Part shown: positions 1 through 64,000 of the stretch, one piece after another
Position numbering within the stretch: position 1 is the first letter of the stretch
How the letters are laid out: each line of letters opens with the position of its first letter
DNA from: Escherichia coli
Lineage (GTDB): Bacteria; Pseudomonadota; Gammaproteobacteria; Enterobacterales; Enterobacteriaceae
NCBI RefSeq assembly: GCF_001677475.2
Contig: NZ_CP015229.1
DNA length: 64,000 nucleotides
Strand: one strand, 5' to 3'
Notes under the pieces: model-generated
Database searches by the model: none
What the model was told of the DNA's origin: nothing
What the model saw: the letters and a program-made list of their open reading frames with translations, nothing else
Position numbers and translations under genes: made by a program

Positions 1-31
1 CTTTCAGCAGAGAGGTGAGTTTGTTGAGCAC
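1..31 (-). CDS. rsmG: 16S rRNA m7G methyltransferase RsmG (GidB), first ~10 codons only; gene continues past window start
   Basis: Minus-strand reading from GTG at 29-31 gives VLNKLTSLLK, matching the RsmG N-terminus; lies directly downstream of mnmG as expected. Confidence 0.55.
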   Translation of the reverse strand, partial: MLNKLTSLLK

Positions 32-94
32 GGTGATTACCTGTTCTTGATGCGTTGCCCGGTAAGCGGGTGCTTACCAGGCATTTTTAATGCG

Positions 95-1984
95 TTATGC
101 GCTACGACGCAGCATACCCTGTTTTTTCAGCCACACCAGCAGAATGGAGATGGCCGCAGGCGTGACGCCAGAAATACGCGAAGCCTGGCCGATAGAGGCC
201 GGTTTGTGATCGTTAAGTTTGGCGATCACTTCGTTAGAAAGACCGGATACCTGGCGGTAATCCAGCGTCGCTGGTAGCAGGGTGTTCTCGTTACGCAGCT
301 GCTTTTCGATCTCATCTTGCTGGCGCGCGATATAACCTTCGTATTTAACCTGAATCTCAACCTGTTCAGCCGCCTGATCGTCTGTCAACGCAGGGGCAAA
401 CGGCGTCAGCGTGGTTAATTTTTCATAAGTCATTTCCGGACGACGCAGCAGATCTTCACCACTGGCTTCACGGGAAAGCGGCGCAGTCAGGTGAGCATTC
501 ACTTCGGCTGCAGCTTCCGCCGACGGGGTTACCCAAGTCGATTTCAGACGCTGACGCTCACGCTCGATATTCTCAAGTTTCTCGTTAAAGCGCGCCCAAC
601 GTTCGTCATCCACCAGGCCCAGTTCACGACCGATTTCAGTCAAACGCAGATCAGCATTATCTTCGCGCAGCATCAGACGATATTCTGCGCGCGAGGTAAA
701 CATACGATACGGTTCTTTGGTTCCTAAAGTGCACAGGTCATCAACCAGTACGCCGAGATACGCCTGAGAACGCGTCGGAGCCCAACCATCTTTGTCAGCA
801 GACAGACGGGCAGCGTTAAGACCGGCCAGCAAACCTTGCGCAGCGGCTTCTTCGTAACCGGTAGTGCCGTTAATCTGACCAGCAAAGAACAGCCCCTGGA
901 TAAACTTGCTCTCCAGCGTCGGTTTCAGGTCGCGTGGATCGAAGAAGTCATACTCAATGGCATAACCTGGACGCACGATCTTCGCGTTTTCCATCCCCTG
1001 CATGGAGCGGACGATTTGCATCTGCACATCGAACGGCAGGCTGGTGGAGATACCGTTCGGATAAATTTCGTTTGAGGTCAGCCCTTCCGGTTCAAGGAAG
1101 ATCTGATGTTGATTTCTGTCGGCGAAGCGCATGACTTTGTCTTCGATCGACGGGCAGTAGCGTGGGCCGACACCTTCGATCACCCCTGCATACATTGGGC
1201 TACGATCGAGGTTACTGCGGATCACATCATGGGTTTTCTCGTTGGTATGGGTGATATAACACGGCACCTGCTGTGGATGCTGGGATGCATTACCCATAAA
1301 CGAGAATACCGGCATTGGGTTATCGCCATGCTGTTGCGCCAGCACGCTGAAGTCGATAGTACGCGCATCAATACGCGGCGGTGTCCCGGTTTTCAGACGA
1401 CCAACGCGCAGCGGCAGTTCACGCAAACGGCGAGAGAGCGGAATGGACGGCGGATCACCAGCACGACCACCGCTGTAGTTATCCAGACCGATATGAATTT
1501 TACCGTCGAGGAACGTCCCAACGGTGAGCACGACGGCTTTGGCACGGAACTTCAGTCCCATTTGGGTAACAGCACCGACCACGCGATCGTTTTCGACAAT
1601 AAGATCTTCAACCGCCTGCTGGAAGATCATCAGGTTCGGTTGGTTCTCCAGCGCCGTACGTACCGCCTGCCGGTAGAGCACACGATCCGCCTGAGCACGG
1701 GTAGCGCGAACCGCTGGTCCCTTGCTTGCGTTTAGTATCCTAAACTGGATACCCGCCTGATCGATCGCTTTCGCCATCAGACCGCCGAGTGCATCCACTT
1801 CTTTTACCAGATGTCCCTTCCCAATACCGCCGATCGCCGGGTTGCAGCTCATCTGCCCCAGCGTGTCGATATTGTGTGTCAAAAGCAGAGTCTGTTGACC
1901 CATACGCGCCGCGGCCATCGCGGCCTCGGTGCCTGCATGACCCCCGCCAATGATGATGACGTCAAAAGGATCCGGATAAAACAT
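95..1984 (-). CDS. mnmG: tRNA uridine 5-carboxymethylaminomethyl modification enzyme MnmG (GidA)
   Basis: 629-aa [28 protein letters not shown]-binding N-terminus; length and sequence match MnmG; sits next to oriC. Confidence 0.95.
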
Positions 1985-2094
1985 GGTGATTGCCTCGCAT
2001 AACGCGGTATGAAAATGGATTGAAGCCCGGGCCGTGGATTCTACTCAACTTTGTCGGCTTGAGAAAGACCTGGGATCCTGGGTATTAAAAAGAA

Positions 2095-2138
2095 GATCTA
2101 TTTATTTAGAGATCTGTTCTATTGTGATCTCTTATTAG
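2095..2138. repeat. oriC DNA-unwinding element: three tandem 13-mers (GATCTATTTATTT, GATCTGTTCTATT, GATCTCTTATTAG)
   Basis: Three GATCTnTTnTTTT-type 13-mers read directly at 2095-2107, 2111-2123, 2126-2138. Confidence 0.85.
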
Positions 2139-2151
2139 GATCGCACTGCCC

Positions 2152-2160
2152 TGTGGATAA
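2152..2160. promoter_or_regulatory. DnaA box R1 (TGTGGATAA)
   Basis: Exact 9-mer DnaA consensus (TTATCCACA on the opposite strand) immediately right of the 13-mers. Confidence 0.85.
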
Positions 2161-2331
2161 CAAGGATCCGGCTTTTAAGATCAACAACCTGGAAAGGATC
2201 ATTAACTGTGAATGATCGGTGATCCTGGACCGTATAAGCTGGGATCAGAATGAGGGGTTATACACAACTCAAAAACTGAACAACGGTTTTTCTTTGGATA
2301 ACTACCGGTTGATCCAAGCTTCCTGACAGAG

Positions 2332-2340
2332 TTATCCACA
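2332..2340. promoter_or_regulatory. DnaA box R4 (TTATCCACA)
   Basis: Exact DnaA consensus 9-mer at the right edge of oriC; further box-like 9-mers at about 2258-2266 and 2293-2301. Confidence 0.8.
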
Positions 2341-2362
2341 GTAGATCGCACGATCTGTATAC

Positions 2363-2806
2363 TTATTTGAGTAAATTAATCCACGATCCTAGCCATTCTT
2401 CTGCCGGATCTTCCGGAATGTCGTGATCAAGAATGTTGATCTTCAGTGTTTCGCCTGTCTGTTTTGCACCGGAATTTTTGAGTTCTGCCTCGAGTTTATC
2501 GATAGCCCCACAAAAGGTGTCATATTCACGACTACCAATACCGATTGCGCCAAAGCGGACCGCAGAAAGATCGGGCTTCTGTTCCTGCAATGCTTCATAG
2601 AAAGGAGAAAGGTTGTCCGGAATATCTCCGGCACCGTGGGTTGAGCTGATAACCAGCCAGATCCCAGAGGCAGATAAATCTTCCAACAGCGGACCGTGCA
2701 GCGTTTCGGTGGTAAAACCCGCCTCTTCCAGTTTTTCAGCCAGGTGTTCTGCTACATATTCGGCACCGCCGAGGGTGCTGCCGCTGATAAGAGTGATATC
2801 TGCCAT
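2363..2806 (-). CDS. mioC: FMN-binding flavodoxin-like protein MioC
   Basis: 147-aa ORF MADITLISGSTLGGAEYVAEHLAEKL; transcribed toward oriC as known for mioC. Confidence 0.93.
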   Translation of the reverse strand: MADITLISGSTLGGAEYVAEHLAEKLEEAGFTTETLHGPLLEDLSASGIWLVISSTHGAGDIPDNLSPFYEALQEQKPDLSAVRFGAIGIGSREYDTFCGAIDKLEAELKNSGAKQTGETLKINILDHDIPEDPAEEWLGSWINLLK

Positions 2807-2895
2807 AAACCGCCACCTTTATTAAGAGTGGCGTATTGTACGCTGTGAACGCGTTGGGATCTACCTGTGGAAAAGTATGGGATTAAAAAAGCCGA

Positions 2896-3354
2896 TCAGG
2901 GCTTGATGGTACGCATGATCGGGTTCTGCAGGACGATCAATGTCTCGGTGGACTGAATTTCATCAATTGTTTGGATCTTGTTGATAAGTACATGCTGGAG
3001 AGCATCGATCGAACGGCACATTACTTTGATAAAGATGCTGTAGTGGCCAGTTGTGTAATAGGCTTCAGTGACTTCATCGAGGCTTTCCAGCTTTGCCAGC
3101 GCGGAAGGATAGTCTTTGGCGCTCTTTAATATAATGCCGATAAAGCAGCCTACGTCATAACCGAGCTGCTTCGGGCTGACATCAATACGCGCCCCGGTAA
3201 TGATCCCCGCCTGCTTCATTTTCTCTACTCGAACGTGAATCGTCCCCGGACTGACGCCAAATTGTTTCGCCAGTTCAGCGTAAGCGGTGCGCGCATTGCC
3301 CATTAATGCTTCCAGGATGCCACGGTCCAGATTGTCGATCAGATAATTTTCCAT
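2896..3354 (-). CDS. asnC: Lrp/AsnC-family transcriptional regulator AsnC
   Basis: 152-aa ORF MENYLIDNLDRGILEALMGNARTAYAELAKQFGVSPGTIHVRVEKM; divergent from asnA. Confidence 0.93.
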   Translation of the reverse strand: MENYLIDNLDRGILEALMGNARTAYAELAKQFGVSPGTIHVRVEKMKQAGIITGARIDVSPKQLGYDVGCFIGIILKSAKDYPSALAKLESLDEVTEAYYTTGHYSIFIKVMCRSIDALQHVLINKIQTIDEIQSTETLIVLQNPIMRTIKP

Positions 3355-3505
3355 AGGATTTTCTTATGCGGATTGATGATTCATTCTATTTTAGCCTTCT
3401 TTTTTAATGAATCAAAAGTGAGTTAGGCTTTTTATTGAATGATTATTGCATGTGTGTCGGTTTTTGTTGCTTAATCATAAGCAACAGGACGCAGGAGTAT
3501 AAAAA

Positions 3506-4498
3506 ATGAAAACCGCTTACATTGCCAAACAACGCCAAATTAGCTTCGTGAAATCTCACTTTTCTCGTCAACTGGAAGAACGTCTGGGGCTGATCGAAGT
3601 CCAGGCGCCGATTCTTAGCCGTGTGGGGGATGGCACGCAGGATAACTTGTCGGGCTGTGAAAAAGCGGTACAGGTAAAAGTGAAAGCTCTGCCTGATGCC
3701 CAGTTCGAAGTGGTTCATTCACTGGCGAAGTGGAAACGTCAGACCTTAGGGCAACACGACTTCAGCGCGGGCGAAGGGCTGTACACGCACATGAAAGCCC
3801 TTCGCCCCGATGAAGACCGTCTTTCTCCGTTGCACTCGGTCTATGTAGACCAGTGGGACTGGGAACGCGTAATGGGCGACGGCGAGCGTCAATTCTCGAC
3901 TCTGAAAAGCACGGTAGAGGCGATCTGGGCGGGAATTAAAGCAACCGAAGCTGCGGTTAGCGAAGAGTTTGGCCTGGCACCGTTCCTGCCGGATCAGATC
4001 CACTTCGTACACAGCCAGGAGTTACTGTCTCGTTATCCGGATCTCGATGCCAAAGGGCGTGAGCGGGCGATTGCGAAAGATCTAGGCGCGGTATTCCTCG
4101 TCGGGATTGGCGGCAAGTTGAGTGATGGTCATCGTCACGACGTGCGCGCACCGGATTATGATGACTGGAGCACCCCGTCAGAGCTGGGCCATGCGGGTCT
4201 GAACGGCGATATTCTGGTATGGAACCCGGTACTGGAAGATGCGTTTGAGCTTTCTTCCATGGGGATCCGCGTGGATGCCGACACGCTGAAGCATCAGCTG
4301 GCGCTGACCGGTGACGAAGATCGCCTGGAGCTGGAGTGGCATCAGGCGCTGCTGCGCGGTGAAATGCCGCAGACCATCGGCGGCGGTATCGGGCAGTCTC
4401 GTTTGACCATGCTGCTGCTGCAACTGCCACATATCGGCCAGGTTCAGTGTGGTGTATGGCCGGCAGCTGTTCGCGAGAGCGTCCCTTCTCTGCTGTAA
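3506..4498 (+). CDS. asnA: Aspartate-ammonia ligase (asparagine synthetase A)
   Basis: 330-aa [41 protein letters not shown]; ATG at 3506 preceded by AGGAG. Confidence 0.95.
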
Positions 4499-4502
4499 TA
4501 AT

Positions 4503-5954
4503 TTATCGCCGCCAGCGTCTGAGCAGGCGGCTTCGCATCCCGGTATCAAAGCGCCAGATATGATCGAAAATGCGCATGATGCCGGGTTTGCCATGTGCCG
4601 ACATCGCCACGGCATGAAAGCGATGCTGATGTACCCGCTGCAACTCTTTCACTTTGCTCGTCACGTCGTCAGGCAACCGCTGGGCGATAAAATCAGAAAT
4701 CACCACCGCATCGGCATCAAACCATTCCCGGCTTTGCAAGCGTTCCATAATGGCGCGAAAACAACTGGCCAGATCGGTGCCGCCACGAAACTGCTGGCTT
4801 AAAAAACGGATTGCTTGTTCGATGCCTTGTGGGCCTGAAAGCTCATAACGGACGATCTCGGTGGAAAATAACATAATATAGCAGCGCCGGTTTTCAGCGA
4901 GAGCAATGCGCATCAAGGCCAGGCAGAACGCTTTCGCACACTGTTCATTAAAGCCGCCCATTGAGCCGGAAGTATCCACACAGACAATAAACGGTCCGCG
5001 CGGCTGTTCGTCGTAATCTTTATGCACCACCGGGCGTTCGATCACTTTTTCTCGCCACGACTCACCGTGCAGGCGATAGGTGAGCAACTGTTTTTCCACC
5101 AGCCGACGGTAAAACTCATACTCCAGTTCTGTTATCCCTAGTGTCGCCAGTTCTGGCGGCAGGAGACGTAAAATATCATCGCTTTGTTGCAGACCATCAA
5201 CCTGCTCAGGAACCGTCGCCGGTTCGCGCACCAGGGTGCGGAAGGTTTCCATCTGCGCATCGTTGCGCGGTATTGATTTGGCTTCCCGGGAACGCCCCAG
5301 CTGTTCTGCCAGGCGTTTCAGTTCCGGCTGTTCGTTAAGAAATTCACCGTATTTCACAATCAACTGATAGTCGCCGCGTTTAAGCTGACCGGCGCTCATA
5401 TCCCACAGACGACCAGCTGCGGTATTGTTATCTGCGAGAATGGGTTCAAGTTGCCCGCTCAGCGTCATGCGTTCCTGAACTTCACTCAACAGTTGTTCGC
5501 GTTCTTCTTCTAATAGCTGCTGATTTAGCGTCGTTGCTTGCACGATCAGACTTAAACGCCAGCGCTGGAGAAAAAGCGTGTGTAACGCTGAAGTGATCGT
5601 ACTGTTAGCATCAACCAACTGTCGGGCTTGTTCTGCCCATGGAGAATTCAGACGATGCAGTAAGTCCAGGATCTGTGGTAGCTGCACAATAAACTGCGGC
5701 GTGGAGAGGAGCTGGCTTTGCTGATAGCACATCACCTCTTCGGTGAGTTCCGGCGGGACTCGGGCATCTTTCAGCCGACTGCGCAGTGCCTCACGCCAGC
5801 GGGGAACATCATCAGTGATTGCCGCCTTCAGTCGTGGGAATTTTTCAAAGAAGACTGCCAGCTGCGGTGAGGCCAGCAGCGCGATGATCATCTCTTCGAT
5901 CAATCCCTCTTCGCTGACGGCCAGCATCACATTAAGCGTATCCAGCGTTAGCAT
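4503..5954 (-). CDS. viaA: VWA-domain protein ViaA (YieM), partner of RavA
   Basis: 483-aa ORF; VWA-like motif region ([13 protein letters not shown]); start overlaps ravA stop by 7 nt. Confidence 0.92.
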
Positions 5955-7444
5955 TGTTGTGCCTGGCGAATCTGTGCACCGACATCCTGTAGGCTGGCTT
6001 CAATGCGACCTAACCAGTCGCCAGGGATAAACAGACATTTTTGCTGTTCGCTGAATAAAGCGTGTTGCTTGCGCCAGTCGCTTTCAAGCTCTTCCAGTTG
6101 TTGTTTTATTTCACCTGGCAGACCTTCAGCCGATGAACCGGGAAGTGCCAGCGTACTGCCTTGTAAACTTACATCGCGTACAACAAGATGTTGGGCGCTA
6201 TCAACTTCCAGATTCAGTTTCTGGGCAAAGCCGATACCGTTTAGTTTGCCGCGAATTTCACCACCTTTACTCAGCCACTGTTCCAGCGCGCTACGCTCAA
6301 AGGAGATATGAACCACTTCCATATCATGCAGTTTTAACGGTTTTTGCAGCAGCAGAGTCAGAGTGGAAGCAGTAACGTTAACAGGGAGTTGATACTGCTG
6401 ACGACGGCTGAAAATGCCGCCCAGACGAATTACCGTTAAGGCTGTTTTATCGCTTTGTTGCTGCTGTAGTTGCAGGTGACGTTGCACAATCGCGCCCAGG
6501 CGGGTCAACATCCCTTGCTGTTGCCAGGCATGACCGGTCATCAATACATCAATTTGTTGTTGTATCAAATTCAGGCTTTGCGCGTCATACCACAGGCAAT
6601 CTTTCAGCAAAATGAGATCTACCGGGGCAACAGCACTGCGACCGCTAAAAAAGGCGCTGGCCTGCAATAATCGGATCGCTTTTTTCCAGCGACGATCCGA
6701 GACATAAGGCGCATCCGGTAATTTATCCAGTTGCTGGCGCAGCATAAAAATCAGCTCAAATACATGATCGGGCAGCGTAATTTCACCAATCTCTTTCTGC
6801 CAGCGTTCATATTCTTCATCTGTGACCTGCAAGGCATCAGGAACCGGATTGTCGTTTTCATCCTGTTGACTGGTCAGCATGGAGCGGAAATTCGCTTTAT
6901 CCTGCACTTTATCTAACCACAGACGAATCAGCATGCGGTCATATAACGCTTCCAGACTGCTGTCTGCTTCCGGCAGCTCGTTGGAGGCCGCCACCAGTAG
7001 ACGCATCGGGATTTTTTCTACGTGTGCACCGTTGCGGAACTGGCGCTCGTTAATGGCGGTGAGCAAGGTATTAAGAATTGCCGGGCCCGCTTTCCAGATC
7101 TCATCCAGAAAGACGATTTCTGCTTCCGGCAGGTAACCGTTGGTTAAACGTTCATAGCGCCCTTCATCTTTTAGCGCCTGAATAGAAAGGGGACCAAAAA
7201 CTTCTTCCGGCGTGGAGAAGCGGGTCATCAGATATTCAAACGCGCGGGCATTCTGAAAGGCGAATTTTAAGCGCCGGGCGATCAAACTTTTGGCAATACC
7301 TGGCGGGCCAAGGAGGAACACACTTTCACCACTTAATGCCGCTAATAAACACAAGCGGATGGCGTGGCTACGTTCATAAAGCCCCTTTTCCAACGAACTG
7401 CTCAGGCGGGAAATTCTTTCCGCTAATAAATGAGGGTGAGCCAT
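5948..7444 (-). CDS. ravA: MoxR-family AAA+ ATPase RavA (YieN)
   Basis: ORF-track 506 aa; canonical 498-aa start [14 protein letters not shown] at ATG 7442-7444; Walker A GPPGIAKS. Confidence 0.92.
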
Positions 7445-7666
7445 AATGAAGTGGCGTCCTTTCGTCAAAAGTTCTGCGTAAATTGCGAGTATAGACGTTT
7501 CTTGCTGGTGGCTAAAATAGTCTCAAAGGGGGGGCATTTTTCTTTGAGCCAGGTTAATGTGGCCGCATTTAGGAGTACGATTTTGCCGTTAATCGTGCAT
7601 ACTGTGCGCTTTTTTGTGGGCCAAGGGACTAAGCACACATTTCATATTTCAACGAAAGACTAGTCT

Positions 7667-9535
7667 ATGAGCACTGATAATAAGCAATCATTGCCCGCGA
7701 TTACCCTCGCGGCGATTGGAGTTGTCTACGGCGATATTGGTACCAGCCCGTTATATACACTTCGTGAATGTTTGTCCGGCCAGTTTGGTTTTGGCGTTGA
7801 ACGCGATGCCGTGTTTGGCTTTTTATCGCTGATCTTCTGGCTGCTAATCTTTGTGGTTTCCATTAAATATCTCACCTTCGTGATGCGGGCAGATAACGCC
7901 GGTGAAGGGGGGATCCTGACGTTGATGTCGCTTGCCGGGCGTAATACGTCGGCGCGAACCACATCAATGCTGGTGATTATGGGGTTAATCGGCGGCAGCT
8001 TTTTCTATGGTGAAGTCGTCATAACACCCGCTATTTCGGTGATGTCAGCCATTGAAGGTCTGGAAATCGTCGCCCCGCAGCTGGATACCTGGATAGTTCC
8101 CCTCTCAATTATCGTTCTCACTTTATTATTTATGATTCAAAAGCATGGCACGGCTATGGTCGGTAAGCTGTTTGCGCCGATCATGCTGACCTGGTTTTTG
8201 ATTCTGGCAGGACTGGGATTACGTAGCATTATTGCTAACCCGGAAGTGCTGCATGCGTTGAATCCGATGTGGGCGGTGCATTTCTTCCTTGAATACAAAA
8301 CGGTTTCTTTTATTGCATTAGGGGCAGTGGTGCTGTCGATTACGGGGGTCGAGGCGCTGTATGCTGATATGGGGCACTTTGGTAAGTTCCCTATTCGCCT
8401 GGCGTGGTTCACCGTCGTATTACCTTCCTTGACCCTTAATTACTTCGGTCAGGGAGCGTTGTTGTTAAAGAACCCGGAAGCGATTAAGAACCCGTTCTTC
8501 CTGTTGGCACCGGACTGGGCGCTGATCCCGCTGCTGATCATCGCCGCACTGGCAACGGTAATTGCCTCGCAGGCGGTTATCTCTGGCGTCTTCTCATTGA
8601 CGCGTCAGGCGGTACGTCTGGGATATTTGTCGCCGATGCGCATTATTCACACCTCCGAAATGGAGTCAGGGCAAATCTATATTCCGTTTGTGAACTGGAT
8701 GCTCTATGTCGCGGTCGTGATTGTGATTGTCAGCTTTGAGCACTCCAGCAACCTGGCGGCGGCGTACGGGATTGCGGTGACCGGAACCATGGTGCTGACG
8801 TCTATTCTCTCGACTACCGTGGCACGTCAGAACTGGCACTGGAATAAGTATTTTGTTGCGCTGATCCTGATTGCTTTCCTTTGTGTCGATATTCCATTGT
8901 TCACCGCTAACCTCGATAAACTGCTCTCCGGCGGCTGGTTGCCATTGAGCCTCGGTACGGTGATGTTTATCGTGATGACCACCTGGAAGAGCGAGCGTTT
9001 CCGCTTGCTGCGGCGGATGCATGAACATGGTAACTCTCTGGAAGCGATGATTGCTTCGCTGGAGAAATCACCGCCCGTTCGCGTGCCCGGGACCGCAGTG
9101 TATATGTCGCGTGCAATCAACGTCATTCCCTTTGCGCTGATGCATAACCTTAAACATAACAAGGTATTGCATGAGCGGGTGATTCTGTTAACTCTGCGCA
9201 CCGAAGACGCGCCATATGTCCATAACGTCCGTCGGGTACAGATTGAACAACTGTCGCCCACTTTCTGGCGCGTGGTGGCAAGTTATGGTTGGCGAGAAAC
9301 GCCAAACGTGGAAGAAGTATTCCACCGCTGCGGTCTGGAAGGATTAAGTTGCCGGATGATGGAAACCTCCTTCTTTATGTCGCATGAGTCGTTGATCCTC
9401 GGCAAACGCCCGTGGTATTTGCGTCTGCGCGGTAAGCTGTACTTGCTGTTGCAACGTAATGCGCTGCGTGCGCCGGATCAATTTGAAATCCCGCCAAACA
9501 GGGTTATCGAACTGGGTACTCAGGTCGAAATCTAA
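7667..9535 (+). CDS. kup: Low-affinity K+ uptake transporter Kup (TrkD)
   Basis: 622-aa [34 protein letters not shown], multi-pass membrane protein. Confidence 0.95.
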
Positions 9536-9541
9536 CGCCAG

Positions 9542-9577
9542 ACGCCTCCTTTCTCCATAAGGGGGCGTTTTTGTTTT
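9542..9577 (+). terminator. Intrinsic terminator downstream of kup
   Basis: 8-bp GC-rich stem ACGCCTCC/GGGGGCGT followed by TTTTTGTTTT, directly after the kup stop. Confidence 0.75.
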
Positions 9578-9670
9578 CATGGTTAATCACCATGTAAAAC
9601 GTTTCGAGGTTGATCACATTTCCGTAACGTCACGATGGTTTTCCCAACTCAGTCAGGATTAAACTGCGGG

Positions 9671-9690
9671 TCAGCGAAACGTTTCGCTGA
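9671..9690. promoter_or_regulatory. RbsR operator (perfect 20-bp palindrome TCAGCGAAAC|GTTTCGCTGA) at the rbs promoter
   Basis: Perfect inverted repeat read directly from sequence just upstream of the rbsD start; matches the LacI/GalR-type half-site expected for RbsR. Confidence 0.8.
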
Positions 9691-9701
9691 TGGAGAAAAA
9701 A

Positions 9702-10121
9702 ATGAAAAAAGGCACCGTTCTTAATTCTGATATTTCATCGGTGATCTCCCGACTGGGACATACCGATACGCTGGTGGTGTGTGATGCAGGTTTACCCATC
9801 CCCAAAAGTACAACGCGTATCGATATGGCATTAACCCAGGGTGTACCTTCTTTTATGCAGGTGCTGGGCGTCGTCACAAATGAAATGCAGGTCGAGGCAG
9901 CCATTATCGCGGAAGAGATCAAACAACATAATCCGCAACTCCACGAAACGTTGCTCACTCACCTTGAGCAGCTGCAAAAACACCAGGGAAATACCATTGA
10001 AATTCGTTACACCACGCATGAACAATTCAAACAACAAACCGCAGAAAGTCAGGCGGTAATTCGCAGCGGAGAATGTTCTCCGTATGCGAATATCATTCTC
10101 TGTGCTGGCGTGACGTTCTGA
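9702..10121 (+). CDS. rbsD: D-ribose pyranase RbsD
   Basis: 139-aa [34 protein letters not shown] from ATG 9702 (GGAG 6 nt upstream); ORF track starts 4 codons earlier. Confidence 0.93.
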
Positions 10122-10128
10122 GGCCGTC

Positions 10129-11634
10129 ATGGAAGCATTACTTCAGCTTAAAGGCATCGATAAAGCCTTCCCGGGCGTAAAAGCCCTCTCGGGTGCAGCG
10201 TTAAATGTCTATCCTGGCCGCGTGATGGCGCTGGTGGGCGAAAACGGTGCGGGTAAATCCACCATGATGAAAGTGCTTACGGGTATCTATACTCGCGATG
10301 CCGGTACGCTTTTATGGCTGGGGAAAGAAACGACGTTTACCGGGCCGAAATCTTCCCAGGAAGCCGGGATTGGGATTATCCATCAGGAACTGAACCTGAT
10401 CCCGCAGTTGACCATTGCCGAAAACATTTTCCTCGGTCGTGAGTTTGTTAATCGCTTTGGCAAAATTGACTGGAAAACCATGTATGCCGAAGCGGATAAA
10501 TTGCTGGCTAAACTTAACCTGCGCTTTAAAAGCGACAAGCTGGTGGGCGATCTTTCCATCGGTGACCAGCAAATGGTTGAAATTGCCAAAGTGCTGAGCT
10601 TTGAGTCGAAAGTCATCATTATGGATGAACCGACCGATGCGCTGACCGATACCGAAACCGAATCCTTGTTCCGCGTCATCCGCGAGCTGAAATCGCAAGG
10701 CCGCGGTATTGTCTATATTTCCCACCGCATGAAAGAAATCTTCGAGATTTGCGATGACGTTACCGTTTTTCGTGATGGGCAATTTATTGCTGAGCGTGAA
10801 GTAGCATCACTGACCGAAGATTCGCTGATTGAGATGATGGTGGGCCGCAAGCTGGAAGATCAATATCCGCACCTGGACAAAGCGCCAGGAGATATTCGCC
10901 TGAAAGTCGATAATCTCTGCGGACCTGGCGTTAACGATGTCTCTTTTATTTTACGCAAAGGCGAAATTCTTGGCGTCTCTGGTTTGATGGGCGCAGGTCG
11001 TACCGAACTGATGAAAGTGCTCTACGGCGCACTGCCGCGCACCAGCGGTTACGTCACCCTGGATGGGCATGAAGTTGTTACCCGTTCACCGCAGGATGGC
11101 CTGGCAAACGGCATTGTGTATATCTCCGAAGACCGTAAACGCGACGGTTTGGTGCTGGGCATGTCAGTAAAAGAGAATATGTCGCTGACCGCGCTGCGCT
11201 ACTTCAGCCGTACTGGTGGCAGTTTGAAGCATGCCGATGAACAGCAGGCAGTAAGTGATTTCATTCGTCTGTTTAATGTGAAAACGCCGTCGATGGAACA
11301 GGCAATTGGTCTGCTTTCCGGTGGCAATCAGCAAAAAGTGGCGATTGCCCGTGGTCTGATGACACGCCCCAAAGTGTTGATCCTCGATGAGCCTACCCGT
11401 GGCGTAGATGTCGGCGCGAAAAAAGAGATCTATCAACTGATTAACCAGTTCAAAGCCGATGGCTTGAGCATCATTCTGGTGTCATCGGAGATGCCAGAAG
11501 TATTAGGCATGAGCGATCGCATCATCGTCATGCATGAAGGGCATCTCAGCGGGGAATTTACTCGTGAGCAGGCCACCCAGGAAGTGTTAATGGCTGCCGC
11601 TGTGGGCAAGCTTAATCGCGTGAATCAGGAGTAA
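10129..11634 (+). CDS. rbsA: Ribose ABC transporter ATP-binding protein RbsA (duplicated ABC domains)
   Basis: 501-aa ORF with two Walker A motifs ([18 protein letters not shown]). Confidence 0.95.
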
Positions 11635-11638
11635 AAAA

Positions 11639-12604
11639 ATGACAACCCAGACTGTCTCTGGTCGCCGTTATTTCACGAAAGCGTGGCTGATGGAGCAGAA
11701 ATCGCTTATCGCTCTGCTGGTGCTGATCGCGATTGTCTCGACGTTAAGTCCGAACTTTTTCACCATCAATAACTTATTCAATATTCTCCAGCAAACTTCG
11801 GTGAACGCCATTATGGCGGTCGGGATGACGCTGGTGATCCTGACGTCGGGCATAGACTTGTCGGTAGGTTCTCTGTTGGCGCTAACCGGCGCAGTTGCTG
11901 CATCTATCGTCGGCATTGAAGTCAATGCGCTGGTGGCTGTCGCTGCTGCTCTCGCGTTAGGTGCCGCAATTGGTGCGGTAACAGGGGTGATTGTAGCGAA
12001 AGGTCGCGTCCAGGCGTTTATCGCTACGCTGGTTATGATGCTTTTACTGCGCGGCGTGACCATGGTTTATACCAACGGTAGCCCAGTGAATACCGGCTTT
12101 ACTGAGAACGCCGATCTGTTTGGCTGGTTTGGTATTGGTCGTCCGCTGGGCGTACCGACGCCAGTCTGGATCATGGGGATTGTCTTCCTCGCGGCCTGGT
12201 ACATGCTGCATCACACGCGTCTGGGGCGTTACATCTACGCGCTGGGCGGCAACGAAGCGGCAACGCGTCTTTCTGGTATCAACGTCAATAAAATCAAAAT
12301 CATCGTCTATTCTCTTTGTGGTCTGCTGGCATCACTGGCCGGGATCATTGAAGTGGCGCGTCTCTCCTCCGCACAACCCACGGCGGGGACTGGCTATGAG
12401 CTGGATGCTATTGCTGCGGTGGTTCTGGGCGGTACGAGTCTGGCGGGCGGAAAAGGTCGCATTGTTGGGACGTTGATCGGCGCATTAATTCTTGGCTTCC
12501 TTAATAATGGATTGAATTTGTTAGGTGTTTCCTCCTATTACCAGATGATCGTCAAAGCGGTGGTGATTTTGCTGGCGGTGCTGGTAGACAACAAAAAGCA
12601 GTAA
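11639..12604 (+). CDS. rbsC: Ribose ABC transporter permease RbsC
   Basis: 321-aa hydrophobic ORF MTTQTVSGRRYFTKAWLMEQKSLIALLVLIAIV. Confidence 0.95.
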   Translation: MTTQTVSGRRYFTKAWLMEQKSLIALLVLIAIVSTLSPNFFTINNLFNILQQTSVNAIMAVGMTLVILTSGIDLSVGSLLALTGAVAASIVGIEVNALVAVAAALALGAAIGAVTGVIVAKGRVQAFIATLVMMLLLRGVTMVYTNGSPVNTGFTENADLFGWFGIGRPLGVPTPVWIMGIVFLAAWYMLHHTRLGRYIYALGGNEAATRLSGINVNKIKIIVYSLCGLLASLAGIIEVARLSSAQPTAGTGYELDAIAAVVLGGTSLAGGKGRIVGTLIGALILGFLNNGLNLLGVSSYYQMIVKAVVILLAVLVDNKKQ

Positions 12605-12628
12605 TAACGACTACAGGACATCTTGAAT

Positions 12629-13489
12629 ATGAACATGAAAAAACTGGCTACCCTGGTTTCCGCTGTTGCGCTAAGCGCCACCGTCAGTGCGAATGCGATG
12701 GCAAAAGACACCATCGCGCTGGTGGTCTCCACGCTTAACAACCCGTTCTTTGTATCGCTGAAAGATGGCGCGCAGAAAGAGGCGGATGAACTTGGCTATA
12801 ACCTGGTGGTGCTGGACTCCCAGAACAACCCGGCGAAAGAGCTGGCGAACGTGCAGGACTTAACCGTTCGCGGCACCAAAATTCTGCTGATTAACCCGAC
12901 CGACTCCGACGCAGTGGGTAATGCTGTGAAGATGGCTAATCAGGCGAACATCCCGGTTATCACTCTTGACCGCCAGGCAACGAAAGGTGAAGTGGTGAGC
13001 CACATTGCATCTGATAACGTACTGGGCGGCAAAATCGCCGGTGATTACATCGCGAAGAAAGCGGGCGAAGGTGCCAAAGTTATCGAGCTGCAAGGCATTG
13101 CTGGTACATCCGCAGCCCGTGAACGTGGCGAAGGCTTCCAGCAGGCCGTTGCTGCTCACAAGTTTAATGTTCTTGCCAGCCAGCCAGCAGATTTTGATCG
13201 CACCAAAGGTTTGAACGTAATGCAGAACCTGTTGACCGCTCATCCGGATGTTCAGGCTGTATTTGCACAGAATGATGAAATGGCGCTGGGCGCGCTGCGC
13301 GCACTGCAAACTGCCGGTAAATCGGATGTGATGGTCGTCGGATTTGACGGTACACCGGATGGCGAAAAAGCGGTTAATGATGGCAAACTAGCAGCGACTA
13401 TCGCTCAGCTACCCGATCAGATTGGCGCGAAAGGCGAGAAAGTTCAGGCTAAGTATCCGGTTGATCTAAAACTGGTTGTTAAGCAGTAG
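12629..13489 (+). CDS. rbsB: Periplasmic ribose-binding protein RbsB (appears ~10 codons shorter than the K-12 protein; see findings)
   Basis: [25 protein letters not shown] signal peptide then [16 protein letters not shown]; ATG at 12629 with AGGA upstream; C-terminus reads [23 protein letters not shown]. Confidence 0.9.
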
Positions 13490-13571
13490 TTTTAATCAGG
13501 TTGTATGACCTGATGATGACATAAATACGTCATCGACAGATGAACGTGTAATATAAAGAAAAGCAGGGCAC

Positions 13572-13599
13572 GCGCCACCCTAACACGGTGGCGCATTTT
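13572..13599 (+). terminator. Hairpin (GCGCCACC / GGTGGCGC) plus short T-run between rbsB and rbsK; possible partial terminator or attenuator
   Basis: 8-bp GC stem with 7-nt loop followed by ATTTTA, read from sequence. Confidence 0.4.
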
Positions 13600-13614
13600 A
13601 TGGACATCCCGAAT

Positions 13615-14544
13615 ATGCAAAACGCAGGCAGCCTCGTTGTTCTTGGCAGCATTAATGCTGACCACATTCTTAATCTTCAATCTTTTCCTACCCCAGGCGA
13701 AACCGTAACCGGTAACCACTATCAGGTTGCATTTGGCGGCAAAGGCGCGAATCAGGCTGTGGCTGCTGGGCGTAGCGGTGCGAATATCGCGTTTATTGCC
13801 TGTACTGGCGATGACAGCATTGGCGAGAGCGTTCGCCAGCAGCTCGCCACTGATAACATCGATATTACTCCGGTCAGCGTGATCAAAGGCGAATCAACAG
13901 GTGTGGCGCTGATTTTTGTTAATGGCGAAGGTGAGAATGTCATTGGTATTCATGCCGGCGCTAATGCTGCCCTTTCCCCTGCGCTGGTGGAAGCGCAACG
14001 TGAGCGTATTGCCAACGCGTCAGCATTATTAATGCAGCTGGAATCACCACTCGAAAGTGTGATGGCAGCGGCGAAAATCGCCCATCAAAATAAGACTATC
14101 GTTGCGCTTAACCCGGCTCCGGCTCGCGAACTTCCTGACGAACTGCTAGCGCTGGTGGACATTATTACGCCAAACGAAACGGAAGCAGAAAAGCTCACCG
14201 GTATTCGTGTTGAAAATGATGAAGATGCAGCGAAGGCGGCGCAGGTACTGCATGAAAAAGGTATCCGTACTGTACTGATTACTTTAGGAAGTCGTGGTGT
14301 ATGGGCTAGCGTGAATGGTGAAGGTCAGCGCGTTCCTGGATTCCGGGTGCAGGCTGTCGATACCATTGCAGCCGGAGATACCTTTAACGGCGCGTTAATC
14401 ACGGCGTTGCTGGAAGAAAAACCATTGCCAGAGGCGATTCGGTTTGCCCATGCTGCCGCTGCGATTGCCGTAACACGTAAAGGCGCACAACCTTCCGTAC
14501 CGTGGCGTGAAGAGATCGACGTATTTTTAGACAGGCAGAGGTGA
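13615..14544 (+). CDS. rbsK: Ribokinase RbsK
   Basis: 309-aa MQNAGSLVVLGSINADHILNLQSFPTPGETVTG from ATG 13615; ORF track starts 9 codons earlier at a GTG. Confidence 0.93.
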   Translation: MQNAGSLVVLGSINADHILNLQSFPTPGETVTGNHYQVAFGGKGANQAVAAGRSGANIAFIACTGDDSIGESVRQQLATDNIDITPVSVIKGESTGVALIFVNGEGENVIGIHAGANAALSPALVEAQRERIANASALLMQLESPLESVMAAAKIAHQNKTIVALNPAPARELPDELLALVDIITPNETEAEKLTGIRVENDEDAAKAAQVLHEKGIRTVLITLGSRGVWASVNGEGQRVPGFRVQAVDTIAAGDTFNGALITALLEEKPLPEAIRFAHAAAAIAVTRKGAQPSVPWREEIDVFLDRQR

Positions 14545-14547
14545 CGC

Positions 14548-15540
14548 TTGGCTACAATGAAAGATGTTGCCCGTCTGGCGGGCGTTTCTACCTCAACAGT
14601 TTCTCACGTTATCAATAAAGATCGCTTCGTCAGTGAAGCGATTACCGCCAAAGTTGAAGCGGCGATTAAAGAACTCAATTACGCGCCATCAGCTCTGGCG
14701 CGTAGCCTCAAACTCAATCAAACACATACCATTGGCATGTTGATCACTGCCAGTACCAATCCTTTCTATTCAGAACTGGTGCGTGGCGTTGAACGCAGCT
14801 GCTTCGAACGCGGTTATAGTCTCGTCCTTTGCAATACCGAAGGCGATGAACAGCGGATGAATCGCAATCTGGAAACGCTGATGCAAAAACGCGTTGATGG
14901 CTTACTGTTACTGTGCACCGAAACGCATCAGCCTTCGCGTGAAATCATGCAACGTTATCCGACAGTGCCTACCGTGATGATGGACTGGGCTCCGTTCGAT
15001 GGCGACAGCGATCTTATTCAGGATAACTCGTTGCTGGGCGGAGACTTAGCAACGCAATATCTGATCGATAAAGGTCATACCCGTATCGCCTGTATTACCG
15101 GTCCGCTGGATAAAACTCCGGCGCGCCTGCGGTTGGAAGGTTATCGGGCGGCGATGAAACGTGCGGGTCTCAACATTCCTGATGGCTATGAAGTCACTGG
15201 TGATTTTGAATTTAATGGCGGGTTTGACGCCATGCGCCAACTGTTATCACATCCGCTGCGTCCTCAGGCCGTCTTTACCGGAAATGACGCTATGGCTGTT
15301 GGCGTTTACCAGGCGCTGTATCAGGCAGAGTTACAGGTTCCACAGGATATCGCGGTGATTGGCTATGACGATATCGAATTGGCAAGCTTTATGACGCCAC
15401 CATTAACCACTATCCACCAACCGAAAGATGAACTGGGGGAGCTGGCGATTGATGTACTCATCCATCGGATAACCCAGCCGACCCTTCAGCAACAACGATT
15501 ACAACTTACTCCGATTCTGATGGAACGCGGTTCGGCTTAG
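14548..15540 (+). CDS. rbsR: LacI-family ribose operon repressor RbsR
   Basis: 330-codon [35 protein letters not shown] (HTH); begins at TTG 14548. Confidence 0.92.
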
Positions 15541-16933
15541 ATTTACGCTGTCTTTTGATCAAATTATTACCATCGGTTGTTTTCAGAAGCATGAACATTG
15601 CTGCTGAAGCAACAGTAATAATGCCCATCGTGATAAACGTATAGTGGAATTGTTCTACAGTCGTTGTGCCTTCCATCCCTTCATAAACGCGAAGGACGGC
15701 CGCACTTACAGCAACGCCTAAACTGATCGACAGTTGCTGCGTGACCGCCAGAACACTGTTACCGCTGCTGGCGTTGTCATCGGTCAGATCGGCAAGTGTG
15801 ATGGTATTCATCGCGGTAAACTGCGTCGACATAGCCATCCCTAATATAAACAACGGCAAGATTAGCATCCATATCGCCATTGCCGGTGATTGCAAAGAGA
15901 ACTGAGCGATCATTAACCCAATAATCACCGTGATCCCCACTAATGTATGGCGATAGCCCAGACGACGTAAGACTTGGGTAACCATCGATTTTGCAATAAT
16001 GGAACCTAACGCTGTCGGTGCCATCATACAGCCGGCAATAAACGCCTGATAACCAAATCCTACCTGTAACATCAATGGCATAAGAAACGGTACGCAGCCG
16101 GTCCCCAGACGGGTTGCAATATTGCCTACGATACCGATCGAGAAAGTGCGGGTTTTAAATAAATCTAATGAAATTAATGGGTTTGGCGTGCGTCGTGCAT
16201 GGAGAATATAGAGAAGCAGTAACCCGATGCTGGTGACAATTACCGTCAAGGCAATCCAGCTGGCGACAATCTTTTCCCCGAATAGCTCTATTCCGCTTGA
16301 GAAGAGAACAAGGCTGAGGCCAAACAGCAAAAAGCCAGTGATATCGAATCTGCGTCGTGCGGTGGTGAAATTGGGCATATGTTTGCGCGCGTAAAGAAGG
16401 CCCGCAATACCTATGGGGATATTGATTAAAAATATCCAGTGCCAGGTTGCCCAAGTGACCAGCACGCCGCCAAGAACGGGGCCTAAAATTGGCCCCACCA
16501 GACCCGGCATGGCGACAAAATTCAATACCGGAAGAAGTTCATTACGAGGATAAGCACGCAGTAAGGCCAGCCGAGCAACAGGCATCATCATTGCGCCGCC
16601 TATCCCCTGAATAACCCGGAAGACAACCAGCTGTGGTAGCGAGTTGGAAAGTGCGCAGGCCAGAGAACCCAACGTGAACAGACTCACGGCAAGGGTAAAA
16701 ATGCGACGCGTACCGAAGCGATCGGCTAGCCATCCGCTTACCGGAATAAGCATCGCCACCGTCAGCGTATAACTGATGATGGCTGATTGCATCGCGAGAG
16801 GAGAACGATTAAGGCTATGAGCGATTGCGGGTAAGGCGGTATTCAGAATAGTGGCATCAAGTGCCTGCATGAAGAAGGCCATCGCCGCGATCCACGGCAA
16901 ACCCGACATACTGCGCTTCTTTTTATCGCTCAT
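15506..16933 (-). CDS. hsrA: MFS-family transporter HsrA (YieO)
   Basis: 475-aa hydrophobic [41 protein letters not shown]; 3' end overlaps rbsR by 35 nt (convergent). Confidence 0.9.
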
Positions 16934-16955
16934 TCAATGTCCTGTTATCGGGTTA

Positions 16956-17648
16956 TCACTTATCAGGTGAGCGTAGCAGCGCCTGACAAGCTTTAAATGC
17001 CGCGTCGCCATCGCTTTGGATAATCGCATCGACAATCGCCTGATGCAGATCCAGCTTTATCACTGTGTCGCTGGTAATTGACGTGAAGTAAGTGTGATAA
17101 ACTGAATGGAATAGCGAGGCGAATGAGGTCAAAAACGGATTGGCGCTCATTTCATAGATATGCTCATGCCAGGCCATATCGACTTCGATCCAGCGTTCAC
17201 GGCGAAAGTTCTCTTTTAATGCCGCCATTTCGGCCATTAACGTATTGAGATGCGCTTTCTGTTCTGCGGTGCCAACCGTTGCTGCCAGTAGGCAGGCTTG
17301 CGGCTCCAGACAGATACGCATAACCAGAAAGTGATCGATGACCTGATGAAAGTTCTCTTCTGTCATCCACCAGGTAAGCAATTCCTGATCAAGAAAATTC
17401 CAGTTCGATTGTGGCATTACCCGGGTACCAATTCGCGGTCGCGGTAAAACCATCCCTTTTGCCGTTAACGTTTTGACCGCTTCGCGTACCGCTGTACGAC
17501 TCACTCCAAATTGCTCGCCCAGCTCAATCTCACCGGGCAAAATGGTGCCGGGTTCATATTCACCTTTTAAGATCCGTTGCGCCAGCTTCTCAGCCAGAAC
17601 ATACGAAAGGTTTTTCTGTGCAGCTAACTGTTGTGCGCTTAAAGGCAT
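16956..17648 (-). CDS. yieP: GntR-family transcriptional regulator YieP
   Basis: 230-aa ORF with N-terminal wHTH (GEIELGEQFGVSRTAVREAVKTL). Confidence 0.9.
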   Translation of the reverse strand: MPLSAQQLAAQKNLSYVLAEKLAQRILKGEYEPGTILPGEIELGEQFGVSRTAVREAVKTLTAKGMVLPRPRIGTRVMPQSNWNFLDQELLTWWMTEENFHQVIDHFLVMRICLEPQACLLAATVGTAEQKAHLNTLMAEMAALKENFRRERWIEVDMAWHEHIYEMSANPFLTSFASLFHSVYHTYFTSITSDTVIKLDLHQAIVDAIIQSDGDAAFKACQALLRSPDK

Positions 17649-17774
17649 TACTAATCTTCCTTTTTCTTTTTATTCCTCCTTAGTATGCCACCAGGAAGTG
17701 TGATTACGGTTGCAAAAACGGCAAATTGCTTGTTTTATGGCACATTAACGGGGCTTTTGCTGAAAAAATGCGCG

Positions 17775-17828
17775 GTCAGAAAATTATTTTAAATTTCCTC
17801 TTGTCAGGCCGGAATAACTCCCTATAAT
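17775..17828 (+). promoter_or_regulatory. rrn P1 promoter with A/T-rich UP element (-35 TTGTCA 17801-17806, -10 TATAAT 17823-17828)
   Basis: TTGTCAGGCCGGAATAACTCCCTATAATGCGCCACCACTG is the canonical rrn P1 core, preceded by AAAATTATTTTAAATTTCCTC. Confidence 0.9.
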
Positions 17829-17917
17829 GCGCCACCACTGACACGGAACAACGGCAAACACGCCGCCGGGTCAGCGGGGTTCTCCTGAGAATCTCAACAG
17901 AGAAAAGCAAAAAATGC

Positions 17918-17945
17918 TTGACTCTGTAGCGGGAAAGCGTATTAT
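17918..17945 (+). promoter_or_regulatory. rrn P2 promoter (-35 TTGACT, -10 TATTAT)
   Basis: TTGACTCTGTAGCGGGAAAGCGTATTATGC matches rrn P2. Confidence 0.85.
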
Positions 17946-17982
17946 GCACACCCCGCGCCGCTGAGAAAAAGCGAAGCGGCAC

Positions 17983-17995
17983 TGCTCTTTAACAA
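17983..17995 (+). promoter_or_regulatory. rrn antitermination boxA (TGCTCTTTAACAA) in the 16S leader
   Basis: Exact boxA consensus read in the leader. Confidence 0.85.
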
Positions 17996-18126
17996 TTTAT
18001 CAGACAATCTGTGTGGGCACTCGAAGATACGGATTCTTAACGTCGCAAGACGAAAAATGAATACCAAGTCTCAAGAGTGAACACGTAATTCATTACGAAG
18101 TTTAATTCTTTGAGCATCAAACTTTT

Positions 18127-19668
<1,542 letters not shown>

Positions 19669-19753
19669 CCTTAAAGAAGCGTACTTTGCAGTGCTCACAC
19701 AGATTGTCTGATAGAAAGTGAAAAGCAAGGCGTCTTGCGAAGCAGACTGATAC

Positions 19754-19829
19754 GTCCCCTTCGTCTAGAGGCCCAGGACACCGCCCTTTCACGGCGGTAA
19801 CAGGGGTTCGAATCCCCTAGGGGACGCCA
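19754..19829 (+). tRNA. gltU: tRNA-Glu (UUC) in the 16S-23S spacer
   Basis: GTCCCCTTCGTCTAGAGGCCCAGGACACCGCCCTTTCACGGCGGTAACAGGGGTTCGAATCCCCTAGGGGACGCCA, 76 nt. Confidence 0.95.
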
Positions 19830-20022
19830 CTTGCTGGTTTGTGAGTGAAAGTCACCTGCCTTAATATCTCAAAATTCATCTTCGGGTGATGTTTGAGATA
19901 TTTGCTCTTTAAAAATCTGGATCAAGCTGAAAATTGAAACACTGAACAACGAAAGTTGTTCGTGAGTCTCTCAAATTTTCGCAACACGATGATGAATCGA
20001 AAGAAACATCTTCGGGTTGTGA

Positions 20023-22925
<2,903 letters not shown>

Positions 22926-23018
22926 ACAACGCCGAAGATGTTTTGGCGGATTGAGAGAAGATTTTCAGCCTGATACAGATTAAATCAGAACGCAGAAGCG
23001 GTCTGATGAAACAGAATT

Positions 23019-23138
23019 TGCCTGGCGGCCGTAGCGCGGTGGTCCCACCTGACCCCATGCCGAACTCAGAAGTGAAACGCCGTAGCGCCGATGGTAGTGT
23101 GGGGTCTCCCCATGCGAGAGTAGGGAACTGCCAGGCAT
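23019..23138 (+). rRNA. rrfC: 5S ribosomal RNA
   Basis: TGCCTGGCGGCCGTAGCGCGGTGGTCCCACCTGACCCCATGCCGAACTCAGAAGTGAAACGCCG...CTGCCAGGCAT, 120 nt. Confidence 0.96.
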
Positions 23139-23190
23139 CAAATTAAGCAGTAAGCCGGTCATAAAACCGGTGGTTGTAAAAGAATTCGGT

Positions 23191-23267
23191 GGAGCGGTAG
23201 TTCAGTCGGTTAGAATACCTGCCTGTCACGCAGGGGGTCGCGGGTTCGAGTCCCGTCCGTTCCGCCA
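23191..23267 (+). tRNA. aspT: tRNA-Asp (GUC)
   Basis: GGAGCGGTAGTTCAGTCGGTTAGAATACCTGCCTGTCACGCAGGGGGTCGCGGGTTCGAGTCCCGTCCGTTCCGCCA, 77 nt. Confidence 0.95.
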
Positions 23268-23275
23268 CCCTAATT

Positions 23276-23351
23276 AGGGGCGTAGTTCAATTGGTAGAGC
23301 ACCGGTCTCCAAAACCGGGTGTTGGGAGTTCGAGTCTCTCCGCCCCTGCCA
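23276..23351 (+). tRNA. trpT: tRNA-Trp (CCA)
   Basis: AGGGGCGTAGTTCAATTGGTAGAGCACCGGTCTCCAAAACCGGGTGTTGGGAGTTCGAGTCTCTCCGCCCCTGCCA, 76 nt. Confidence 0.95.
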
Positions 23352-23357
23352 GAAATC

Positions 23358-23387
23358 ATCCTTAGCGAAAGCTAAGGATTTTTTTTA
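23358..23387 (+). terminator. rrn operon intrinsic terminator
   Basis: ATCCTTAGC-GAAA-GCTAAGGAT hairpin followed by TTTTTTTT. Confidence 0.85.
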
Positions 23388-23445
23388 TCTGAAATAACCT
23401 CTCCGAAGTAAATCCTTCTACCGGCATCCTTGCCAGCCATTCAGA

Positions 23446-24285
23446 TTAATACACTTCATCCAGCACGTTAATTTTCAATAGATCGCGAATCAACGCATTT
23501 TTATCGCTATTTTGCAGCCATATGGCATAAAGCGGCCGTGAAAGTGTTGTGCTATCGACAACGGTATGCAGGCCGCCCTTTTTACGCGCCCAACTGACGG
23601 GTAGCCAAGTGCAACCATTAAGCGTCGCAATCTGTTGCTGTGCCAGTTCAGCAGAACTGGTTGTCAGAATGGGAACTTCGTCAGCACCGATCAAACCTGC
23701 CTCATGCTGTTGAAAATCTGGCCCCCATTCCAGTCGCAGATAGTTAAGATCTCCCTTTAGTTTGGAAGGGGCACTGGTATAAAGCGCTAAAGTGAAATAC
23801 CCGAGCAACTGACTGCTAAATTCGTCCATTTTGGGCGCTTCAGTAGTAATAAGAAGATCAAGCTGGCGTTCATGCAGCTGTTTTACCAGAGACTGCCGTT
23901 GGGCAATTCGCGCTTCGAACTGTAAGCCTGTATGGGCATCCTGATTTTTATACAAACGTCCCAGCCACTGATTAAGCATACATTCCCACAATGAGGCGCT
24001 GGCACCGATAGAAAACTCGTTATGTCGTGAGGTATGTGCCACCTCCTTACGGGCGGCCTGCCAGGTGCTCATGAGCGTTTCTGCATAAGGCAGTAGTTTT
24101 TCACCGGCAGCGGTTAAACGGATATTGTTTCTGTGGCGGGTGAAAAGGTTCACACCCAGTTGATTTTCCAGTTGTCTGATTCGAAAGCTCACTGCTGACT
24201 GGGTCAGGTAGAGCGATTCAGCCGCTCGACCAAAGTGACGCGTTCGGCTAACTTCCAGGAAAGTTTTTAACAATTCCGTATCCAC
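23446..24285 (-). CDS. hdfR: LysR-family transcriptional regulator HdfR
   Basis: 279-codon ORF (GTG start) [40 protein letters not shown], LysR HTH. Confidence 0.92.
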
Positions 24286-24352
24286 AGTGCTCTCCGCAAA
24301 ATTATTTGTCGTTATGATTTAAATGTTTTGTTTTACACTCTGTCAAGCGTAA

Positions 24353-24369
24353 CTAATACTCCGCGCCAT
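24353..24369. promoter_or_regulatory. maoS: Candidate maoS site (CTAATACTCCGCGCCAT) for MaoP-dependent Ori macrodomain organisation
   Basis: 17-mer in the hdfR-yifE divergent intergenic region matches the maoS sequence as I remember it; recalled from memory, not searched. Confidence 0.55.
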
Positions 24370-24403
24370 AACTAGCTCGGTCAAAGAATTAGGAGCGTGC
24401 AGG

Positions 24404-24742
24404 ATGGCGGAAAGCTTTACGACGACTAATCGATATTTCGACAATAAACATTATCCACGTGGATTCTCTCGTCATGGTGATTTCACCATCAAAGAGGCAC
24501 AACTGCTTGAGCGTCATGGTTATGCCTTCAATGAGTTGGATCTTGGCAAACGCGAGCCGGTTACCGAGGAAGAGAAACTCTTCGTAGCAGTATGCCGTGG
24601 CGAACGTGAGCCAGTGACAGAAGCAGAACGCGTGTGGTCCAAGTATATGACGCGTATCAAGCGTCCAAAACGTTTTCACACCCTTTCCGGCGGTAAACCG
24701 CAGGTTGAAGGTGCTGAAGACTACACCGATTCTGACGATTAA
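24404..24742 (+). CDS. maoP: Macrodomain Ori protein MaoP (YifE, UPF0438)
   Basis: 112-aa [45 protein letters not shown]; GGAG SD upstream. Confidence 0.92.
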
Positions 24743-24743
24743 T

Positions 24744-24769
24744 AAAAAGGGCGAAATGCCCTTTTTTTT
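24744..24769. terminator. Bidirectional intrinsic terminator between yifE (+) and yifB (-)
   Basis: AATAAAAA-GGGC-GAAAT-GCCC-TTTTTTTT: short GC stem flanked by an A-run and a T-run. Confidence 0.7.
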
Positions 24770-26288
24770 ATGTCAGTAGTTTTTGCAGATGGATGAGCAA
24801 ACGGTCAATGGCACGATAGCTAACTGCCTCCTGCAAATGCTGACGTGTGATAATGTCGGACTGATCAATATCAGCAATGGTTCGTGCAACTTTCAGTAAC
24901 CGCTGCCAGGCACGAATCGATAACCCCAGATGGATCAGCGTTTCTTCCAGCCACTGCGCATCTTCGCTCTCAAGCTTGCAGAATTGGCGTATTTCCGGAC
25001 TATCCAGCCAGGCATTCAGTTTATTCTGCCGCTTAAATTGGCGCTCTCTGGCGGCCATTACGCGTTGTTTAACGGTGGCGCTGCTTTCTCCCGGCACTAC
25101 CGTTTTACTCAAAATGCCGGGTGGCGGTAATGGGATCTCCAGTGAGAGATCGAAGCGGTCGAGAAAGGGACCAGAGAGTCGGTTGAGATAACGCAGCGTT
25201 TGCTCTGGTGTGCAGCGGTTATGGTTTCCCTGATAATGTCCGGTAGGGCTGGGATTCATCGCCGCAACAAGTTGGAAACGGGCTGGATAGGTTATTTTTG
25301 CTCGTGTGCGTGAAAGATGGATCTGCCCGGATTCAATCGGCTCTCGCAAGGCATCCAGTGTACGCCGTTCAAATTCAGGTAGCTCATCAAGAAAAAGCAC
25401 GCCGTTATGCGCCAGCGAAATTTCACCTGGCCCTGGAATTGCACCACCGCCCACCATCGCAGTTAACGACGCACTGTGATGAGGTGAGCGGAACGGGCGC
25501 TGCCGCCATTGTTTTTGTACTGATTCAGCATTTACCAGACTTAATATCGCTGCGCTCTCCAGTGCCTCTTCATTGCTTAAATCTGGCAACAGGCCATTAA
25601 TACGGCTGGCGAGCATTGTTTTACCTGTTCCCGGCGGCCCAATCAGTAAAAGGTTGTGCCCGCCAGCGGCGGTAATTTCCAGTCCTCGCTTTCCTTGTTC
25701 CTGACCGACAACATCACTGAGATCATGTTGTAGCGCCCGGGATACTGTATCAGTTGGTTTCGGGCGTTCGAGAACGTGCTTACCTTCCAGAAACGCACAG
25801 ACAGCCTGCAGATGATCGGCTATCAGGCATCCTTCACCGTTAATTAGCCCCACTTCATCTTCGTTATCTTTCGCGACGATAATTTTTCTACCTGCCTTAA
25901 TAGCTTCAGTTGCACTGGAAATTGCGCCGGGAACGCCACGCAGAGCGCCTGTAAGCGCCAGTTCTCCGACTAATTCATATTCATCTAACTTATTGGCTGT
26001 AAGCTGTTCTGAGGCCGCCAGCAACGCAATGGCGATAGGTAAATCATATCGTCCCCCTTCTTTTGGCAGATCGGCTGGAGCTAGGTTGATGGTGATTTTT
26101 TTCGCCGGATATTCATATCCGCTATTGATAATGGCGCTGCGCACGCGATCGCGAGCTTCTTTTACAGTTGTTTCTGGTAAGCCCACCATCGTTAAGCCGG
26201 GTAGACCTTTACTGATATGTACCTCAACAGTGATTGGGGGCGCATTTACTCCCAGGGCTGCGCGGGTATGAACAATTGACAGTGACAT
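24768..26288 (-). CDS. yifB: Mg-chelatase-like AAA+ ATPase YifB (ComM family)
   Basis: Canonical 506-aa MSLSIVHTRAALGVNAPPITVEVHISKGLPGL from ATG 26286-26288 (ORF track extends 10 codons upstream); Walker A GPPGTGKT. Confidence 0.9.
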   Translation of the reverse strand: MSLSIVHTRAALGVNAPPITVEVHISKGLPGLTMVGLPETTVKEARDRVRSAIINSGYEYPAKKITINLAPADLPKEGGRYDLPIAIALLAASEQLTANKLDEYELVGELALTGALRGVPGAISSATEAIKAGRKIIVAKDNEDEVGLINGEGCLIADHLQAVCAFLEGKHVLERPKPTDTVSRALQHDLSDVVGQEQGKRGLEITAAGGHNLLLIGPPGTGKTMLASRINGLLPDLSNEEALESAAILSLVNAESVQKQWRQRPFRSPHHSASLTAMVGGGAIPGPGEISLAHNGVLFLDELPEFERRTLDALREPIESGQIHLSRTRAKITYPARFQLVAAMNPSPTGHYQGNHNRCTPEQTLRYLNRLSGPFLDRFDLSLEIPLPPPGILSKTVVPGESSATVKQRVMAARERQFKRQNKLNAWLDSPEIRQFCKLESEDAQWLEETLIHLGLSIRAWQRLLKVARTIADIDQSDIITRQHLQEAVSYRAIDRLLIHLQKLLT

Positions 26289-36855: not shown

Positions 36856-38877
36856 ATGCGTCTAAACCCCGGCCAACAACAAGCTGTCGAATTCGTTACC
36901 GGCCCCTGCCTGGTGCTGGCAGGCGCGGGTTCCGGTAAAACTCGTGTCATCACCAATAAAATCGCCCATCTGATCCGCGGTTGCGGTTATCAGGCGCGAC
37001 ATATCGCGGCGGTGACCTTTACCAATAAGGCGGCGCGCGAGATGAAAGAGCGTGTCGGGCAGACGCTGGGGCGCAAAGAGGCGCGCGGGCTGATGATCTC
37101 CACCTTCCACACGCTGGGGCTGGATATCATCAAGCGTGAGTACGCGGCGTTGGGGATGAAAGCGAACTTTTCGCTGTTTGATGACACCGATCAGCTGGCG
37201 TTGCTTAAAGAGCTGACCGAGGGGCTGATTGAAGATGACAAAGTCCTCCTGCAACAGCTGATTTCGACCATTTCTAACTGGAAGAACGATCTCAAAACAC
37301 CGTCCCAGGCGGCAGCAAGTGCGATTGGCGAGCGGGACCGTATTTTTGCCCATTGTTATGGGCTGTATGATGCACACCTGAAAGCCTGTAACGTTCTCGA
37401 CTTCGATGATCTGATTTTATTGCCGACGTTGCTGCTGCAACGCAATGAAGAAGTCCGCGAGCGCTGGCAGAACAAAATTCGCTACCTGCTGGTGGACGAA
37501 TATCAGGACACCAACACCAGCCAGTATGAACTGGTGAAACTGCTGGTGGGCAGCCGCGCGCGCTTTACCGTGGTGGGGGACGATGACCAGTCGATCTACT
37601 CCTGGCGCGGCGCACGTCCGCAAAACCTGGTGCTGCTGAGTCAGGATTTTCCGGCGCTGAAGGTGATTAAGCTTGAGCAGAACTACCGCTCTTCCGGACG
37701 TATTTTGAAAGCGGCGAACATCCTGATCGCCAATAATCCGCACGTCTTTGAAAAGCGTCTGTTCTCCGAACTGGGTTACGGCACAGAGCTAAAAGTTTTA
37801 AGCGCGAATAACGAAGAACATGAAGCCGAGCGCGTTACTGGCGAGCTGATCGCCCATCACTTCGTCAATAAAACGCAGTACAAAGATTACGCCATTCTTT
37901 ATCGCGGTAACCATCAGTCGCGGGTGTTTGAAAAATTCCTGATGCAAAACCGCATCCCGTACAAAATTTCTGGTGGTACGTCGTTTTTCTCTCGTCCTGA
38001 AATCAAGGACTTGCTGGCTTATCTGCGCGTGCTGACTAACCCGGACGATGACAGCGCATTTCTGCGTATCGTTAACACGCCGAAGCGAGAGATTGGCCCG
38101 GCGACGCTGAAAAAGCTGGGTGAGTGGGCGATGACGCGCAATAAAAGCATGTTTACCGCCAGCTTTGATATGGGCCTGAGTCAGACGCTTAGCGGACGTG
38201 GTTATGAAGCATTGACCCGCTTCACTCACTGGTTGGCAGAAATCCAGCGCCTGGCGGAGCGGGAGCCGATTGCTGCGGTGCGTGATCTAATCCATGGCAT
38301 GGATTATGAATCCTGGCTGTACGAAACATCGCCCAGCCCGAAAGCCGCCGAAATGCGCATGAAGAACGTCAACCAACTGTTTAGCTGGATGACGGAGATG
38401 CTGGAAGGCAGCGAACTGGATGAGCCGATGACGCTCACCCAGGTGGTGACGCGCTTTACTTTGCGCGACATGATGGAGCGTGGTGAGAGTGAAGAAGAGC
38501 TGGATCAGGTGCAACTGATGACTCTGCACGCGTCGAAAGGGCTGGAGTTTCCTTATGTCTACATGGTCGGTATGGAAGAAGGGTTTTTGCCGCACCAGAG
38601 CAGTATCGATGAAGATAATATCGATGAGGAGCGGCGGTTGGCCTATGTCGGCATTACCCGCGCCCAGAAGGAATTGACCTTTACGCTGTGTAAAGAACGC
38701 CGTCAGTACGGCGAACTGGTGCGCCCGGAGCCGAGCCGCTTTTTGCTGGAGCTGCCGCAGGATGATCTGATTTGGGAACAGGAGCGCAAAGTGGTCAGCG
38801 CCGAAGAACGGATGCAGAAAGGGCAAAGCCATCTGGCGAATCTGAAAGCGATGATGGCGGCAAAACGAGGGAAATAA
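36856..38877 (+). CDS. rep: ATP-dependent DNA helicase Rep
   Basis: 673-aa [40 protein letters not shown] from ATG 36856. Confidence 0.95.
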
Positions 38878-38923
38878 TCAAGGCCGGAAAAGATGCGTCA
38901 GCATCGCATCCGGCACTTACTCA

Positions 38924-40408
38924 TTAATGCACTTCCAGCGGCCAGTGGACATAGCTCTGCCACTGGCTTTCCTGAGCAATAATCTCTTTACCTAGCGGAT
39001 GTTGGGTTAGCCAACCTTGCGGAAGCGTCAAGGTCAACAGTTCATGGTTAGCCTGTAATGTCATCTCTGGCACGAGATCGTCACGGCGACGGCTGGCAAA
39101 AATGATGGCCAGGCGTAGTAAACGGCAGAGTTGTTCTGCGACGCGCGGCGGTACGGCATTTTGCTGATGCAGCGATGAGAGATCGACCGGATTAGTCTGG
39201 TTGAGCAGTAGCGTCGCCAGCAATTTTTTCTGTGCGGGGGTAAAACCGGGAAGATCCAGATTACGTACCAGATAAGCAGCGTGTTGCGGCGCTTGTTTGA
39301 AGTCAACGCTCAGGCCGATTTCATGAAGCTGGCAGGCGCTGATGAGCAAATCGCGGCTTATTGCTTCAAGATGCCATTCTTTTTTCACCTGATCGAAGAA
39401 GTTAGCCGCAACTTTGGCTACGCGCTGTGCCTGATCAATATCGATCATAAAGCGGCGCTGAATATTACGCAGCGTACGGCTGCGAATATCCTGCTCGACA
39501 GTCAGATGCAACATGCCGTAGACCAGGCCTTCACGCAGCGCACCGCCCGCCAGGGTCATACACTGAATATTCAGTTCGGTAAAAATGGCTATCAGGATTG
39601 CCAGACCACTCGGGAACACTAACGCACGTTCCAGCGTCAGCCCGTCAATCTCCAGTTCCTCCAGCCGACCGCAATGAATGGCTCGCTGTTTCAGTTGCTG
39701 CAACTTTTCCAGGGTAATGCGTTCATCCATCCCCTGTGCCATCATGATTTCCTGTAACGCCTGCACGGTGCCGGAAGCGCCAACGCACACTTTCCAGCCG
39801 TGATACCGTAATTCATCGGCAACCGGACGTAACACTTCGCGTGCCGCTTTTTCTGCAGCATCAAAATTTTCCTGCCCCAGATTACGATCGGCAAAATAGC
39901 GTTCCAGCCAGGTCACGCAGCCCATCGACAGGCTGAACAACGAGGTGGTTTGTGCACCCGTGCCGGTTACCAGTTCAGTACTGGCACCGCCTATATCCAC
40001 CACCAGGCGCTGATCGGCACCGCCTGTTGTGTGGGCCACCCCCTGATAAATCAGGCGGGCTTCTTCTTCACCGCTGATGACTTTTACCGGGCAGCCAAGG
40101 ATTTCCTGTGCTTTGGCGATAAAATCACCCGCATTGACGGCTAGTCGTAATGTCGCCGTAGCGACAACGCGAATTTGCGAGGGAGGGATATCTTGCAGAC
40201 GTTCAGCAAACAGGCGCAAACATTGCCAACCGCGCTCCATTGCTTCATTAGACAGGGCATTTTCGCTGTTCAGGCCAGCAGCCAGACGCACTTTGCGTTT
40301 AATTCGCGTCAGCGTCTGGATGCTTCCAGCCACCTCGCGCACAACCAGCATATGAAAACTATTCGAACCGAGATCAATGGCTGCATACAGCGACGAGGTG
40401 GAACCCAT
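38924..40408 (-). CDS. gppA: Guanosine pentaphosphate phosphohydrolase / exopolyphosphatase GppA
   Basis: 494-aa [33 protein letters not shown] from ATG at 40406-40408 (ORF track 3 codons longer). Confidence 0.93.
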
Positions 40409-40542
40409 ACTCTTCATCCTTCAATCTGTCTCTGCGTTGGCTGCGTTCTTTCACCCAAATCACTTACTACAGCATGCGCATCGGGATTCATTCTCTTGCC
40501 ATCTTGATACAGTTTGAATGATTTTGAGTATGACATTTTTAT

Positions 40543-41808
40543 TTAACCTGAACGACGACGATTACGCGGAGCGCCAGTACGACGCGGACCATTGCCTGTA
40601 CGCGGGCGCGTGAGGCGCAGCGGTTTAGGCAGATCGGTCATCAATGCGTCCGGATTGTATTTGCTTACCGGAATTGAGTGACCAATATAGGTCTCAATAG
40701 CAGGCAAATTCAATGCATACTCTTCACATGCCAGGCTGATGGAATGACCACTTGCGCCTGCACGACCTGTACGACCAATACGGTGAACGTAATCTTCACA
40801 GTCATCGGGTAAATCGTAGTTAAAGACGTGCGTCACAGCCGGGATATGCAGGCCACGCGCGGCAACGTCGGTGGCAACCAGAATATCCAGATCCCCACGG
40901 GTAAATTCATCAAGAATACGCAGACGTTTTTTCTGCGCGACATCGCCTGTCAACAAACCGACACGATGACCATCTGCCGCCAGGTGGCCCCAGATCTCTT
41001 CACAACGGTGTTTAGTGTTGGCGAAAATAATCGCTCTGTCTGGCCACTCTTCTTCGATCAGCGTTTGCAGCAAACGCATTTTTTCTTCGTTAGAAGGGTA
41101 GAAAAGCTCTTCTTTAATACGGTGGCCCGTTTTCTGTTCCGGTTCCACTTCAATATATTCGGCATTGTTCATCTGCTCGAACGCCAGTTCACGTACCCGG
41201 TACGAAAGCGTGGCGGAGAACAGCATGTTGAGGCGCTGGTTTGCAGGCGGCATACGGCGGAACAGCCAGCGGATATCTTTAATAAAGCCCAGATCGTACA
41301 TACGATCGGCTTCGTCCAGTACCACTACCTGAATGGCACCGAGGTTAATGTGGTTCTGCTTGGCGTAGTCAATTAAACGCCCCGTGGTGCCAATCAGAAT
41401 GTCAACGCCGCTTTCCAGCACTTTCAGCTGTTTGTCGTAGCCATCACCACCGTAAGCCAGACCCAGCTTCAGGCCGGTAGCATCCGCCAGCGGTTCCGCG
41501 TCGGCGTGGATCTGCACGGCAAGTTCACGCGTCGGTGCCATAATTAAGGCACGCGGTTGATTCACCTTGCGATCGGCAATCGCGGGATGAGAGAGAAGAT
41601 AATGAAACGTTGACGTAAGAAACGCCATCGTTTTCCCGGTACCGGTTTGCGCCTGCCCGGCTACGTCACGACCCGCCAGCGTCAGCGGAAGGGCCAGTGC
41701 CTGAATGGGCGTACAGTTATGAAACCCTTTTTTTTCAAGGGCTTCTACAACCTTCGGATGCAGGGCGAAGTCGGAAAACTTCTGTTCTGTTAAATGTGTT
41801 TTGCTCAT
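40543..41808 (-). CDS. rhlB: DEAD-box ATP-dependent RNA helicase RhlB
   Basis: 421-aa [42 protein letters not shown]; [12 protein letters not shown] box. Confidence 0.95.
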
Positions 41809-41938
41809 AGTGTGGTAGAATATCAGCTTACTATTGCTTTACGAAAGCGTATCCGGTGAAATAAAGTCAACCTTTAGTTGGTTAATGTTACACCAACAAC
41901 GAAACCAACACGCCAGGCTTATTCCTGTGGAGTTATAT

Positions 41939-42268
41939 ATGAGCGATAAAATTATTCACCTGACTGACGACAGTTTTGACACGGATGTACTCAAAGCGGA
42001 CGGGGCGATCCTCGTCGATTTCTGGGCAGAGTGGTGCGGTCCGTGCAAAATGATCGCCCCGATTCTGGATGAAATCGCTGACGAATATCAGGGCAAACTG
42101 ACCGTTGCAAAACTGAACATCGATCAAAACCCTGGCACTGCGCCGAAATATGGCATCCGTGGTATCCCGACTCTGCTGCTGTTCAAAAACGGTGAAGTGG
42201 CGGCAACCAAAGTGGGTGCACTGTCTAAAGGTCAGTTGAAAGAGTTCCTCGACGCTAACCTGGCGTAA
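41939..42268 (+). CDS. trxA: Thioredoxin 1
   Basis: 109-aa [41 protein letters not shown] (WCGPC active site) from ATG 41939. Confidence 0.96.
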
Positions 42269-42408
42269 GGGAATTTCATGTTCGGGTGCCCCGTCGCTAA
42301 AAACTGGACGCCCGGCGTGAGTCATGCTAACTTAGTGTTGACTTCGTATTAAACATACCTTATTAAGTTTGAATCTTGTAATGTCCAACGCTTCCCGTTT
42401 TATCTTAA

Positions 42409-42510
42409 ATGCGAAGTGAACAGATTTCTGGCTCGTCACTCAATCCGTCTTGTCGTTTCAGTTCTGCGTACTCTCCTGTGACCAGGCAGCGAAAAGACAT
42501 GAGTCGATGA
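42409..42510 (+). CDS. rhoL: rho operon leader peptide RhoL
   Basis: 33-codon ORF MRSEQISGSSLNPSCRFSSAYSPVTRQRKDMSR ending TGA at 42508-42510, in the rho leader. Confidence 0.7.
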   Translation: MRSEQISGSSLNPSCRFSSAYSPVTRQRKDMSR

Positions 42511-42594
42511 CCGTAAACAGGCATGGATGATCCTGCCATACCATTCACAACATTAAGTTCGAGATTTACCCCAAGTTTAAGAACTCACACCACT

Positions 42595-43854
42595 ATGAAT
42601 CTTACCGAATTAAAGAATACGCCGGTTTCTGAGCTGATCACTCTCGGCGAAAATATGGGGCTGGAAAACCTGGCTCGTATGCGTAAGCAGGACATTATTT
42701 TTGCCATCCTGAAGCAGCACGCAAAGAGTGGCGAAGATATCTTTGGTGATGGCGTACTGGAGATATTGCAGGATGGATTTGGTTTCCTCCGTTCCGCAGA
42801 CAGCTCCTACCTCGCCGGTCCTGATGACATCTACGTTTCCCCTAGCCAAATCCGCCGTTTCAACCTCCGCACTGGTGATACCATTTCTGGTAAGATTCGC
42901 CCGCCGAAAGAAGGTGAACGCTATTTTGCGCTGCTGAAAGTTAACGAAGTTAACTTCGACAAACCTGAAAACGCCCGCAACAAAATCCTCTTTGAGAACT
43001 TAACCCCGCTGCACGCAAACTCTCGTCTGCGTATGGAACGTGGTAACGGTTCTACTGAAGATTTAACTGCTCGCGTACTGGATCTGGCATCACCTATCGG
43101 TCGTGGTCAGCGTGGTCTGATTGTGGCACCGCCGAAAGCCGGTAAAACCATGCTGCTGCAGAACATTGCTCAGAGCATTGCTTACAACCACCCGGATTGT
43201 GTGCTGATGGTTCTGCTGATCGACGAACGTCCGGAAGAAGTAACCGAGATGCAGCGTCTGGTAAAAGGTGAAGTTGTTGCTTCTACCTTTGACGAACCCG
43301 CATCTCGCCACGTTCAGGTTGCGGAAATGGTGATCGAGAAGGCGAAACGCCTGGTTGAGCACAAGAAAGACGTTATCATTCTGCTCGACTCCATCACTCG
43401 TCTGGCGCGCGCTTACAACACCGTTGTTCCGGCGTCAGGTAAAGTGCTGACCGGTGGTGTGGATGCCAACGCCCTGCATCGTCCGAAACGCTTCTTCGGT
43501 GCGGCGCGTAACGTAGAAGAGGGCGGCAGCCTGACCATTATCGCGACGGCGCTTATCGATACCGGTTCTAAAATGGACGAAGTTATCTACGAAGAGTTTA
43601 AAGGTACAGGCAACATGGAACTGCACCTCTCTCGTAAGATCGCTGAAAAACGCGTCTTCCCGGCTATCGACTACAACCGTTCTGGTACCCGTAAAGAAGA
43701 GCTGCTCACGACTCAGGAAGAACTGCAGAAAATGTGGATCCTGCGCAAAATCATTCACCCGATGGGCGAAATCGATGCAATGGAATTCCTCATTAATAAA
43801 CTGGCAATGACCAAGACCAATGACGATTTCTTCGAAATGATGAAACGCTCATAA
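42595..43854 (+). CDS. rho: Transcription termination factor Rho
   Basis: 419-aa [56 protein letters not shown] from ATG 42595. Confidence 0.97.
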
Positions 43855-43871
43855 ATTTGTCTTATGCCAAA

Positions 43872-43905
43872 AACGCCACGTGTTTACGTGGCGTTTTGCT
43901 TTTAT
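43872..43905 (+). terminator. Intrinsic terminator downstream of rho
   Basis: AACGCCACGT-GTTT-ACGTGGCGTT hairpin followed by TTGCTTTT. Confidence 0.8.
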
Positions 43906-44093
43906 ATCTGTAATCTTAATGCCGCGCTGGCAATGTTAGGAAAATTCCTGGATTTTGCTGGTGTGTTATGCAATTTGCATATCAAATGGTTAATTTTTGC
44001 ACAGGACTGGTGGGTTCGGAACGGACTTTCCCTTCTGAATAAAGGTCTTCGTGGTTATACTTCTGCTAATAATTTTCTCTGAGAGCATGCATT

Positions 44094-45197
44094 GTGAATT
44101 TACTGACAGTGAGTACTGATCTCATCAGTATTTTTTTATTCACGACACTGTTTCTGTTTTTTGCCCGTAAGGTGGCAAAAAAAGTCGGTTTAGTGGATAA
44201 ACCTAACTTCCGCAAACGTCACCAGGGATTGATACCTCTCGTTGGGGGGATTTCGGTTTACGCAGGGATTTGCTTCACGTTCGGAATTGTCGATTACTAT
44301 ATTCCGCATGCATCTCTCTATCTCGCTTGTGCCGGTGTGCTTGTTTTCATTGGCGCGCTGGATGACCGTTTTGATATCAGCGTAAAAATCCGTGCAACCA
44401 TACAGGCCGCTGTTGGCATTGTTATGATGGTGTTCGGCAAACTTTATCTCAGTAGCCTGGGTTATATCTTTGGCTCCTGGGAGATGGTGCTCGGACCGTT
44501 TGGCTACTTCCTGACGCTATTTGCCGTCTGGGCGGCCATTAATGCGTTCAACATGGTTGATGGCATTGATGGCTTGCTGGGCGGGTTGTCCTGCGTCTCG
44601 TTTGCAGCAATCGGTATGATTTTGTGGTTCGACGGGCAAACCAGCCTTGCAATCTGGTGTTTTGCGATGATCGCCGCCATCCTGCCATACATCATGCTTA
44701 ACCTTGGTATCCTGGGTCGCCGCTACAAAGTCTTTATGGGTGATGCGGGCAGTACGCTGATTGGTTTTACCGTTATCTGGATCCTGCTCGAAACGACCCA
44801 GGGCAAAACCCATCCCATCAGCCCGGTTACCGCTTTGTGGATAATCGCCATTCCGCTAATGGATATGGTGGCGATTATGTACCGTCGCCTGCGTAAAGGC
44901 ATGAGTCCGTTCTCTCCTGATCGCCAGCATATTCACCATTTGATCATGCGTGCCGGGTTTACTTCCCGCCAGGCGTTTGTGCTGATTACCCTTGCCGCAG
45001 CTCTGCTCGCCTCCATTGGGGTGCTGGCAGAATATTCTCATTTTGTCCCGGAGTGGGTCATGCTGGTGCTCTTTTTGCTAGCATTCTTCCTCTATGGATA
45101 TTGCATTAAGCGTGCCTGGAAAGTTGCTCGCTTTATTAAGCGCGTAAAACGCAGACTGCGTAGAAATCGTGGTGGCAGCCCCAATTTAACCAAATAA
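44094..45197 (+). CDS. wecA: UDP-GlcNAc:undecaprenyl-phosphate GlcNAc-1-phosphate transferase WecA (Rfe)
   Basis: 367-codon ORF (GTG start) MNLLTVSTDLISIFLFTTLFLFFARKVAKKVGLVDKPNFRKRHQG. Confidence 0.94.
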   Translation: MNLLTVSTDLISIFLFTTLFLFFARKVAKKVGLVDKPNFRKRHQGLIPLVGGISVYAGICFTFGIVDYYIPHASLYLACAGVLVFIGALDDRFDISVKIRATIQAAVGIVMMVFGKLYLSSLGYIFGSWEMVLGPFGYFLTLFAVWAAINAFNMVDGIDGLLGGLSCVSFAAIGMILWFDGQTSLAIWCFAMIAAILPYIMLNLGILGRRYKVFMGDAGSTLIGFTVIWILLETTQGKTHPISPVTALWIIAIPLMDMVAIMYRRLRKGMSPFSPDRQHIHHLIMRAGFTSRQAFVLITLAAALLASIGVLAEYSHFVPEWVMLVLFLLAFFLYGYCIKRAWKVARFIKRVKRRLRRNRGGSPNLTK

Positions 45198-45208
45198 ATG
45201 AGGATGTG

Positions 45209-46255
45209 ATGACACAACCAATGCCTGGGAAACCGGCCGAAGACGCTGAAAATGAACTGGATATTCGTGGGTTGTTTCGTACCTTGTGGGCTGGGAAGCT
45301 ATGGATTATTGGCATGGGGCTGGCGTTTGCGTTAATCGCGCTGGCGTATACTTTTTTTGCTCGTCAGGAGTGGAGCTCGACGGCGATTACCGATCGTCCA
45401 ACGGTGAATATGCTGGGGGGATATTACTCGCAGCAGCAATTTTTGCGTAACCTGGATGTCCGTTCAAACATGGCTTCTGCCGACCAATCATCGGTCATGG
45501 ACGAAGCCTATAAAGAGTTTGTTATGCAACTGGCCTCGTGGGATACCCGCAGAGAGTTCTGGCTGCAAACCGACTATTACAAACAGCGGATGGTGGGCAA
45601 CAGCAAAGCCGATGCGGCGTTGCTGGATGAAATGATTAACAACATCCAGTTTATCCCCGGAGACTTTACCCGCGCGGTCAATGACAGCGTGAAGCTTATT
45701 GCCGAAACCGCGCCTGACGCTAATAACCTGTTACGTCAGTATGTTGCTTTTGCCAGCCAGCGTGCAGCCAGCCATCTGAATGATGAGCTGAAAGGCGCAT
45801 GGGCGGCACGCACCATCCAGATGAAAGCTCAGGTGAAGCGTCAGGAAGAGGTGGCGAAAGCCATCTACGACCGCCGGATGAACAGCATTGAGCAGGCGCT
45901 GAAAATTGCTGAGCAGCATAATATTTCGCGCAGTGCGACAGATGTGCCTGCCGAGGAATTACCTGATTCAGAAATGTTCCTGCTTGGGCGTCCAATGCTC
46001 CAGGCTCGACTGGAAAATTTACAGGCCGTCGGTCCGGCCTTTGATCTCGACTATGATCAGAATCGGGCCATGTTAAACACCCTGAATGTTGGTCCAACCC
46101 TGGATCCGCGTTTTCAGACCTATCGCTATTTGCGTACGCCGGAAGAACCGGTAAAACGCGATAGCCCACGTCGTGCCTTCCTGATGATTATGTGGGGCAT
46201 TGTCGGGGGGCTGATCGGGGCTGGTGTCGCATTAACCCGCCGTTGCTCGAAATAG
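45209..46255 (+). CDS. wzzE: ECA polysaccharide chain-length regulator WzzE
   Basis: 348-aa [34 protein letters not shown] from ATG 45209. Confidence 0.93.
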
Positions 46256-46310
46256 CAACACTGCTGCGGTGAGCGCAAAGGCGCTCGCCGCTTATTCGAA
46301 GAGAATCGAT

Positions 46311-47441
46311 GTGAAAGTACTGACTGTATTTGGTACGCGCCCGGAAGCCATCAAGATGGCTCCGTTGGTGCATGCGTTGGCAAAAGATCCTTTTTTTGAG
46401 GCTAAAGTTTGCGTCACTGCGCAGCATCGGGAGATGCTCGATCAGGTGCTGAAACTCTTTTCCATTGTACCTGACTACGATCTCAACATAATGCAGCCAG
46501 GACAGGGCCTGACAGAGATAACCTGTCGGATTCTGGAAGGGCTAAAACCAATTCTTGCCGAGTTCAAACCAGACGTCGTGCTGGTTCACGGCGATACTAC
46601 GACGACGCTGGCAACCAGCCTGGCGGCGTTTTATCAGCGTATTCCTGTTGGTCACGTTGAGGCTGGTCTGCGCACGGGCGATCTCTATTCGCCGTGGCCG
46701 GAAGAGGCTAACCGTACATTGACCGGGCATCTGGCGATGTATCACTTCTCTCCAACCGAAACTTCCCGGCAAAACTTGCTGCGTGAAAATGTTGCTGACA
46801 GCCGAATCTTCATTACCGGTAATACAGTTATTGATGCACTGTTATGGGTGCGTGACCAGGTGATGAGCAGCGATACGCTGCGTTCAGAACTGGCGGCAAA
46901 TTACCCGTTTATCGACCCCAATAAAAAAATGATTCTGGTGACCGGTCACAGGCGTGAGAGCTTCGGTCGTGGCTTTGAAGAAATCTGCCATGCGCTGGCA
47001 GACATCGCCACCACGCATCAGGACATCCAGATTGTCTATCCAGTGCATCTCAACCCGAACGTCAGAGAGCCGGTCAATCGCATTCTGGGGCATGTGAAAA
47101 ATGTCATTCTGATCGATCCCCAGGAGTATTTACCGTTTGTCTGGCTGATGAACCACGCCTGGCTGATTTTGACCGACTCAGGCGGCATTCAGGAAGAGGC
47201 GCCTTCGCTGGGGAAACCGGTGCTGGTGATGCGCGATACCACTGAGCGTCCGGAAGCGGTGACGGCGGGTACGGTGCGTCTGGTAGGCACGGATAAGCAG
47301 CGAATTGTCGAGGAAGTGACGCGTCTTTTAAAAGACGAAAACGAATATCAAGCTATGAGCCGCGCCCATAACCCGTATGGTGATGGTCAGGCATGCTCTC
47401 GCATTCTGGAAGCGTTAAAAAATAATCGGATATCACTATGA
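46311..47441 (+). CDS. wecB: UDP-N-acetylglucosamine 2-epimerase WecB (RffE)
   Basis: 376-aa (M)[46 protein letters not shown] from GTG 46311; ORF-track upstream extension rejected. Confidence 0.92.
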
Positions 47442-48700
47442 GTTTTGCGACCATTTCTGTTATCGGACTGGGTTACATCGGGCTGCCTACAGCAGCTGCG
47501 TTTGCCTCACGGCAAAAACAGGTGATTGGTGTCGATATCAACCAACACGCGGTTGATACCATCAATCGTGGCGAAATCCATATCGTCGAGCCTGATTTGG
47601 CGAGCGTAGTAAAAACTGCCGTAGAAGGCGGTTTTTTACGAGCGAGCACGACGCCAGTTGAAGCGGATGCCTGGCTGATTGCTGTACCCACGCCGTTTAA
47701 AGGCGATCATGAGCCAGATATGACCTACGTTGAATCGGCTGCTCGCTCCATTGCGCCAGTGCTGAAAAAAGGCGCGCTGGTGATCCTTGAATCCACCTCG
47801 CCGGTGGGGTCAACCGAGAAGATGGCAGAATGGTTAGCAGAGATGCGTCCGGATCTCACTTTCCCACAGCAGGTGGGCGAGCAGGCGGACGTCAACATTG
47901 CTTACTGCCCGGAACGCGTGTTACCGGGCCAGGTTATGGTCGAGCTGATTAAAAACGATCGCGTGATTGGTGGTATGACGCCGGTTTGTTCGGCCCGCGC
48001 CAGCGAACTGTACAAGATTTTCCTCGAAGGTGAGTGTGTCGTCACTAACTCGCGGACGGCGGAAATGTGTAAGCTCACCGAAAACAGCTTCCGCGATGTG
48101 AATATCGCTTTTGCTAATGAATTGTCGCTGATTTGTGCCGATCAGGGGATTAACGTCTGGGAACTGATTCGCCTGGCGAATCGTCACCCTCGCGTTAATA
48201 TTCTTCAGCCTGGTCCTGGCGTGGGCGGTCACTGCATCGCTGTTGATCCGTGGTTTATTGTGGCACAGAACCCGCAGCAGGCGCGGCTTATCCGTACCGC
48301 GCGCGAAGTGAACGATCACAAACCTTTCTGGGTTATCGATCAGGTGAAAGCGGCGGTGGCTGATTGCCTGGCGGCTACCGATAAACGCGCCAGTGAACTG
48401 AAAATCGCCTGCTTTGGTCTGGCGTTTAAACCGAATATTGATGACCTGCGCGAAAGCCCGGCGATGGAAATCGCTGAACTGATCGCCCAGTGGCACAGCG
48501 GCGAAACGCTGGTTGTTGAGCCTAACATCCACCAGTTGCCGAAGAAACTGACCGGGCTTTGTACTCTGGCGCAGCTTGACGAGGCGCTGGCAACGGCAGA
48601 TGTGCTGGTGATGTTGGTCGATCATAGTCAGTTCAAAGTTATCAATGGCGACAATGTCCATCAGCAGTATGTCGTCGATGCCAAAGGAGTTTGGCGCTGA
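47438..48700 (+). CDS. wecC: UDP-N-acetyl-D-mannosamine dehydrogenase WecC (RffD)
   Basis: 420-aa [39 protein letters not shown]; ATGA overlap with wecB. Confidence 0.94.
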
Positions 48701-49767
48701 TGAGAAAGATTCTGATAACAGGTGGTGCCGGGTTTATTGGCTCGGCGCTGGTGCGTTATATCATCAACGAAACGAGCGATGCGGTGGTAGTGGTCGATAA
48801 GCTGACCTACGCCGGAAACCTGATGTCGCTGGCACCGGTCGCGCAAAGCGAGCGCTTTGCCTTTGAGAAAGTTGATATCTGCGATCGGGCAGAACTGGCG
48901 CGCGTATTCACTGAGCATCAGCCAGACTGTGTCATGCATCTGGCAGCCGAAAGCCATGTTGACCGTTCTATTGACGGCCCGGCAGCGTTTGTTGAAACCA
49001 ACATTGTCGGGACTTATACATTGCTTGAAGCGGCGCGGGCTTACTGGAATGCGCTGACGGAAGATAAAAAATCAGCGTTCCGTTTTCATCATATCTCCAC
49101 CGACGAAGTATATGGTGACCTGCACTCGACGGATGATTTCTTCACCGAAACCACGCCGTATGCGCCGAGCAGCCCTTATTCCGCGTCAAAAGCCAGCAGC
49201 GACCATCTGGTGCGCGCCTGGCTGCGGACCTATGGTCTGCCGACGCTTATCACCAACTGCTCGAATAACTACGGCCCTTACCACTTTCCGGAAAAACTGA
49301 TCCCGCTGATGATCCTCAATGCGCTGGCGGGTAAACCGCTGCCGGTATATGGCAACGGGCAGCAAATCCGTGACTGGCTGTATGTGGAAGATCACGCCCG
49401 CGCGCTGTATTGCGTGGCGACCACCGGGAAAGTCGGTGAAACCTATAATATTGGTGGTCACAACGAGCGTAAGAATCTCGATGTTGTGGAAACCATTTGC
49501 GAGCTGCTGGAAGAACTGGCTCCGAACAAGCCGCACGGCGTGGCGCACTATCGTGACCTGATCACCTTTGTCGCTGACCGTCCGGGGCATGATCTGCGTT
49601 ATGCCATTGATGCTTCGAAAATTGCCCGTGAACTTGGCTGGCTGCCGCAGGAAACCTTTGAAAGTGGAATGCGTAAAACGGTTCAGTGGTATCTGGCTAA
49701 TGAAAGCTGGTGGAAGCAGGTGCAGGACGGCAGCTATCAGGGCGAGCGTTTAGGTCTGAAAGGCTAA
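48700..49767 (+). CDS. rffG: dTDP-glucose 4,6-dehydratase RffG
   Basis: 355-aa [40 protein letters not shown] from ATG 48700 (overlaps the wecC stop by 1 nt). Confidence 0.94.
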
Positions 49768-49785
49768 TTTTCAGCGGAGGCAAAC

Positions 49786-50667
49786 ATGAAAGGTATTATC
49801 CTGGCGGGCGGTTCCGGTACCCGATTGCATCCGATTACGCGCGGCGTATCGAAGCAACTGTTGCCGATTTACGATAAGCCAATGATTTACTATCCGCTGT
49901 CGGTGCTGATGCTGGCCGGTATCCGCGAAATTCTCATCATCACTACGCCGGAAGATAAAGGTTATTTCCAGCGCCTGCTGGGCGATGGTAGTGAGTTCGG
50001 TATCCAGCTGGAATATGCCGAACAGCCCAGCCCGGACGGTCTGGCGCAGGCCTTTATCATCGGTGAAACCTTCCTCAACGGTGAACCTTCTTGTCTGGTG
50101 CTGGGCGATAACATCTTCTTCGGACAGGGCTTCAGTCCGAAGCTGCGTCATGTTGCGGCGCGCACGCAAGGCGCGACGGTATTTGGCTATCAGGTGATGG
50201 ACCCGGAACGCTTTGGCGTCGTGGAGTTTGACGACAATTTCCGCGCTATCTCGCTGGAAGAAAAGCCAAAACAGCCGAAATCAAACTGGGCGGTGACCGG
50301 GCTTTATTTCTACGACAGTAAAGTCGTGGAGTACGCAAAGCTGGTGAAGCCGTCGGAGCGTGGTGAACTGGAGATCACCTCCATCAACCAGATGTACCTC
50401 GAGGCGGGTAACCTGACCGTTGAACTGCTCGGGCGCGGATTTGCCTGGCTGGACACTGGCACTCACGACAGCCTGATTGAAGCCAGCACCTTTGTACAGA
50501 CGGTGGAGAAACGCCAGGGCTTTAAGATTGCCTGCCTGGAAGAGATCGCCTGGCGTAACGGCTGGCTTGATGACGAAGGCGTGAAGCGCGCCGCCAGCTC
50601 GCTGGCGAAAACTGGCTACGGCCAATATCTGCTGGAGTTACTTCGTGCCCGTCCGCGCCAGTATTGA
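49786..50667 (+). CDS. rffH: Glucose-1-phosphate thymidylyltransferase RffH
   Basis: 293-aa [57 protein letters not shown]. Confidence 0.95.
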
Positions 50668-51319
50668 GCCACTCACCTGGGAAAACGCCTTCTTTGGTGT
50701 TAACAGCGCCATCGTGCGTATCACGCCTGAAGCACCGCTCCTGACGTCAGACGCCTTAGCGCCGTGGTCACGGGTGCAGGCCAAAATTGCGGCATCAAAT
50801 ACGGGTGAACTGGATGCCCTGCAACAGCTGGGATTCTCCCTGGTCGAAGGTGAAGTTGATTTGGCTCTACCCGTGAACAATGTCAGTGATAGTGGTGCAG
50901 TAGTGGCACAAGAGACCGATATTCCCGCATTACGTCAGTTAGCCAGCGCCGCATTTGCGCAAAGCCGTTTTCGTGCGCCATGGTATGCGCCTGACGCCAG
51001 CGGTCGCTTTTATGCACAGTGGATTGAAAATGCCGTGCGCGGCACCTTTGATCATCAATGTCTGATTTTACGTGCGGCGTCCGGCGCTATTCGCGGCTAT
51101 GTCTCTTTACGGGAACTCAATGCGACAGATGCGCGAATTGGCCTGCTGGCTGGACGCGGTGCAGGTGCTGAGCTGATGCAAACGGCGCTAAACTGGGCGT
51201 ATGCTCGCGGTAAAACAACTTTGCGGGTGGCGACCCAGATGGGCAACACCGCCGCGCTTAAACGATACATACAAAGTGGTGCGAATGTAGAAAGCACCGC
51301 GTACTGGTTATACAGGTGA
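50645..51319 (+). CDS. wecD: dTDP-fucosamine acetyltransferase WecD (RffC)
   Basis: 224-codon ORF from GTG 50645, overlapping the rffH 3' end by 23 nt; GNAT-like; start codon moderately uncertain. Confidence 0.85.
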
Positions 51320-51323
51320 TCAC

Positions 51324-52454
51324 ATGATTCCATTTAACGCACCGCCGGTGGTGGGAACCGAACTCGACTATATGCAGTCGGCAATGGGTAGCGGCAAACT
51401 GTGCGGCGATGGCGGTTTTACCCGTCGCTGCCAGCAGTGGCTGGAGCAACGTTTTGGCAGCGCCAAAGTGTTACTGACGCCATCCTGCACCGCTTCGCTG
51501 GAGATGGCGGCGCTGCTGCTCAATATCCAGCCTGGCGATGAAGTGATCATGCCGAGCTACACCTTTGTCTCCACCGCCAATGCCTTTGTGCTGCGTGGCG
51601 CAAAAATCGTTTTTGTGGATGTTCGCCCGGACACCATGAACATCGACGAAACGTTGATTGAAGCGGCGATCACCGACAAAACGCGCGTTATCGTGCCGGT
51701 CCATTACGCGGGTGTGGCCTGCGAAATGGACACCATTATGGCGTTGGCGAAAAAGCATAATTTGTTTGTGGTGGAAGATGCCGCTCAGGGCGTGATGTCC
51801 ACTTACAAAGGGCGTGCGCTTGGAACCATTGGTCATATTGGCTGCTTTAGCTTCCATGAAACCAAAAACTACACGGCGGGCGGTGAAGGCGGCGCGACGC
51901 TGATTAACGATAAAGCGTTGATCGAACGAGCCGAGATCATCCGTGAAAAAGGCACAAACCGCAGCCAGTTCTTCCGTGGTCAAGTCGATAAATATACCTG
52001 GCGCGATATCGGCTCCAGCTATTTGATGTCCGATCTGCAAGCTGCGTACCTGTGGGCGCAACTGGAAGCAGCGGATCGTATCAACCAGCAACGTCTGGCG
52101 CTGTGGCAAAACTACTACGATGCGTTAGCGCCTCTGGCGAAAGCCGGGCGTATCGAGCTGCCGTCGATTCCCGATGGCTGCGTGCAGAACGCGCATATGT
52201 TCTACATTAAACTGCGGGATATTGATGACCGGAGCGCGTTGATTAACTTTCTGAAAGAAGCGGAAATCATGGCGGTGTTCCATTACATTCCGCTGCACGG
52301 TTGTCCTGCGGGGGAACGCTTTGGTGAGTTCCACGGTGAAGATCGCTACACCACCAAAGAGAGCGAGCGCCTGCTGCGCCTGCCGCTGTTCTACAACCTG
52401 TCGCCCGTCAATCAGCGTACGGTAATTGCGACTTTATTGAACTACTTCTCCTGA
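51324..52454 (+). CDS. wecE: dTDP-4-amino-4,6-dideoxygalactose transaminase WecE (RffA)
   Basis: 376-aa MIPFNAPPVVGTELDYMQSAMGSGKLCGDGGFTRRCQQWLEQRFG (DegT-type aminotransferase). Confidence 0.94.
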   Translation: MIPFNAPPVVGTELDYMQSAMGSGKLCGDGGFTRRCQQWLEQRFGSAKVLLTPSCTASLEMAALLLNIQPGDEVIMPSYTFVSTANAFVLRGAKIVFVDVRPDTMNIDETLIEAAITDKTRVIVPVHYAGVACEMDTIMALAKKHNLFVVEDAAQGVMSTYKGRALGTIGHIGCFSFHETKNYTAGGEGGATLINDKALIERAEIIREKGTNRSQFFRGQVDKYTWRDIGSSYLMSDLQAAYLWAQLEAADRINQQRLALWQNYYDALAPLAKAGRIELPSIPDGCVQNAHMFYIKLRDIDDRSALINFLKEAEIMAVFHYIPLHGCPAGERFGEFHGEDRYTTKESERLLRLPLFYNLSPVNQRTVIATLLNYFS

Positions 52455-52455
52455 T

Positions 52456-53706
52456 ATGTCGTTGGCAAAAGCGTCCTTGTGGACGGCGGCCAGTACACTG
52501 GTCAAGATTGGTGCCGGGTTACTGGTCGGTAAGTTGCTGGCGGTGTCATTTGGTCCGGCGGGGCTTGGGCTGGCGGCAAATTTCCGCCAGTTGATTACCG
52601 TGCTCGGCGTGCTTGCCGGGGCTGGCATCTTTAACGGTGTAACCAAATACGTTGCCCAGTACCATGATAATCCGCAACAGCTGCGCCGCGTGGTCGGCAC
52701 TTCATCAGCGATGGTACTTGGTTTCTCTACGCTGATGGCGCTGGTTTTTGTGCTGGCGGCAGCCCCAATTAGCCAGGGATTGTTTGGTAATACCGACTAT
52801 CAGGGGCTGGTGCGTTTAGTGGCGTTGGTGCAAATGGGGATCGCCTGGGGCAACCTGTTACTGGCGTTGATGAAAGGCTTTCGCGATGCCGCAGGTAATG
52901 CGTTATCCCTGATTGTTGGCAGCCTGATTGGCGTTCTCGCGTACTACGTCAGTTACCGTTTGGGCGGTTATGAAGGGGCGTTGCTGGGGCTGGCGTTGAT
53001 TCCCGCGCTGGTGGTGATTCCTGCCGTCATCATGCTAATTAAGCGTGGTGCAATCCCGTTAAGCTATCTGAAACCCAGCTGGGATAACGGCCTGGCAGGG
53101 CAGTTGAGCAAATTTACGCTCATGGCGTTGATTACGTCGGTGACCTTGCCCGTTGCTTACATCATGATGCGTAAACTGCTGGCGGCGCAGTATAGCTGGG
53201 ATGAGGTGGGGATCTGGCAAGGGGTGAGCAGTATTTCCGATGCCTACCTGCAATTTATTACGGCATCGTTCAGCGTATATTTGCTGCCCACGTTGTCGCG
53301 GCTAACGGAAAAGCGCGATATCACCCGGGAAGTGGTTAAATCGCTGAAATTCGTCTTACCGGCAGTGGCGGCGGCGAGTTTTACCGTCTGGTTGCTGCGT
53401 GATTTTGCTATCTGGCTGCTGTTGTCGAATAAATTTACCGCTATGCGCGATCTCTTTGCCTGGCAGTTAGTGGGTGATGTGTTAAAAGTGGGCGCTTATG
53501 TCTTTGGTTATCTGGTGATCGCCAAAGCGTCACTGCAGTTTTATATTCTGGCGGAAGTCAGCCAGTTCACTTTATTGATGGTATTTGCCCACTGGCTAAT
53601 CCCTGCGCATGGTGCACTGGGCGCGGCGCAGGCCTATATGGCAACCTATATCGTCTATTTTTCTCTTTGTTGTGGCGTGTTTTTACTCTGGCGTAGGCGG
53701 GCATGA
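52456..53706 (+). CDS. wzxE: ECA lipid III flippase WzxE
   Basis: 416-aa polytopic membrane [39 protein letters not shown]. Confidence 0.93.
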
Positions 53707-54782
53707 CTGTACTGATTCACGTACTGGGATCGGATATCCCTCACCATAACCGAACCGTTTTGCGGTTTTTCAATGACGCGCTGGCCGCGACGAGCGAGCA
53801 CGCGCGCGAGTTTATGGTTGTTGGCAAGGACGACGGCTTAAGTGATAGCTGTCCGGCGCTTTCTGTGCAATTTTTCCCTGGGAAAAAATCGCTGGCGGAA
53901 GCGGTCATCGCGAAAGCAAAAGCTAACCGTCAGCAGCGATTTTTTTTCCACGGTCAGTTCAATCCCACACTGTGGCTGGCTCTGCTGAGTGGTGGCATTA
54001 AGCCCAGCCAGTTTTTCTGGCATATCTGGGGGGCAGACCTGTATGAGCTTTCCAGTGGCTTGAGATATAAGCTTTTTTACCCACTACGTCGCCTGGCGCA
54101 AAAGCGAGTCGGCTGTGTATTTGCCACCCGCGGTGATTTGAGCTTTTTTGCCAAAATGCATCCAAAGGTGCGGGGCGAACTGCTGTACTTCCCGACGCGG
54201 ATGGACCCTTCTCTCAATACGATGGCGAACGATCGGCAACGTGAAGGGAAAATGACCATTCTGGTGGGGAACTCCGGTGACCGCAGCAATGAACATATTG
54301 CTGCCTTGCGCGCCGTTTATCAGCAATTTGGCGATACGGTAAAAGTGGTGGTGCCGATGGGATATCCGCCTAATAACGAAGCGTACATCGAGGAAGTTCG
54401 TCAGGCGGGGCTGGAGTTATTCAGCGAAGAAAATCTGCAAGTTCTGAGCGAAAAACTGGAATTTGACGCCTATCTGACGCTACTTCGCCAGTGCGATCTC
54501 GGCTACTTTATTTTTGCCCGCCAGCAGGGCATTGGTACGCTTTGCTTACTGATTCAGGCGGGCATTCCTTGTGTGCTTAACCGGGAAAATCCGTTCTGGC
54601 AGGATATGACGGAACAGCATTTACCGGTGCTGTTTACTACCGACGATCTCAACGAGGATATTGTGCGTGAAGCGCAGCGCCAGTTGGCGTCGGTGGATAA
54701 AAACACCATTGCCTTCTTTAGCCCGAACTATCTGCAAGGCTGGCAGCGGGCGTTGGCTATTGCCGCCGGGGAGGTTGCATGA
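53703..54782 (+). CDS. wecF: TDP-Fuc4NAc:lipid II Fuc4NAc transferase WecF (RffT)
   Basis: 359-aa [45 protein letters not shown]; ATGA overlap with wzxE. Confidence 0.93.
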
Positions 54783-56131
54783 GTCTGCTGCAATTCAGTG
54801 GCCTGTTTGTTGTCTGGCTGCTCTGCACGCTGTTTATTGCCACGCTGACCTGGTTTGAGTTTCGCCGTGTGCGCTTTAACTTCAATGTCTTCTTTTCATT
54901 GCTGTTTTTGCTCACCTTTTTCTTCGGCTTCCCGCTGACCAGCGTGCTGGTATTTCGCTTTGATGTTGGTGTCGCGCCGCCAGAAATCTTGTTGCAGGCG
55001 TTGCTTTCTGCGGGCTGTTTCTACGCGGTTTACTATGTCACCTACAAAACCCGCCTACGCAAACGCGTTGCTGATGTACCGCGCCGTCCGCTGTTTACCA
55101 TGAACCGCGTGGAGACCAATCTTACGTGGGTGATCCTGATGGGCATCGCGCTGGTAAGCGTCGGCATCTTCTTCATGCACAACGGCTTTTTGCTGTTCCG
55201 GCTTAACTCCTACAGTCAGATCTTCTCCAGTGAAGTCTCCGGCGTGGCGTTAAAACGCTTCTTTTACTTTTTCATCCCGGCGATGCTGGTGGTCTACTTT
55301 CTGCGCCAGGACAGCAAAGCGTGGCTGTTTTTCCTCGTCAGCACGGTCGCTTTTGGCTTGCTGACTTATATGATTGTCGGCGGCACTCGCGCCAATATCA
55401 TCATCGCATTCGCTATCTTCCTGTTTATTGGCATTATTCGCGGCTGGATTTCGTTGTGGATGCTGGCGGCGGCGGGCGTGCTGGGGATTGTTGGCATGTT
55501 CTGGCTGGCTCTAAAACGCTATGGAATGAATGTGAGCGGCGATGAAGCGTTCTATACGTTTCTCTATCTCACTCGCGACACCTTCTCGCCGTGGGAGAAT
55601 CTGGCGTTGCTGTTGCAGAACTACGACAACATCGACTTCCAGGGCCTGGCTCCAATTGTCCGCGATTTCTATGTCTTTATCCCTTCCTGGCTGTGGCCGG
55701 GTCGCCCGAGTATGGTGCTGAACTCAGCCAACTACTTTACCTGGGAAGTGCTGAATAACCACTCCGGACTGGCGATCTCGCCTACGCTTATAGGCTCACT
55801 GGTGGTGATGGGCGGCGCGTTGTTCATCCCGCTCGGGGCGATTGTGGTTGGACTGATCATCAAATGGTTCGACTGGCTGTATGAGCTGGGCAACCGCGAG
55901 ACTAATCGCTATAAGGCTGCGATATTGCACAGTTTCTGCTTTGGGGCGATCTTCAATATGATCGTGCTGGCACGTGAAGGGCTGGATTCGTTTGTCTCAC
56001 GCGTAGTCTTTTTTATCGTGGTCTTCGGCGCATGTCTGATGATCGCAAAACTGTTGTACTGGCTTTTTGAAAGCGCCGGACTCATTCATAAACGTACAAA
56101 ATCATCGCTCCGGACGCAGGTTGAAGGATAA
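54779..56131 (+). CDS. wzyE: ECA polymerase WzyE
   Basis: 450-aa polytopic membrane [56 protein letters not shown]; ATGA overlap with wecF. Confidence 0.93.
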
Positions 56132-56133
56132 CA

Positions 56134-56874
56134 ATGAATAACAACACCACGGCACCGACCTATACGCTGCGTGGCTTACAGTTGATTGGTTGGCGTGATA
56201 TGCAGCACGCCCTTGATTATCTGTTTGCTGACGGGCAGCTTAAGCAGGGAACGCTGGTTGCCATTAATGCTGAAAAAATGCTGACCATTGAAGATAACGC
56301 CGAGGTCAGGGAGTTAATTAACGCTGCCGAATTTAAATATGCGGATGGCATCAGCGTTGTACGTTCAGTACGTAAAAAGTACCCGCAGGCGCAGGTTTCC
56401 CGCGTTGCCGGTGCCGATCTCTGGGAAGAGCTGATGGCGCGCGCAGGCAAAGAAGGGACGCCGGTATTTCTTGTGGGCGGTAAACCTGAAGTGCTGGCGC
56501 AAACTGAAGCTAAACTACGCAACCAGTGGAATGTGAATATCGTTGGCAGTCAGGATGGTTATTTTAAACCCGAGCAGCGTCAGGCGCTGTTTGAACGAAT
56601 TCATGCCAGTGGAGCGCAAATCGTCACCGTTGCGATGGGATCGCCAAAGCAGGAGATCTTCATGCGCGACTGCCGTCTGGTGCATCCAGATGCGCTGTAT
56701 ATGGGTGTTGGCGGGACTTACGATGTTTTCACCGGTCACGTAAAACGCGCACCGAAAATCTGGCAAACGCTGGGACTGGAGTGGCTCTACCGCCTGCTTT
56801 CGCAGCCGAGCCGCATTAAGCGTCAGCTTCGTTTGCTGCGTTATTTACGCTGGCACTACACCGGCAACCTCTGA
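56134..56874 (+). CDS. wecG: UDP-ManNAcA transferase WecG (RffM)
   Basis: 246-aa [49 protein letters not shown]. Confidence 0.94.
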
Positions 56875-56892
56875 TTTTCCTCTCTTTGTAAA

Positions 56893-56930
56893 GCGACGGA
56901 GTGGTCACTCCGTCGCCTGTCTGCTTTTTT
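56893..56930 (+). terminator. Intrinsic terminator at the end of the ECA (wec) operon
   Basis: 11-bp stem GCGACGGAGTG / CACTCCGTCGC with 2-nt loop, T-run (TTTTTT) a few nt downstream. Confidence 0.65.
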
Positions 56931-57064
56931 ATTACACAAAGCATTCAAATTTTTAATGCTTTATTTGCCATTTCTCCTGAATTACGAAAACATTCGCAAC
57001 ACTCGATGTACCCATAACGATAACCGGTAACACCGGAAAGCATGCAAACACAACACGAGGATTT

Positions 57065-58450
57065 ATGGCAGATAACAAACCAGAGCTACAGCGTGGGCTG
57101 GAAGCTCGACATATCGAACTCATCGCCCTGGGGGGCACCATTGGCGTCGGCCTGTTTATGGGGGCCGCCAGTACCCTGAAATGGGCCGGGCCATCCGTAT
57201 TGTTGGCCTATATCATCGCCGGGCTGTTCGTCTTTTTCATCATGCGTTCAATGGGTGAAATGTTGTTCCTCGAACCGGTTACCGGTTCGTTCGCCGTTTA
57301 TGCGCATCGTTATATGAGCCCGTTCTTTGGCTATCTCACCGCCTGGTCTTACTGGTTTATGTGGATGGCGGTGGGGATCTCTGAAATCACCGCCATTGGC
57401 GTTTATGTCCAGTTCTGGTTCCCGGAGATGGCGCAGTGGATACCTGCATTGATCGCGGTGGCGCTGGTGGCGTTGGCGAATCTGGCGGCGGTGCGGTTGT
57501 ACGGCGAAATCGAGTTCTGGTTCGCGATGATCAAAGTCACCACGATTATCGTGATGATTGTCATTGGCCTGGGCGTGATTTTCTTTGGCTTTGGCAATGG
57601 CGGGCAGTCGATTGGTTTTAGCAATCTCACAGAGCATGGCGGTTTTTTTGCGGGTGGCTGGAAAGGGTTCCTGACCGCATTGTGTATTGTGGTAGCGTCC
57701 TACCAGGGTGTGGAGCTGATTGGCATCACCGCTGGTGAAGCGAAGAATCCGCAGGTGACGCTGCGCAGTGCCGTAGGCAAGGTGCTGTGGCGGATCCTGA
57801 TTTTCTACGTAGGCGCGATTTTCGTTATCGTCACCATCTTCCCGTGGAATGAAATAGGCAGCAACGGCAGCCCGTTCGTACTGACTTTTGCCAAAATCGG
57901 TATTACCGCAGCGGCGGGCATTATCAACTTTGTGGTGCTGACGGCTGCGCTCTCTGGCTGTAACAGCGGCATGTACAGTTGCGGACGTATGCTCTACGCA
58001 CTGGCGAAAAACCGTCAGTTACCGGCGGCGATGGCGAAAGTTTCCCGTCACGGCGTACCAGTTGCGGGTGTGGCAGTATCTATTGCTATTCTGCTAATTG
58101 GCTCATGCCTGAACTACATCATTCCCAATCCGCAGCGTGTGTTTGTCTACGTCTACAGTGCCAGCGTGCTTCCGGGGATGGTGCCATGGTTTGTGATATT
58201 GATAAGCCAGCTGCGTTTTCGGCGAGCACATAAAGCGGCGATTGCCAGCCATCCGTTCCGCTCAATCCTGTTCCCGTGGGCCAACTACGTAACAATGGCA
58301 TTCCTGATTTGCGTTTTGATCGGCATGTACTTTAATGAAGATACGCGTATGTCGCTGTTTGTCGGCATCATCTTTATGCTGGCGGTGACGGCGATTTATA
58401 AAGTTTTTGGCCTTAATCGCCACGGTAAAGTGCATGAACTGGAGGAATAA
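57065..58450 (+). CDS. yifK: APC-family amino acid permease YifK
   Basis: 461-aa [68 protein letters not shown]. Confidence 0.93.
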
Positions 58451-58552
58451 TCAGCAAAACGCACAAACCGTAACCAAACGCGCAATTTATTTAAAAAGGG
58501 ACTAGACAGAGGGGGGGGAAGTCCGTATTATCCACCCCCGCAACGGCGCTAA

Positions 58553-58629
<77 letters not shown>

Positions 58630-58686
58630 TTTAGTCCCGGCGCTTGAGCTGCGGTGGTAGTAATGCCGCGTAACAAGATTTGTAGT

Positions 58687-58763
58687 GGTGGCTATAGCTC
58701 AGTTGGTAGAGCCCTGGATTGTGATTCCAGTTGTCGTGGGTTCGAATCCCATTAGCCACCCCA
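58687..58763 (+). tRNA. hisR: tRNA-His (GUG), including the extra 5' G(-1)
   Basis: GGTGGCTATAGCTCAGTTGGTAGAGCCCTGGATTGTGATTCCAGTTGTCGTGGGTTCGAATCCCATTAGCCACCCCA, 77 nt. Confidence 0.95.
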
Positions 58764-58783
58764 TTATTAGAAGTTGTGACAAT

Positions 58784-58870
58784 GCGAAGGTGGCGGAATT
58801 GGTAGACGCGCTAGCTTCAGGTGTTAGTGTCCTTACGGACGTGGGGGTTCAAGTCCCCCCCCTCGCACCA
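58784..58870 (+). tRNA. leuT: tRNA-Leu (CAG)
   Basis: GCGAAGGTGGCGGAATTGGTAGACGCGCTAGCTTCAGGTGTTAGTGTCCTTACGGACGTGGGGGTTCAAGTCCCCCCCCTCGCACCA, 87 nt with long variable arm. Confidence 0.95.
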
Positions 58871-58912
58871 CGACTTTAAAGAATTGAACTAAAAATTCAA
58901 AAAGCAGTATTT

Positions 58913-58989
58913 CGGCGAGTAGCGCAGCTTGGTAGCGCAACTGGTTTGGGACCAGTGGGTCGGAGGTTCGAATCCTCTCTCGCCGACCA
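58913..58989 (+). tRNA. proM: tRNA-Pro (UGG)
   Basis: CGGCGAGTAGCGCAGCTTGGTAGCGCAACTGGTTTGGGACCAGTGGGTCGGAGGTTCGAATCCTCTCTCGCCGACCA, 77 nt. Confidence 0.95.
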
Positions 58990-58993
58990 ATTT

Positions 58994-59023
58994 TGAACCC
59001 CGCTTCGGCGGGGTTTTTTGTTT
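58994..59023 (+). terminator. Intrinsic terminator of the argX-hisR-leuT-proM operon
   Basis: GAACCCCGC-TTCG-GCGGGGTT hairpin followed by TTTTTGTTTT. Confidence 0.85.
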
Positions 59024-59135
59024 TCTGTGCATTTCGTCACTCTCCCTTCGCAATAAACGCCCGTAATAACTCATTGCCCCACGGTATGATTTCGCCCCTA
59101 ACGTATTGAAGGATGACTTCAGGCAAGGAGCGACC

Positions 59136-60371
59136 ATGCTGCAACAGGTTCCAACGCGTGCTTTTCATGTGATGGCAAAACCGAGCGGTTCCGATTGTAA
59201 TCTGAACTGTGACTACTGTTTTTATCTCGAAAAACAATCCATTTACCGCGAAAAGCCAGTCATGCATATGGACGATGACACGCTGGAAGCGTATGTCCGT
59301 CACTATATCGCTGCCAGCGAAACCCAAAACGAAGTGGCTTTTACCTGGCAGGGTGGCGAACCAACGTTACTCGGGCTGGATTTTTACCGCCGTGCCTTGG
59401 TACTACAGGCGAAATATGGTGCTGGCAGGAAGATAAGTAACAGCTTCCAGACTAACGGCGTTCTGCTTGATGACGAATGGTGTGCATTTCTGGCAGAAAA
59501 TCATTTTCTTGTTGGGTTATCGCTGGATGGTCCGGCTGAGATCCACAATCAATATCGCGTGACCAAAGGCGGCAGACCAACGCATAAGCTGGTGATGCGT
59601 GCCCTGACGCTCCTGCAAAAACATCATGTCGACTATAACGTGCTGGTCTGCGTAAATCGCACCAGCGCGCAGCAACCGTTGCAGGTTTATGATTTTTTGT
59701 GCGATGCGGGAGTCGAATTCATCCAGTTTATTCCGGTGGTCGAGCGCCTGGCTGATGAAACAGCTGCCCGCGATGGACTGAAACTACATGCGCCTGGTGA
59801 TATTCAGGGGGAACTGACGGAATGGTCGGTGCGCCCCGATGAATTTGGTGAATTTCTGGTAGCGATTTTCGACCACTGGATCAAACGCGACGTCGGCAAG
59901 ATTTTCGTGATGAATATCGAATGGGCGTTTGCCAATTTTGTCGGTGCGCCGGGTGCGGTTTGCCATCATCAGCCAACCTGTGGGCGCTCGGTGATTGTTG
60001 AGCACAACGGCGACGTTTACGCCTGCGATCACTATGTTTATCCGCAATATCGACTGGGGAATATGCATCGGCAAACAATTGCAGAAATGATCGATTCCCC
60101 GCAACAGCAGGTGTTTGGTGAAGATAAATTTAAGCAATTACCGGCGCAGTGTCGCAGTTGTAACGTGTTAAAAGCGTGCTGGGGAGGTTGCCCGAAACAC
60201 CGCTTCATGCTCGATGCCAGCGGCAAACCGGGACTGAATTATTTGTGTGCCGGGTATCAGCGTTATTTCCGCCATCTACCGCCATATCTTAAAGCAATGG
60301 CTGATTTGCTGGCGCACGGTCGCCCGGCCAGCGACATTATGCAGGTACATTTGCTGGTGGTGAGTAAGTAG
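59136..60371 (+). CDS. aslB: Anaerobic sulfatase-maturating enzyme homolog AslB (radical SAM)
   Basis: 411-aa MLQQVPTRAFHVMAKPSGSDCNLNCDYCFYLEKQ (CxxxCxxC) from ATG 59136, AAGGAG 6 nt upstream; ORF-track TTG extension rejected. Confidence 0.92.
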   Translation: MLQQVPTRAFHVMAKPSGSDCNLNCDYCFYLEKQSIYREKPVMHMDDDTLEAYVRHYIAASETQNEVAFTWQGGEPTLLGLDFYRRALVLQAKYGAGRKISNSFQTNGVLLDDEWCAFLAENHFLVGLSLDGPAEIHNQYRVTKGGRPTHKLVMRALTLLQKHHVDYNVLVCVNRTSAQQPLQVYDFLCDAGVEFIQFIPVVERLADETAARDGLKLHAPGDIQGELTEWSVRPDEFGEFLVAIFDHWIKRDVGKIFVMNIEWAFANFVGAPGAVCHHQPTCGRSVIVEHNGDVYACDHYVYPQYRLGNMHRQTIAEMIDSPQQQVFGEDKFKQLPAQCRSCNVLKACWGGCPKHRFMLDASGKPGLNYLCAGYQRYFRHLPPYLKAMADLLAHGRPASDIMQVHLLVVSK

Positions 60372-60396
60372 AAATCGGCGGCCGCCTGCGGTTGAT

Positions 60397-60503
60397 TGCC
60401 GGATGCGATGCTGACCGCATCTTATCCGGCCTACAGAACGTTACAATTTATTGAATTTGCAAGGCTTGTAGGCCGGATAAGGCGTTCACGCCGCATCCGG
60501 CAA
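60397..60503. repeat. REP (repetitive extragenic palindrome) pair between convergent aslB and aslA
   Basis: TGCCGGATGCGATGCTGACCGCATCTTATCCGGCCTACA and inverted copy TGTAGGCCGGATAAGGCGTTCACGCCGCATCCGGCA; classic REP consensus. Confidence 0.85.
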
Positions 60504-60537
60504 GGTCAGTGTGGCCCGATGTAGCGATATCGCCGGC

Positions 60538-62193
60538 TTAATCAGATTTAATCTGCGCGCGTGGTGGATATTTTTTCAGGATCTCCATATATGCGTGCAT
60601 TTCGGTCTGTAGCGGTACACCCATCGGAATATGGCGCACGCCGATAGAGTCTCTTTCCTGCGGATCGGTGTACAGGTTAAACACCGACGATCCCGCCGTT
60701 TGCATTACTGTGCCGGTGAACCCACCCTGATACCCGCTCTGGGTATAAGCGTAAGGTTGCTGAATCAGGACGTGATACTTGAACTCATCCATACGCACAG
60801 CAGCGAGTTTACCGTTGAGGAAGTAGTGCTCGGCCTTACGGTTAGACTGACCATTTGTTCCCAGGAAGAAAGAAGCCTGGTCCACACCATCGATAAATGT
60901 GGTTTTCGGCACTAAATTCGCCACTTTCGCTCCAGGATGCCCTGCCAGATCCAGCGCGGTAGGGAAGAGATCTGCCAGATCGACAATACCGTCAGATTTA
61001 CGCGGTTGGATCATGCCTTTCCAGTAAACGAAGGTTGGCACACGAACGCCGCCTTCCCATGTAGAACCTTTCGCACCGCGGAACGGGGTGCGACCGTGCG
61101 GCGGAACTTCGGCTTCCGGACCGTTATCAGAGGTGAACACAATCAGCGTGTTATCAAGCTGACCGTTTTTCTCCAGTGCTTTATACAGATTGGCGAAGAT
61201 TTCGTTCATCTCCACCATGCAGTCGCCGTAAGAGGTGCGCGCCGGAGAGCTACCCGCATATTTCGCATTTGGGTAGTTATCGAAGTGACAGCCGCGAGTG
61301 CCGTAGTAGAGGAAGAAAGGCTTATCGCTCTTCGCCATCTTGTCGAGGAACTTAACGCCATATTCCATCCAGCGTTGATCCAGGTCTTCCATATATTTCG
61401 GCGTAATGTCGGCAATGGCCTCCTGTTCACCGCCGCGCACGGCATGAACGTCATCTTTGCTGAATGGCAGTTTTTGGATGTATTCAGAACGATCCGGGCT
61501 CAGGGCGACTTCCGGGTTGACATGAACATCACGCCATTCGGTATACATATCGGACACCGAGTTAAAGCCGCGGAAATCATCAAAGCCAACGTTCTGCGGC
61601 TGCGACTCTTTGTTTTCCCCCATATGCCATTTCCCGATGGCCTGGGTGACGTAACCCTGATCGTGCAGCAGTTGCGGCAGCGTGGTTAACCCTTGCAGCC
61701 CGCCCGGTTGCCCGTACATTGGCGGCATCAGAATGCCGTGGTGGATGGAGTATTGTCCGGTGAGAATGGTGGCGCGGGTTGGGGAAGAGCTTGGTTGAGA
61801 ATACGCCGAAGTTAAAATCAGCCCCTGGCTGGCAACGGCGTCGATATCTGGTGTAGGGTTACCCACTGCCACGCCGCCGCCGTTAAAGCCGACGTCCATC
61901 CAGCCCACATCATCCAGCAGGAAGATAACCACATTGGGCTTCTTACCGGTTTTTTTCTCAAGTTCTGCCAGCTTGTGCTGGGTTTCTTTATCCTGCGCCG
62001 GATGCTGCATTACTGGCATCATGTTGTCGGCAATAGTGGTCGCCGGTTTAACCAGATACTGGTTTGGGTGATCGTATCCGGAAAAGCCTTTGCGTGCGGT
62101 GGCAGTTGACGGGGTATCTGCTGCGCTGGCCATGAGAGGAAGAGCGGCGGCGACAGCAACAACAAGAAGTTTGGGTGAAAACGAAAATTCCAT
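60538..62193 (-). CDS. aslA: Arylsulfatase-like protein AslA (secreted; signal peptide)
   Basis: 551-aa [31 protein letters not shown], sulfatase motifs ([19 protein letters not shown] region). Confidence 0.93.
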
Positions 62194-62617
62194 GCAAAAT
62201 GCTCCGGTTTCATGTCATCAAAATGATGACGTAATTAAGCATTGATAATTGAGATCCCTCTCCCTGACAGGATGATTACATAAATAATAGTGACAAAAAT
62301 AAATTATTTATTTATCCAGAAAATGCATTGGAAAATCAGGAGAGCGTTTTCAATCCTACCTCTGGCGCAGTTGATATGTAAGGCAGGTTTATTATATCGC
62401 GTTGATTATTGATGCTGTTTTTAGTTTTAACGGCAATTAATATATGTGTTATTAATTGAATAAATTTTATCATTCATAATAAGTATGTGTAGAATCAAGC
62501 TCAGGGTAAATATTCACTCAGGAAGTTATTACTCAGGAAGCAAAGAGGATTACAGAATTATCTCATAACAAGTGTTAAGGGATGTTATTTCCCGATTCTC
62601 TGTGGCATAATAAACGA

Positions 62618-62824
62618 GTAGATGCTCATTCCATCTCTTATGTTCGCCTTAGTGCCTCATAAACTCCGGAATGACGCAGAGCCGTTTACGGTGCTTATCG
62701 TCCACTGACAGATGTCGCTTATGCCTCATCAGACACCATGGACACAACGTTGAGTGAAGCACCCACTTGTTGTCATACAGACCTGTTTTAACGCCTGCTC
62801 CGTAATAAGAGCAGGCGTTTTTTT
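62618..62824 (+). ncRNA. glmZ: Small RNA GlmZ (RyiA/SraJ), post-transcriptional activator of glmS
   Basis: GTAGATGCTCATTCCATCTCTTATGTTCGCCTTAGTGCC ... ACGCCTGCTCCGTAATAAGAGCAGGCGTTTTTTT matches GlmZ as recalled, with terminal intrinsic terminator; -10-like CATAAT just upstream. Confidence 0.85.
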
Positions 62825-62871
62825 ATGTATCAGAAAGGTCCCGGAGGTGCTTGCCTCCGGGTGAGAAAGAA

Positions 62872-64000
62872 CTACTGTGGCGGGTTGTTCTGCAACGTTA
62901 ACATCAAACCGTCGCGGCGCATCGCTGCAGCTTCTTCTGGTTTGTGCAGTCTGTCCAGCGCGTCGGCAAGCCATGCGTAATCGTAGGCGTCCGGACGTTG
63001 TTTCAGCGCTGCGCGGAAGGCGAGCGATGCTTCCTGCCATTCTCCGTGCTTCATCAGCGACTGACCCAGTGTGCTCCACAACAGCGGGCGATCGCCGACG
63101 TTTTTGATCTGTTGGCGCAGCACTTTTTCCAGCTGTTCCGGGTTATTGGTTTTCAGACGCGGGATCGGCAGCAGTAGGCGATCGTCATACTGGCGTTTCA
63201 GGCCGTCGATGATAATTTGCTGGGCAGTATCATGATCGTCACATTCAATAAGATGTTCCGCCATTGCCACCTGCAACGCTACCTGATGACGCGTTTTCCG
63301 GCTTTGGTTTTTCCACCAGTTACGCAAACCTTCGCTACCGTTATCGGCACGAGCCTGATCCATCAGGCCAATCCATGCCTGTTGTTCCAGCATTGCACGA
63401 TGTTCTTCATCACCAACATGGGCTTTCGCCATTGATGGGATGATATCCAGCAGCGAACTCCATGCCCCTGTGCGGATATACGCCTGTTCCGCCAGACGTA
63501 ATACTTCCGGATGGCGTGGCGTAACTTCCAGCAGCTTATCCACGCCGTGGCGTGCAGCGTGGTTTTCATTACGGGCCAGTTGCAGACGTACACGGGTGAT
63601 TTCTACCGGAATGGTGTCATTACCGGCCAGCTCCGCTGCGCGTTCCAGATGTTGGTTGGCGCGTGCTTCATCACCACGTTGTTGCGCGGCTTCGGCAGCC
63701 AGTAGATAGTTCACCACCGGTTGTTCAGCGTGATCGGCATTTTTCGCCATCAGCTTTTCAACTTGCTGATAATCGCCTTCCGCCAGTTTCAGCAGCGCCT
63801 GTTCGGTCTGCTTACGGGCACGGCGACGCTTACGTCCGACAAACCACCCACGGGTGTGCGCGCCAGTGCGGAAGATCCGCCGCAGTAGCCACTCAATGGC
63901 AAACAGCACTACCATCGCCAGAATCAAAATAATCGCCAGGCCCGTGACGCTGGTTTCGATATTGTAGTTGTCGGTCTGGATCAGCACATAACCCTGATGA
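62872..64000 (-). CDS. hemY: HemY protein (TPR-containing inner membrane protein), 3' portion; N-terminus lies beyond window end
   Basis: ORF runs to the window edge on the minus strand; sequence ...GHQGYVLIQTDNYNIETSVTGLAIILILAMVVLF... to C-terminal LTLQNNPPQ; about 27 N-terminal codons missing. Confidence 0.9.
   Translation of the reverse strand, partial: HQGYVLIQTDNYNIETSVTGLAIILILAMVVLFAIEWLLRRIFRTGAHTRGWFVGRKRRRARKQTEQALLKLAEGDYQQVEKLMAKNADHAEQPVVNYLLAAEAAQQRGDEARANQHLERAAELAGNDTIPVEITRVRLQLARNENHAARHGVDKLLEVTPRHPEVLRLAEQAYIRTGAWSSLLDIIPSMAKAHVGDEEHRAMLEQQAWIGLMDQARADNGSEGLRNWWKNQSRKTRHQVALQVAMAEHLIECDDHDTAQQIIIDGLKRQYDDRLLLPIPRLKTNNPEQLEKVLRQQIKNVGDRPLLWSTLGQSLMKHGEWQEASLAFRAALKQRPDAYDYAWLADALDRLHKPEEAAAMRRDGLMLTLQNNPPQ

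What the first reader, a model, noticed from the sequence alone, without database searches (positions are those of the whole stretch)
2073..2349. Complete oriC with mioC reading into it
All hallmark elements are present: three 13-mers, DnaA boxes and GATC clustering, with mioC transcribed toward the origin. Two positions differ from the K-12 oriC as I loosely recall it (e.g. CGGTTTTTCTTTGG), but I cannot verify this from memory. The element is useful mainly as an anchor for the window.
Basis: partly seen in the sequence, partly recalled or inferred. Interest (0 to 1): 0.2.

Follow-up and report, generated by a model that had tools for sequence, protein, structure and literature searches.

The report
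Ordinary E. coli replication origin oriC
This is the standard Escherichia coli chromosomal replication origin, 243 of 245 bases identical to the K-12 reference, with one common and one rare natural base change in a minor regulatory site, so it is ordinary and mainly useful as a map anchor.

Summary
The observation and the interpretation both hold. Window 2073-2349 is the canonical E. coli oriC, lying between mnmG/gidA (95-1984, -) and mioC (2363-2806, -). The minimal origin (2095-2339) is 243/245 identical to K-12 MG1655.

All hallmark elements sit in K-12 register. mioC ends 22 bp from R4 with no terminator-like motif, so its transcription runs into oriC.

G213 is a common allele at a triallelic site.

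T217 is rare. It occurs in 4 of about 5,400 complete E. coli genomes, on other backgrounds. It also occurs in draft GCA_033753315.1, which is essentially identical to the window. A sister group 0.2% away has G, so T217 is recently derived here and arose at least twice in E. coli.

Both changes fall in the palindromic primary Fis 15-mer. T217 puts a disfavoured thymine at +4 and moves DnaA site C3 one step toward consensus. Published scrambling of this Fis site gives only slight asynchrony, so a large effect is unlikely. Already known; low interest.

The parts
2095..2339 (.). Minimal oriC (classical coordinates 23-267); 243/245 identical to K-12 MG1655
   Evidence: The RefSeq oriC feature of MG1655 (3925744..3925975) maps to window 2095-2326.
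2080..2094 (+). AT-rich cluster left of the L 13-mer (GGGTATTAAAAAGAA), identical to K-12
   Evidence: The AT-rich 12-bp element flanking L-DUE is described in PMC10380432.
2095..2107 (+). 13-mer L, GATCTATTTATTT (DUE)
2111..2123 (+). 13-mer M, GATCTGTTCTATT (DUE)
2126..2138 (+). 13-mer R, GATCTCTTATTAG (DUE)
2152..2160 (-). DnaA box R1, TTATCCACA (8/8 to consensus)
2179..2191 (+). IHF-consensus-like 13-mer GATCAACAACCTG in the R1-R5M gap, identical to K-12
   Evidence: 7/9 to WATCAANNNNTTR. IHF site position between R1 and the left array: PMC8488378.
2207..2248 (-). Left low-affinity DnaA array, with sites 2 bp apart: R5M 2207-2215 TCATTCACA, tau2 2218-2226, I1 2229-2237 TTATACGGT, I2 2240-2248. 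All identical to K-12.
   Evidence: The 2-bp spacing rule is from PMC6070618. Site names were placed by that rule and by my recollection of the published map.
2258..2266 (+). DnaA box R2, TTATACACA
2267..2281 (.). Fis-like 15-mer centred on oriC 202 (ACTCAAAAACTGAAC, 5/6 to consensus), unchanged from K-12
   Evidence: Two closely spaced Fis sites between R2 and C3: PMC8488378.
2278..2292 (.). Primary Fis 15-mer centred on oriC 213. K-12 has GAACAACAGTTGTTC, a perfect palindrome and the only 6/6 consensus match in oriC. The window has GAACAACGGTTTTTC (5/6). It carries both variant positions.
   Evidence: Fis consensus GnnYAnnnnnTRnnC: PMC10380432.
2285..2285 (+). Variant A>G relative to K-12 (oriC 213, centre of the Fis 15-mer). 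Common allele; the site is A, G or C among E. coli.
2289..2289 (+). Variant G>T relative to K-12 (oriC 217). It is Fis position +4 and position 3 of the 9-mer I assign to DnaA site C3. Rare allele.
2287..2328 (+). Right low-affinity DnaA array, with sites 2 bp apart: C3 2287-2295 (TTTTTCTTT here, TTGTTCTTT in K-12), C2 2298-2306, I3 2309-2317, C1 2320-2328. R3 (2293-2301, -) overlaps C3 and C2.
   Evidence: Spacing rule: PMC6070618. One Fis site partially overlapping C3: PMC8488378.
2332..2340 (+). DnaA box R4, TTATCCACA
2363..2806 (-). mioC (147 aa flavodoxin-like protein), read toward oriC. Its stop codon lies 22 bp from R4.
2835..2874 (-). mioC promoter region: -10 TACAAT (2835-2840), -35 TAGATC containing a GATC (2858-2863), and DnaA box TTTTCCACA (2866-2874). 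Identical to K-12.
   Evidence: Read. No differences from K-12 between 2733 and 2900. Hexamer assignment is my reading plus my recollection of the published promoter.
2038..2065 (-). Promoter-like site for mnmG/gidA (TTCTCA-16-TAGAAT), reading away from oriC
95..1984 (-). mnmG (gidA), the left flanking gene

Best explanation
Window 2073-2349 is the functional chromosomal replication origin oriC of an E. coli strain.

Mechanism, taken from the K-12 literature and inferred here by near-identity:
- DnaA sits on the high-affinity boxes R1, R2 and R4.
- DnaA-ATP then fills the two arrays of low-affinity sites (R5M-tau2-I1-I2 and C1-I3-C2-C3).
- IHF bends the R1-R5M gap.
- Fis, bound between R2 and C3, delays filling of the right array during fast growth.
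- The three AT-rich 13-mers then unwind for DnaB loading.
- The 11 GATC sites allow SeqA sequestration after firing.
- mioC transcription, repressed by DnaA at its promoter box, reads through the origin.

The origin differs from K-12 at two bases inside the palindromic primary Fis 15-mer. G213 is a common allele. T217 is a rare, recently derived natural allele. It places a thymine at Fis position +4 and makes the 9-mer I assign to C3 (by the 2-bp spacing rule) fit the DnaA-box consensus one position better. The most likely consequence is none, or a slight one.
For: Identity and context:
- 243/245 identity of the minimal oriC to K-12, and 376/378 over the whole mnmG-mioC intergenic region. The flanking genes are 97.9-98.3% identical.
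- The 64 kb is collinear with K-12 from mnmG to hemY.
- All elements are in K-12 register.
- GATC is enriched about 13-fold and reaches the window-wide maximum here.
- No terminator-like motif lies between mioC and R4. PmioC and its DnaA box are unchanged.
- RNA polymerase from mioC passes through the whole of oriC (PMC10380432).
- GC skew is positive along nearly the entire 62 kb to the right.

The variants are natural:
- Differences from the nearest complete genome fall 94 of 116 on third codon positions.
- Control 436-bp segments also carry 1-3 differences from their best database match.
- T217 is present in 4 complete genomes.
- The exact G213/T217 haplotype is in draft GCA_033753315.1, which has 1 difference in 13,444 bp.

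Expected effect is small:
- Scrambling Fis site I (oriC131) gives only slight asynchrony (PMC3865182).
- oriC-Fis binding influences initiation not at all or only slightly (PMC10380432).
Against: - Nothing argues against the identity of the region as oriC.
- Origin activity itself is inferred, not measured.
- The GC-skew switch cannot be seen, because only 2 kb lie to the left of oriC.
- Against strict neutrality of T217: this position is A or G in all 46 Enterobacterales and Vibrio representatives that share the R2-N26-R3 frame (29 A, 17 G, no T or C).
- A thymine at Fis +4 is reported to be strongly discriminated against (PMC4784862).
- Single-site changes at C3 can shift initiation timing in slow growth (PMC6070618).
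Confidence: 0.96

Rival explanations
1. T217 is a functionally meaningful origin allele. It knocks down the primary Fis site, through a thymine clash with Asn84 at +4 plus an extra G/C pair in the centre from G213. At the same time it raises DnaA affinity at C3, or relaxes its ATP preference. Fis would then delay right-array filling less, and initiation timing or synchrony would change.
For: - The K-12 15-mer is the only 6/6 Fis-consensus match in oriC. The window has 5/6, no better than seven background matches.
- Thymine at +4 and G/C pairs in the centre are listed as negative determinants of Fis binding (PMC4784862).
- The DnaA-box consensus has A or T at position 3 (PMC6070618), so the 9-mer I assign to C3 goes from 4/8 to 5/8.
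- C3 mutations shift the age at initiation in slow growth.
- The position is a purine in 46 of 46 other species.
- G>T arose at least twice in E. coli.
Against: - Complete scrambling of this Fis site gives only slight asynchrony.
- The second Fis-like site, centred on 202, is intact.
- Position 213 in the site centre varies freely among E. coli, which argues for weak constraint on this site.
- No binding or growth data exist for this allele.
- The C3 coordinates rest on the spacing rule and my recollection, not on a sequence printed in a paper I could open.
Confidence: 0.15
2. The G>T at 2289 is a sequencing or assembly error, not a real allele.
For: - No exact match to the 33-mer spanning both variants in the 100,044 species representatives or in the metagenome contigs.
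- No 100% match to the 66-mer in complete E. coli genomes.
- The change lengthens a T run, which is a context prone to some kinds of error.
Against: - The same G213/T217 haplotype is in NCBI draft GCA_033753315.1, with one further similar contig reported.
- T217 occurs in four complete genomes from pangolin, pig and wild bird.
- It is a substitution, not a homopolymer length change.
- Caveat: the window may itself come from GCA_033753315.1, in which case that match is not independent.
Confidence: 0.03
3. The recurrence of G217T reflects a local mutational hot spot rather than selection. The perfect palindrome GAACAAC-N-GTTGTTC lies next to CAAAAAC (2270-2276). A template switch onto that neighbouring near-repeat could write GTTTTT.
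For: - T217 lies on three 213 backgrounds (A, C, G), in lineages whose nearest sampled neighbours have G217.
- GTTTTT (2286-2291) is the exact complement of AAAAAC (2271-2276), as read.
- Quasi-palindrome templated mutation is an established class in E. coli (my own knowledge).
Against: - Templated mutation usually improves a palindrome, whereas this change breaks a perfect one.
- Only one of the two changes expected from that template is seen.
- Two or three events are few.
- No mutation-accumulation data were examined.
Confidence: 0.1

Closest known systems
E. coli K-12 MG1655 oriC (RefSeq NC_000913.3 feature 3925744..3925975; classical minimal oriC, 245 bp)
   Same: - Same locus between mnmG and mioC.
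- 243/245 identical.
- Identical 13-mers, R boxes, IHF region, left array, C2, I3, C1 and all GATC sites.
- Same mioC promoter and DnaA box.

   Different: A213G and G217T, both in the primary Fis 15-mer. The second also lies in C3.
oriC alleles of E. coli M159-1, M171-1, PEC148 (A213/T217) and PEC1012 (C213/T217)
   Same: They carry the same rare T at oriC 217. The rest of oriC is identical or differs at one base.
   Different: - A different base at 213.
- About 2% divergent from the window in the flanking 4.8 kb.
- Their nearest sampled neighbour (K-12) has G217, so T217 probably arose independently.

oriC131, the engineered K-12 origin with the primary Fis site (site I, between R2 and R3) scrambled
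   Same: It alters the same Fis site and is the best available proxy for loss of Fis binding there. The phenotype is slight asynchrony in glucose-casamino acids medium (PMC3865182).
   Different: oriC131 scrambles the whole site. The window changes only the centre base and +4, and is a natural allele.
Enterobacterial / Vibrio oriC family (R2-N26-R3 frame)
   Same: The spacing between R2 and R3 and the motif GTTRTNCTTTGGATAAC are conserved in 46 species representatives, from Citrobacter to Vibrio.
   Different: All 46 have A or G where the window has T.

Membership tests
E. coli-type chromosomal origin oriC | Located in the mnmG(gidA)-mioC intergenic region, with asnC and asnA beyond | tested here: met
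   The ORFs and the K-12 annotation agree, and the window is collinear with K-12 over 64 kb.
E. coli-type chromosomal origin oriC | AT-rich DUE with three 13-mers of the type GATCTnTTnTTTT | tested here: met
   L, M and R at 2095, 2111 and 2126 are identical to K-12, and the DUE is 73% A+T. Consensus quoted in PMC4451416.
E. coli-type chromosomal origin oriC | High-affinity DnaA boxes R1, R2 and R4 (TTATNCACA) in the conserved positions and orientations | tested here: met
   All three match perfectly at oriC 80-88(-), 186-194(+) and 260-268(+).
E. coli-type chromosomal origin oriC | Two arrays of four low-affinity DnaA sites, spaced 2 bp apart, in the R1-R2 and R2-R4 gaps | tested here: met
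   All eight 9-mers are in register. Seven are identical to K-12, and C3 differs at position 3 (G>T), toward the consensus. Spacing rule from PMC6070618. Site names were assigned by that rule and by my recollection.
E. coli-type chromosomal origin oriC | Dense GATC cluster (11 in the minimal origin) for Dam/SeqA control | tested here: met
   11 in 2095-2339 and 13 in 2073-2349, against about 1 expected; this is the maximum of the whole window.
E. coli-type chromosomal origin oriC | IHF site between R1 and R5M | tested here: met
   The sequence is identical to K-12 across the gap, with an IHF-like 13-mer at 2179-2191.
E. coli-type chromosomal origin oriC | Fis site between R2 and C3 | tested here: inconclusive
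   The site centred on 202 is unchanged. The primary palindromic site centred on 213 drops from 6/6 to 5/6 of the consensus and gains a thymine at +4, which is reported as disfavoured. Binding was not measured.
E. coli-type chromosomal origin oriC | Near-identity to the experimentally defined minimal origin | tested here: met
   243/245.
E. coli-type chromosomal origin oriC | GC-skew sign change at the origin | tested here: inconclusive
   Skew is positive over nearly the entire 62 kb to the right. Only 2 kb lie to the left, too little to see the switch.
E. coli-type chromosomal origin oriC | DnaA-dependent initiation activity (minichromosome replication, marker-frequency peak) | not testable with these tools
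   This needs an experiment or read-depth data.
mioC read-through transcription into oriC | mioC is oriented toward oriC, has a DnaA-box-controlled promoter, and has no terminator before the origin | tested here: met
   mioC is on the - strand and ends 22 bp from R4. No terminator-like motif lies between them. PmioC and TTTTCCACA are identical to K-12. Read-through is described in PMC10380432.

The most novel reading that the evidence does not exclude
G217T is a naturally occurring, recurrent (at least two, probably three, independent origins) knock-down of the primary Fis site of oriC. The same change moves DnaA site C3 toward consensus. Strains carrying it would therefore initiate replication with altered timing or synchrony during fast growth. 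That would make it a natural counterpart of the engineered oriC131 and C3 mutants, and the recurrence would reflect selection rather than chance.
Probability: 0.08. Interest if true: 0.35.

Novelty: already known. Interest (0 to 1): 0.1.

Why it matters
The main value is as an anchor. It fixes the window as the origin-proximal 64 kb of an E. coli chromosome, equivalent to K-12 3.924-3.988 Mb with the + strand leading.

The only added value is a free natural experiment. The allele is rare and recently derived. It hits the one base of the Fis/C3 overlap that is a purine in every other enterobacterial and Vibrio origin sampled. A near-isogenic sister lineage carries G. The pair could be used to test how much the oriC Fis site and C3 sequence matter in the wild, a question on which published mutant data disagree mildly.

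Tried and rejected
1. I first concluded that T217 was private. The 66-mer had no 100% hit in about 5,400 complete genomes, and the exact 33-mer had 0 hits in species representatives and in metagenome contigs. That was wrong. The queries also spanned the polymorphic position 213. A 35-mer starting after 213 found four complete genomes with T217. The same 35-mer with T at 2308 listed no full-length 100% match among its top rows.

2. I looked for the source lineage through the exact ViaA protein. That sequence is far too common (42,152 index blocks), and the eight loci returned were all about 1% or more divergent and carried G217. The rarer exact RavA protein worked.

3. Key primary papers were not held in the library: Rozgaja 2011, Filutowicz 1992 and Hengen 2003. 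The C3, C2 and tau2 coordinates therefore rest on the 2-bp spacing statement, on the statement that one Fis site partially overlaps C3, and on my recollection. Full-text searches for the 9-mer itself returned only unrelated primers or an unlabelled oligo.

4. A Shigella origin for the window was considered because the best 25-kb identity was only 99.0%. It is not supported. There are no IS elements and no frameshifted genes in 64 kb collinear with K-12, and NCBI holds near-identical draft assemblies. Their species labels were not shown by the tool.

5. The GC-skew switch could not be used, because the left arm is too short.

Full report
**What is at the coordinates**

The window around 2073-2349 reads as the textbook E. 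coli origin. ORF listing puts mnmG/gidA at 95-1984 (-), mioC at 2363-2806 (-), asnC at 2896-3354 (-) and asnA at 3506-4498 (+). This is the same order and orientation as in the K-12 MG1655 annotation, where the origin_of_replication feature lies between mnmG and mioC. A local BLAST shows the whole 64 kb is collinear with K-12 3923650-3987813 at about 98% identity, with no insertions. The window is therefore the origin-proximal part of an E. coli chromosome.

**Checking the observation**

Position 2073 is the first G of the BamHI site that defines oriC coordinate 1, so the classical minimal origin (23-267) is window 2095-2339.

- The three 13-mers are at 2095, 2111 and 2126.
- The DnaA boxes are R1 at 2152-2160 (-), R5M at 2207-2215 (-), R2 at 2258-2266 (+), R3 at 2293-2301 (-) and R4 at 2332-2340 (+).
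Shuffles give a mean of 1.0 and a maximum of 5 in 2000. No other 277-bp window in the 64 kb reaches this count.
- The DUE is 73% A+T, in the top 0.5% of the window.
- Three perfect TTATNCACA boxes in 277 bp compare with about 0.008 expected by chance (my arithmetic).

**Comparison with K-12**

Alignment of 1985-2420 with MG1655 shows four differences:

| Window position | Change | Location |
|---|---|---|
| 2285 | A>G | oriC 213 |
| 2289 | G>T | oriC 217 |
| 2380 | C>T | mioC, Val>Ile |
| 2390 | C>T | mioC, synonymous |

The minimal origin is 243/245 identical. The whole mnmG-mioC intergenic region is 376/378 identical, against 97.9-98.3% for the flanking genes. The origin is thus more conserved than its neighbours, as expected for a functional element.

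**mioC reading into the origin**

- mioC is on the - strand and its stop codon is 22 bp from R4.
- The consensus scan finds no terminator-like hairpin between them. The only one in the region is the asnC terminator at 2904-2889.
- The mioC promoter region is identical to K-12, including the GATC-containing -35 and the DnaA box TTTTCCACA at 2866-2874.
- A promoter-like site at 2065-2038 (-) fits the gidA promoter, which reads away from the origin.

**Where the two variants fall**

Published text states three relevant facts:

- Each gap (R1-R2 and R2-R4) holds four low-affinity sites 2 bp apart (PMC6070618).
- Two closely spaced Fis sites lie between R2 and the C3-C1 array.
- One of these Fis sites partially overlaps C3 (PMC8488378).

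Applying the spacing rule gives C1 at 2320-2328, I3 at 2309-2317, C2 at 2298-2306 and C3 at 2287-2295. The names are my assignment, because the primary paper was not available.

Scanning for the Fis consensus GnnYAnnnnnTRnnC (quoted) gives a clear result. In K-12 the only 6/6 match in oriC is GAACAACAGTTGTTC at 2278-2292. It is a perfect palindrome centred on oriC 213 and overlaps C3 by 6 bp.

The window's two variants are the centre base (213) and the +4 base (217) of this 15-mer, which drops to 5/6. The structural literature says that Asn84 strongly discriminates against thymine at +4, and that G/C pairs in the centre inhibit the minor-groove compression Fis needs (PMC4784862). Both changes are therefore in the direction of weaker Fis binding. 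The same G>T makes C3 read TTTTTCTTT instead of TTGTTCTTT, which is one position closer to the TT(A/T)TNCACA consensus.

**How unusual the variants are**

G213 is common. It is in O157:H7 and many other strains, and the site is A, G or C across sampled genomes.

For T217 my first searches suggested a private change:

- No 100% hit to the 66-mer among 5,403 matching genomes.
- No exact hits to the 33-mer spanning both variants in 100,044 species representatives or in the metagenome contigs.

That was an artefact of spanning position 213. A 35-mer starting at 2286 found four complete genomes with T217:

| Strain | Source | Haplotype |
|---|---|---|
| M159-1 | pangolin | A213/T217 |
| M171-1 | pangolin | A213/T217 |
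| PEC148 | pig | A213/T217 |
| PEC1012 | wild bird | C213/T217 |

All four are about 2% divergent from the window in the flanks.

An exact-protein look-up with the window's RavA found two kinds of contig. NCBI draft GCA_033753315.1 is essentially identical to the window, with 1 difference in 13,444 bp and the same G213/T217 origin. A sister group (GCA_037967675.1 plus 21 similar contigs) is about 0.2% divergent and carries G217.

The distance matrix shows that each T217 group has a nearer sampled neighbour with G217. T217 is therefore real, rare (about 0.1% of complete genomes), recently derived in this lineage, and arose at least twice.

Across 46 Enterobacterales and Vibrio representatives that keep the R2-N26-R3 frame, this position is always a purine: 29 A and 17 G.

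**Is the window's divergence natural?**

- The best complete genome is only 99.0% identical over 25 kb.
- Control 436-bp segments in mnmG and asnA also lack perfect matches, with best hits of 99.3% and 99.8%.
- Differences from the nearest complete genome fall 94 of 116 on third codon positions.

This is an ordinary lineage that is under-represented among complete genomes. It is not an error-laden or altered sequence.

**Likely consequence**

- Scrambling the whole primary Fis site (oriC131) causes only slight asynchrony in glucose-casamino acids medium (PMC3865182).
- A review judges that oriC-Fis binding influences initiation not at all or only slightly.
- On the other hand, single-site changes at C3 that relax its DnaA-ATP preference advance initiation in slow growth (PMC6070618).

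I therefore rate a measurable in vitro weakening of Fis binding as plausible and a clear physiological effect as unlikely. Nothing here was measured.

**Verdict**

This is a known element, 99.2% identical to the reference origin, and it serves as an anchor. The one mildly interesting detail is the rare, recurrent T217 allele in the Fis/C3 overlap, for which a near-isogenic G217 sister lineage exists. Novelty: already known. Interest: low.

Noticed in passing
window 13430-13437 (rbsB, 12629-13489 +): There is a 30-bp in-frame deletion between 8-bp direct repeats GAAAGGCG, relative to K-12 (3937086-3937115). It removes RbsB residues VETADKVLKG, leaving 286 aa instead of 296, and lies inside the K-12 rbsZ sRNA feature. 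The six best complete-genome hits all keep the 30 bp. Draft GCA_033753315.1 shares the 286-aa RbsB.
   Followed up: partly
window 2285 (oriC 213): The centre base of the palindromic Fis 15-mer is triallelic (A, G, C) among E. coli. The few polymorphic oriC positions seen (212, 213, 217, 221, 236) cluster between R2 and I3.
   Followed up: partly
window 2286-2291 versus 2271-2276: The T217 change makes GTTTTT the exact complement of the upstream AAAAAC. This raises the untested idea that a template switch explains the recurrence of this transversion.
   Followed up: no
window 2095-2326 versus 2332-2340: The RefSeq origin_of_replication feature of MG1655 (3925744..3925975, 232 bp) maps to 2095-2326. 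It therefore stops short of DnaA box R4, which the classical 245-bp minimal origin includes.
   Followed up: yes
window 27855: Two extra bases (AT) are present relative to K-12 at the ilvG pseudogene (3951536). K-12 annotates ilvG as a pseudogene. I did not check whether the reading frame is open here, but the position fits the known K-12 frameshift (my recollection).
   Followed up: no
window 33193-35708 (ilvY-ilvC): This block is only 95.4% identical to K-12, against about 98% elsewhere. Short K-12-specific intergenic stretches are missing at 33196, 35708-35723 and about 36060. This suggests a recombined or more variable segment.
   Followed up: no
window 9462 (kup): This is the single difference between the window and draft GCA_033753315.1 over 13,444 bp. 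The window's source is therefore that strain or a very close relative.
   Followed up: no

What the first reader, a model, noticed from the sequence alone, without database searches (positions are those of the whole stretch)
4503..7444. ravA-viaA: MoxR AAA+ ATPase plus VWA partner in an overlapping operon of still-debated function
The two genes are translationally coupled, with the viaA start overlapping the ravA stop by 7 nt. The MoxR/VWA pair has been linked to the lysine decarboxylase cage, fumarate reductase maturation and aminoglycoside sensitivity, but its primary role remains unsettled. It is a known system rather than a new one, yet it is the most enigmatic two-gene module in the window.
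Basis: established knowledge. Interest (0 to 1): 0.3.

Follow-up and report, generated by a model that had tools for sequence, protein, structure and literature searches.

The report
Ordinary E. coli ravA-viaA operon
This is the well-studied E. coli ravA-viaA operon (an ATP-driven motor protein and its adaptor), almost identical to the laboratory strain K-12, so this copy adds nothing new.

Summary
On the minus strand, viaA (4503-5954, 483 aa) follows ravA (5948-7444, 498 aa), and the two overlap by 7 nt (ATGCTAA, 5948-5954).

- **Identity:** both proteins match NCBI's exact-function family models over their full length (RavA 992.9 bits, ViaA 878.2 bits). Both also match solved E. coli structures: RavA 3NBX/6Q7L/6SZA, and the ViaA N-terminal domain 7UGC.
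- **Functional residues, all present:**
  - RavA: Walker A GPPGIAKS with K52, D114/E115, R170 and R251.
  - ViaA: MIDAS D327-x-S-x-S with T393 and D421, and the lipid-binding R476 and R479.
- **Comparison with K-12 MG1655:** RavA differs by one residue (S102N) and ViaA by one (M241L). The 222-nt ravA-kup intergenic region differs at one base (7535). Gene order is the same: asnA, viaA, ravA, kup, rbs.
- **Distribution:** the locus is present in 5422 of 5426 complete E. coli genomes.
- **Source:** an ordinary E. coli lineage, with 1 mismatch in 17.4 kb to a draft assembly.

Published candidates are the LdcI cage, fumarate reductase and NADH dehydrogenase I, inner-membrane lipids, and aminoglycoside uptake.

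Verdict: already known, low interest.

The parts
5948..7444 (-). ravA coding sequence (498 aa plus stop): MoxR-family AAA+ ATPase RavA
   Evidence: ORF. NCBIfam equivalog NF010054, 992.9 bits over 1-498. Pfam bpMoxR, AAA_5, AAA_lid_8, LARA_dom and ATPase_RavA_C. PDB 6q7l, 3nbx and 6sza matched over 1-498. One aa difference from K-12.
4503..5954 (-). viaA coding sequence (483 aa plus stop): VWA-domain partner and stimulator of RavA
   Evidence: ORF. NCBIfam equivalog NF008230, 878.2 bits. Pfam VWA_CoxE and VWA_2. PDB 7ugc matches residues 1-191. One aa difference from K-12.
5948..5954 (-). 7-nt overlap ATGCTAA: viaA start codon (5954-5952) inside the end of ravA (stop 5950-5948)
   Evidence: Read directly from the sequence. 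K-12, MEI003 and L003-L006 have the same arrangement.
7286..7309 (-). RavA Walker A, GPPGIAKS (residues 46-53, K52)
   Evidence: Motif search. K52Q abolishes function in published work.
7100..7117 (-). RavA Walker B, IVFLDE (residues 110-115, D114/E115)
   Evidence: D114 coordinates nucleotide according to PMC6987120.
6137..6442 (-). RavA LARA domain (residues 335-436), the surface that binds LdcI and phosphatidylglycerol
   Evidence: Pfam PF20265, 135.5 bits. PDB 4upf and 5fl2. Role from PMC9489729 and PMC10585395.
7139..7141 (-). RavA codon 102, AAC (Asn); K-12 has Ser. The only RavA difference from K-12
   Evidence: This exact RavA protein is on record in 60 E. coli contigs.
5382..5954 (-). 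ViaA N-terminal helical domain (residues 1-191, 'VAN fold'), the part that binds RavA
   Evidence: PDB 7ugc, E 5.8e-117. Role from PMC10585395 and PMC9489729.
4584..4997 (-). ViaA C-terminal VWA domain (residues 320-457). MIDAS D327-T-S329-G-S331 lies at 4962-4976, with T393 and D421
   Evidence: Pfam PF05762 and PF13519. Motif positions.
4506..4538 (-). ViaA C-terminal arginine-rich helix ([11 protein letters not shown]) with R476 and R479, the published lipid-binding site
   Evidence: Sequence. R476E/R479E abolishes lipid binding and gentamicin sensitisation (PMC9489729).
5232..5234 (-). ViaA codon 241, CTG (Leu); K-12 has Met. The only ViaA difference from K-12
   Evidence: This exact ViaA protein is on record in at least 1000 contigs and is the UniRef representative VIAA_ECOLU.
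7445..7666 (.). ravA-kup divergent intergenic region holding the native ravA promoter. 221 of 222 bases match K-12; the single difference is at 7535 (C here, T in K-12)
   Evidence: The published 'ravAp' fragment is the 206 bp upstream of ravA (PMC3893208). The region is at least 99% identical in 4745 complete E. coli genomes and 100% identical in 2.
7488..7494 (-). CTATACT: candidate sigma-S-type -10 element (C at -13 plus TATACT) 44 nt upstream of the ravA ATG. My inference only
   Evidence: Read from the sequence. Not called by the sigma-70 scan, whose -35 criterion is not met. Fits the reported sigma-S dependence, but no mapped start site was available to me.
7457..7461 (-). AAGGA Shine-Dalgarno-like sequence 12 nt upstream of the ravA ATG
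   Evidence: Read from the sequence.

Best explanation
The region is the chromosomal ravA-viaA operon of an ordinary Escherichia coli strain. It sits in the usual place, between asnA and kup, about 2 kb from oriC.

Shown here: intact genes, all catalytic and binding motifs, near-identity to K-12, and the 7-nt overlap.

Taken from published experiments on the K-12 proteins:
- RavA is a hexameric MoxR-family (clade 7) AAA+ ATPase.
- ViaA binds RavA through its N-terminal helical domain and stimulates the ATPase.
- ViaA uses its VWA domain to contact FrdA, and also subunits of NADH dehydrogenase I.
- ViaA uses its C-terminal arginine helix to bind anionic lipids of the inner membrane.
- The operon is expressed at low level from the promoter upstream of ravA. 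Expression depends on sigma-S in aerobic stationary phase and on Fnr under anaerobiosis.
- RavA separately caps the lysine decarboxylase LdcI through its LARA domain and shields it from ppGpp.

Inferred: the pair acts as an ATP-driven, chaperone-like remodeller of respiratory complexes at the inner membrane in low-energy states. A side effect is more proton-motive-force-dependent aminoglycoside uptake. The overlap lets ribosomes that finish ravA restart on viaA, whose Shine-Dalgarno sequence is weak. That fits the reported roughly 4:1 ratio of RavA to ViaA.
For: - **Family and structure matches:** NCBIfam equivalogs over the full length, the Pfam domain set, and PDB matches to E. coli RavA and the ViaA N-terminal domain.
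- **Functional residues present:** RavA K52, D114/E115, R170 and R251; ViaA MIDAS D327/S329/S331/T393/D421 and R476/R479.
- **Closeness to K-12:** RavA S102N only, ViaA M241L only, and 1 of 222 intergenic bases different.
- **Purifying selection:** 15 nucleotide changes give 1 aa change in ravA, and 31 give 1 in viaA.
- **Synteny:** the window is collinear with K-12 from 3923650.
- **Distribution:** the locus is in 5422 of 5426 complete E. coli genomes, always chromosomal.
- **Source:** the window is nearly identical to E. coli draft assemblies (1 mismatch in 17,444 bases).
- **Published function:** operon and sigma-S control, about 350 RavA and 90 ViaA molecules per cell, and the K52Q effect (PMC3893208); Fnr control, LdcI cage and FrdA binding (PMC10585395); lipid binding (PMC9489729); pmf-dependent gentamicin uptake (PMC9973319).
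Against: Nothing argues against the identity.

The mechanism is disputed in the literature. El Khoury et al. found no effect of RavA-ViaA on Frd or Nuo activity. The Houry group reports inhibition of Frd and says it did not observe lipid binding by the LARA domain.

Translational coupling has not been tested, either here or in the papers I read. ViaA levels rise in a ravA::cat strain, so viaA translation does not strictly need intact ravA.

The cadA (LdcI) and frd loci are outside the window, so I could not check that the partners are present in this strain.
Confidence: 0.97

Rival explanations
1. Same genes, different primary role. RavA-ViaA acts mainly on the inner membrane itself, through lipid homeostasis or sensing of proton motive force, rather than on respiratory enzymes. 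ViaA binds phosphatidic acid and cardiolipin, RavA binds phosphatidylglycerol, and the pair changes membrane properties so that aminoglycosides enter in low-energy states.
For: [quoted passage not shown] Lipid-binding mutants (ViaA R476E/R479E, ViaA 1-472, RavA lacking LARA) lose gentamicin sensitisation. PMC9973319 reports no effect on Frd or Nuo activity, and uptake that depends on pmf. The residues involved are intact in the window.
Against: The Houry group did not observe lipid binding by LARA. It reports direct ViaA-FrdA binding and a persistence phenotype that depends on Frd. The lipid effects were seen with overexpression, and native levels are very low.
Confidence: 0.3
2. Same genes, but the main physiological role is in acid and nutrient stress. 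RavA hexamers cage LdcI decamers through the LARA domain and protect LdcI from inhibition by ppGpp. ViaA and the respiratory links are secondary.
For: The LARA domain is intact (Pfam PF20265). Structures of the LdcI-RavA cage exist (6q7l/6q7m; PMC6987120 and PMC4145799). The ppGpp-shielding result is cited.
Against: The cage needs neither ViaA nor the VWA domain, yet the two genes are kept together under purifying selection. ravA-viaA also affects aminoglycoside tolerance in Vibrio cholerae (PMC10848872). LdcI is not within the window, so the pairing cannot be checked for this strain.
Confidence: 0.12
3. This copy behaves differently from K-12 because of its lineage-specific changes: RavA S102N, ViaA M241L, and the intergenic base at 7535.
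For: The intergenic allele is rare: only 2 complete genomes are 100% identical to the window over those 222 nt. RavA residue 102 lies 8 residues before the Walker B strand.
Against: All three changes are conservative or lie outside known functional residues. Both exact proteins recur in many E. coli contigs: 60 for RavA and at least 1000 for ViaA. Base 7535 lies about 40 nt upstream of the candidate -10 element and in no recognised site. The Fnr-box scan is at chance level.
Confidence: 0.03

Closest known systems
E. coli K-12 MG1655 ravA (b3746) and viaA (b3745)
   Same: Gene lengths (498 and 483 aa), the 7-nt overlap, the neighbours (asnA convergent with a 4-nt gap, kup divergent with a 222-nt gap), and all catalytic and binding residues. 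Nucleotide identity is 99.0% for ravA and 97.9% for viaA.
   Different: RavA S102N, ViaA M241L and one intergenic base (7535). Every other nucleotide difference in the two genes is synonymous.
Other MoxR AAA+/VWA pairs, such as NorQ/NorD (nitric oxide reductase maturation) and CbbQ/CbbO (Rubisco activase)
   Same: A clade 7 AAA+ ATPase encoded next to a VWA/MIDAS adaptor that delivers it to a target enzyme complex (general principle described in PMC9976466 and PMC5437159, listed; my own knowledge for the details).
   Different: RavA carries the LARA domain and a C-terminal RavA-specific domain. ViaA has its own N-terminal VAN fold. The target of RavA-ViaA is not a single defined enzyme.
Shigella flexneri viaA
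   Same: The same locus, 99% identical over residues 235-483.
   Different: The S. flexneri product on record is only the C-terminal 249 aa and is seen on 556 contigs. That suggests a disrupted gene there. The window's viaA is full length.

Membership tests
RavA (MoxR-family AAA+ ATPase, RavA subfamily) | Full-length match to the curated RavA equivalog model, above its cut-off | tested here: met
   NF010054, 992.9 bits against a cut-off of 681, covering 1-498 of 498.
RavA (MoxR-family AAA+ ATPase, RavA subfamily) | AAA+ catalytic residues: Walker A lysine, Walker B D/E, arginine finger, trans-acting sensor 2 | tested here: met
   K52 in GPPGIAKS, D114/E115, R170 and R251 are all present. Residue roles are from PMC6987120.
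RavA (MoxR-family AAA+ ATPase, RavA subfamily) | LARA domain and RavA C-terminal domain after the AAA+ lid | tested here: met
   PF20265 at 135.5 bits, PF12592 at 82.7 bits and PF17868 at 77.9 bits. PDB 4upf and 5fl2 LARA fragments matched.
   PF07726 scores 21.6 bits, below its 27-bit cut-off. This is a property of the RavA subfamily, which is covered by PF20030 bpMoxR (191.1 bits) and AAA_5. It is not evidence against membership.
RavA (MoxR-family AAA+ ATPase, RavA subfamily) | Hexamer formation, ATPase activity and LdcI cage formation | not testable with these tools
   Shown experimentally for the K-12 protein, which differs by one residue.
ViaA (VWA protein interacting with AAA+ ATPase) | Full-length match to the curated ViaA equivalog model | tested here: met
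   NF008230, 878.2 bits against a cut-off of 500.
ViaA (VWA protein interacting with AAA+ ATPase) | C-terminal VWA domain with a complete MIDAS motif (DxSxS...T...D) | tested here: met
   PF05762 and PF13519 are above their cut-offs. D327-T-S329-G-S331, T393 and D421 are present.
ViaA (VWA protein interacting with AAA+ ATPase) | N-terminal VAN-fold domain that binds RavA | tested here: met
   Residues 1-191 match PDB 7ugc at E 5.8e-117.
ViaA (VWA protein interacting with AAA+ ATPase) | C-terminal basic helix with R476 and R479 (lipid binding) | tested here: met
   The sequence [11 protein letters not shown] is present, with R476 and R479. Their role is from PMC9489729.
MoxR-VWA two-gene module | The AAA+ gene and the VWA gene are adjacent on the same strand in one operon | tested here: met
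   ravA 5948-7444 and viaA 4503-5954 are both on the minus strand and overlap by 7 nt. Operon status is from the literature.
MoxR-VWA two-gene module | Sigma-S and Fnr control of the promoter | tested here: inconclusive
   The promoter region matches K-12 at 221 of 222 bases, so K-12 regulation should carry over. No Fnr box stands out: the consensus scan gives 262 hits against 241.6 expected, and the best site in the intergenic region has 3 mismatches. The sigma-70 scan finds nothing on the minus strand there. CTATACT at 7488-7494 is my reading only.

The most novel reading that the evidence does not exclude
The rare lineage-specific alleles change the expression or activity of RavA-ViaA, and with it the aminoglycoside susceptibility or persistence of this E. 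coli lineage. The alleles are the intergenic C at 7535, found in only 2 complete genomes that are 100% identical to the window over the 222 nt, and RavA S102N just upstream of the Walker B strand.
Probability: 0.03. Interest if true: 0.2.

Novelty: already known. Interest (0 to 1): 0.08.

Why it matters
This copy matters very little. RavA-ViaA is a real open question in E. coli physiology. It bears on what a MoxR/VWA pair remodels and why it makes cells sensitive to aminoglycosides under anaerobiosis. That question is being worked on with the K-12 proteins, and this window encodes proteins that differ from them by one conservative residue each. The sequence gives no new handle on it. The useful result is that the finding can be closed as correctly identified and ordinary.

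Tried and rejected
1. **Fnr-box scan.** I searched the window for TTGATNNNNATCAA with up to 3 mismatches. It gave 262 matches against 241.6 +/- 15.7 expected, which is chance level. The only site in the ravA-kup region (7544-7557) has 3 mismatches. The scan does not locate the Fnr site.
2. **Promoter and terminator scan of 4200-7900.** No promoter-like site appears on the minus strand upstream of ravA. There are 9 terminator-like sites against 4.6 +/- 2.0 expected, and none is placed where it would end the operon. Only 4 nt (4499-4502) separate the convergent asnA and viaA stop codons, as in K-12.
3. **Non-E. coli source.** The best complete RefSeq E. coli genome is only 99.1% identical over 3.4 kb, so I considered Shigella or a cryptic clade. 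I rejected this. E. coli draft assemblies carrying the exact RavA protein match the window at 99.79-99.99% over 17.4 kb. The lineage is simply absent from the complete-genome set.
4. **Longer RavA from the TTG at 7468.** I rejected this start. K-12 annotation and all PDB constructs begin at the ATG at 7444.
5. **Rfam scan of the whole window.** No RNA family matched inside 4503-7666.
6. **Searches not run.** Identity was already settled, and experimental structures exist.

Full report

Yes. The six-frame ORF list and the minus-strand sequence show two consecutive genes on the minus strand.
- One is a 483-aa ORF at 4503..5954.
- The other is an ORF that ends at 5948. Its mechanical start is a TTG at 7468. 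Its biological start is the ATG at 7444, which gives 498 aa. That is the start used in K-12 annotation and in all RavA structures.

The upstream gene ends ...CAA CAA TGC TAA. The downstream gene starts at the ATG formed by the A of the last CAA codon and the TG of the TGC codon. The shared stretch is therefore ATGCTAA, 5948-5954, which is 7 nt.

**2. What is it?**

- **RavA family matches.** RavA matches NCBIfam's equivalog model 'ATPase RavA' end to end (992.9 bits, cut-off 681). Pfam finds bpMoxR, AAA_5, AAA_lid_8, the LARA domain and the RavA C-terminal domain.
- **ViaA family matches.** ViaA matches 'ATPase RavA stimulator ViaA' (878.2 bits, cut-off 500). Pfam finds VWA_CoxE and VWA_2 in it.
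That is a detail of the RavA subfamily and does not contradict the assignment.
- **Solved structures.** The proteins match E. coli RavA (3NBX, 6Q7L/M, 6SZA/B; LARA fragments 4UPF, 5FL2) and the NMR structure of the ViaA N-terminal domain (7UGC, residues 1-191).
- **RavA functional residues.** Walker A GPPGIAKS with K52, Walker B D114/E115, arginine finger R170 and sensor 2 R251 are all present. Their roles are described.
- **ViaA functional residues.** MIDAS D327-x-S329-x-S331, T393 and D421 are present, as are the lipid-binding R476 and R479. The role of the two arginines is described.

**3. How close is it to K-12?**

I fetched MG1655 3,923,000-3,984,000. The window is collinear with it from 3,923,650 onward. 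The gene order is mnmG, oriC, mioC, asnC, asnA, viaA, ravA, kup, rbsDACBKR and so on.

| Feature | Nucleotide differences | Amino-acid differences |
|---|---|---|
| ravA | 15 | 1 (S102N) |
| viaA | 31 | 1 (M241L) |
| ravA-kup intergenic region (222 nt) | 1 (7535, C here, T in K-12) | not applicable |

The excess of synonymous changes shows that both genes are under purifying selection and are functional.

The locus is core to the species. It matched in 5422 of 5426 complete E. coli genomes, always on the chromosome. The intergenic region is at least 99% identical in 4745 of them and 100% identical in 2.

**4. Where does the window come from?**

The best complete RefSeq genome is only 99.1% identical over 3.4 kb, which made me consider a non-E. 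coli source. That turned out not to be the case. The exact RavA protein occurs in 60 E. coli contigs and the exact ViaA in at least 1000. Draft assemblies that carry this RavA match the first 17.4 kb of the window with 1 to 36 mismatches. It is an ordinary E. coli lineage that is missing from the complete-genome set.

**5. How does it work?**

Everything mechanistic comes from published work on the K-12 proteins, which differ from these by one residue each.
- The two genes form an operon. Aerobically it depends on sigma-S. It yields about 350 RavA and 90 ViaA molecules per cell. ViaA stimulates the RavA ATPase, and the K52Q mutant is inactive in vivo (PMC3893208).
- Under anaerobiosis the operon is under Fnr control.
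- RavA forms a cage with LdcI through its LARA domain, which blocks inhibition of LdcI by ppGpp.
- ViaA binds FrdA through its VWA domain. RavA-ViaA lowers Frd-dependent persistence (PMC10585395).
- Both proteins bind anionic lipids at the inner membrane. Lipid-binding mutants lose gentamicin sensitisation (PMC9489729).
- RavA-ViaA raises pmf-dependent gentamicin uptake under fumarate respiration, with no measurable effect on Frd or Nuo activity (PMC9973319).

My preferred reading is ATP-driven remodelling of respiratory complexes at the inner membrane in low-energy states, guided by ViaA. In that reading aminoglycoside uptake is a side effect and the LdcI cage is a separate, LARA-mediated activity. 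This is an inference from those papers, not something the window can test.

**6. Regulation and coupling in the sequence**

- An AAGGA lies 12 nt upstream of the ravA ATG (7457-7461).
- Only a weak AGG lies 7 nt upstream of the viaA ATG. That fits restart of translation at the overlap and the lower abundance of ViaA, but this is inference.
- On the minus strand, CTATACT at 7488-7494 looks like a sigma-S-type -10 element (my reading). The sigma-70 scan does not call it.
- An Fnr-consensus scan is at chance level and does not locate a site.
- The one intergenic difference from K-12 (7535) lies about 40 nt upstream of that candidate -10 element, in no recognised motif.

**7. Comparison with what is known, and verdict**

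This is the known ravA-viaA operon itself, not a relative of it. All testable defining features are met. The only unmet item, Pfam AAA_3, is not a defining feature of the RavA subfamily. Novelty: already known. Interest: low.

**8. Seen in passing**

These observations are listed separately in the report:
- an in-frame 30-nt deletion in rbsB, between two 8-nt direct repeats, which also falls inside K-12's rbsZ small RNA;
- an intact ilvG, where K-12 has a frameshift;
- a more divergent ilvY-ilvC patch;
- oriC, placed by collinearity at 2095-2326;
- a truncated ViaA product in Shigella flexneri records;
- IS4 insertions in this area in some E. coli genomes.

Noticed in passing
window 12629-13489 (+), junction near 13429-13436: rbsB encodes 286 aa here, not the 296 aa of K-12. 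A 30-nt in-frame deletion between two GAAAGGCG direct repeats removes VETADKVLKG (K-12 RbsB 270-279). The deleted stretch also lies inside K-12's annotated small RNA rbsZ (3937045-3937278). Draft assembly L006 shares the deletion; L003-L005 do not.
   Followed up: partly
window 2095-2326: By collinearity with K-12 (oriC 3925744-3925975), the chromosomal replication origin lies here, between mnmG (95-1984, -) and mioC. That is about 2.2 kb from viaA.
   Followed up: no
window 26879-28525 (+): ilvG is an intact 548-aa ORF, whereas K-12 MG1655 carries the well-known frameshifted ilvG pseudogene. The Rfam hit 'Rev39_5p_UTR' at 26570-26859 sits on the ilv leader just upstream.
   Followed up: no
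window 33193-35708: The ilvY-ilvC segment is only 95.35% identical to K-12, against about 98.2% in the flanking blocks. The K-12 intergenic stretches on either side do not align. This looks like a recombination patch.
   Followed up: no
protein P0004 (Shigella flexneri records), compared with window 4506-5954: The Shigella flexneri 'ViaA' product on record is only 249 aa, equal to residues 235-483, and is seen on 556 contigs. That suggests viaA is disrupted in that lineage. The window's viaA is full length.
   Followed up: partly
hits H4 and H5 (E. coli CE-O153H30 and 21AR0303), region equivalent to window 4400-7800: Some complete E. coli genomes carry an IS4-family insertion within this asnA-kup stretch. 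About 76 genomes cover less than 80% of the ravA-kup intergenic query. The window has no such insertion.
   Followed up: no
window 4499-4502: The convergent asnA and viaA stop codons are only 4 nt apart (TAATAATTTA on the plus strand), as in K-12. This leaves no intergenic room for a terminator for either gene.
   Followed up: no
window 7594-7618 (+): A terminator-like hairpin followed by a T-run (CGTGCATACTGTGCG CTTTTTTGTG) lies on the kup-sense strand, about 60 nt upstream of the kup start. Terminator-like hits in the region number 9 against 4.6 +/- 2.0 expected, so it may be chance.
   Followed up: no

Follow-up and report, generated by a model that had tools for sequence, protein, structure and literature searches.

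The rbs operon, its RbsR operator and the spacer-less convergent rbsR/hsrA junction in an Escherichia coli chromosome

Here we report a comparative analysis of the ribose-utilisation region in a 64,000-nucleotide stretch of an Escherichia coli chromosome (contig NZ_CP015229.1; hereafter the window). The region is the canonical rbsDACBKR operon of an E. coli-type chromosome, followed by a convergent yieP-hsrA unit. It is very probably explained as a whole by a standard rbs operon under the operator rbsO, a convergent junction with hsrA at which transcripts end by Rho, an incidental overlap of the two coding regions, and Chi sites that represent codon pairs.

Gene content and relation to K-12

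The genes and terminators of the region are as follows.

kup, open reading frame ending at 9535 (open reading frame list)
9540-9570, + strand, terminator-like hairpin of kup with T-run (terminator scan), bounding the rbs control region on its upstream side
9702-10121, + strand, rbsD, D-ribose pyranase (open reading frame, annotation, profile)
10129-11634, + strand, rbsA, ATPase of the ribose ABC transporter (open reading frame, annotation)
11639-12604, + strand, rbsC, permease of the ribose ABC transporter (open reading frame, annotation)
12629-13489, + strand, rbsB, periplasmic ribose-binding protein, allele with an in-frame deletion
13572-13599, + strand, intrinsic terminator after rbsB, 3' end of the RbsZ sRNA (scan and Term-seq)
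13615-14544, + strand, rbsK, ribokinase (open reading frame, annotation)
14548-15540, + strand, rbsR, LacI-family ribose repressor, with annotated TTG start and TAG stop at 15538-15540
15506-16933, - strand, hsrA (yieO; PGAP name mdtD), MFS transporter (open reading frame, annotation, profile)
16956-17648, - strand, yieP, GntR/FadR-family regulator, co-oriented with hsrA and upstream of it

The gene identities given in an earlier note on this DNA were correct: the NCBIfam scores of RbsR (694.7 bits, cut-off 531) and RbsD (222, cut-off 93) lie above equivalog cut-offs, and that of HsrA/MdtD (458.8) exceeds the subfamily cut-off of 426. The window is collinear with positions 3,923,650-3,987,813 of E. 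coli K-12 at about 98% identity, and no insertion sequence or other rearrangement breaking this collinearity was seen across it. The region was matched in 5417 of 5426 complete E. coli genomes (95-99% identity, with the rbs/mdtD/yieP annotation carried along), the best identity of the rbs region among the 5,426 being 99.1%. An Rfam E-value scan of positions 9000-18000 returned only a sub-threshold Ysr197 match, in the rrnC leader. The rbsB allele carries a 30-bp in-frame deletion (junction at 13428/13429) that neither K-12 nor strain 2012C-4502 has.

Control region of rbsD

Upstream of rbsD, the following elements were assigned.

9594-9607, O2, upstream RbsR-type box and candidate second operator (column conservation)
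9603-9618, putative class I CRP site TTCGA-N6-TCACA, centred at about -61.5 from the predicted transcription start
9660-9665, + strand, predicted -10 hexamer TAAACT of the rbsD promoter (conserved tA.ACT columns)
9671-9690, O1 or rbsO, the RbsR operator, a 20-bp perfect palindrome (conservation and RbsR co-crystal)

Mauzy and Hermodson (1992; reference 82 in PMC10965054) reportedly described rbsO as the RbsR operator of the K-12 rbsDACBKR operon, with RbsR binding that is reversed by ribose. In the window, the palindrome TCAGCGAAACGTTTCGCTGA lies exactly at 9671-9690, leaving 11 nt between it and the annotated rbsD ATG (9702), and the cognate rbsR is encoded at 14548-15540; another ATG, at 9690, touches the palindrome and differs from the annotated start. 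The sequence is that of the rbsO DNA co-crystallised with RbsR (PDB 9NY7/9NY8; bioRxiv 10.1101/2025.04.02.646877), and these entries were also the top match for the RbsR protein of the window. All 20 palindrome positions match the crystallised oligonucleotide, and 29 of its 30 nt are identical, the exception being one flanking base (GCGGG in the window, GTGGG in the 30-mer). As in experimentally bound rbsO, the palindrome is even, with a central CG and the core AAACGTTT. Its 16-bp core AGCGAAACGTTTCGCT (9673-9688) is invariant in 73 of 75 loci, and conservation drops to 20-60% in the flanking columns. The earlier note's reading of this palindrome as the RbsR operator at the rbsD promoter is thus borne out in both position and sequence.

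Although TCAGCGAAACGTTTCGCTGA is the longest perfect palindrome of the 64-kb window and finds no second match there at up to 3 mismatches, its length carries little weight: among 200 Markov-1 random sequences of 64 kb, 16 also held a perfect palindrome of at least 20 bp (p about 0.08 per 64 kb). Significance from length alone was therefore rejected, and the case for the operator rests on position, conservation and the published structure. With transcription predicted to start at about 9672, an RbsR dimer of the LacI family on rbsO would sit just downstream of the -10 hexamer and span the start site, and bound RbsR would block rbs transcription until ribose frees the repressor.

Two further conserved elements lie upstream. 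The motif GATCACA is at least 90% conserved, and its spacing to the O2 centre is fixed at 13 nt in 75 of 75 loci. By its resemblance to the consensus TGTGA-N6-TCACA, the segment 9603-9618 would be a CRP site, from which CRP at about -61.5 would activate rbs transcription. The left (upstream) half of this putative site overlaps O2, which reads GTAAAACGTTTCGA in the window and GCGAAACGTTTCGA in other genera. In the window, the centres of O2 (9600/9601) and O1 lie 80 bp apart, with O2 upstream (78-80 bp across Enterobacteriaceae); the columns of O2 are at least 90% conserved across 74 distinct upstream regions, and the box is degenerate in Escherichia. We tentatively put forward GCGAAACGTTTCGA as a second RbsR operator in the rbsD control region of Enterobacteriaceae, a proposal drawn from column conservation that we consider somewhat less probable than its converse. 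Under this proposal, repressor on O1 would bar RNA polymerase and repressor on O2 would keep CRP off the DNA; alternatively, RbsR would form a bridge between the two boxes. The annotation of a single operator in E. coli may be due to the decay of O2 to GTAAAACGTTTCGA in Escherichia, and if O2 is an operator, rbs regulation in most enterobacteria may involve two operators and be under-represented by the E. coli model.

Convergent junction of rbsR and hsrA

Two features describe the junction.

15506-15540, 35-nt convergent overlap of the coding ends of rbsR and hsrA (both stop codons)
about 15244 (approximate), - strand, Rho-dependent termination peak of the hsrA-strand transcript (mapped from K-12 position 3938923)

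The 35-nt overlap described in the earlier note keeps its coordinates and is annotated with an identical layout in E. coli 2012C-4502 and in K-12 (3939185-3939219). Since stop codons set both of its ends, it is independent of the choice of start codons; the hsrA stop TAA (15506-15508) is antisense to the rbsR codons CTT-ACT (Leu-Thr). The junction was surveyed in 76 Enterobacteriaceae loci with both genes (about 25 genera), with frames walked to the stop codon. The two genes abut in all 76, with an overlap of 35 nt in 29 loci, 4 nt in 28, 9 nt in 5, 53 nt in 3 and 24 nt in 1, and a 2-nt gap in the remaining 10; the 2-nt gap and the 53-nt overlap are the extremes. The 35-nt form is specific to the Escherichia/Citrobacter/Salmonella/Enterobacter/Leclercia group and arises because hsrA runs past the stop position used by most other genera, beside the rbsR stop. 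The gene thereby extends to the next stop, antisense to the Leu-Thr codons of rbsR, and gains a weakly constrained tail of 10 residues. The overlap takes in the last 10 hsrA codons, whose residues lie beyond the end of the MdtD profile alignment (residue 465 of 475). Identity is 62% in the tail and 85% for HsrA as a whole. Substitutions in the tail (R/P/H, N/T/S, V/A, E/K) track synonymous changes in rbsR.

That these last residues fall outside the profile and are poorly conserved, and that 28 loci place the hsrA stop no more than 4 nt from the end of rbsR, might be taken to mean that the overlap is an annotation artefact, with HsrA truly ending earlier or hsrA unexpressed and no real dual coding. 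We regard this as highly improbable, as in-frame stop codons rather than start choice fix the overlap, the 29 loci with the 35-nt overlap contain no earlier in-frame stop, and hsrA is intact across them at 82-100% identity. Lacking such a stop, translation of HsrA must reach 15506 if hsrA is translated at all. The comparison suggests instead that the exact 35-nt overlap is incidental and without regulatory function. Spacer-less convergent genes thus persist throughout the family while overlap length drifts by loss of stop codons; the conserved abutment itself, with a gap that never exceeds 2 nt in any genus sampled, could reflect selection for transcript overlap.

The absence of an intervening terminator, also noted earlier, was upheld by every approach used. 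A consensus scan of both strands returned no hairpin and T-run resembling a terminator at the junction or close to it, folding gave z = -2.1 on the + strand, without a U-tract hairpin, and z = -0.3 on the - strand, and RNAalifold across 29 genera returned 0 consensus pairs. An embedded intrinsic or bidirectional terminator was ruled out on these grounds. Published K-12 Term-seq data list no 3' end within hsrA or on the strand opposite rbsR; in file 1, hsrA has 0 entries and rbsR only an internal + strand end (PMC7815308). Discrete, non-overlapping 3' ends, for which the earlier note had proposed a Term-seq check, are therefore absent from this one K-12 dataset, in which rbs-side transcription is low because sampling was done without ribose. 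For both 3' ends and Rho, the published data were obtained with K-12 in LB or glucose (the Rho set in LB only), and as the rbs operon is repressed there, they give no direct view of what becomes of the rbs-side transcript at the junction.

A Rho region was called antisense to rbsR at K-12 3938923(-), with a modest score of 2.78 (p 7.6e-6) and a position defined with 800-nt windows (Adams et al. 2021 eLife, PMC7815308, Suppl. file 2). Its peak falls about 262 nt past the hsrA stop, inside antisense rbsR. Because rbsR and hsrA abut without a spacer, neither transcript ends at an intergenic intrinsic terminator. Each polymerase would enter the antisense strand of the other gene after its ribosome leaves, and Rho would be the main stop inside the opposing gene, giving overlapping 3' ends (a convergent 'excludon'). 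The rbs-side transcript may be terminated by Rho in the same manner, and where two genes meet without a spacer, as here, termination apparently falls to Rho within the gene opposite.

Transcript overlap of this kind has been recorded: from 58 MG1655 RNA-seq sets, ExcludonFinder calls rbsR-hsrA a convergent excludon in no fewer than 50% (NAR 2025, PMC12288877, Table 1), a call that comes from K-12 rather than from the strain of the window and from a tool that accepts any coverage overlap, so that overlapping coding sequences qualify almost automatically. The earlier suggestion that the junction allows transcriptional interference or antisense effects accordingly stands for transcript overlap only, as documented by this entry and by the Rho region antisense to rbsR. 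In a functional excludon, collisions and/or double-stranded RNA cut by RNase III would make induction of one unit lower the other, and the level of the ribose repressor would be coupled to HsrA/YieP expression. Such a function is unlikely. Besides transcript overlap in most MG1655 sets, it would account for the missing spacer in all 76 loci of about 25 genera, and head-on RNA polymerase collisions are reported to aid termination at convergent E. coli pairs (bioRxiv 10.1101/2022.10.23.513370). However, the collision model needs a positioning stem-loop, and none is conserved at the junction; overlap length drifts freely from a 2-nt gap to 53 nt, the hsrA tail is weakly constrained, and two loci (L002, L018) keep an intact rbsR despite loss or truncation of hsrA. 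Moreover, few polymerases should reach the junction, as the rbsB terminator appears to end a large share of rbs transcription and a Rho region is also present inside rbsR. The rbsB terminator (13572-13599) matches a strong Term-seq 3' end (K-12 3937278), whose score exceeds that of the rbsR-internal end about 100-fold. A literature search retrieved no paper pairing rbsR with yieO and no expression data on the rbsR-hsrA pair.

Chi sites and comparison with known systems

Seven Chi octamers lie within the operon.

9770-14158, + strand, seven Chi octamers starting at 9770, 10230, 10539, 11929, 12718, 13983 and 14151 (octamer scan)

The origin oriC was located at about 2095-2326, which places the rbs operon to its right and makes + the leading strand; GC skew is +0.045. 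Chi sites (GCTGGTGG) are enriched on this strand: the window holds 19, with 2.2 expected, and 18 of the 19 are on +. Both the + strand sites reported before, including 9770-9777 and 12718-12725, and the leading-strand bias ascribed to them were thus recovered. The local excess (7 in 6 kb, with about 1.3-1.8 expected; post-hoc Poisson p 0.0004-0.002) was set aside as a distinct feature; all seven sites in 9536-15540 share the codon phase nnG-CTG-GTG-Gnn, that is, one Leu-Val pair, and the excess is treated as a by-product of codon usage. The Chi sites are Leu-Val pairs (CTG-GTG) in genes co-oriented with replication.

For E. coli, textbooks or databases cover the rbs operon, rbsO, the 35-nt overlap and the Chi bias, and the finding is correct but ordinary, as rbsO has been crystallised and the overlap is already annotated and catalogued. 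New are the 76-locus survey of the junction, the clade-specific 35-nt form and the read-on tail of hsrA, the absence of conserved RNA structure at the junction, the single Leu-Val codon phase of the Chi sites and, from published K-12 data, the lack of a Term-seq end at the junction and the Rho region in antisense rbsR. The region matters little as a discovery, and the added value is modest and comparative, lying in the spacer-less junction and the O2 box.

Like convergent pairs with bidirectional intrinsic terminators, rbsR and hsrA are convergent genes whose transcripts meet head-on. Bidirectional termination at such pairs needs an intergenic stem-loop (SEnd-seq and RNA polymerase collision work; bioRxiv 10.1101/2022.10.23.513370), whereas rbsR/hsrA has neither intergenic space nor a conserved stem-loop; the GC-rich stem-loop with A-/T-tracts that marks these terminators was found there neither by the scan nor in the 29-genus RNAalifold analysis. 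Among the convergent excludons of MG1655 (PMC12288877), rbsR-hsrA is itself an entry of Table 1, but it is named once, on a coverage-based call and without a functional test in that paper. With the Rho-ended antisense and read-through transcripts of PMC7815308, the junction shares a bicyclomycin-sensitive region antisense to rbsR and downstream of the hsrA stop, but the + strand antisense to hsrA has no called region in those LB data. Finally, the operon of the window differs from that of E. coli K-12 by the 30-bp in-frame deletion in rbsB, and agrees with it in gene order, in operator sequence and in the 11-nt spacing between the operator and the rbsD ATG.

The rbsR/hsrA junction

The ORF list places the two convergent genes, the second of which is also named yieO or mdtD, as follows:

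14548-15540, + strand, rbsR
15506-16933, - strand, hsrA (475-codon ORF)

The 35-nt overlap of their 3' ends described in an earlier note was recovered exactly (15506-15540), and is independent of start-codon choice because both limits are set by stop codons. The annotation of Escherichia coli K-12 has the identical 35-nt overlap (rbsR, 3938227-3939219; hsrA, 3939185-3940612). Among the compared Enterobacteriaceae loci, rbsR and hsrA abut in all 76 that contain both genes.

Spacing of rbsR and hsrA in the 76 loci

35-nt overlap: 29 loci (Escherichia, Citrobacter, Salmonella, Enterobacter, Leclercia)
4-nt overlap: 28 loci (Klebsiella, Raoultella, Pluralibacter and others)
2-nt gap: 10 loci (Kluyvera, Atlantibacter)
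9-nt overlap: 5 loci (Kosakonia)
53-nt overlap: 3 loci (rbsR stop codon lost)
24-nt overlap: 1 locus

Both rbsR and yieP are kept in Escherichia sp. MOD1-EC7003 (locus L002), where hsrA is a short remnant (6597-6758), and in Enterobacteriaceae bacterium RIT714 (locus L018), where hsrA is absent downstream of rbsR. Codon-level inspection showed interlocking stop codons of the two genes in the 4-nt class, whereas hsrA of the 35-nt class lacks a stop codon at this point and continues to a TAA antisense to the rbsR codons CTT-ACT. The MdtD profile alignment stops at residue 465 of 475, and the HsrA tail lies beyond it. This extra 10-residue tail is 62% identical among the non-Escherichia members, compared with 85% for the entire HsrA, and its radical substitutions follow synonymous changes in rbsR; the ten added residues appear to be weakly constrained. 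From the comparison of loci, we conclude that the spacer-less junction is ancestral and stable, and that the 35-nt length is likely a clade-specific by-product.

Transcript ends at the junction

A consensus scan of both strands at and near the junction yielded no hairpin with a T-run, in agreement with the claim that the two genes lack an intervening terminator. Conserved RNA structure across the junction was not detected (RNAalifold, 0 pairs, 29 genera), single-sequence folds of the junction were unremarkable, and an Rfam search returned no family matching it. A sub-threshold Rfam match to Ysr197 was located in the rrnC promoter/leader (17756-18000, + strand); it scores 74.6 bits, and the gathering threshold is 167.

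The Term-seq data for K-12 (Adams et al. 2021; PMC7815308, Suppl. file 1) list a very strong 3' end at the terminator after rbsB, which is also the 3' end of the sRNA RbsZ (3937278; window 13599), a weak 3' end within rbsR (3938325, + strand; window 14646), and, for cells grown without ribose, zero 3' ends in hsrA or antisense to rbsR. The same study reports a Rho-dependent region antisense to rbsR (3938923, - strand; Rho score 2.78, p 7.6e-6). Its approximate position in the window, 15244, is 262 nt beyond the hsrA stop codon. Further Rho-dependent regions are reported within rbsR (3938387, + strand) and within hsrA (3940281, - strand). Both the Term-seq and the Rho data come from cells without ribose and hence with low traffic from the rbs side. 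In addition, rbsR-hsrA is among the 165 convergent excludons (neighbouring genes with overlapping transcripts) that were seen in 50% or more of 58 RNA-seq sets from MG1655 (ExcludonFinder; PMC12288877).

Term-seq, the Rho table and ExcludonFinder together support a course of events in which transcripts would read into the opposing gene and then undergo Rho-dependent termination. The published K-12 data show this for the hsrA strand; for the rbs strand, we infer it. We argue that any regulatory effect of the overlap is probably small, because its length drifts and a strong terminator lies upstream.

The 5' part of rbsR contains a palindromic hairpin, GATCGCTTCGTCAGTGAAGCGATT (14621-14642), which also scores terminator-like on the - strand. 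The hairpin and the adjoining stretch at about 14646-14708 coincide with the K-12 Term-seq end 3938325(+) and the Rho-dependent region 3938387(+). This suggests that transcription is terminated prematurely within rbsR.

Known and candidate operators at the rbsD promoter

The sequence TCAGCGAAACGTTTCGCTGA, located exactly at 9671-9690, is a perfect 20-bp palindrome, as had been stated, and the longest of its kind in the 64-kb window. Length alone is not compelling evidence, because a perfect palindrome of at least 20 bp turns up in about 8% of random 64-kb sequences generated by a Markov-1 model. The runner-up, CGTCTTTTAAAAGACG (16 bp; 47322-47337, inside wecB by K-12 offset), has a length that is common by chance. 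The palindrome at 9671-9690 is the operator rbsO (O1); this perfect dyad was reportedly first defined, as spanning the rbs transcription start, by Mauzy and Hermodson in 1992 (cited in PMC10965054). RbsR has been crystallised on the 30-mer GTGGGTCAGCGAAACGTTTCGCTGATGGAG (2025 preprint), and the RbsR-DNA structures PDB 9NY7 and 9NY8 are the best sequence match for the RbsR of the window.

The operator was compared across 75 loci with readable upstream regions, representing about 25 genera of Enterobacteriaceae, from an 80-locus set without E. coli or Shigella entries. In 73 of these 75 loci, the 16-bp core AGCGAAACGTTTCGCT is unchanged; the complete 20-bp perfect palindrome occurs only in Escherichia and one Mangrovibacter locus, and the right end of O1 reads ...GCTAG in most other genera.

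An alignment of 74 distinct rbsD upstream regions revealed six conserved blocks: an upstream box (O2), GATCACA, GaTgGTTtT, tA.ACT, O1, and the Shine-Dalgarno sequence TGGaG. By inference from this layout, the -10 element would lie at 9660-9665 and transcription would start near 9672, so that O1 would cover about +1 to +19 relative to the predicted start; a putative class I CRP site would be centred near -61.5.

O2, an RbsR-type box that reads GCGAAACGTTTCGA, is conserved at 90% or more among the 74 distinct upstream regions (matching position in loci L002-L081). The distance between the centres of O2 and O1 is 78-80 bp, with O2 upstream, and the O2 centre always precedes the TCACA half-site of the putative CRP site by 13 nt; O2 overlaps the left half of this CRP site. 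In Escherichia and in the window, O2 has degenerated to GTAAAACGTTTCGA (9594-9607, centre 9600/9601). A single RbsR operator is annotated for the E. coli rbs operon (2012 paper, PMC3505978). Judged from its conservation and position, O2 is a candidate site that may represent a second RbsR operator antagonising CRP.

Chi sites, the rbsB allele and the K-12 counterpart

The Chi sequence GCTGGTGG occurs seven times within 9536-15540, including both sites cited previously, and 19 times in the window (2.2 expected). Eighteen of the 19 are on the + strand; the sole - strand site (5096-5103) lies in the asnA/viaA region, right of oriC. All seven operon sites share one codon phase (nnG-CTG-GTG-Gnn, Leu-Val), which makes them by-products of codon preference in genes transcribed in the direction of replication, a reading that fits the established understanding of Chi strand bias. 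The entire window is collinear with K-12 MG1655 (3,923,650-3,987,813; ~98% identity), which places oriC at about 2095-2326 (K-12 3925744-3925975), between mnmG and mioC, with DnaA boxes at 2152 and 2332. The + strand is thus leading to the right of oriC, as proposed.

In comparison with K-12 and E. coli 2012C-4502, rbsB of the window (12629-13489) has a 30-bp in-frame deletion at 13428/13429, flanked by the 8-bp direct repeats GAAAGGCG, which removes ten residues (KGVETADKVL) and probably inactivates the ribose-binding protein, judging from the sequence. It is a real allele, since the identical shortened RbsB is present on 16 public contigs. The deletion falls within the long form of RbsZ but affects neither its terminator hairpin nor AGAAAAGCAGGGC (13557-13569), a stretch that we take to be complementary to the RybB seed.

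The annotated gene order is kup, rbsD, rbsA, rbsC, rbsB, rbsK and rbsR, followed by convergent mdtD (hsrA/yieO) and yieP, and then rrnC. RbsR and RbsD exceed the NCBIfam equivalog cut-offs, and HsrA exceeds the MdtD subfamily cut-off. Compared with 5,426 complete genomes of E. coli, the 7.7-kb rbs region (9300-17000) matches 5417 at 95-99% identity, with a top value of 99.1% and most values below 99%. Together with the lack of E. coli and Shigella entries among the 80 loci, this indicates that the source lineage is missing from the collections searched. Each element of the finding is already known from K-12 annotation or the literature.

Follow-up and report, generated by a model that had tools for sequence, protein, structure and literature searches.

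The deletion spectrum of lacI, reportedly described by Albertini, Farabaugh and Miller, includes spontaneous deletions that arise when strands misalign at short direct repeats. The frequency of misalignment depends on both the length of the repeats and their proximity. In the long-term evolution experiment (LTEE) with E. coli B, losses of rbs take the form of large IS150-mediated deletions that take out the operon in whole or in part (PMC4173774; Cooper et al. 2001). RbsB itself, the periplasmic ribose-binding protein, has been dissected in a near-complete alanine scan, given in mature numbering, which read signalling via the Trz1 hybrid receptor and not transport (Reimer et al. 2017, PMC5557919). 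In that study D89, R141, N190 and D215 are named as pocket residues, the P237A, P262A and D264A mutants were poorly inducible, I240A and E255A were semi-constitutive, and the ten single-Ala mutants in the segment 244–254 were all wild-type-like (7.9–10.3-fold induction vs 8.3-fold; PMC5557919). The K29A mutant was non-inducible (0.85-fold vs 8.3-fold), with a periplasmic abundance of 0.21 of wild type (Reimer et al. 2017, PMC5557919). The authors drew attention to K29 and E255, a pair of exposed charged residues that share one outer part of the N-domain and whose phenotypes are opposite (PMC5557919).

The rbsB allele described here (delta-10) encodes a protein ten residues shorter than the one studied in those experiments. 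It lies in the window, by which we mean the whole stretch of 64,000 nucleotides of E. coli DNA that was analysed, among the following features.

9702-10121, plus strand: rbsD, upstream, full length
10129-11634, plus strand: rbsA, upstream, full length
11639-12604, plus strand: rbsC, upstream, full length (span of rbsD to rbsC, 9702..12604)
12629..13489, plus strand: rbsB coding sequence, delta-10 allele, 286 codons and a stop (ATG at 12629, stop codon at 13487-13489); this ATG is the annotated start in relatives, and TTG at 12623 is an upstream extension in the list of open reading frames
12629..12703, plus strand: signal peptide, 25 codons, the same as in the reference; the mature protein begins with KDT
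12788..12790, plus strand: codon 54, GAA (Glu) vs AAA (Lys), giving K54E, or K29E in the mature protein
13412..13456, plus strand: diagnostic junction 45-mer
13429..13436, plus strand: retained 8-bp repeat GAAAGGCG, the deletion junction
13572..13594, plus strand: GC-rich hairpin of 8 pairs followed by the T-run ATTTTAT, in the rbsB-rbsK spacer, terminator- or attenuator-like
13615-14544, plus strand: rbsK, downstream, full length
14548-15540, plus strand: rbsR, downstream, full length (span of rbsK to rbsR, 13615..15540)

The gene order is that of the standard E. coli kup-rbsDACBKR-mdtD-yieP-rrn region, with rbsB placed between rbsC and rbsK both in the ORF map of the window and in the annotated syntenic locus of strain N1420, and the rest of the rbs operon is full length both in the window and in the compared loci. 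The spacer hairpin is untouched by the deletion; the GTG start given for rbsK in the list of open reading frames (13588) falls inside it, and the annotated start is at 13615. Since the deletion is in frame, no polar effect on rbsK or rbsR is expected. Further along, Rfam matches at gathering level mark a complete rRNA operon with tRNAs (18127-23348), a TrxA 5' UTR thermometer (41869-41968), a four-tRNA cluster (58553-58986) and the GlmZ sRNA (62618-62824), all of them in keeping with this part of the chromosome. An uninterrupted ORF of 548 aa (26879-28525) stands 3' of a leader-like Rfam match (26570-26859), a position that fits an intact ilvG, a gene that is frameshifted in K-12.

By sequence, genomic context and pocket residues, the delta-10 product classes as a member of the RbsB equivalog family. 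It scores 557.8 bits against NCBIfam NF007936 (cut-off 337; wild type 593.8), its Sec signal peptide and the ligand-pocket residues D89, R141, N190 and D215 are all intact, and in phmmer alignments to the PDB its residue 26 matches the first residue of the mature chains.

The initial annotation had proposed that rbsB is about 10 codons shorter than in K-12 owing to an in-frame 30-bp deletion that removed VETADKVLKG. This was borne out at both the protein and the DNA level. A phmmer search against the mature E. coli RbsB of 271 aa (PDB 1urp/2dri; E = 2.3e-157) left one 10-residue gap, placed at ...QIGAK(gvetadkvlk)GEKVQ..., so that the reference is longer by 10 residues, and the K-12 sequence given in that annotation, with its 296 aa, was correct. 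The segment lost is mature 245-254 (VETADKVLKG), with equivalent placements at precursor 268-277, 269-278 or 270-279 (mature 243-252, 244-253 or 245-254). The pairwise DNA alignment with strain N1420 contains a single 30-bp gap and no further indel; besides the gap, the two rbsB genes differ by five synonymous changes and by a single non-synonymous one, 12788 A>G. By megablast rbsB is present in 5,398 of the 5,426 complete RefSeq E. coli genomes, and among the matches listed 30 of 30 cover 1002 bp against the 972-bp query and are split in two pieces. The deleted state was searched for with a 45-nt probe centred on the junction (13412-13456), designed so that neither arm by itself extends far past the 28-base seed; the junction was covered over at least 80% of its length in 0 of the 5,426 complete genomes, and a probe of the same kind, used as a positive control for the design, matched 1,567 genomes at full length. 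All 5,398 complete genomes with rbsB encode the 10 additional residues. An exact scan of metagenome contigs for the 26-nt junction gave no match; the junction k-mer of the deleted allele is ATTGGCGCGAAAGGCGAGAAAGTTCA.

The anatomy of the site is that of a deletion between direct repeats. Undeleted alleles (strain N1420 and L003, a close relative described below) read GCGC-GAAAGGCG-(22 bp)-GAAAGGCG-AGAAAG, with GAAAGGCG-TTGAAACCGCAGATAAAGTGCT-GAAAGGCG spelled out at this point in L003, and the window has one GAAAGGCG. The length lost equals one repeat and the spacer (8 + 22 = 30), and the 22-bp spacer is unique sequence rather than a tandem duplicate. Slippage between direct repeats with one copy kept had already been suggested, and this part of the suggestion stands; the repeat is 8 bp long and not the 7-bp AAAGGCG, and the copy that remains occupies 13429-13436 (the junction had been placed at about 13431-13439). 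Counting the direct repeats of wild-type rbsB that form in-frame pairs of at least 8 bp within 90 bp gave four pairs: AACAACCCG (9 bp, offset 87 bp), CTGGTGGT (8 bp, offset 84 bp), GGCGAAGG (8 bp, offset 63 bp) and, at the deletion site, GAAAGGCG (8 bp, offset 30 bp). The last is the closest-spaced by far and therefore should be the most slippage-prone in-frame site of rbsB. Misalignment of the two GAAAGGCG copies, through replication slippage or microhomology-mediated deletion, would drop one copy together with the spacer and yield a recent, derived in-frame allele. We infer this mechanism from the repeat anatomy and from the recurrence described below; that a deletion took place, its polarity and its repeat-mediated nature are near-certain.

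Other in-frame deletions of RbsB occur in the protein database. They remove 3-25 aa, are scattered along the protein and are singletons of E. coli and Salmonella. A repeat-mediated origin was considered for them and rejected, as the microhomology found on N1420 DNA is merely 0-3 bp; delta-10 is thus the clean slippage case among in-frame rbsB deletions. Several of the others come from short ENA or metagenomic contigs and may have been produced by errors of assembly or gene calling.

The polarity of the change follows from the orthologs. RbsB is 295-296 aa long in Salmonella, Enterobacter, Cronobacter, Buttiauxella, Cedecea and Edaphovirga, and the orthologs all keep GV(E/Q/D)TADKVLKG, with G244, L252, K253 and G254 invariant in the sample. 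As the segment is kept in all of them, the state in the window is a derived deletion. The exact 286-aa protein is found in NCBI under four independent accessions (ANO91713.1, on a 5.50-Mb contig, EFI6952655.1, EKA1090363.1, ELW6973414.1) and on 13 contigs in all, which excludes an assembly artefact.

The age of the deletion can be judged from the draft assembly GCA_018682865.1 (L003), which carries a full-length rbsB with K54E and, over 11,200 bp, is distinguished from the window by a single SNP and by the presence of the 30 bp. Because this relative is one SNP away yet undeleted, the deletion must be very recent and must have arisen on a K54E allele. The sole SNP is at 17186, where L003 has T and the window, like every other locus, has C; it lies within a 230-aa ORF of the GntR family on the minus strand (16956-17648). 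An identical deletion, with K54 kept, is present in GCA_012211865.1 ('E. coli O156'; L002, 6001-6861), which is 137 SNPs away from the window over 11.2 kb; two of the discordant SNPs bracket the junction, 13375 lying 53 bp upstream of it and 13468 lying 32 bp downstream. This divergence, reaching so close to the junction on both sides, indicates that the deletion arose at least twice independently. Common descent or recombination was rejected as the source of the shared junction, since a shared tract would need to be shorter than about 125 bp. Exact look-up retrieved both intermediates as proteins, namely full-length K54E (P0138, 11 contigs) and delta-10 with K54 (P0151, EEZ6490481.1). The best identity to the complete RefSeq E. 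coli genomes (5,426) is 99.0% for window positions 7000-27000 and 98.7% for 36000-58000; the source lineage is unrepresented among those genomes or was held out of the collection, and a nearly identical draft assembly (L003) exists.

The K54E substitution, absent from the initial annotation, is the one residue exchange that separates the protein from the commonest E. coli RbsB allele. Position 54 is Lys in 21 of 22 orthologs and Gln in the remaining one, and neither GAA nor GAG was found at codon 54 in any of the 5,426 complete RefSeq E. coli genomes. The full-length K54E protein nevertheless occurs in three divergent DNA backgrounds (L003, L004 and L005). In L005 the Glu codon is GAG, and the Lys codon of its background, AAG, is carried by 1,567 of the 5,426 genomes. 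With two routes, AAA>GAA and AAG>GAG, K29E must have arisen at least twice, and the idea that it is private to the lineage of the window was discarded on account of the three backgrounds and two Glu codons. By analogy with K29A, the K29E allele is likely to be impairing. E255, the residue paired with K29 in the alanine scan, directly follows the deleted block.

In sequence the deleted block lies near the C-terminus, as had been noted at the outset; structurally, it belongs to the N-terminal domain, where it forms much of the last helix, which sits between hinge strands two and three. In the wild-type AlphaFold2 (AF2) model this helix spans precursor residues 262-277 (mature 237-252) and is followed by strands 285-288 and 290-294. 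Between 8 and 10 of its 16 residues (about 60%) are missing from delta-10, and the remnant directly precedes the third hinge segment (mature P262, D264). Both proteins were modelled on the same 22-sequence alignment, with the wild type as the matched control, and compared with other structures and profiles as follows.

Mean pLDDT: wild type 83.8; delta-10 63.1
pLDDT of the C-terminal ~45 residues: wild type 86-95 (precursor 241-296); delta-10 23-47
Regular structure past residue 250: wild type, yes; delta-10, none
Foldseek vs 2DRI, TM (normalised to 2DRI) and rmsd: wild type 0.84 and 3.3 Å; delta-10 0.68 and 9.2 Å
Columns aligned to other ribose-binding proteins: wild type ~270; delta-10 ~230
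Pfam Peripla_BP_4 (PF13407) positions covered: wild type 1-258 of 258; delta-10 1-246 of 258

These values are to be read as those of a method that is no stability predictor, applied to a shallow alignment, and the five AF2 models spread widely (49-84 for the wild type, 51-63 for delta-10). With the conserved helix truncated, the delta-10 chain is predicted to fall short of a complete two-lobed type I periplasmic-binding-protein fold.

The ten wild-type-like alanine mutants imply that no individual side chain in 244-254 is essential; the loss in delta-10 is one of backbone length and of packing, with no contact residue involved. A chain shortened in this way would probably fail to finish the N-domain or to bring the last hinge and the C-terminal strands into their correct positions. 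RbsB would then most likely be unstable or without function, and the cell, its rbsDACBKR operon otherwise intact, would lose high-affinity uptake of ribose and Trg-mediated chemotaxis towards it; the deletion landed on an allele already bearing K29E. Structure prediction, conservation and published mutagenesis together suggest that delta-10 RbsB is probably a loss-of-function protein. For the reading as a whole, i.e., a recent slippage deletion that left RbsB defective while the remainder of the rbs operon stayed intact, we would give a probability of roughly 0.7.

The alternative that survives best is that the deletion is tolerated, so that RbsB still folds, binds ribose and docks to RbsC and Trg, and the shorter protein is a neutral length polymorphism. 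The behaviour of the ten alanine mutants agrees with this, as does the fact that the ligand-binding residues and the other genes of the operon are all intact, and the family score lies far over the RbsB equivalog cut-off. Against it, the helix is missing in no ortholog or solved homolog, hinge or signalling positions flank the deletion on both sides, and the AF2 model, set beside that of the matched wild type, loses its C-terminal 45 residues entirely. The occurrence of the allele on at least 13 contigs from different submitters means that it is not rapidly lethal or purged, which speaks for a tolerated change; with an undeleted relative only one SNP away, however, persistence says little about fitness and the intact operon is uninformative on selection. 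On balance we consider a tolerated deletion unlikely.

A bolder proposal takes one of two forms. Either the GAAAGGCG pair acts as a switch-off for RbsB, hit repeatedly along with K29E where a niche favours the loss of ribose sensing or uptake, or K29E and delta-10 together give a folded protein with altered docking to Trg or RbsC. That one of the two holds seems distinctly improbable. If true, the GAAAGGCG switch-off would be the natural counterpart of the parallel loss of rbs in the long-term evolution experiment.

The first form, in which RbsB loss is selected in some niches, with the repeat as a ready way to it and K29E and then delta-10 as successive adaptive hits, draws on recurrence. The deletion has at least two independent origins, as does K29E (AAA>GAA and AAG>GAG), many other in-frame rbsB deletions appear as database singletons, and rbs deletions were fixed in 12/12 LTEE populations with a small fitness benefit (PMC4173774). 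With very many E. coli and Salmonella assemblies available, however, a neutral process would also be expected to produce recurrent transitions and slippage events, rare as these are. Moreover, either change is found in 0 of the 5,426 complete genomes, the metagenome scan for the junction returned no match, and the other deletions are without microhomology, many of them on short metagenomic contigs. We hold selected loss to be quite improbable, its probability overlapping with that of the main reading.

The second form, a compensatory pair on the same outer N-domain face that would leave RbsB functional with an altered partner interaction, is suggested by the pairing of K29 and E255 in the alanine scan, by the position of E255 next to the deletion and by the combination of both changes in the window allele. 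Yet natural sequences carry each change by itself, L002 having delta-10 with K54 and L003-L005 having full-length K54E, so neither requires the other, and two independent hits would account just as well for K29E having come before delta-10; we regard a compensatory relationship as very improbable. A sequencing or assembly artefact, which could in principle result from short repeats being collapsed, or 30 bp inserted or duplicated in the reference, is scarcely credible given the identical protein in four NCBI accessions and Logan assemblies (13 contigs), the identical junction in the unrelated assembly L002, the unique spacer and outgroups that all have 295-296 aa with the segment.

The reading that we prefer, a recent slippage deletion leaving a defective RbsB, stays wholly within known biology. 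The gene, the protein, its structure and the mutational mechanism are textbook matter, and NCBI already lists a protein identical to this one over its 286 aa by the standard name 'ribose ABC transporter substrate-binding protein RbsB [Escherichia coli]'. A literature search on in-frame rbsB deletions in E. coli found no paper describing the delta-10 allele. Past strain-level annotation the allele matters little. Pipelines annotate delta-10 as normal RbsB, though it is probably non-functional, and in-frame microdeletions evade pseudogene flags. The carrier and its one-SNP relative form a nearly isogenic natural pair bearing on the role of the last N-domain helix in folding, in a protein that is a much-used biosensor scaffold. 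Recurrent delta-10 and recurrent K29E could also serve as two markers for surveying relaxed or negative selection on ribose sensing.

Set against known systems, the window allele is closest to K-12 RbsB (2DRI closed, 1URP open), with which it shares the gene, the operon position, the signal peptide, the pocket residues and 99% identity outside the gap. It differs in lacking mature residues 245-254 and in carrying K29E; in addition, precursor position 192 is T in the window and in most E. coli, whereas it is I in K-12. With the K29A and E255A mutants it has in common the affected face of the outer N-domain, as it alters K29 itself and loses the ten residues before E255, but Lys is replaced by Glu instead of Ala, and a backbone deletion stands in place of a side-chain change.

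The event resembles lacI-type deletions in its exact flanking repeats, of which one copy is kept while a repeat and the spacer are lost, and in its independent recurrence at the same site. Unlike that set, it is small and in frame and comes from natural isolates rather than from a selected mutant collection. With the loss of rbs in the LTEE it shares the parallel, repeated mutational loss in ribose utilisation genes; there a benefit was demonstrated in glucose medium, whereas the window presents a 30-bp event in rbsB alone, with no IS element.

Follow-up and report, generated by a model that had tools for sequence, protein, structure and literature searches.

The matS/MatP system of the Ter macrodomain joins a site-specific element acting in cis to a small protein acting in trans, with low mobility and insulation of the region as the outcome. 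The element itself is a 13-bp palindrome, and MatP binds 23 matS sites over 800 kb. In parS/ParB systems the Ori region is organised by an effect that starts at a single origin-proximal site, or at a few, and spreads from there; parS is palindromic as well, and the protein that binds it, a CTP-dependent sliding clamp, has a recognisable HTH fold. A single, short, cis-acting Ori site of E. coli is also found in migS, which Yamaichi and Niki reportedly described in 2004 as a 25-bp oriC-positioning site lying ~200 kb from oriC, and for which we know of no dedicated partner protein.

The system closest to the locus described here is maoS/MaoP of E. coli K-12 (Valens, Thiel and Boccard, 2016, PLoS Genet 12:e1006309; PMC5023128), in which maoS was described as a single site. 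The cis determinant was narrowed to the 118-bp intergenic region between hdfR and yifE (maoP), and then to its central 30 nt. Loss of either yifE or the intergenic region makes Ori markers more mobile in K-12, and loss of maoP permits contacts between the Ori and Right macrodomains. The intergenic region is needed on the chromosome in cis and maoP is functional from a plasmid, the bare 17-mer placed ectopically in the non-structured right region constrains an adjacent marker when MaoP is present, and after excision of DNA rings the constraint is kept solely by markers in cis with maoS (Valens et al., 2016; PMC5023128). Deletion of hdfR has the opposite effect, in that all three markers become more constrained. 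The same authors suggested tracking or loop extrusion as the means by which a single site could reach over hundreds of kilobases, reported that MaoP has no homology to characterised proteins, presumed that the yifE promoter lies inside the intergenic region, and discussed whether MaoP/maoS might in part take over the function of ParABS in organisms that have no ParABS (Valens et al., 2016; PMC5023128).

Other published observations bear on the system. A second maoS placed in the right non-structured region did not extend Ori interactions (Duigou and Boccard, 2017), the yifE(Q100TAG) mutation raises hdfR and gltB transcripts, maoP and hdfR mutants were enriched together in a Yersinia pestis Tn-seq screen, and MatP and MaoP both belong to the set of proteins that co-evolved with Dam. 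Among the papers that we consulted there was no report of direct binding of MaoP to maoS and no mechanistic follow-up on MaoP/maoS after 2017.

Here we examine a 64-kb stretch of E. coli DNA, hereafter the window, in which an initial annotation had put forward a 17-mer as a candidate maoS. We compare this site and its locus with the K-12 system, with other E. coli genomes, with further Enterobacterales and with more distant loci encoding relatives of MaoP, and we consider a predicted maoP promoter that overlaps the site.

Identity and position of the site

The plus strand of the window carries the asymmetric 17-nt sequence CTAATACTCCGCGCCAT at 24353-24369. This is its sole match in the 64 kb, even with three mismatches tolerated, and by simple arithmetic an exact 17-mer would be expected by chance about 7.5e-6 times in 2 x 64 kb. 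All 17 of its letters agree with the maoS sequence printed by Valens, Thiel and Boccard (2016; PMC5023128). Comparison with the published site, the check proposed in the initial annotation, revealed no difference in sequence and no other location, and the identification made there is borne out. Its placement in the gap between hdfR and yifE (maoP) was likewise exact, as the span 24286-24403 fits the open reading frame boundaries at both ends, and its estimate of ~22 kb from oriC agrees with the 22.2 kb that we obtain from the AT-rich 13-mer cluster at 2095-2143. The further claim, that maoS acts with MaoP, is supported in the genetic sense of a site required in cis and a protein supplied in trans.

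The published sequence, the divergent 118-bp intergenic location, an intact maoP and a single origin-proximal copy are therefore all found together in the window. The counterpart of the site in K-12 MG1655 lies at NC_000913.3 3948035-3948051, and RefSeq carries no annotation of the element in the matching region of E. coli genomes. We regard it as almost certain that the 17-mer of the window is the known maoS, working with MaoP in the organisation of the Ori region. It follows that the instance in the window adds no new element, maoS being already known.

Organisation of the locus

The features of the locus are collected in Table 1. Compared with K-12 MG1655, identity is 100% for both the intergenic region and MaoP (no amino acid differences in the latter), HdfR differs from its K-12 counterpart by two amino acids, the host strain not being K-12, and the gene neighbours trpT, hdfR, maoP, yifB and ilvL are as in K-12. 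Thus, with respect to the described system, site, intergenic region, MaoP, neighbours and distance from oriC are shared, and the two substitutions in HdfR are the difference. Full identity to K-12 in the site, the intergenic region and MaoP leads us to infer that maoS has the same function in this genome.

Table 1. Coordinates of features at and around the maoS locus in the window.
Feature	Position	Strand	Basis or remark
Divergent hdfR/maoP intergenic region, 118 bp ('IR' of Valens et al.)	24286..24403	.	ORF boundaries
maoP (yifE), trans-acting partner, 112 aa, ATG start	24404..24742	+	Pfam PF04219 (DUF413), E = 2.4e-38
hdfR, LysR-type regulator, 279 aa, GTG start	23446..24285	-	Pfam HTH_1 and LysR_substrate
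maoS, 17-nt cis-acting Ori macrodomain site	24353..24369	+	Unique exact match; published sequence
Invariant 19-nt island (maoS and AA)	24353..24371	+	Six-genus alignment; both flanks variable
Second invariant island, TCGTTA.GATT..AAT.TTTTGTTTTACA	24309..24337	.	Six-genus alignment; includes the predicted -35
Predicted maoP -35 hexamer, TTTACA	24332..24337	+	Sigma70-like scan; invariant in five families
Predicted maoP -10 hexamer, AATACT, inside maoS	24355..24360	+	Sigma70-like scan; cross-taxon conservation
Predicted GC-rich discriminator, CCGCGCC	24361..24367	+	Directly 3' of the predicted -10
maoP Shine-Dalgarno, TTAGGAG	24389..24395	+	8 nt before the ATG; nearly invariant in five families
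Intrinsic-terminator-like hairpin 3' of maoP	24744..24766	+	Sequence scan
oriC AT-rich 13-mer cluster	2095..2143	+	Exact 49-nt match; 0/100 shuffles with any match

Some observations on the surroundings may be recorded here. A complete rrn operon (by Rfam 16S, tRNA, 23S and 5S, with StyR-44 matched in its spacer) and the two tRNAs that follow it occupy 18127-23348 of the window, ending ~100 bp before hdfR. Just downstream of yifB there is a Rev39_5p_UTR Rfam match (26570-26859), at a place where orthologous loci have the ilv leader (PF08046). The YifB open reading frame at 24768-26318 on the minus strand encodes 516 aa from an upstream ATG, and the K-12 annotation (3948449-3949969) implies 506 aa; this difference is probably due to the choice of start codon by a mechanical ORF caller.

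The intergenic region is otherwise plain. We found no inverted repeat of at least 7 nt in 24270-24420 and no other repeats in the intergenic region, which also has no unusual single-strand structure (z = -0.30) and no match to an Rfam family, and the 17-mer, as read from its sequence, is not self-complementary. A palindromic operator, a cruciform and a known RNA element were each considered and rejected, as the region has no dyad, structure or RNA family. In contrast to the many palindromic matS sites bound by MatP, maoS is single and asymmetric, with its action alongside MaoP known from genetics, and no dispersed copies of the kind seen with matS and parS were found in the 64 kb or at the 80 species loci described below. 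The likeness to parS/ParB, which lies in an origin-proximal site that nucleates a spreading effect, does not extend to the protein or to the reach of the site: MaoP is modelled as a 112-aa helical protein for which no fold relative, and no DNA-binding fold relative, was detected, and the reach of maoS is hundreds of kilobases. With migS, maoS shares the property of being a single short cis-acting Ori site, and differs from it in both sequence and location, migS falling outside this window.

A predicted maoP promoter overlapping maoS

A scan for sigma70-like promoters returned one match in the intergenic region, TTTACA and AATACT separated by a 17-nt spacer, of which the second hexamer lies within maoS. 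In a single genome such a match is not significant (1 found against 0.7 expected in shuffles). However, in an alignment of six genera that represent five families neither hexamer changes and the distance between them stays at 17 nt, with a spacer sequence that varies, and invariant hexamers held at a constant distance by a spacer of varying sequence form the footprint of a classical promoter. With a start base 7-8 nt from the -10, as is usual, the likely +1 of maoP is A24368, and maoS would then extend in the predicted promoter from about -15 to +2. The Shine-Dalgarno sequence further downstream is conserved too, TAGGAG being invariant in the five Enterobacterales families and the preceding base being C in Winslowiella.

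As a sigma70 core promoter this arrangement would resemble the stringently controlled type, having AATACT, the CCGCGCC discriminator, a purine at the predicted start and TTTACA 17 nt upstream. That reading is based on the consensus, and the 17-mer differs from such a promoter in that it works ectopically without a -35 and is invariant beyond what is typical of promoters. Among experimental maps of transcription starts, no row for yifE, maoP or hdfR was present in ROSE, in Romero et al. (2014) or in the Salmonella ChIP-exo promoter map, nor in the accessible part of the Cappable-seq supplement. Genomic SELEX with sigma factors gave a nearby peak, which is uninformative for maoS because it falls inside hdfR and not in the intergenic region.

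By eye, a possible hdfR promoter can be discerned on the minus strand, with TTGACA at 24346-24341, 17 nt, and TTTAAA at 24323-24318, which the scan missed because its -10 lacks A2 and T6. The putative hdfR promoter and the predicted maoP promoter would be interleaved back-to-back, so that polymerase or a regulator on one would exclude the other. As maoS overlies the predicted core promoter of maoP, its occupancy would be coupled to the expression of maoP, and probably to that of hdfR too; the rise in hdfR mRNA in the yifE(Q100TAG) mutant fits such local regulatory coupling at maoS.

Conservation among the Enterobacterales

In complete E. coli genomes hdfR, maoP and yifB are annotated at the homologous locus in 5425 of 5426, as they are in K-12 MG1655, and in the same proportion (5425/5426) the identity of the intergenic region is 99% or more. 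Over these 5425 genomes the median number of places for the region is one, and nearly every genome has just one copy. Six extra places were seen among the E. coli genomes, one of them plasmid-borne. The surrounding 1.4 kb (23400-24800) has only 95-99% identity in 4897 E. coli genomes. In these genomes the intergenic region, although non-coding, is better conserved than the coding DNA that flanks it.

For a sample between species we took 80 MaoP-encoding loci, one genome per species, from the Enterobacteriaceae and a few Erwiniaceae. The exact 17-mer lies upstream of maoP in 79 of the 80 and the remaining species has a single substitution; in every one of the 80 loci the distance from the site to the maoP ATG is 33-38 nt, with no second copy present. 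The sole variant, CcAATACTCCGCGCCAT in Silvania confinis, has a T-to-C change at maoS position 2, just upstream of the predicted -10 hexamer. Valens et al. (2016; PMC5023128) had already aligned eight enterobacteria in their S2 Fig, and the conservation among enterobacteria is therefore a confirmation on a larger sample and not a new result.

Loci from the Enterobacteriaceae cannot resolve maoS from its surroundings, because hardly any position of the intergenic region varies in that family. More distant loci from Yersinia, Xenorhabdus, Morganella and Leminorella were added, giving an alignment of six genera from five Enterobacterales families. In these four genera the gene order hdfR/maoP/yifB/ilvL is unchanged and the intergenic region measures ~116-119 bp. 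In the alignment all 19 nt of CTAATACTCCGCGCCATAA (24353-24371), that is maoS and the two bases that follow it, are invariant. The second invariant island, at 24309-24337, is a candidate regulator site, perhaps for HdfR. The 15 nt between the two islands vary, as does the 5'-UTR after maoS. Invariance at 19 positions exceeds what a promoter needs, and would be best explained by the additional function of maoS.

DUF413 loci outside the Enterobacterales

A HMMER search yielded 513 DUF413 representatives, and we compared eight distant loci. Gallaecimonas has lost the divergent hdfR, keeps TGTTTTGTTTTAC, 18 nt and CTAATACTCCGaCCcga, and is identical to maoS over its first 11 nt. Venatoribacter keeps a divergent LysR gene together with TCGTTAcGA...TTTTGTTTTAC, 18 nt and ccATACTCCGCcC. 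At the position of maoS the two genera have CTAATACTCCGACCCGA and ACCATACTCCGCCCAAA, respectively, and in both of them the island at 24309-24337 is partly retained. Two further distant lineages have TTTAC[CT], 17 nt and GATA[CA]T, and the arrangement TTTAC[CT], 17 nt, [ACG]ATA[CA]T is found upstream of the DUF413 gene in four distant loci altogether. Endozoicomonas, Thermohahella, Ferrimonas, the Nardonella endosymbiont and the two lineages just mentioned have no maoS-like 17-mer, the nearest sequence having at least 7 mismatches. On account of these six loci, the full 17-mer was rejected as a universal partner of DUF413 proteins. We take this to mean that maoS may be composite, with a 5' half derived from an old DUF413 promoter and a 3' half, CGCGCCAT(AA), that may be specific to the Enterobacterales.

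Several features of the distant loci are noted in their own right. Upstream of the DUF413 gene at 2501, the best -10 is directly followed by CGCGCC in Ferrimonas (L090, TATAGT-CGCGCC) and in Thermohahella (L087, CATAAT-CGCGCC), and this echoes the AATACT-C-CGCGCC of maoS, although the observation was made post hoc and on few loci. A gene for an ATP-grasp protein of the RimK/glutathione-synthetase type lies directly 3' of the DUF413 gene in three distant loci, and a RimB-like gene in one (L089 2921-3796, L090 2842-3750, L091 2883-3917, L088 2841-3281). MaoP has a conserved acidic C-terminal tail, and a functional link between MaoP/DUF413 proteins and the RimK-type ATP-grasp or RimB-like neighbour is conceivable. 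In the 230-kb genome of the Sipalinus gigas endosymbiont (L092 2501-2854) a DUF413/MaoP homologue is situated between a UvrD-family helicase gene and rho, and its locus has neither hdfR nor a maoS-like sequence. Retention of DUF413 in a reduced endosymbiont that has no maoS suggests a core role of the protein that is independent of maoS.

Discussion

We propose that maoS is an asymmetric, single-copy recognition element, recognised by MaoP alone or with a partner, which would nucleate a MaoP-dependent constraint that spreads from the site in both directions. The spreading may occur by tracking or by loop extrusion, as Valens et al. (2016; PMC5023128) suggested. For the identity of the site, the alternative that the match is a chance occurrence without functional meaning has nothing in its favour and can be discarded, since the 17-mer agrees with the published sequence at 17 of 17 letters and in the published place, and has been kept in 79 of 80 species against a random expectation of ~1e-5 per window.

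Given that the 17-mer is maoS, it could be asked whether it is merely the core promoter of maoP, conserved for promoter or regulatory function and with no dedicated architectural site. The predicted -10 within the 17-mer and TTTACA 17 nt upstream of it are in keeping with this, as are the yifE promoter that Valens et al. presume to be in the intergenic region (PMC5023128) and the similar hexamers and spacing before distant DUF413 genes, where the 5' half of maoS is kept as CTAATACTCCG or ATACTCCGC and the 3' half differs. However, the K-12 17-mer constrains a neighbouring marker ectopically when it has no -35, its effect is strictly in cis, excised rings included (PMC5023128), and the 19 invariant positions include the discriminator while the spacer and the 5'-UTR vary over five families. 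We therefore consider this explanation improbable; a promoter role is likely alongside the function of maoS, and not likely as the sole explanation. A further alternative is an indirect one, in which MaoP at maoS would chiefly regulate how hdfR and maoP are transcribed, and DNA mobility would actually be set by HdfR or its regulon. Such a route would accommodate the opposite effect of the hdfR deletion on three markers (PMC5023128), the higher hdfR and gltB transcripts in yifE(Q100TAG), the co-enrichment of maoP and hdfR mutants in the Yersinia pestis Tn-seq and the interleaving, by eye, of the predicted hdfR and maoP promoters around TTGACA (minus strand, 24346-24341). Against it, a diffusible regulator cannot account for a constraint that is confined to markers in cis after ring excision, it leaves unexplained how ectopic maoS constrains the adjacent NSR-2 marker, and a plasmid with the intergenic region and yifE fails to restore constraint when the chromosomal copy is deleted (PMC5023128). 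An indirect action through HdfR thus appears very unlikely, and maoS as a site in cis for a MaoP-dependent constraint on the Ori region is the reading that we retain.

A possible history of the site can be outlined from the comparison of DUF413 loci. In this scheme maoS would not be an architectural site in its own right. It would correspond to the core of the maoP promoter that melts, roughly from -15 to +2, and its 5' half, CTAATACTCCG, would predate the Enterobacterales as part of a conserved DUF413 promoter or operator. Proteins of the MaoP family would ancestrally have been autoregulators acting on promoter DNA or on the RNA-polymerase complex, and the Enterobacterales would have co-opted this interaction, fixing CGCGCCAT(AA), to nucleate a long-range constraint on the Ori region. 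We put the scheme forward tentatively, and think it rather unlikely.

As annotation, the present result is of small value, in that it labels a published and experimentally defined element that is absent from RefSeq. The overlap with a predicted promoter and the two-part history of the 17-mer are, on sequence comparison, modest leads and not results. Together with the invariant 19-nt island, the promoter overlap and the apparently older 5' and younger 3' halves of the site may offer leads on the way in which a constraint over several hundred kilobases of the chromosome arises from a single site of 17 bp.

What the first reader, a model, noticed from the sequence alone, without database searches (positions are those of the whole stretch)
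24768..26288. yifB/comM: Mg-chelatase-like AAA+ protein whose E. coli role is uncharacterised
The 506-aa YifB belongs to the ComM family, which in naturally competent bacteria acts as a helicase in transformation-associated recombination. Its function in E. coli is not established. It sits beside the ilv promoter region and converges on the yifE/maoP terminator.
Basis: established knowledge. Interest (0 to 1): 0.25.

Follow-up and report, generated by a model that had tools for sequence, protein, structure and literature searches.

The report
E. coli yifB, a ComM-type recombination helicase gene
This is the ordinary, intact E. coli core gene yifB, the counterpart of the ComM DNA helicase that helps other bacteria integrate DNA taken up from outside; the one unexpected detail is that its lineage has lost the small zinc-binding loop most ComM proteins carry.

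Summary
Window 24768..26288 (- strand) encodes a 506-aa protein that matches NCBIfam's YifB equivalog end to end (1142 bits, cutoff 530). It is 48% identical to Legionella ComM, and an AlphaFold model superposes on that cryo-EM structure (TM 0.88-0.93).

All ATPase residues are intact: Walker A K223/T224, Walker B D301/E302, sensor-3 R315, R378 and arginine finger R459. The N-terminal Lon-like domain lacks the protease Ser-Lys dyad (R80, I123), so the database name "ATP-dependent protease" is wrong. dN/dS is 0.04, and 5422 of 5426 complete E. coli genomes carry the gene essentially full length, so it is not degenerate.

The window's only exact match to the E. coli CRP-S consensus (TGCGA-N6-TTCCA) lies about 127 nt upstream of the ATG. 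It is conserved in Citrobacter and Enterobacter, which fits published Sxy/CRP control.

One addition: the C4 zinc finger embedded in ComM's AAA+ domain is absent here. It is also absent from every sampled Enterobacterales, Pasteurellaceae (including H. influenzae), Vibrio and Alteromonadales sequence. About 86% of other ComM representatives keep it. The loss is therefore an old clade trait that transformable species share.

This is an ordinary, already known gene. The E. coli phenotype remains untested.

The parts
24768..26288 (-). yifB/comM coding sequence, 506 aa plus TAA stop
   Evidence: ORF. NCBIfam NF007365, 1142.5 bits against a cutoff of 530, aligned 1-506/506. RefSeq annotation of the orthologous locus.
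25779..26288 (-). [quoted passage not shown] It carries the DNA-contact residues K43, R46 and K64.
   Evidence: Pfam PF13541 over aa 21-142. In the alignment to B. subtilis Lon (3m6a), R80 sits at the catalytic Ser and I123 at the catalytic Lys. K43/K46/K64 of Legionella ComM map to K43/R46/K64.
25131..25724 (-). AAA+ ATPase core of the MCM/Mg-chelatase type (aa 189-386)
   Evidence: Pfam PF01078, E = 1.3e-89, plus a partial MCM P-loop match. Fold matches to ComM, then BchI and MCM.
25617..25640 (-). Walker A motif GPPGTGKT (aa 217-224; K223, T224)
   Evidence: Motif scan. Maps to K224/T225 of Legionella ComM. Invariant in 125 homologues.
25383..25400 (-). Walker B motif VLFLDE (aa 297-302; D301, E302)
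   Evidence: D301 and E302 are invariant in 125 homologues.
25209..25256 (-). Loop NPSPTGHYQGNHNRCT (aa 345-360), which replaces the C4 zinc finger (NPCPCG...CxC) of most ComM proteins
   Evidence: Only one Cys (C359) remains, and that position varies (C/A/S/N/T) among Enterobacteriaceae. 127 of 147 family representatives have at least 3 Cys here. Model pLDDT is about 86 in this block.
24912..24914 (-). Codon for R459, the trans-acting arginine finger (equivalent to R463 of Legionella ComM)
   Evidence: Pairwise mapping. Invariant in 125 homologues. The residue's role is described in PMC11612176.
24813..25091 (-). C-terminal Mg_chelatase_C lid domain (aa 400-492). With the C-terminal helix, it carries L454 and R496, the equivalents of the V. 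cholerae ComM DprA-interface residues L455 and R497.
   Evidence: Pfam PF13335. Mapping via Vibrio hannami ComM, which shares V. cholerae numbering (K224, L455, R497). The interface is described in PMC12012524.
26293..26299 (-). Shine-Dalgarno sequence AAGGAGG, 4 nt upstream of the ATG at 26288
   Evidence: Sequence. GGAGG is conserved in the Escherichia, Citrobacter and Enterobacter rows.
26408..26423 (-). Candidate CRP-S (Sxy-dependent CRP) site TGCGAGCATCATTCCA. Its centre lies about 127 nt upstream of the ATG.
   Evidence: This is the only exact match to the E. coli CRP-S consensus TGCGA-N6-TTCCA in 64 kb on both strands (0.25 expected). The consensus is quoted in PMC6728893. The site is conserved in E. 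albertii, Citrobacter (TGCGAGCGTTATTCCT) and Enterobacter (TGCGATCGTCTTTCCA) while the flanks diverge.
24744..24766 (.). Bidirectional intrinsic terminator shared by yifB and maoP: GGGC-loop-GCCC flanked by A and T runs
   Evidence: Terminator scan. RNA fold of the yifB-sense strand gives -12.1 kcal/mol, z = -4.8, and 0 of 200 shuffles fold as well.

Best explanation
yifB encodes E. coli's orthologue of ComM. ComM is a ring-forming AAA+ DNA motor with an inactive N-terminal Lon-like domain, an MCM/Mg-chelatase-type ATPase core and a C-terminal lid. By homology, six subunits assemble around DNA when ATP and DNA are present. ATP bound at K223/T224/D301/E302 of one subunit is sensed by R315 and R459 of its neighbour, and pore loops together with K43/R46/K64 of the Lon tier grip the DNA. 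The ring then drives three-strand branch migration, which lengthens the RecA-made heteroduplex between incoming single-stranded DNA and the chromosome. DprA (Smf) is expected to recruit it through the C-terminal surface that includes L454 and R496. Transcription is expected to stay off unless Sxy (TfoX) and cAMP-CRP act at the CRP-S site at 26408-26423. This would explain why no phenotype is seen in laboratory cultures. Shown here: gene integrity, family, fold, the conserved catalytic, DNA-contact and DprA-contact residues, purifying selection, and the presence and conservation of the CRP-S motif. Inferred from orthologues (V. cholerae, H. influenzae, A. baylyi, L. pneumophila): helicase and branch-migration activity, hexamer formation, DprA loading and the biological role. 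The protein belongs to a ComM subclade that lacks the embedded C4 zinc finger.
For: Full-length equivalog match and three-domain Pfam architecture. 48% identity to Legionella ComM at E = 1e-141. AlphaFold model with pLDDT 95.4 and pTM 0.92 that superposes on 8rxt/8rxd at TM 0.88-0.93, rmsd 2.3-2.6 A, over about 495 residues. Every catalytic and DNA-contact residue named for Legionella ComM in PMC11612176 is conserved except the adenine-contact K195, which is V194 here. 59% identity to H. influenzae and P. multocida ComM and to Vibrio ComM, with L455/R497 conserved as L454/R496. dN/dS is 0.039 against E. albertii and 0.044 against Citrobacter. The gene is present in 5425 of 5426 complete E. coli genomes and essentially full length in 5422. 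There is a unique exact CRP-S consensus upstream, footprinted across genera. Literature: comM (b3765) is treated as a CRP-S regulon gene in E. coli (PMC1635313); E. coli competence homologues are Sxy-induced (PMC3330819, PMC6728893); ComM helicase and branch-migration activity (PMC6158740); DprA recruitment (PMC12012524).
Against: No E. coli YifB biochemistry or transformation phenotype exists. Natural chromosomal transformation has never been shown in E. coli, and Sxy-induced uptake gave transformants only when lambda Red supplied recombination (PMC3330819), so the native recombination arm may be ineffective. Strong purifying selection in a species not known to transform may point to another, unknown role. 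The zinc finger present in the only solved ComM is missing here. A recurrent yifB frameshift in laboratory evolution, with a growth effect (PMC6389913), is not explained by a competence-only role. The primary paper on Sxy induction (Sinha et al. 2009) could not be read.
Confidence: 0.78

Rival explanations
1. YifB has a main role in E. coli that is unrelated to transformation. Examples would be a branch-migration or fork-remodelling helicase in repair or replication restart, or processing of imported DNA used as a nutrient. On this view the competence link is only ancestral.
For: dN/dS of about 0.04 and near-universal retention in a species with no demonstrated natural transformation. ComM is conserved in many non-competent species, and the authors of PMC6158740 raise this possibility. 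comM (b3765) is reported as UV-induced (cited in PMC1635313). A yifB frameshift arose in two independent evolution lines and changed growth rate (PMC6389913).
Against: No LexA box lies in the yifB upstream region, whereas a CRP-S site does. A V. cholerae comM mutant is not sensitive to MMS or mitomycin C (PMC6158740). yifB deletion had no effect on Ori macrodomain behaviour although the gene sits beside maoP/maoS (PMC5023128). The DprA-interface residues are conserved.
Confidence: 0.15
2. YifB is an ATP-dependent protease of the Lon type, as many database entries name it, or a magnesium chelatase subunit.
For: Source names such as 'ATP-dependent protease' and 'magnesium chelatase family protein'. 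Weak sequence similarity of aa 12-149 to Lon proteolytic domains (E = 0.002-0.006) and of the AAA+ core to BchI/ChlI.
Against: The Lon catalytic Ser and Lys positions are occupied by R80 and I123. LonB equivalog models score 37-40 bits against cutoffs of 517-723, and BchI-ChlI scores 24 bits against 467. The solved homologue is a DNA-bound helicase.
Confidence: 0.02
3. yifB is a decaying relic of a lost competence system. The missing zinc finger would mark loss of function.
For: Three of the four zinc-finger cysteines are replaced. E. coli is not naturally transformable in the laboratory (PMC3330819).
Against: The same cysteine-less loop occurs in all 117 Pasteurellaceae ComM proteins examined that carry the loop, including H. 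influenzae-labelled sequences, and in Vibrio, so it is shared with transformable species. dN/dS is 0.04. All catalytic residues are intact. The gene is full length in 5422 of 5426 genomes, and one exception examined is an IS91 insertion.
Confidence: 0.03

Closest known systems
ComM of Legionella pneumophila (PDB 8rxd, 8rxt, 8rxs, 8rxk; EMBO J 2024, PMC11612176)
   Same: Same length and three-domain order. 48% identity, TM 0.88-0.93. Conserved Walker A/B, sensor-3 Arg, R378 (Legionella R381), arginine finger and Lon-tier DNA-contact residues.
   Different: Legionella has the C4 motif NPCPCGQWGNSQANCMCTP. E. coli has NPSPTGHYQGNHNRCTP, which is 2 residues shorter and keeps one non-conserved Cys. 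The adenine-contact K195 is V194 in E. coli.
ComM of Vibrio cholerae and Haemophilus influenzae, the genetically and (for V. cholerae) biochemically characterised transformation helicases (PMC6158740, PMC12012524)
   Same: 59% identity to the H. influenzae/P. multocida and Vibrio orthologues. Same cysteine-less loop. DprA-interface residues L455/R497 are conserved as L454/R496. CRP-S/Sxy-type regulation.
   Different: These hosts are naturally transformable and their comM mutants have a phenotype; E. coli has neither. The Vibrio sequence examined was V. hannami, not V. cholerae itself.
RadA/Sms
   Same: A hexameric branch-migration motor that also pairs an ATPase ring with an inactive Lon-like ring. 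It does the equivalent job in Gram-positive transformation (PMC11612176).
   Different: It has a RecA-type rather than an AAA+ ATPase, the opposite domain order and an N-terminal rather than embedded zinc finger. Only a marginal match to the Lon-like domain was seen (E = 0.53).
BchI/ChlI magnesium chelatase subunit and MCM helicases
   Same: Same AAA+ clade. Partial core alignments (aa 286-347 to BchI; aa 287-383 to MCM) and fold matches at E of about 1e-12 to 1e-13.
   Different: 15-22% identity and TM 0.35-0.43. They have no Lon-like N-domain, and the curated family cutoffs are missed by a wide margin.

Membership tests
ComM / YifB family (NCBIfam NF007365, TIGR00368) | Full-length match above the curated equivalog cutoff | tested here: met
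   NF007365 scores 1142.5 bits against a cutoff of 530, aligned 1-506/506. TIGR00368 scores 830.5 against 362.4.
ComM / YifB family | Domain order: Lon-like N-domain, long linker, AAA+ core, Mg_chelatase_C lid | tested here: met
   Pfam PF13541 (aa 21-142), PF01078 (189-386) and PF13335 (400-492). The model superposes on 8rxd/8rxt over the full length.
ComM / YifB family | Intact ATPase site: Walker A Lys/Thr, Walker B Asp/Glu, sensor-3 Arg, trans arginine finger | tested here: met
   K223, T224, D301, E302, R315, R378 and R459 all align with the Legionella residues and are invariant in 125 homologues.
ComM / YifB family | C4 zinc finger embedded in the AAA+ domain (predicted for ComM in PMC11612176) | tested here: not met
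   The loop is NPSPTGHYQGNHNRCT, with one variable Cys. The finger is also absent from H. influenzae, other Pasteurellaceae, Vibrio and Alteromonadales ComM. It is therefore typical of the family (about 86% of representatives) but not required for membership or for function in transformation.
ComM / YifB family | ATP- and DNA-dependent hexamerisation, helicase and three-strand branch-migration activity | not testable with these tools
   Known for V. cholerae ComM (PMC6158740) and Legionella ComM (PMC11612176). Only inferred here.
ComM / YifB family | Needed for integration (not uptake) of transforming DNA | not testable with these tools
   No natural transformation assay exists for E. coli without lambda Red (PMC3330819).
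ComM / YifB family | DprA-binding surface on the C-terminal domain | tested here: inconclusive
   L454 and R496 are conserved relative to V. cholerae L455/R497. However, the interface is reported to differ between species (PMC12012524), and no interaction was modelled here.
Sxy/CRP-S competence regulon of gamma-proteobacteria | A CRP-S site (E. coli form TGCGA-N6-TTCCA) in the promoter region | tested here: met
   Unique exact match at 26408-26423 on the gene's strand, conserved across three further genera. Sxy-dependent induction itself was not testable here.
Lon / LonB ATP-dependent protease | Catalytic Ser-Lys dyad in the proteolytic domain, and a curated family score | tested here: not met
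   R80 and I123 occupy the dyad positions. LonB models score 37-40 bits against cutoffs of 517-723.
Magnesium chelatase subunit I (BchI/ChlI) | Equivalog-level match to TIGR02030 | tested here: not met
   24.1 bits against a cutoff of 466.95, covering aa 285-347 only.

The most novel reading that the evidence does not exclude
The embedded C4 zinc finger of ComM was lost once, in the common ancestor of Enterobacterales, Pasteurellales, Vibrionales and Alteromonadales, and was replaced by a shorter cysteine-free loop. Every sampled member of that clade lacks it, and sister gamma-proteobacteria such as Kangiella, Pseudomonas, Marinobacter and Cellvibrio keep it. If the finger controls ring assembly or loading, the two ComM types may differ mechanistically. 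For example, the zinc-finger type (Legionella) was solved as a hexamer without DNA, whereas the finger-less Vibrio type is reported as monomeric until ATP and ssDNA are present. I found no statement of this split in the papers read, but my search was limited.
Probability: 0.3. Interest if true: 0.4.

Novelty: already known. Interest (0 to 1): 0.15.

Why it matters
[quoted passage not shown] Its value is as a clean annotation: call it a ComM-type helicase, not a protease or Mg chelatase. It also bears on the old question of why E. coli keeps a complete, selected competence gene set without detectable transformation. The clade-wide loss of the zinc finger offers a simple natural experiment on what that unresolved element does in ComM.

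Tried and rejected
1. The palindromic Haemophilus-type CRP-S core TGCGA-N6-TCGCA with up to 2 mismatches gave 32 hits against 44.6 expected, so it is uninformative. The asymmetric E. coli consensus was used instead.
2. The LexA box search (CTGT-N8-ACAG, up to 1 mismatch) gave no hit in the yifB upstream region and 20 hits against 18.5 expected overall. The reported UV induction is not explained by an SOS box here.
3. The sigma-70 scan gave no convincing yifB promoter, with 3 hits against 3.1 expected. Hand inspection of TTGCAC/TAAAAT gave a 21-nt spacer, so I do not name a -35/-10 or a transcription start.
4. Taxon names for the nearest 50%-identity representatives were mostly missing. Named sequences came instead from a query recalled from memory for H. 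influenzae ComM; only the database hits were used as evidence. A profile of the cysteine-less representatives and a genome scan added more.
5. V. cholerae ComM itself was never retrieved. Vibrio hannami, which has the same K224/L455/R497 numbering, serves as proxy.
6. Sinha et al. 2009 (PMC2725579) is not held. Its consensus and conclusions are cited second-hand from PMC6728893 and PMC3330819.
7. The protease and chelatase readings were rejected.
8. A link between yifB and the adjacent MaoP/maoS system was rejected, because the published deletion has no effect.

Full report
**Observation**

The window has one long ORF on the minus strand, 24768..26318, which is 516 aa from the first ATG. That start is the real one:
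- AAGGAGG lies 4 nt upstream of it.
- The NCBIfam YifB equivalog aligns residues 1-506 of 506.
- Legionella ComM and all close homologues begin at the same Met-Ser-Leu.
- The 10-codon extension is not kept in frame in Citrobacter or Enterobacter.
- RefSeq annotates the identical 1521-nt CDS as yifB in E. coli.

maoP (yifE, 24404..24742, +) converges on yifB. The 25-nt gap holds a GC hairpin flanked by A and T runs (24744..24766) that reads as an intrinsic terminator on both strands (-12.1 kcal/mol, z = -4.8 on the yifB strand). The ilvL leader starts at 26641 on the other strand.

**What the gene is**

Pfam finds the three ComM domains: ChlI (the Lon-like N-domain, aa 21-142), Mg_chelatase (the AAA+ core, aa 189-386) and Mg_chelatase_C (aa 400-492). 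NCBIfam's equivalog NF007365 scores 1142.5 bits against a cutoff of 530.

The best solved relative is Legionella pneumophila ComM (8rxd and related entries), at E = 1.2e-141 and 48% identity. An AlphaFold2 model built on 125 homologues is confident (pLDDT 95.4, pTM 0.92). It superposes on ComM chains at TM 0.88-0.93 and rmsd 2.3-2.6 A over about 495 residues. BchI and MCM subunits follow far behind, at TM 0.35-0.43.

Every residue assigned a catalytic role in Legionella ComM (PMC11612176) is present. This covers Walker A K223/T224, Walker B D301/E302, sensor-3 R315, R378 and the trans arginine finger R459. The Lon-tier DNA contacts are present as K43, R46 (Lys to Arg) and K64. Only the adenine-contact K195 differs, being V194 here. 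These positions are invariant across 125 homologues.

dN/dS is 0.039 against E. albertii and 0.044 against Citrobacter. The gene is found in 5425 of 5426 complete E. coli genomes and is contiguous over at least 80% of its length in 5422. One exception that I examined is split by an IS91 element. The gene is not degenerate.

**Names to discard**

Many database entries call this protein an ATP-dependent protease or a magnesium chelatase. Aligned to Lon proteolytic domains, the catalytic Ser and Lys positions are R80 and I123. The LonB and BchI-ChlI equivalog models fall far below their cutoffs. Both names are rejected.

**Regulation**

The E. coli form of the Sxy-dependent CRP site is TGCGA-N6-TTCCA (Sinha et al. 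2009, as quoted in PMC6728893). It has exactly one perfect match in the 64-kb window on either strand (0.25 expected). That match is at 26408-26423, on the yifB strand, with its centre about 127 nt upstream of the ATG.

The motif is kept in E. albertii, Citrobacter (TGCGAGCGTTATTCCT) and Enterobacter (TGCGATCGTCTTTCCA), while the flanking sequence diverges. This agrees with published work that treats comM (b3765) as part of a CRP-S competence regulon in E. coli (PMC1635313) and reports Sxy induction of E. coli's competence homologues (PMC3330819).

I found no LexA box upstream. I could not name a promoter with confidence.

**The one departure from the textbook protein**

ComM is described as having a zinc finger embedded in its AAA+ domain (PMC11612176). 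In Legionella the motif is NPCPCGQWGNSQANCMCTP. Here the loop is NPSPTGHYQGNHNRCTP, with one Cys left. That Cys varies (C/A/S/N/T) among 120 Enterobacteriaceae clusters.

Among 147 representatives of the family at 50% identity, 127 have at least 3 Cys in this loop and 20 have none or one. A scan of species-representative genomes gave 80 named loci:
- All 14 loci from one group lack the finger. They are Escherichia, Citrobacter, Enterobacter, Photorhabdus, Orbaceae, Haemophilus, Rodentibacter, Vibrio, Colwellia, an Alteromonadaceae MAG, Psychromonas, Shewanella, Pseudoalteromonas and Pseudidiomarina.
- 64 of the other 66 keep four cysteines. These include Kangiella, Pseudomonas, Cellvibrio, Marinobacter, Vreelandella, the Xanthomonadales and all Betaproteobacteria.
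- The two remaining losses, in Thiomicrorhabdus and a Verrucomicrobiales MAG, look independent.

All 117 Pasteurellaceae ComM clusters in which the loop could be extracted have no Cys there. This includes sequences labelled H. influenzae. Of 114 mostly Alteromonadales clusters, 99 have none and 15 have one.

The loss is therefore an old trait of the Enterobacterales-Pasteurellales-Vibrionales-Alteromonadales clade. Species whose comM is required for transformation share it, so it does not mark decay in E. coli. I did not see this split stated in the papers I read, but my literature search was limited.

**Mechanism**

By homology, YifB should form an ATP- and DNA-dependent hexameric ring that drives three-strand branch migration and so extends RecA-made heteroduplex (PMC6158740, PMC11612176). 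DprA should load it. The V. cholerae interface residues L455 and R497 (PMC12012524) are conserved as L454 and R496. I mapped them through Vibrio hannami ComM, which shares the V. cholerae numbering. These steps are inferred, not shown.

**What stays open**

The E. coli phenotype is the open point. Natural transformation has not been demonstrated in E. coli, and Sxy-induced uptake yielded transformants only with lambda Red (PMC3330819). A V. cholerae comM mutant is not damage-sensitive. yifB deletion does not affect the neighbouring MaoP/maoS system. An unexplained recurrent yifB frameshift appeared in laboratory evolution. A role outside transformation therefore remains possible; I put it at about 0.15.

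**Verdict**

The finding is correct and ordinary. The additions here are the CRP-S site, the rejection of the protease and chelatase names, the evidence of strong purifying selection, and the clade-wide absence of the zinc finger.

Noticed in passing
window 26879-28525 (+): ilvG is an intact 548-aa ORF. In E. coli K-12 it is frameshifted (from my own knowledge), so the window is not from a K-12 lineage.
   Followed up: partly
window 24353-24369 (+): An exact copy of the 17-nt maoS site CTAATACTCCGCGCCAT lies in the hdfR-maoP intergenic region. It is unique in the window, and the sequence was checked against PMC5023128.
   Followed up: yes
window 24768-26288: This yifB allele is at most 98.9% identical to any of 5425 complete E. 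coli genomes, and the rows sampled across the ranking run from 98.9% down to 97.1%. The source strain's lineage is therefore poorly represented among complete RefSeq genomes.
   Followed up: partly
window 26570-26859 (+): The ilvL leader / ilvG 5' region matches Rfam RF02744 (Rev39_5p_UTR) at 153.6 bits against a gathering score of 88.
   Followed up: no
window 26289-26318 (-): An upstream in-frame ATG would extend the ORF to 516 aa. It has no Shine-Dalgarno sequence and is not conserved in frame in Citrobacter or Enterobacter.
   Followed up: partly
L082 (E. coli 2015C-3101, NZ_CP027221.1) 1555-4903: This is a rare natural knockout. yifB is split into two pseudogene pieces by an IS91-family transposase plus a hypothetical gene. 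yifB is also listed among genes interrupted by integrative elements in PMC7192596.
   Followed up: yes
L022 and L019: MAG records titled 'Klebsiella pneumoniae' and 'Bordetella parapertussis' carry zinc-finger-type ComM genes only 50-52% identical to E. coli YifB. A genuine Klebsiella YifB is 79% identical. The L022 contig at least is probably mis-binned or mislabelled.
   Followed up: no
L057 (Thiomicrorhabdus sp.) and L079 (Verrucomicrobiales MAG): The ComM zinc-finger cysteines appear to have been lost independently outside the Enterobacterales-Vibrionales-Alteromonadales clade.
   Followed up: no
Literature: PMC6389913: A yifB frameshift insertion arose during adaptive laboratory evolution of both MG1655 and the reduced-genome strain MS56, yet alone it cut growth rate to 69%. 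This is unexplained. It may reflect a mutational hotspot, a polar effect on ilv or maoP, or an unknown function.
   Followed up: no
window 22500-23348 (+): The end of an rRNA operon (23S 3' end, 5S, then two tRNAs, annotated Asp and Trp in the E. coli orthologous locus) lies just upstream of hdfR.
   Followed up: no
PDB 8rxd chain sequence versus PMC11612176 text: The paper names the catalytic glutamate E302. In the chain sequence as printed in the alignment, position 302 is Asp and 303 is Glu. This is a one-residue numbering discrepancy of no consequence here.
   Followed up: no

Follow-up and report, generated by a model that had tools for sequence, protein, structure and literature searches.

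An Escherichia coli-specific tandem duplication probably underlies the CTCAGG motifs between aslA and glmZ

Introduction

In Yersinia, Salmonella, Enterobacter and other genera, glmY and glmZ have promoters of the GlrR (QseF)/sigma-54/IHF type, with three sites located upstream, at about -100 to -250. These GlrR-dependent promoters are characterized by TGTC-N10-GACA palindromes combined with a TGGCAC-N5-TGCA promoter. Because three GlrR sites are found upstream elsewhere, an array of three motifs beside glmZ looks suggestive.

The glmZ promoter at the locus considered here was analysed in detail by Göpel et al. (2011; NAR 39:1294; PMC3045617), who studied the spacer between aslA and glmZ as a -424..+32 fragment and found a constitutive sigma-70 promoter. 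In that work, 5' truncation to -40 left glmZ'-lacZ activity intact and truncation to -20 abolished expression; the -35, which agrees with the consensus at three positions, is located between these two points, and mutation of either the -35 or the -10 abolished expression. The -424..+32 fragment was not shifted by GlrR in an electrophoretic mobility shift assay (EMSA), and deletions of glrR and rpoN were without effect.

The other described systems that bear on this locus are H-NS-bound, AT-rich divergent promoter regions and the short tandem duplications and slipped-strand indels of bacterial intergenic DNA. An earlier note had drawn attention to three spaced CTCAGG motifs in the spacer and had read them as an array of binding sites, or the region as an H-NS-silenced promoter region, for the divergent aslA and glmZ transcripts. 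Here, we compare the spacer with these systems and with its counterparts in other genomes.

Results

The spacer between aslA and glmZ

The analysis covered a 64-kb stretch of E. coli DNA (the window), the right end of which is the aslA-glmZ-hemY region. The aslA (arylsulfatase) coding sequence lies on the minus strand at 60538 to 62193 as a 551-amino-acid open reading frame (ORF), and its K-12 counterpart is annotated as arylsulfatase AslA in RefSeq. The start codon (62193) forms the left bound of a 424-bp spacer (62194 to 62617), which falls at roughly 3,986,008-3,986,431 in U00096.3. On the far side of the spacer, the glmZ small RNA occupies 62618 to 62824 on the plus strand, with its +1 at 62618, and was matched at full length by Rfam family RF00083 (218.4 bits). 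A terminator scan located the glmZ intrinsic terminator at 62790-62824 on the same strand, and hemY follows on the minus strand.

The spacer had been described as strongly AT-rich, and computation bore this out: its GC content is 32.5%, compared with 52% for the window. It holds the lowest-GC 200 bp of the window, a core at 62281-62480 with 27.5% GC. Within the spacer, AT-richness is lowest in the stretch that carries the CTCAGG motifs (39% GC). The spacer is present as a single copy in 5,425 of the 5,426 complete E. coli genomes that made up the comparison set. BLAST found no second genomic copy of the segment in E. coli genomes, a result that says nothing on a regulon, as 10-mers are below BLAST detection.

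Three CTCAGG motifs and a period-15 tandem repeat

Inspection of the plus strand confirmed three CTCAGG motifs in the spacer, here called copies 1, 2 and 3, at 62500-62505, 62517-62522 and 62532-62537, with start-to-start distances of 17 and 15 bp. Relative to the glmZ +1 they lie at -118, -101 and -86, approximately 45 bp upstream of the promoter core. Copy 1 is an isolated hexamer. Copies 2 and 3 do sit, as had been reported, inside an exact 10-mer, ACTCAGGAAG, at 62516-62525 and 62531-62540.

Analysis with TRF revealed that copies 2 and 3 are borne by a tandem repeat with a period of 15 at 62511-62540, comprising 1.9 units (TATTCACTCAGGAAG / TTATTACTCAGGAAG; score 53, 93% matches). The units are arranged head to tail, and there are only two of them. 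One unit, ACTCAGGAAGTTATT, spans 62516-62530 on the plus strand, and 176 of the E. coli genomes lack exactly these 15 bp (see below). The 10-mer pair is a genuine tandem duplication and not noise, since the period-15 call by TRF is matched by an indel polymorphism of unit length in E. coli. We obtained no evidence for expansion past two units or for a phase-variable phenotype.

The array is restricted to E. coli

A glmZ-pattern scan of one genome per GTDB species returned 120 loci. Three other Escherichia genomes with the aslA-glmZ arrangement were compared, namely, E. albertii and two genomes (L062 and L076) that are filed as E. coli yet represent other species in the GTDB-based collection. 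All three align with E. coli across the whole spacer and show no length difference at the array. E. albertii and L062 have the middle CTCAGG only, and L076 has none; copies 1 and 3 are absent from all three genomes. The E. coli sequence ATTACTCAGGAAGC corresponds to ATTGTGTGTGAAGG, ATTGCGAGCGAGAG and ATTGCAAGTGCATG in E. albertii and the other two Escherichia genomes, and searches of the E. coli collection for these outgroup alleles gave zero matches. The repeat structure is therefore a feature of E. coli within this comparison.

Further inspection of the alignment revealed that the motifs fall in the least conserved part of the spacer. Between 62478 and 62548, 17 to 43% of columns are invariant (30-nt windows), compared with 53 to 87% elsewhere. 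Pairwise identity over the same interval is 55 to 57%, against 74 to 81% for the spacer and 99% for glmZ.

Variation within E. coli

The 40-nt segment with copies 2 and 3 is identical in 4,955 of the 5,426 E. coli genomes, carries one mismatch in 284 and carries more in 5. The two-unit segment is thus intact in 5,244 genomes and, together with the 176 one-unit genomes, gives 5,420 with any match. The 176 genomes have lost exactly 15 bp, that is, one ACTCAGGAAGTTATT unit. In 166 of them (e.g., 23CRST013 and M25631H) the deletion is on a B2-like flank, and these strains are left with a single CTCAGG. The other ten have three mismatches to the B2-like junction, and one of them, SC516, was confirmed to have a K-12-like flank. 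The unit-length indel therefore occurs on two haplotypes. Such a pattern bears the signature of slipped-strand loss and would reflect either recurrent slippage or dissemination through recombination. The same genomes show that natural strains tolerate a single repeat unit.

Copy 1 is polymorphic in the species: K-12-like haplotypes have CTCAGG at this position and B2-like ones have CGCAGG. Assigned by identity band, approximately 3,557 genomes have CTCAGG and approximately 1,776 (about a third) have CGCAGG. Copy 2 is changed to ACTCAGAAAT in one enterotoxigenic E. coli (ETEC) isolate. In strain PSS-16, an IS1-associated deletion extends from inside aslA to window position 62567, and glmZ is kept with 50 bp of upstream sequence (-50). 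As far as these genomes indicate, there is no sign of constraint on the array beyond recent common ancestry. The near-fixation of the two-unit form would, however, be expected under weak selection for two sites as well.

The motifs lie outside the glmZ promoter

The locus is the one studied by Göpel et al. (PMC3045617), and the same promoter elements are found here within -40..+1. We place a putative glmZ -35 hexamer, ATGTTA, at 62582-62587 (plus strand; 3 of 6 matches to TTGACA, 18-bp spacer), and an extended -10, TGgCATAAT, is present at 62603-62611 on the same strand and is conserved in the four Escherichia genomes. The CTCAGG stretch (-118 to -81) was thus shown by the published truncations to be wholly in the part that is dispensable for glmZ. 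The repeats play no part in glmZ transcription, which starts from the constitutive sigma-70 promoter at -36 to -7. PMC3045617 does not mention the CTCAGG repeats, and the dispensability reported there holds for glmZ as measured with a plasmid-borne reporter in the conditions of that study. These data argue against a binding-site array serving glmZ: the promoter needs nothing above -40, and GlrR does not bind -424..+32 (PMC3045617).

The GlrR-dependent promoters of other genera differ from the Escherichia spacer in that the latter is without their elements. Strict TGTC-N10-GACA palindromes lie upstream of glmZ in most of the other loci of the 120-locus scan, covering the majority of genera, and none was found in 62194-62617 with either the strict or a relaxed pattern. 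The TGGCAC-N5-TGCA element is present in the aligned Salmonella, Citrobacter and Enterobacter loci, and the Escherichia genomes have TGTGGCATAATA instead. Searches of the spacer for the sigma-54 -24/-12 element TGGCAC-N5-TTGCA, and of both of its strands for the IHF consensus WATCAR-N4-TTR, were negative. Homology of the Escherichia glmZ locus with other genera ends at about -12. A remnant of a GlrR/sigma-54/IHF architecture is ruled out by the lack of consensus elements, by this end of homology and by the negative results of PMC3045617. An aslA-like gene also adjoins glmZ in Kluyvera and Pseudocitrobacter, and their AT-rich spacers are unalignable and have no CTCAGG repeats.

The motifs as sites for control of aslA

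The adjacent gene, aslA, is implicated in invasion by K1 strains. The divergent aslA promoter might be controlled by some nucleoid protein or transcription factor for which the direct repeats would be E. coli-specific sites, a reading that we regard as unlikely. A consensus scan predicted a leftward, extended -10 promoter-like site on the minus strand at 62493-62464 (TCTACA-18-TAAAAT with a TG extension; a prediction only), and the motifs would be at about -45, -62 and -77 of this promoter if it starts near 62457. Such a role is also in keeping with the near-fixation of the two-unit allele in E. coli and with the clustered changes by which copy 3 apparently arose as an exact replica of copy 2. 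Moreover, the regulation of aslA is essentially uncharacterised in the literature searched, in which we found only indirect RpoE effects in K1 strains and an in vitro signal for the CFT073 aslA homologue that was greater with sigma-S than with sigma-70.

Several observations argue against sites for aslA and also against the array of binding sites that the earlier note had envisaged. The distances of 17 and 15 bp are not multiples of approximately 10.5 bp, so that the motifs are out of helical register: successive copies are placed on opposite faces of the helix and not on one face. About a third of strains are without copy 1, having CGCAGG in its place. One unit is gone in 176 genomes, on two haplotypes. 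The sites are not conserved in the orthologous promoters of E. albertii, L062 and L076, which share the aslA-glmZ arrangement but are missing the array. Finally, the only other exact ACTCAGGAAG in the window falls inside a 443-codon ORF, read as rho from its sequence. We know of no E. coli motif that matches the repeats; among the motifs of CpxR, CreB, NarL, RcsAB, TyrR, ArcA, PhoB, OmpR and Fis, none, to our knowledge, fits them. What we take to be a loose Fis-like site, G-N13-C with an AT core, is present at 62505-62519, between copies 1 and 2. The repeats probably have no role in aslA expression.

H-NS and the composition of the spacer

The spacer resembles H-NS-bound, AT-rich divergent promoter regions in its GC content (27.5 to 32.5%, versus 52% for the window), in two matches to the high-affinity nucleation motif TCGATAAATT and in one 'HNS' mark in a published table. 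The two matches (8 of 10 positions each) are at 62457 on the plus strand and 62318 on the minus strand, neither of them in the CTCAGG stretch, and correspond to a density of 4.7 per kb in the spacer versus 1.2 per kb in the whole window. In the older K-12 numbering, the glmZ start is presumably the base that follows coordinate 3984454. An RNA-polymerase SELEX peak for the spacer was listed at this coordinate by Shimada et al. (2014; PMC3946193). Main Table 1 of PMC3946193 marks the spacer 'HNS' (aslA<HNS>glmZ), and the same row is unmarked in supplementary Table S2.

The locus departs from H-NS-bound divergent regions in three respects: expression of glmZ is constitutive, the CTCAGG motifs occupy the part of the spacer with the lowest AT content, and the 'HNS' mark is inconsistent. 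Of the proposed H-NS-silenced promoter region for aslA and glmZ, then, the AT-richness is real, but glmZ is not silenced, its promoter being a constitutive sigma-70 promoter (PMC3045617). The composition of the spacer makes H-NS occupancy plausible on the aslA side, with the tables of PMC3946193 in conflict, and the spacer as a whole may be an H-NS-type silenced region for aslA. Nothing ties H-NS to the CTCAGG motifs.

Expectation by chance

CTCAGG is not enriched in the 64-kb window (24 occurrences found, 23 expected). A non-trivial hexamer occurs three times within 40 bp in six cases in the window, compared with 2.2 +/- 1.5 in Markov-1 shuffles, and there are two cases of a 10-mer directly and exactly repeated within 20 bp, with approximately one expected. 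The joint pattern, in which two of the three hexamers belong to a 10-nt match, arises somewhere in 8% of shuffled 64-kb sequences. On these shuffle frequencies, the CTCAGG triplet alone is unremarkable and is not beyond chance for a scan of 64 kb.

These figures, with about two such clusters expected per 64 kb, leave some room for pure coincidence, in which the hexamers and the 10-mer pair would have come from independent point mutations in low-complexity, AT-rich DNA. We nevertheless hold this to be decidedly unlikely. The 10-mer pair is scored as a tandem repeat by TRF, approximately six clustered changes relative to the outgroups recreate the neighbouring 10-mer exactly, and the unit-length indel means that the pair behaves as a repeat.

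RNA and small-protein readings

The repeats could act as RNA, either on the plus strand as CsrB-like CsrA-binding repeats or on the minus strand as the start of a long aslA leader, but we consider this very improbable. The former likeness is to the CsrA-binding repeat consensus of CsrB: the plus strand has CAGGAAG twice, and CAGGG, AGAGGA and AAGGGA bring further GGA motifs, with five GGA motifs in approximately 90 nt. A promoter-like TTATCA-17-TAGAAT is also present on this strand at 62467-62495. The leader would originate at a predicted leftward promoter, TTAACA-18-TGTAAT, the hexamers of which are given for aslA in Table 1 of PMC3946193 and which we located at 62549-62578 on the minus strand (-35 at 62578-62573, -10 at 62554-62549). 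If used, this promoter, which is a prediction only, would run through the repeats toward aslA.

Against these possibilities, glmZ'-lacZ was unreduced when sequence above -40 was missing (PMC3045617), and therefore no appreciable plus-strand transcription enters glmZ from upstream. CsrB, CsrC or any other RNA family was absent from the spacer in an Rfam search (E <= 1), the sole match at the locus being glmZ. Predicted folds were no better than those of shuffles (z -0.3 to -1.3), and these scores together with the Rfam result argue against a structured RNA on both strands. Neither the stretch itself, across the genus, nor the -10 of TTAACA-18-TGTAAT, in the other Escherichia genomes, is conserved.

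It is extremely unlikely that the repeats encode part of a small protein of 27 residues: a 27-codon ORF (MCRIKLRVNIHSGSYYSGSKEDYRIIS; 62485 to 62568, plus strand) does span the array with the 10-mers in frame (HSGS, YSGS), has a period divisible by three, such that the indel is an in-frame change of five codons, and is intact in 9 of 9 E. coli sequences examined, but its ATG at 62485 has no Shine-Dalgarno sequence and lies upstream of the predicted plus-strand start, variation in E. coli is mostly non-synonymous (KLRV, KLRL or VRRR; GS to EI; K to Q), and the ORF is truncated or in another frame in E. albertii, L062 and L076. It is unannotated under the match in every listed RefSeq genome, and an exact look-up in a collection of 15 billion proteins was empty, which is weak evidence, since ORFs of fewer than 30 codons are rarely called. 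The ORF was rejected as a small protein, having no Shine-Dalgarno sequence and no conservation in other Escherichia, and was judged to be a non-gene.

Discussion

We consider it probable that the array is a mutational by-product, namely, a 15-bp tandem duplication found only in E. coli and accompanied by a single stray hexamer, both lying in an AT-rich spacer that evolves fast. The locus resembles the short tandem duplications and slipped-strand indels of bacterial intergenic DNA in its head-to-tail units, its exact 10-nt repeats, the deletion of one unit on more than one haplotype and the restriction to a single lineage. It differs from them in that just two units are present here.

The comparison with the outgroups is consistent with the following order of events. 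Copy 2 would be the older element. Copy 3 would have been created on the E. coli lineage by approximately six changes within a stretch of 11 nt, counted against all three outgroups and leaving the length as it was. Its simplest explanation is templated, for instance conversion or a local template switch between TATT...GAAG microhomologies. The cluster of changes in copy 3 fits templated conversion, and selection for a second site could also explain it. The imperfect two-unit duplication at 62511-62540 would thus have arisen, or been homogenised, in E. coli within the least constrained stretch of the spacer. Because of the two exact 10-mers, the site is expected to be prone to slippage, and slipped-strand mispairing between these sequences, 15 bp apart, may then have led to the repeated loss of one unit. 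Copy 1 (62500), which only some strains of the species possess, would be a chance hexamer. We infer that slippage or templated conversion generated the array.

The finding is of little importance in itself, as the locus is well characterised and the repeat segment was already known to be dispensable for glmZ. It serves as a caution that a tidy motif array beside the promoter of a small RNA can be a lineage-specific product of slippage. There is a slim chance that the two ACTCAGGAAG units are instead a recent, E. coli-specific cis-element for aslA, in which case the recurrent gain and loss of 15 bp would act as a natural on/off or dosage switch. The two-unit alleles, the one-unit alleles (176 genomes), the alleles without copy 1 and the IS1-associated deletion of the spacer are natural controls for aslA regulation.

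Allelic variation and IS1 activity in the aslA-glmZ spacer

Within E. coli, window positions 62470 to 62508 exist as two deeply divergent haplotypes, K-12-like and B2-like, which differ from each other at approximately 10 to 12 of about 40 nt, a divergence far above that of the flanking spacer. The two haplotypes show another group of clustered differences at approximately 62386 to 62392. The allele carried by the window is rare: it differs from that of K-12 at 5 of the 601 positions between 62100 and 62700, and among the 5,426 complete genomes compared, an exact match to the 96 nt around the three CTCAGG repeats was found only in strain GF4-3.

The spacer is also a site of IS1 activity, as observed in strains XJW9B277 and PSS-16. 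In XJW9B277, an IS1B element is inserted at window position ~62267 to 62279, approximately 230 bp to the left of the repeats. PSS-16 carries an IS1A-associated deletion (window 61264 to 62567) that has removed the 5' part of aslA along with the spacer, of which the last 50 bp are kept.

The glmZ-proximal block and published promoter assignments

The block at 62549 to 62600 (-70 to -18 relative to the glmZ start) is well conserved across four Escherichia genomes. It contains a direct repeat, TGTTA-N5-TGTTA (62573 to 62587), which overlaps the inferred -35 element. This repeat is loosely similar to ArcA-type repeats, with a spacing of 10 bp rather than 11 bp. Despite the conservation of the -70 to -18 block, the sequence upstream of -40 is reported to be dispensable for glmZ (PMC3045617). 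The "best" rightward glmZ promoter listed in PMC3946193, TTGAGA-17-GATGAT (window 62249 to 62277), differs from the experimentally defined glmZ promoter. The same study marks an H-NS site in the aslA/glmZ spacer in its Table 1 but leaves it unmarked in supplementary Table S2.

In a group of Citrobacter genomes, exact GlrR sites were absent upstream of glmZ. Instead, a sequence resembling a tRNA T-arm, GGTTCGAATCC, and, after it, a terminator-like hairpin are present just upstream of glmZ in this group, the two lying approximately 60 to 200 nt upstream in Citrobacter werkmanii and similar Citrobacter loci.

Neighboring sequence features and aslA pseudogenes

Some E. coli strains, namely, M25631H and AF14, contain an insertion of approximately 640 bp between the glmZ terminator and hemY (window 62827 to 62873; positions 1803 to 2438 of the M25631H locus and from position 1029 of the AF14 locus). 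It encodes a "hypothetical protein." Integration may be targeted to the 3' end of the glmZ sRNA gene.

For naRNA4 (RF02564), a REP-derived family, several matches were detected on both strands at 60376 to 60538, in the interval separating aslB from the aslA stop codon. They scored 24 to 40 bits, below the gathering score of 59.5, and look like REP/BIME elements. A further hexamer triplet, GTGATT/TGATTA, occurs as three copies in 40 bp (26659 to 26695). It borders the stretch that ranks second in AT content within the window (26461 to 26660; 30.5% GC).

In several strains, aslA is a pseudogene: it is frameshifted in AF14, and in RM13745 and SMN013SH2 it is reduced to a 138-bp 5' remnant adjoining aslB. 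The presence of these pseudogenes suggests that constraint on aslA is weak in some parts of the species.
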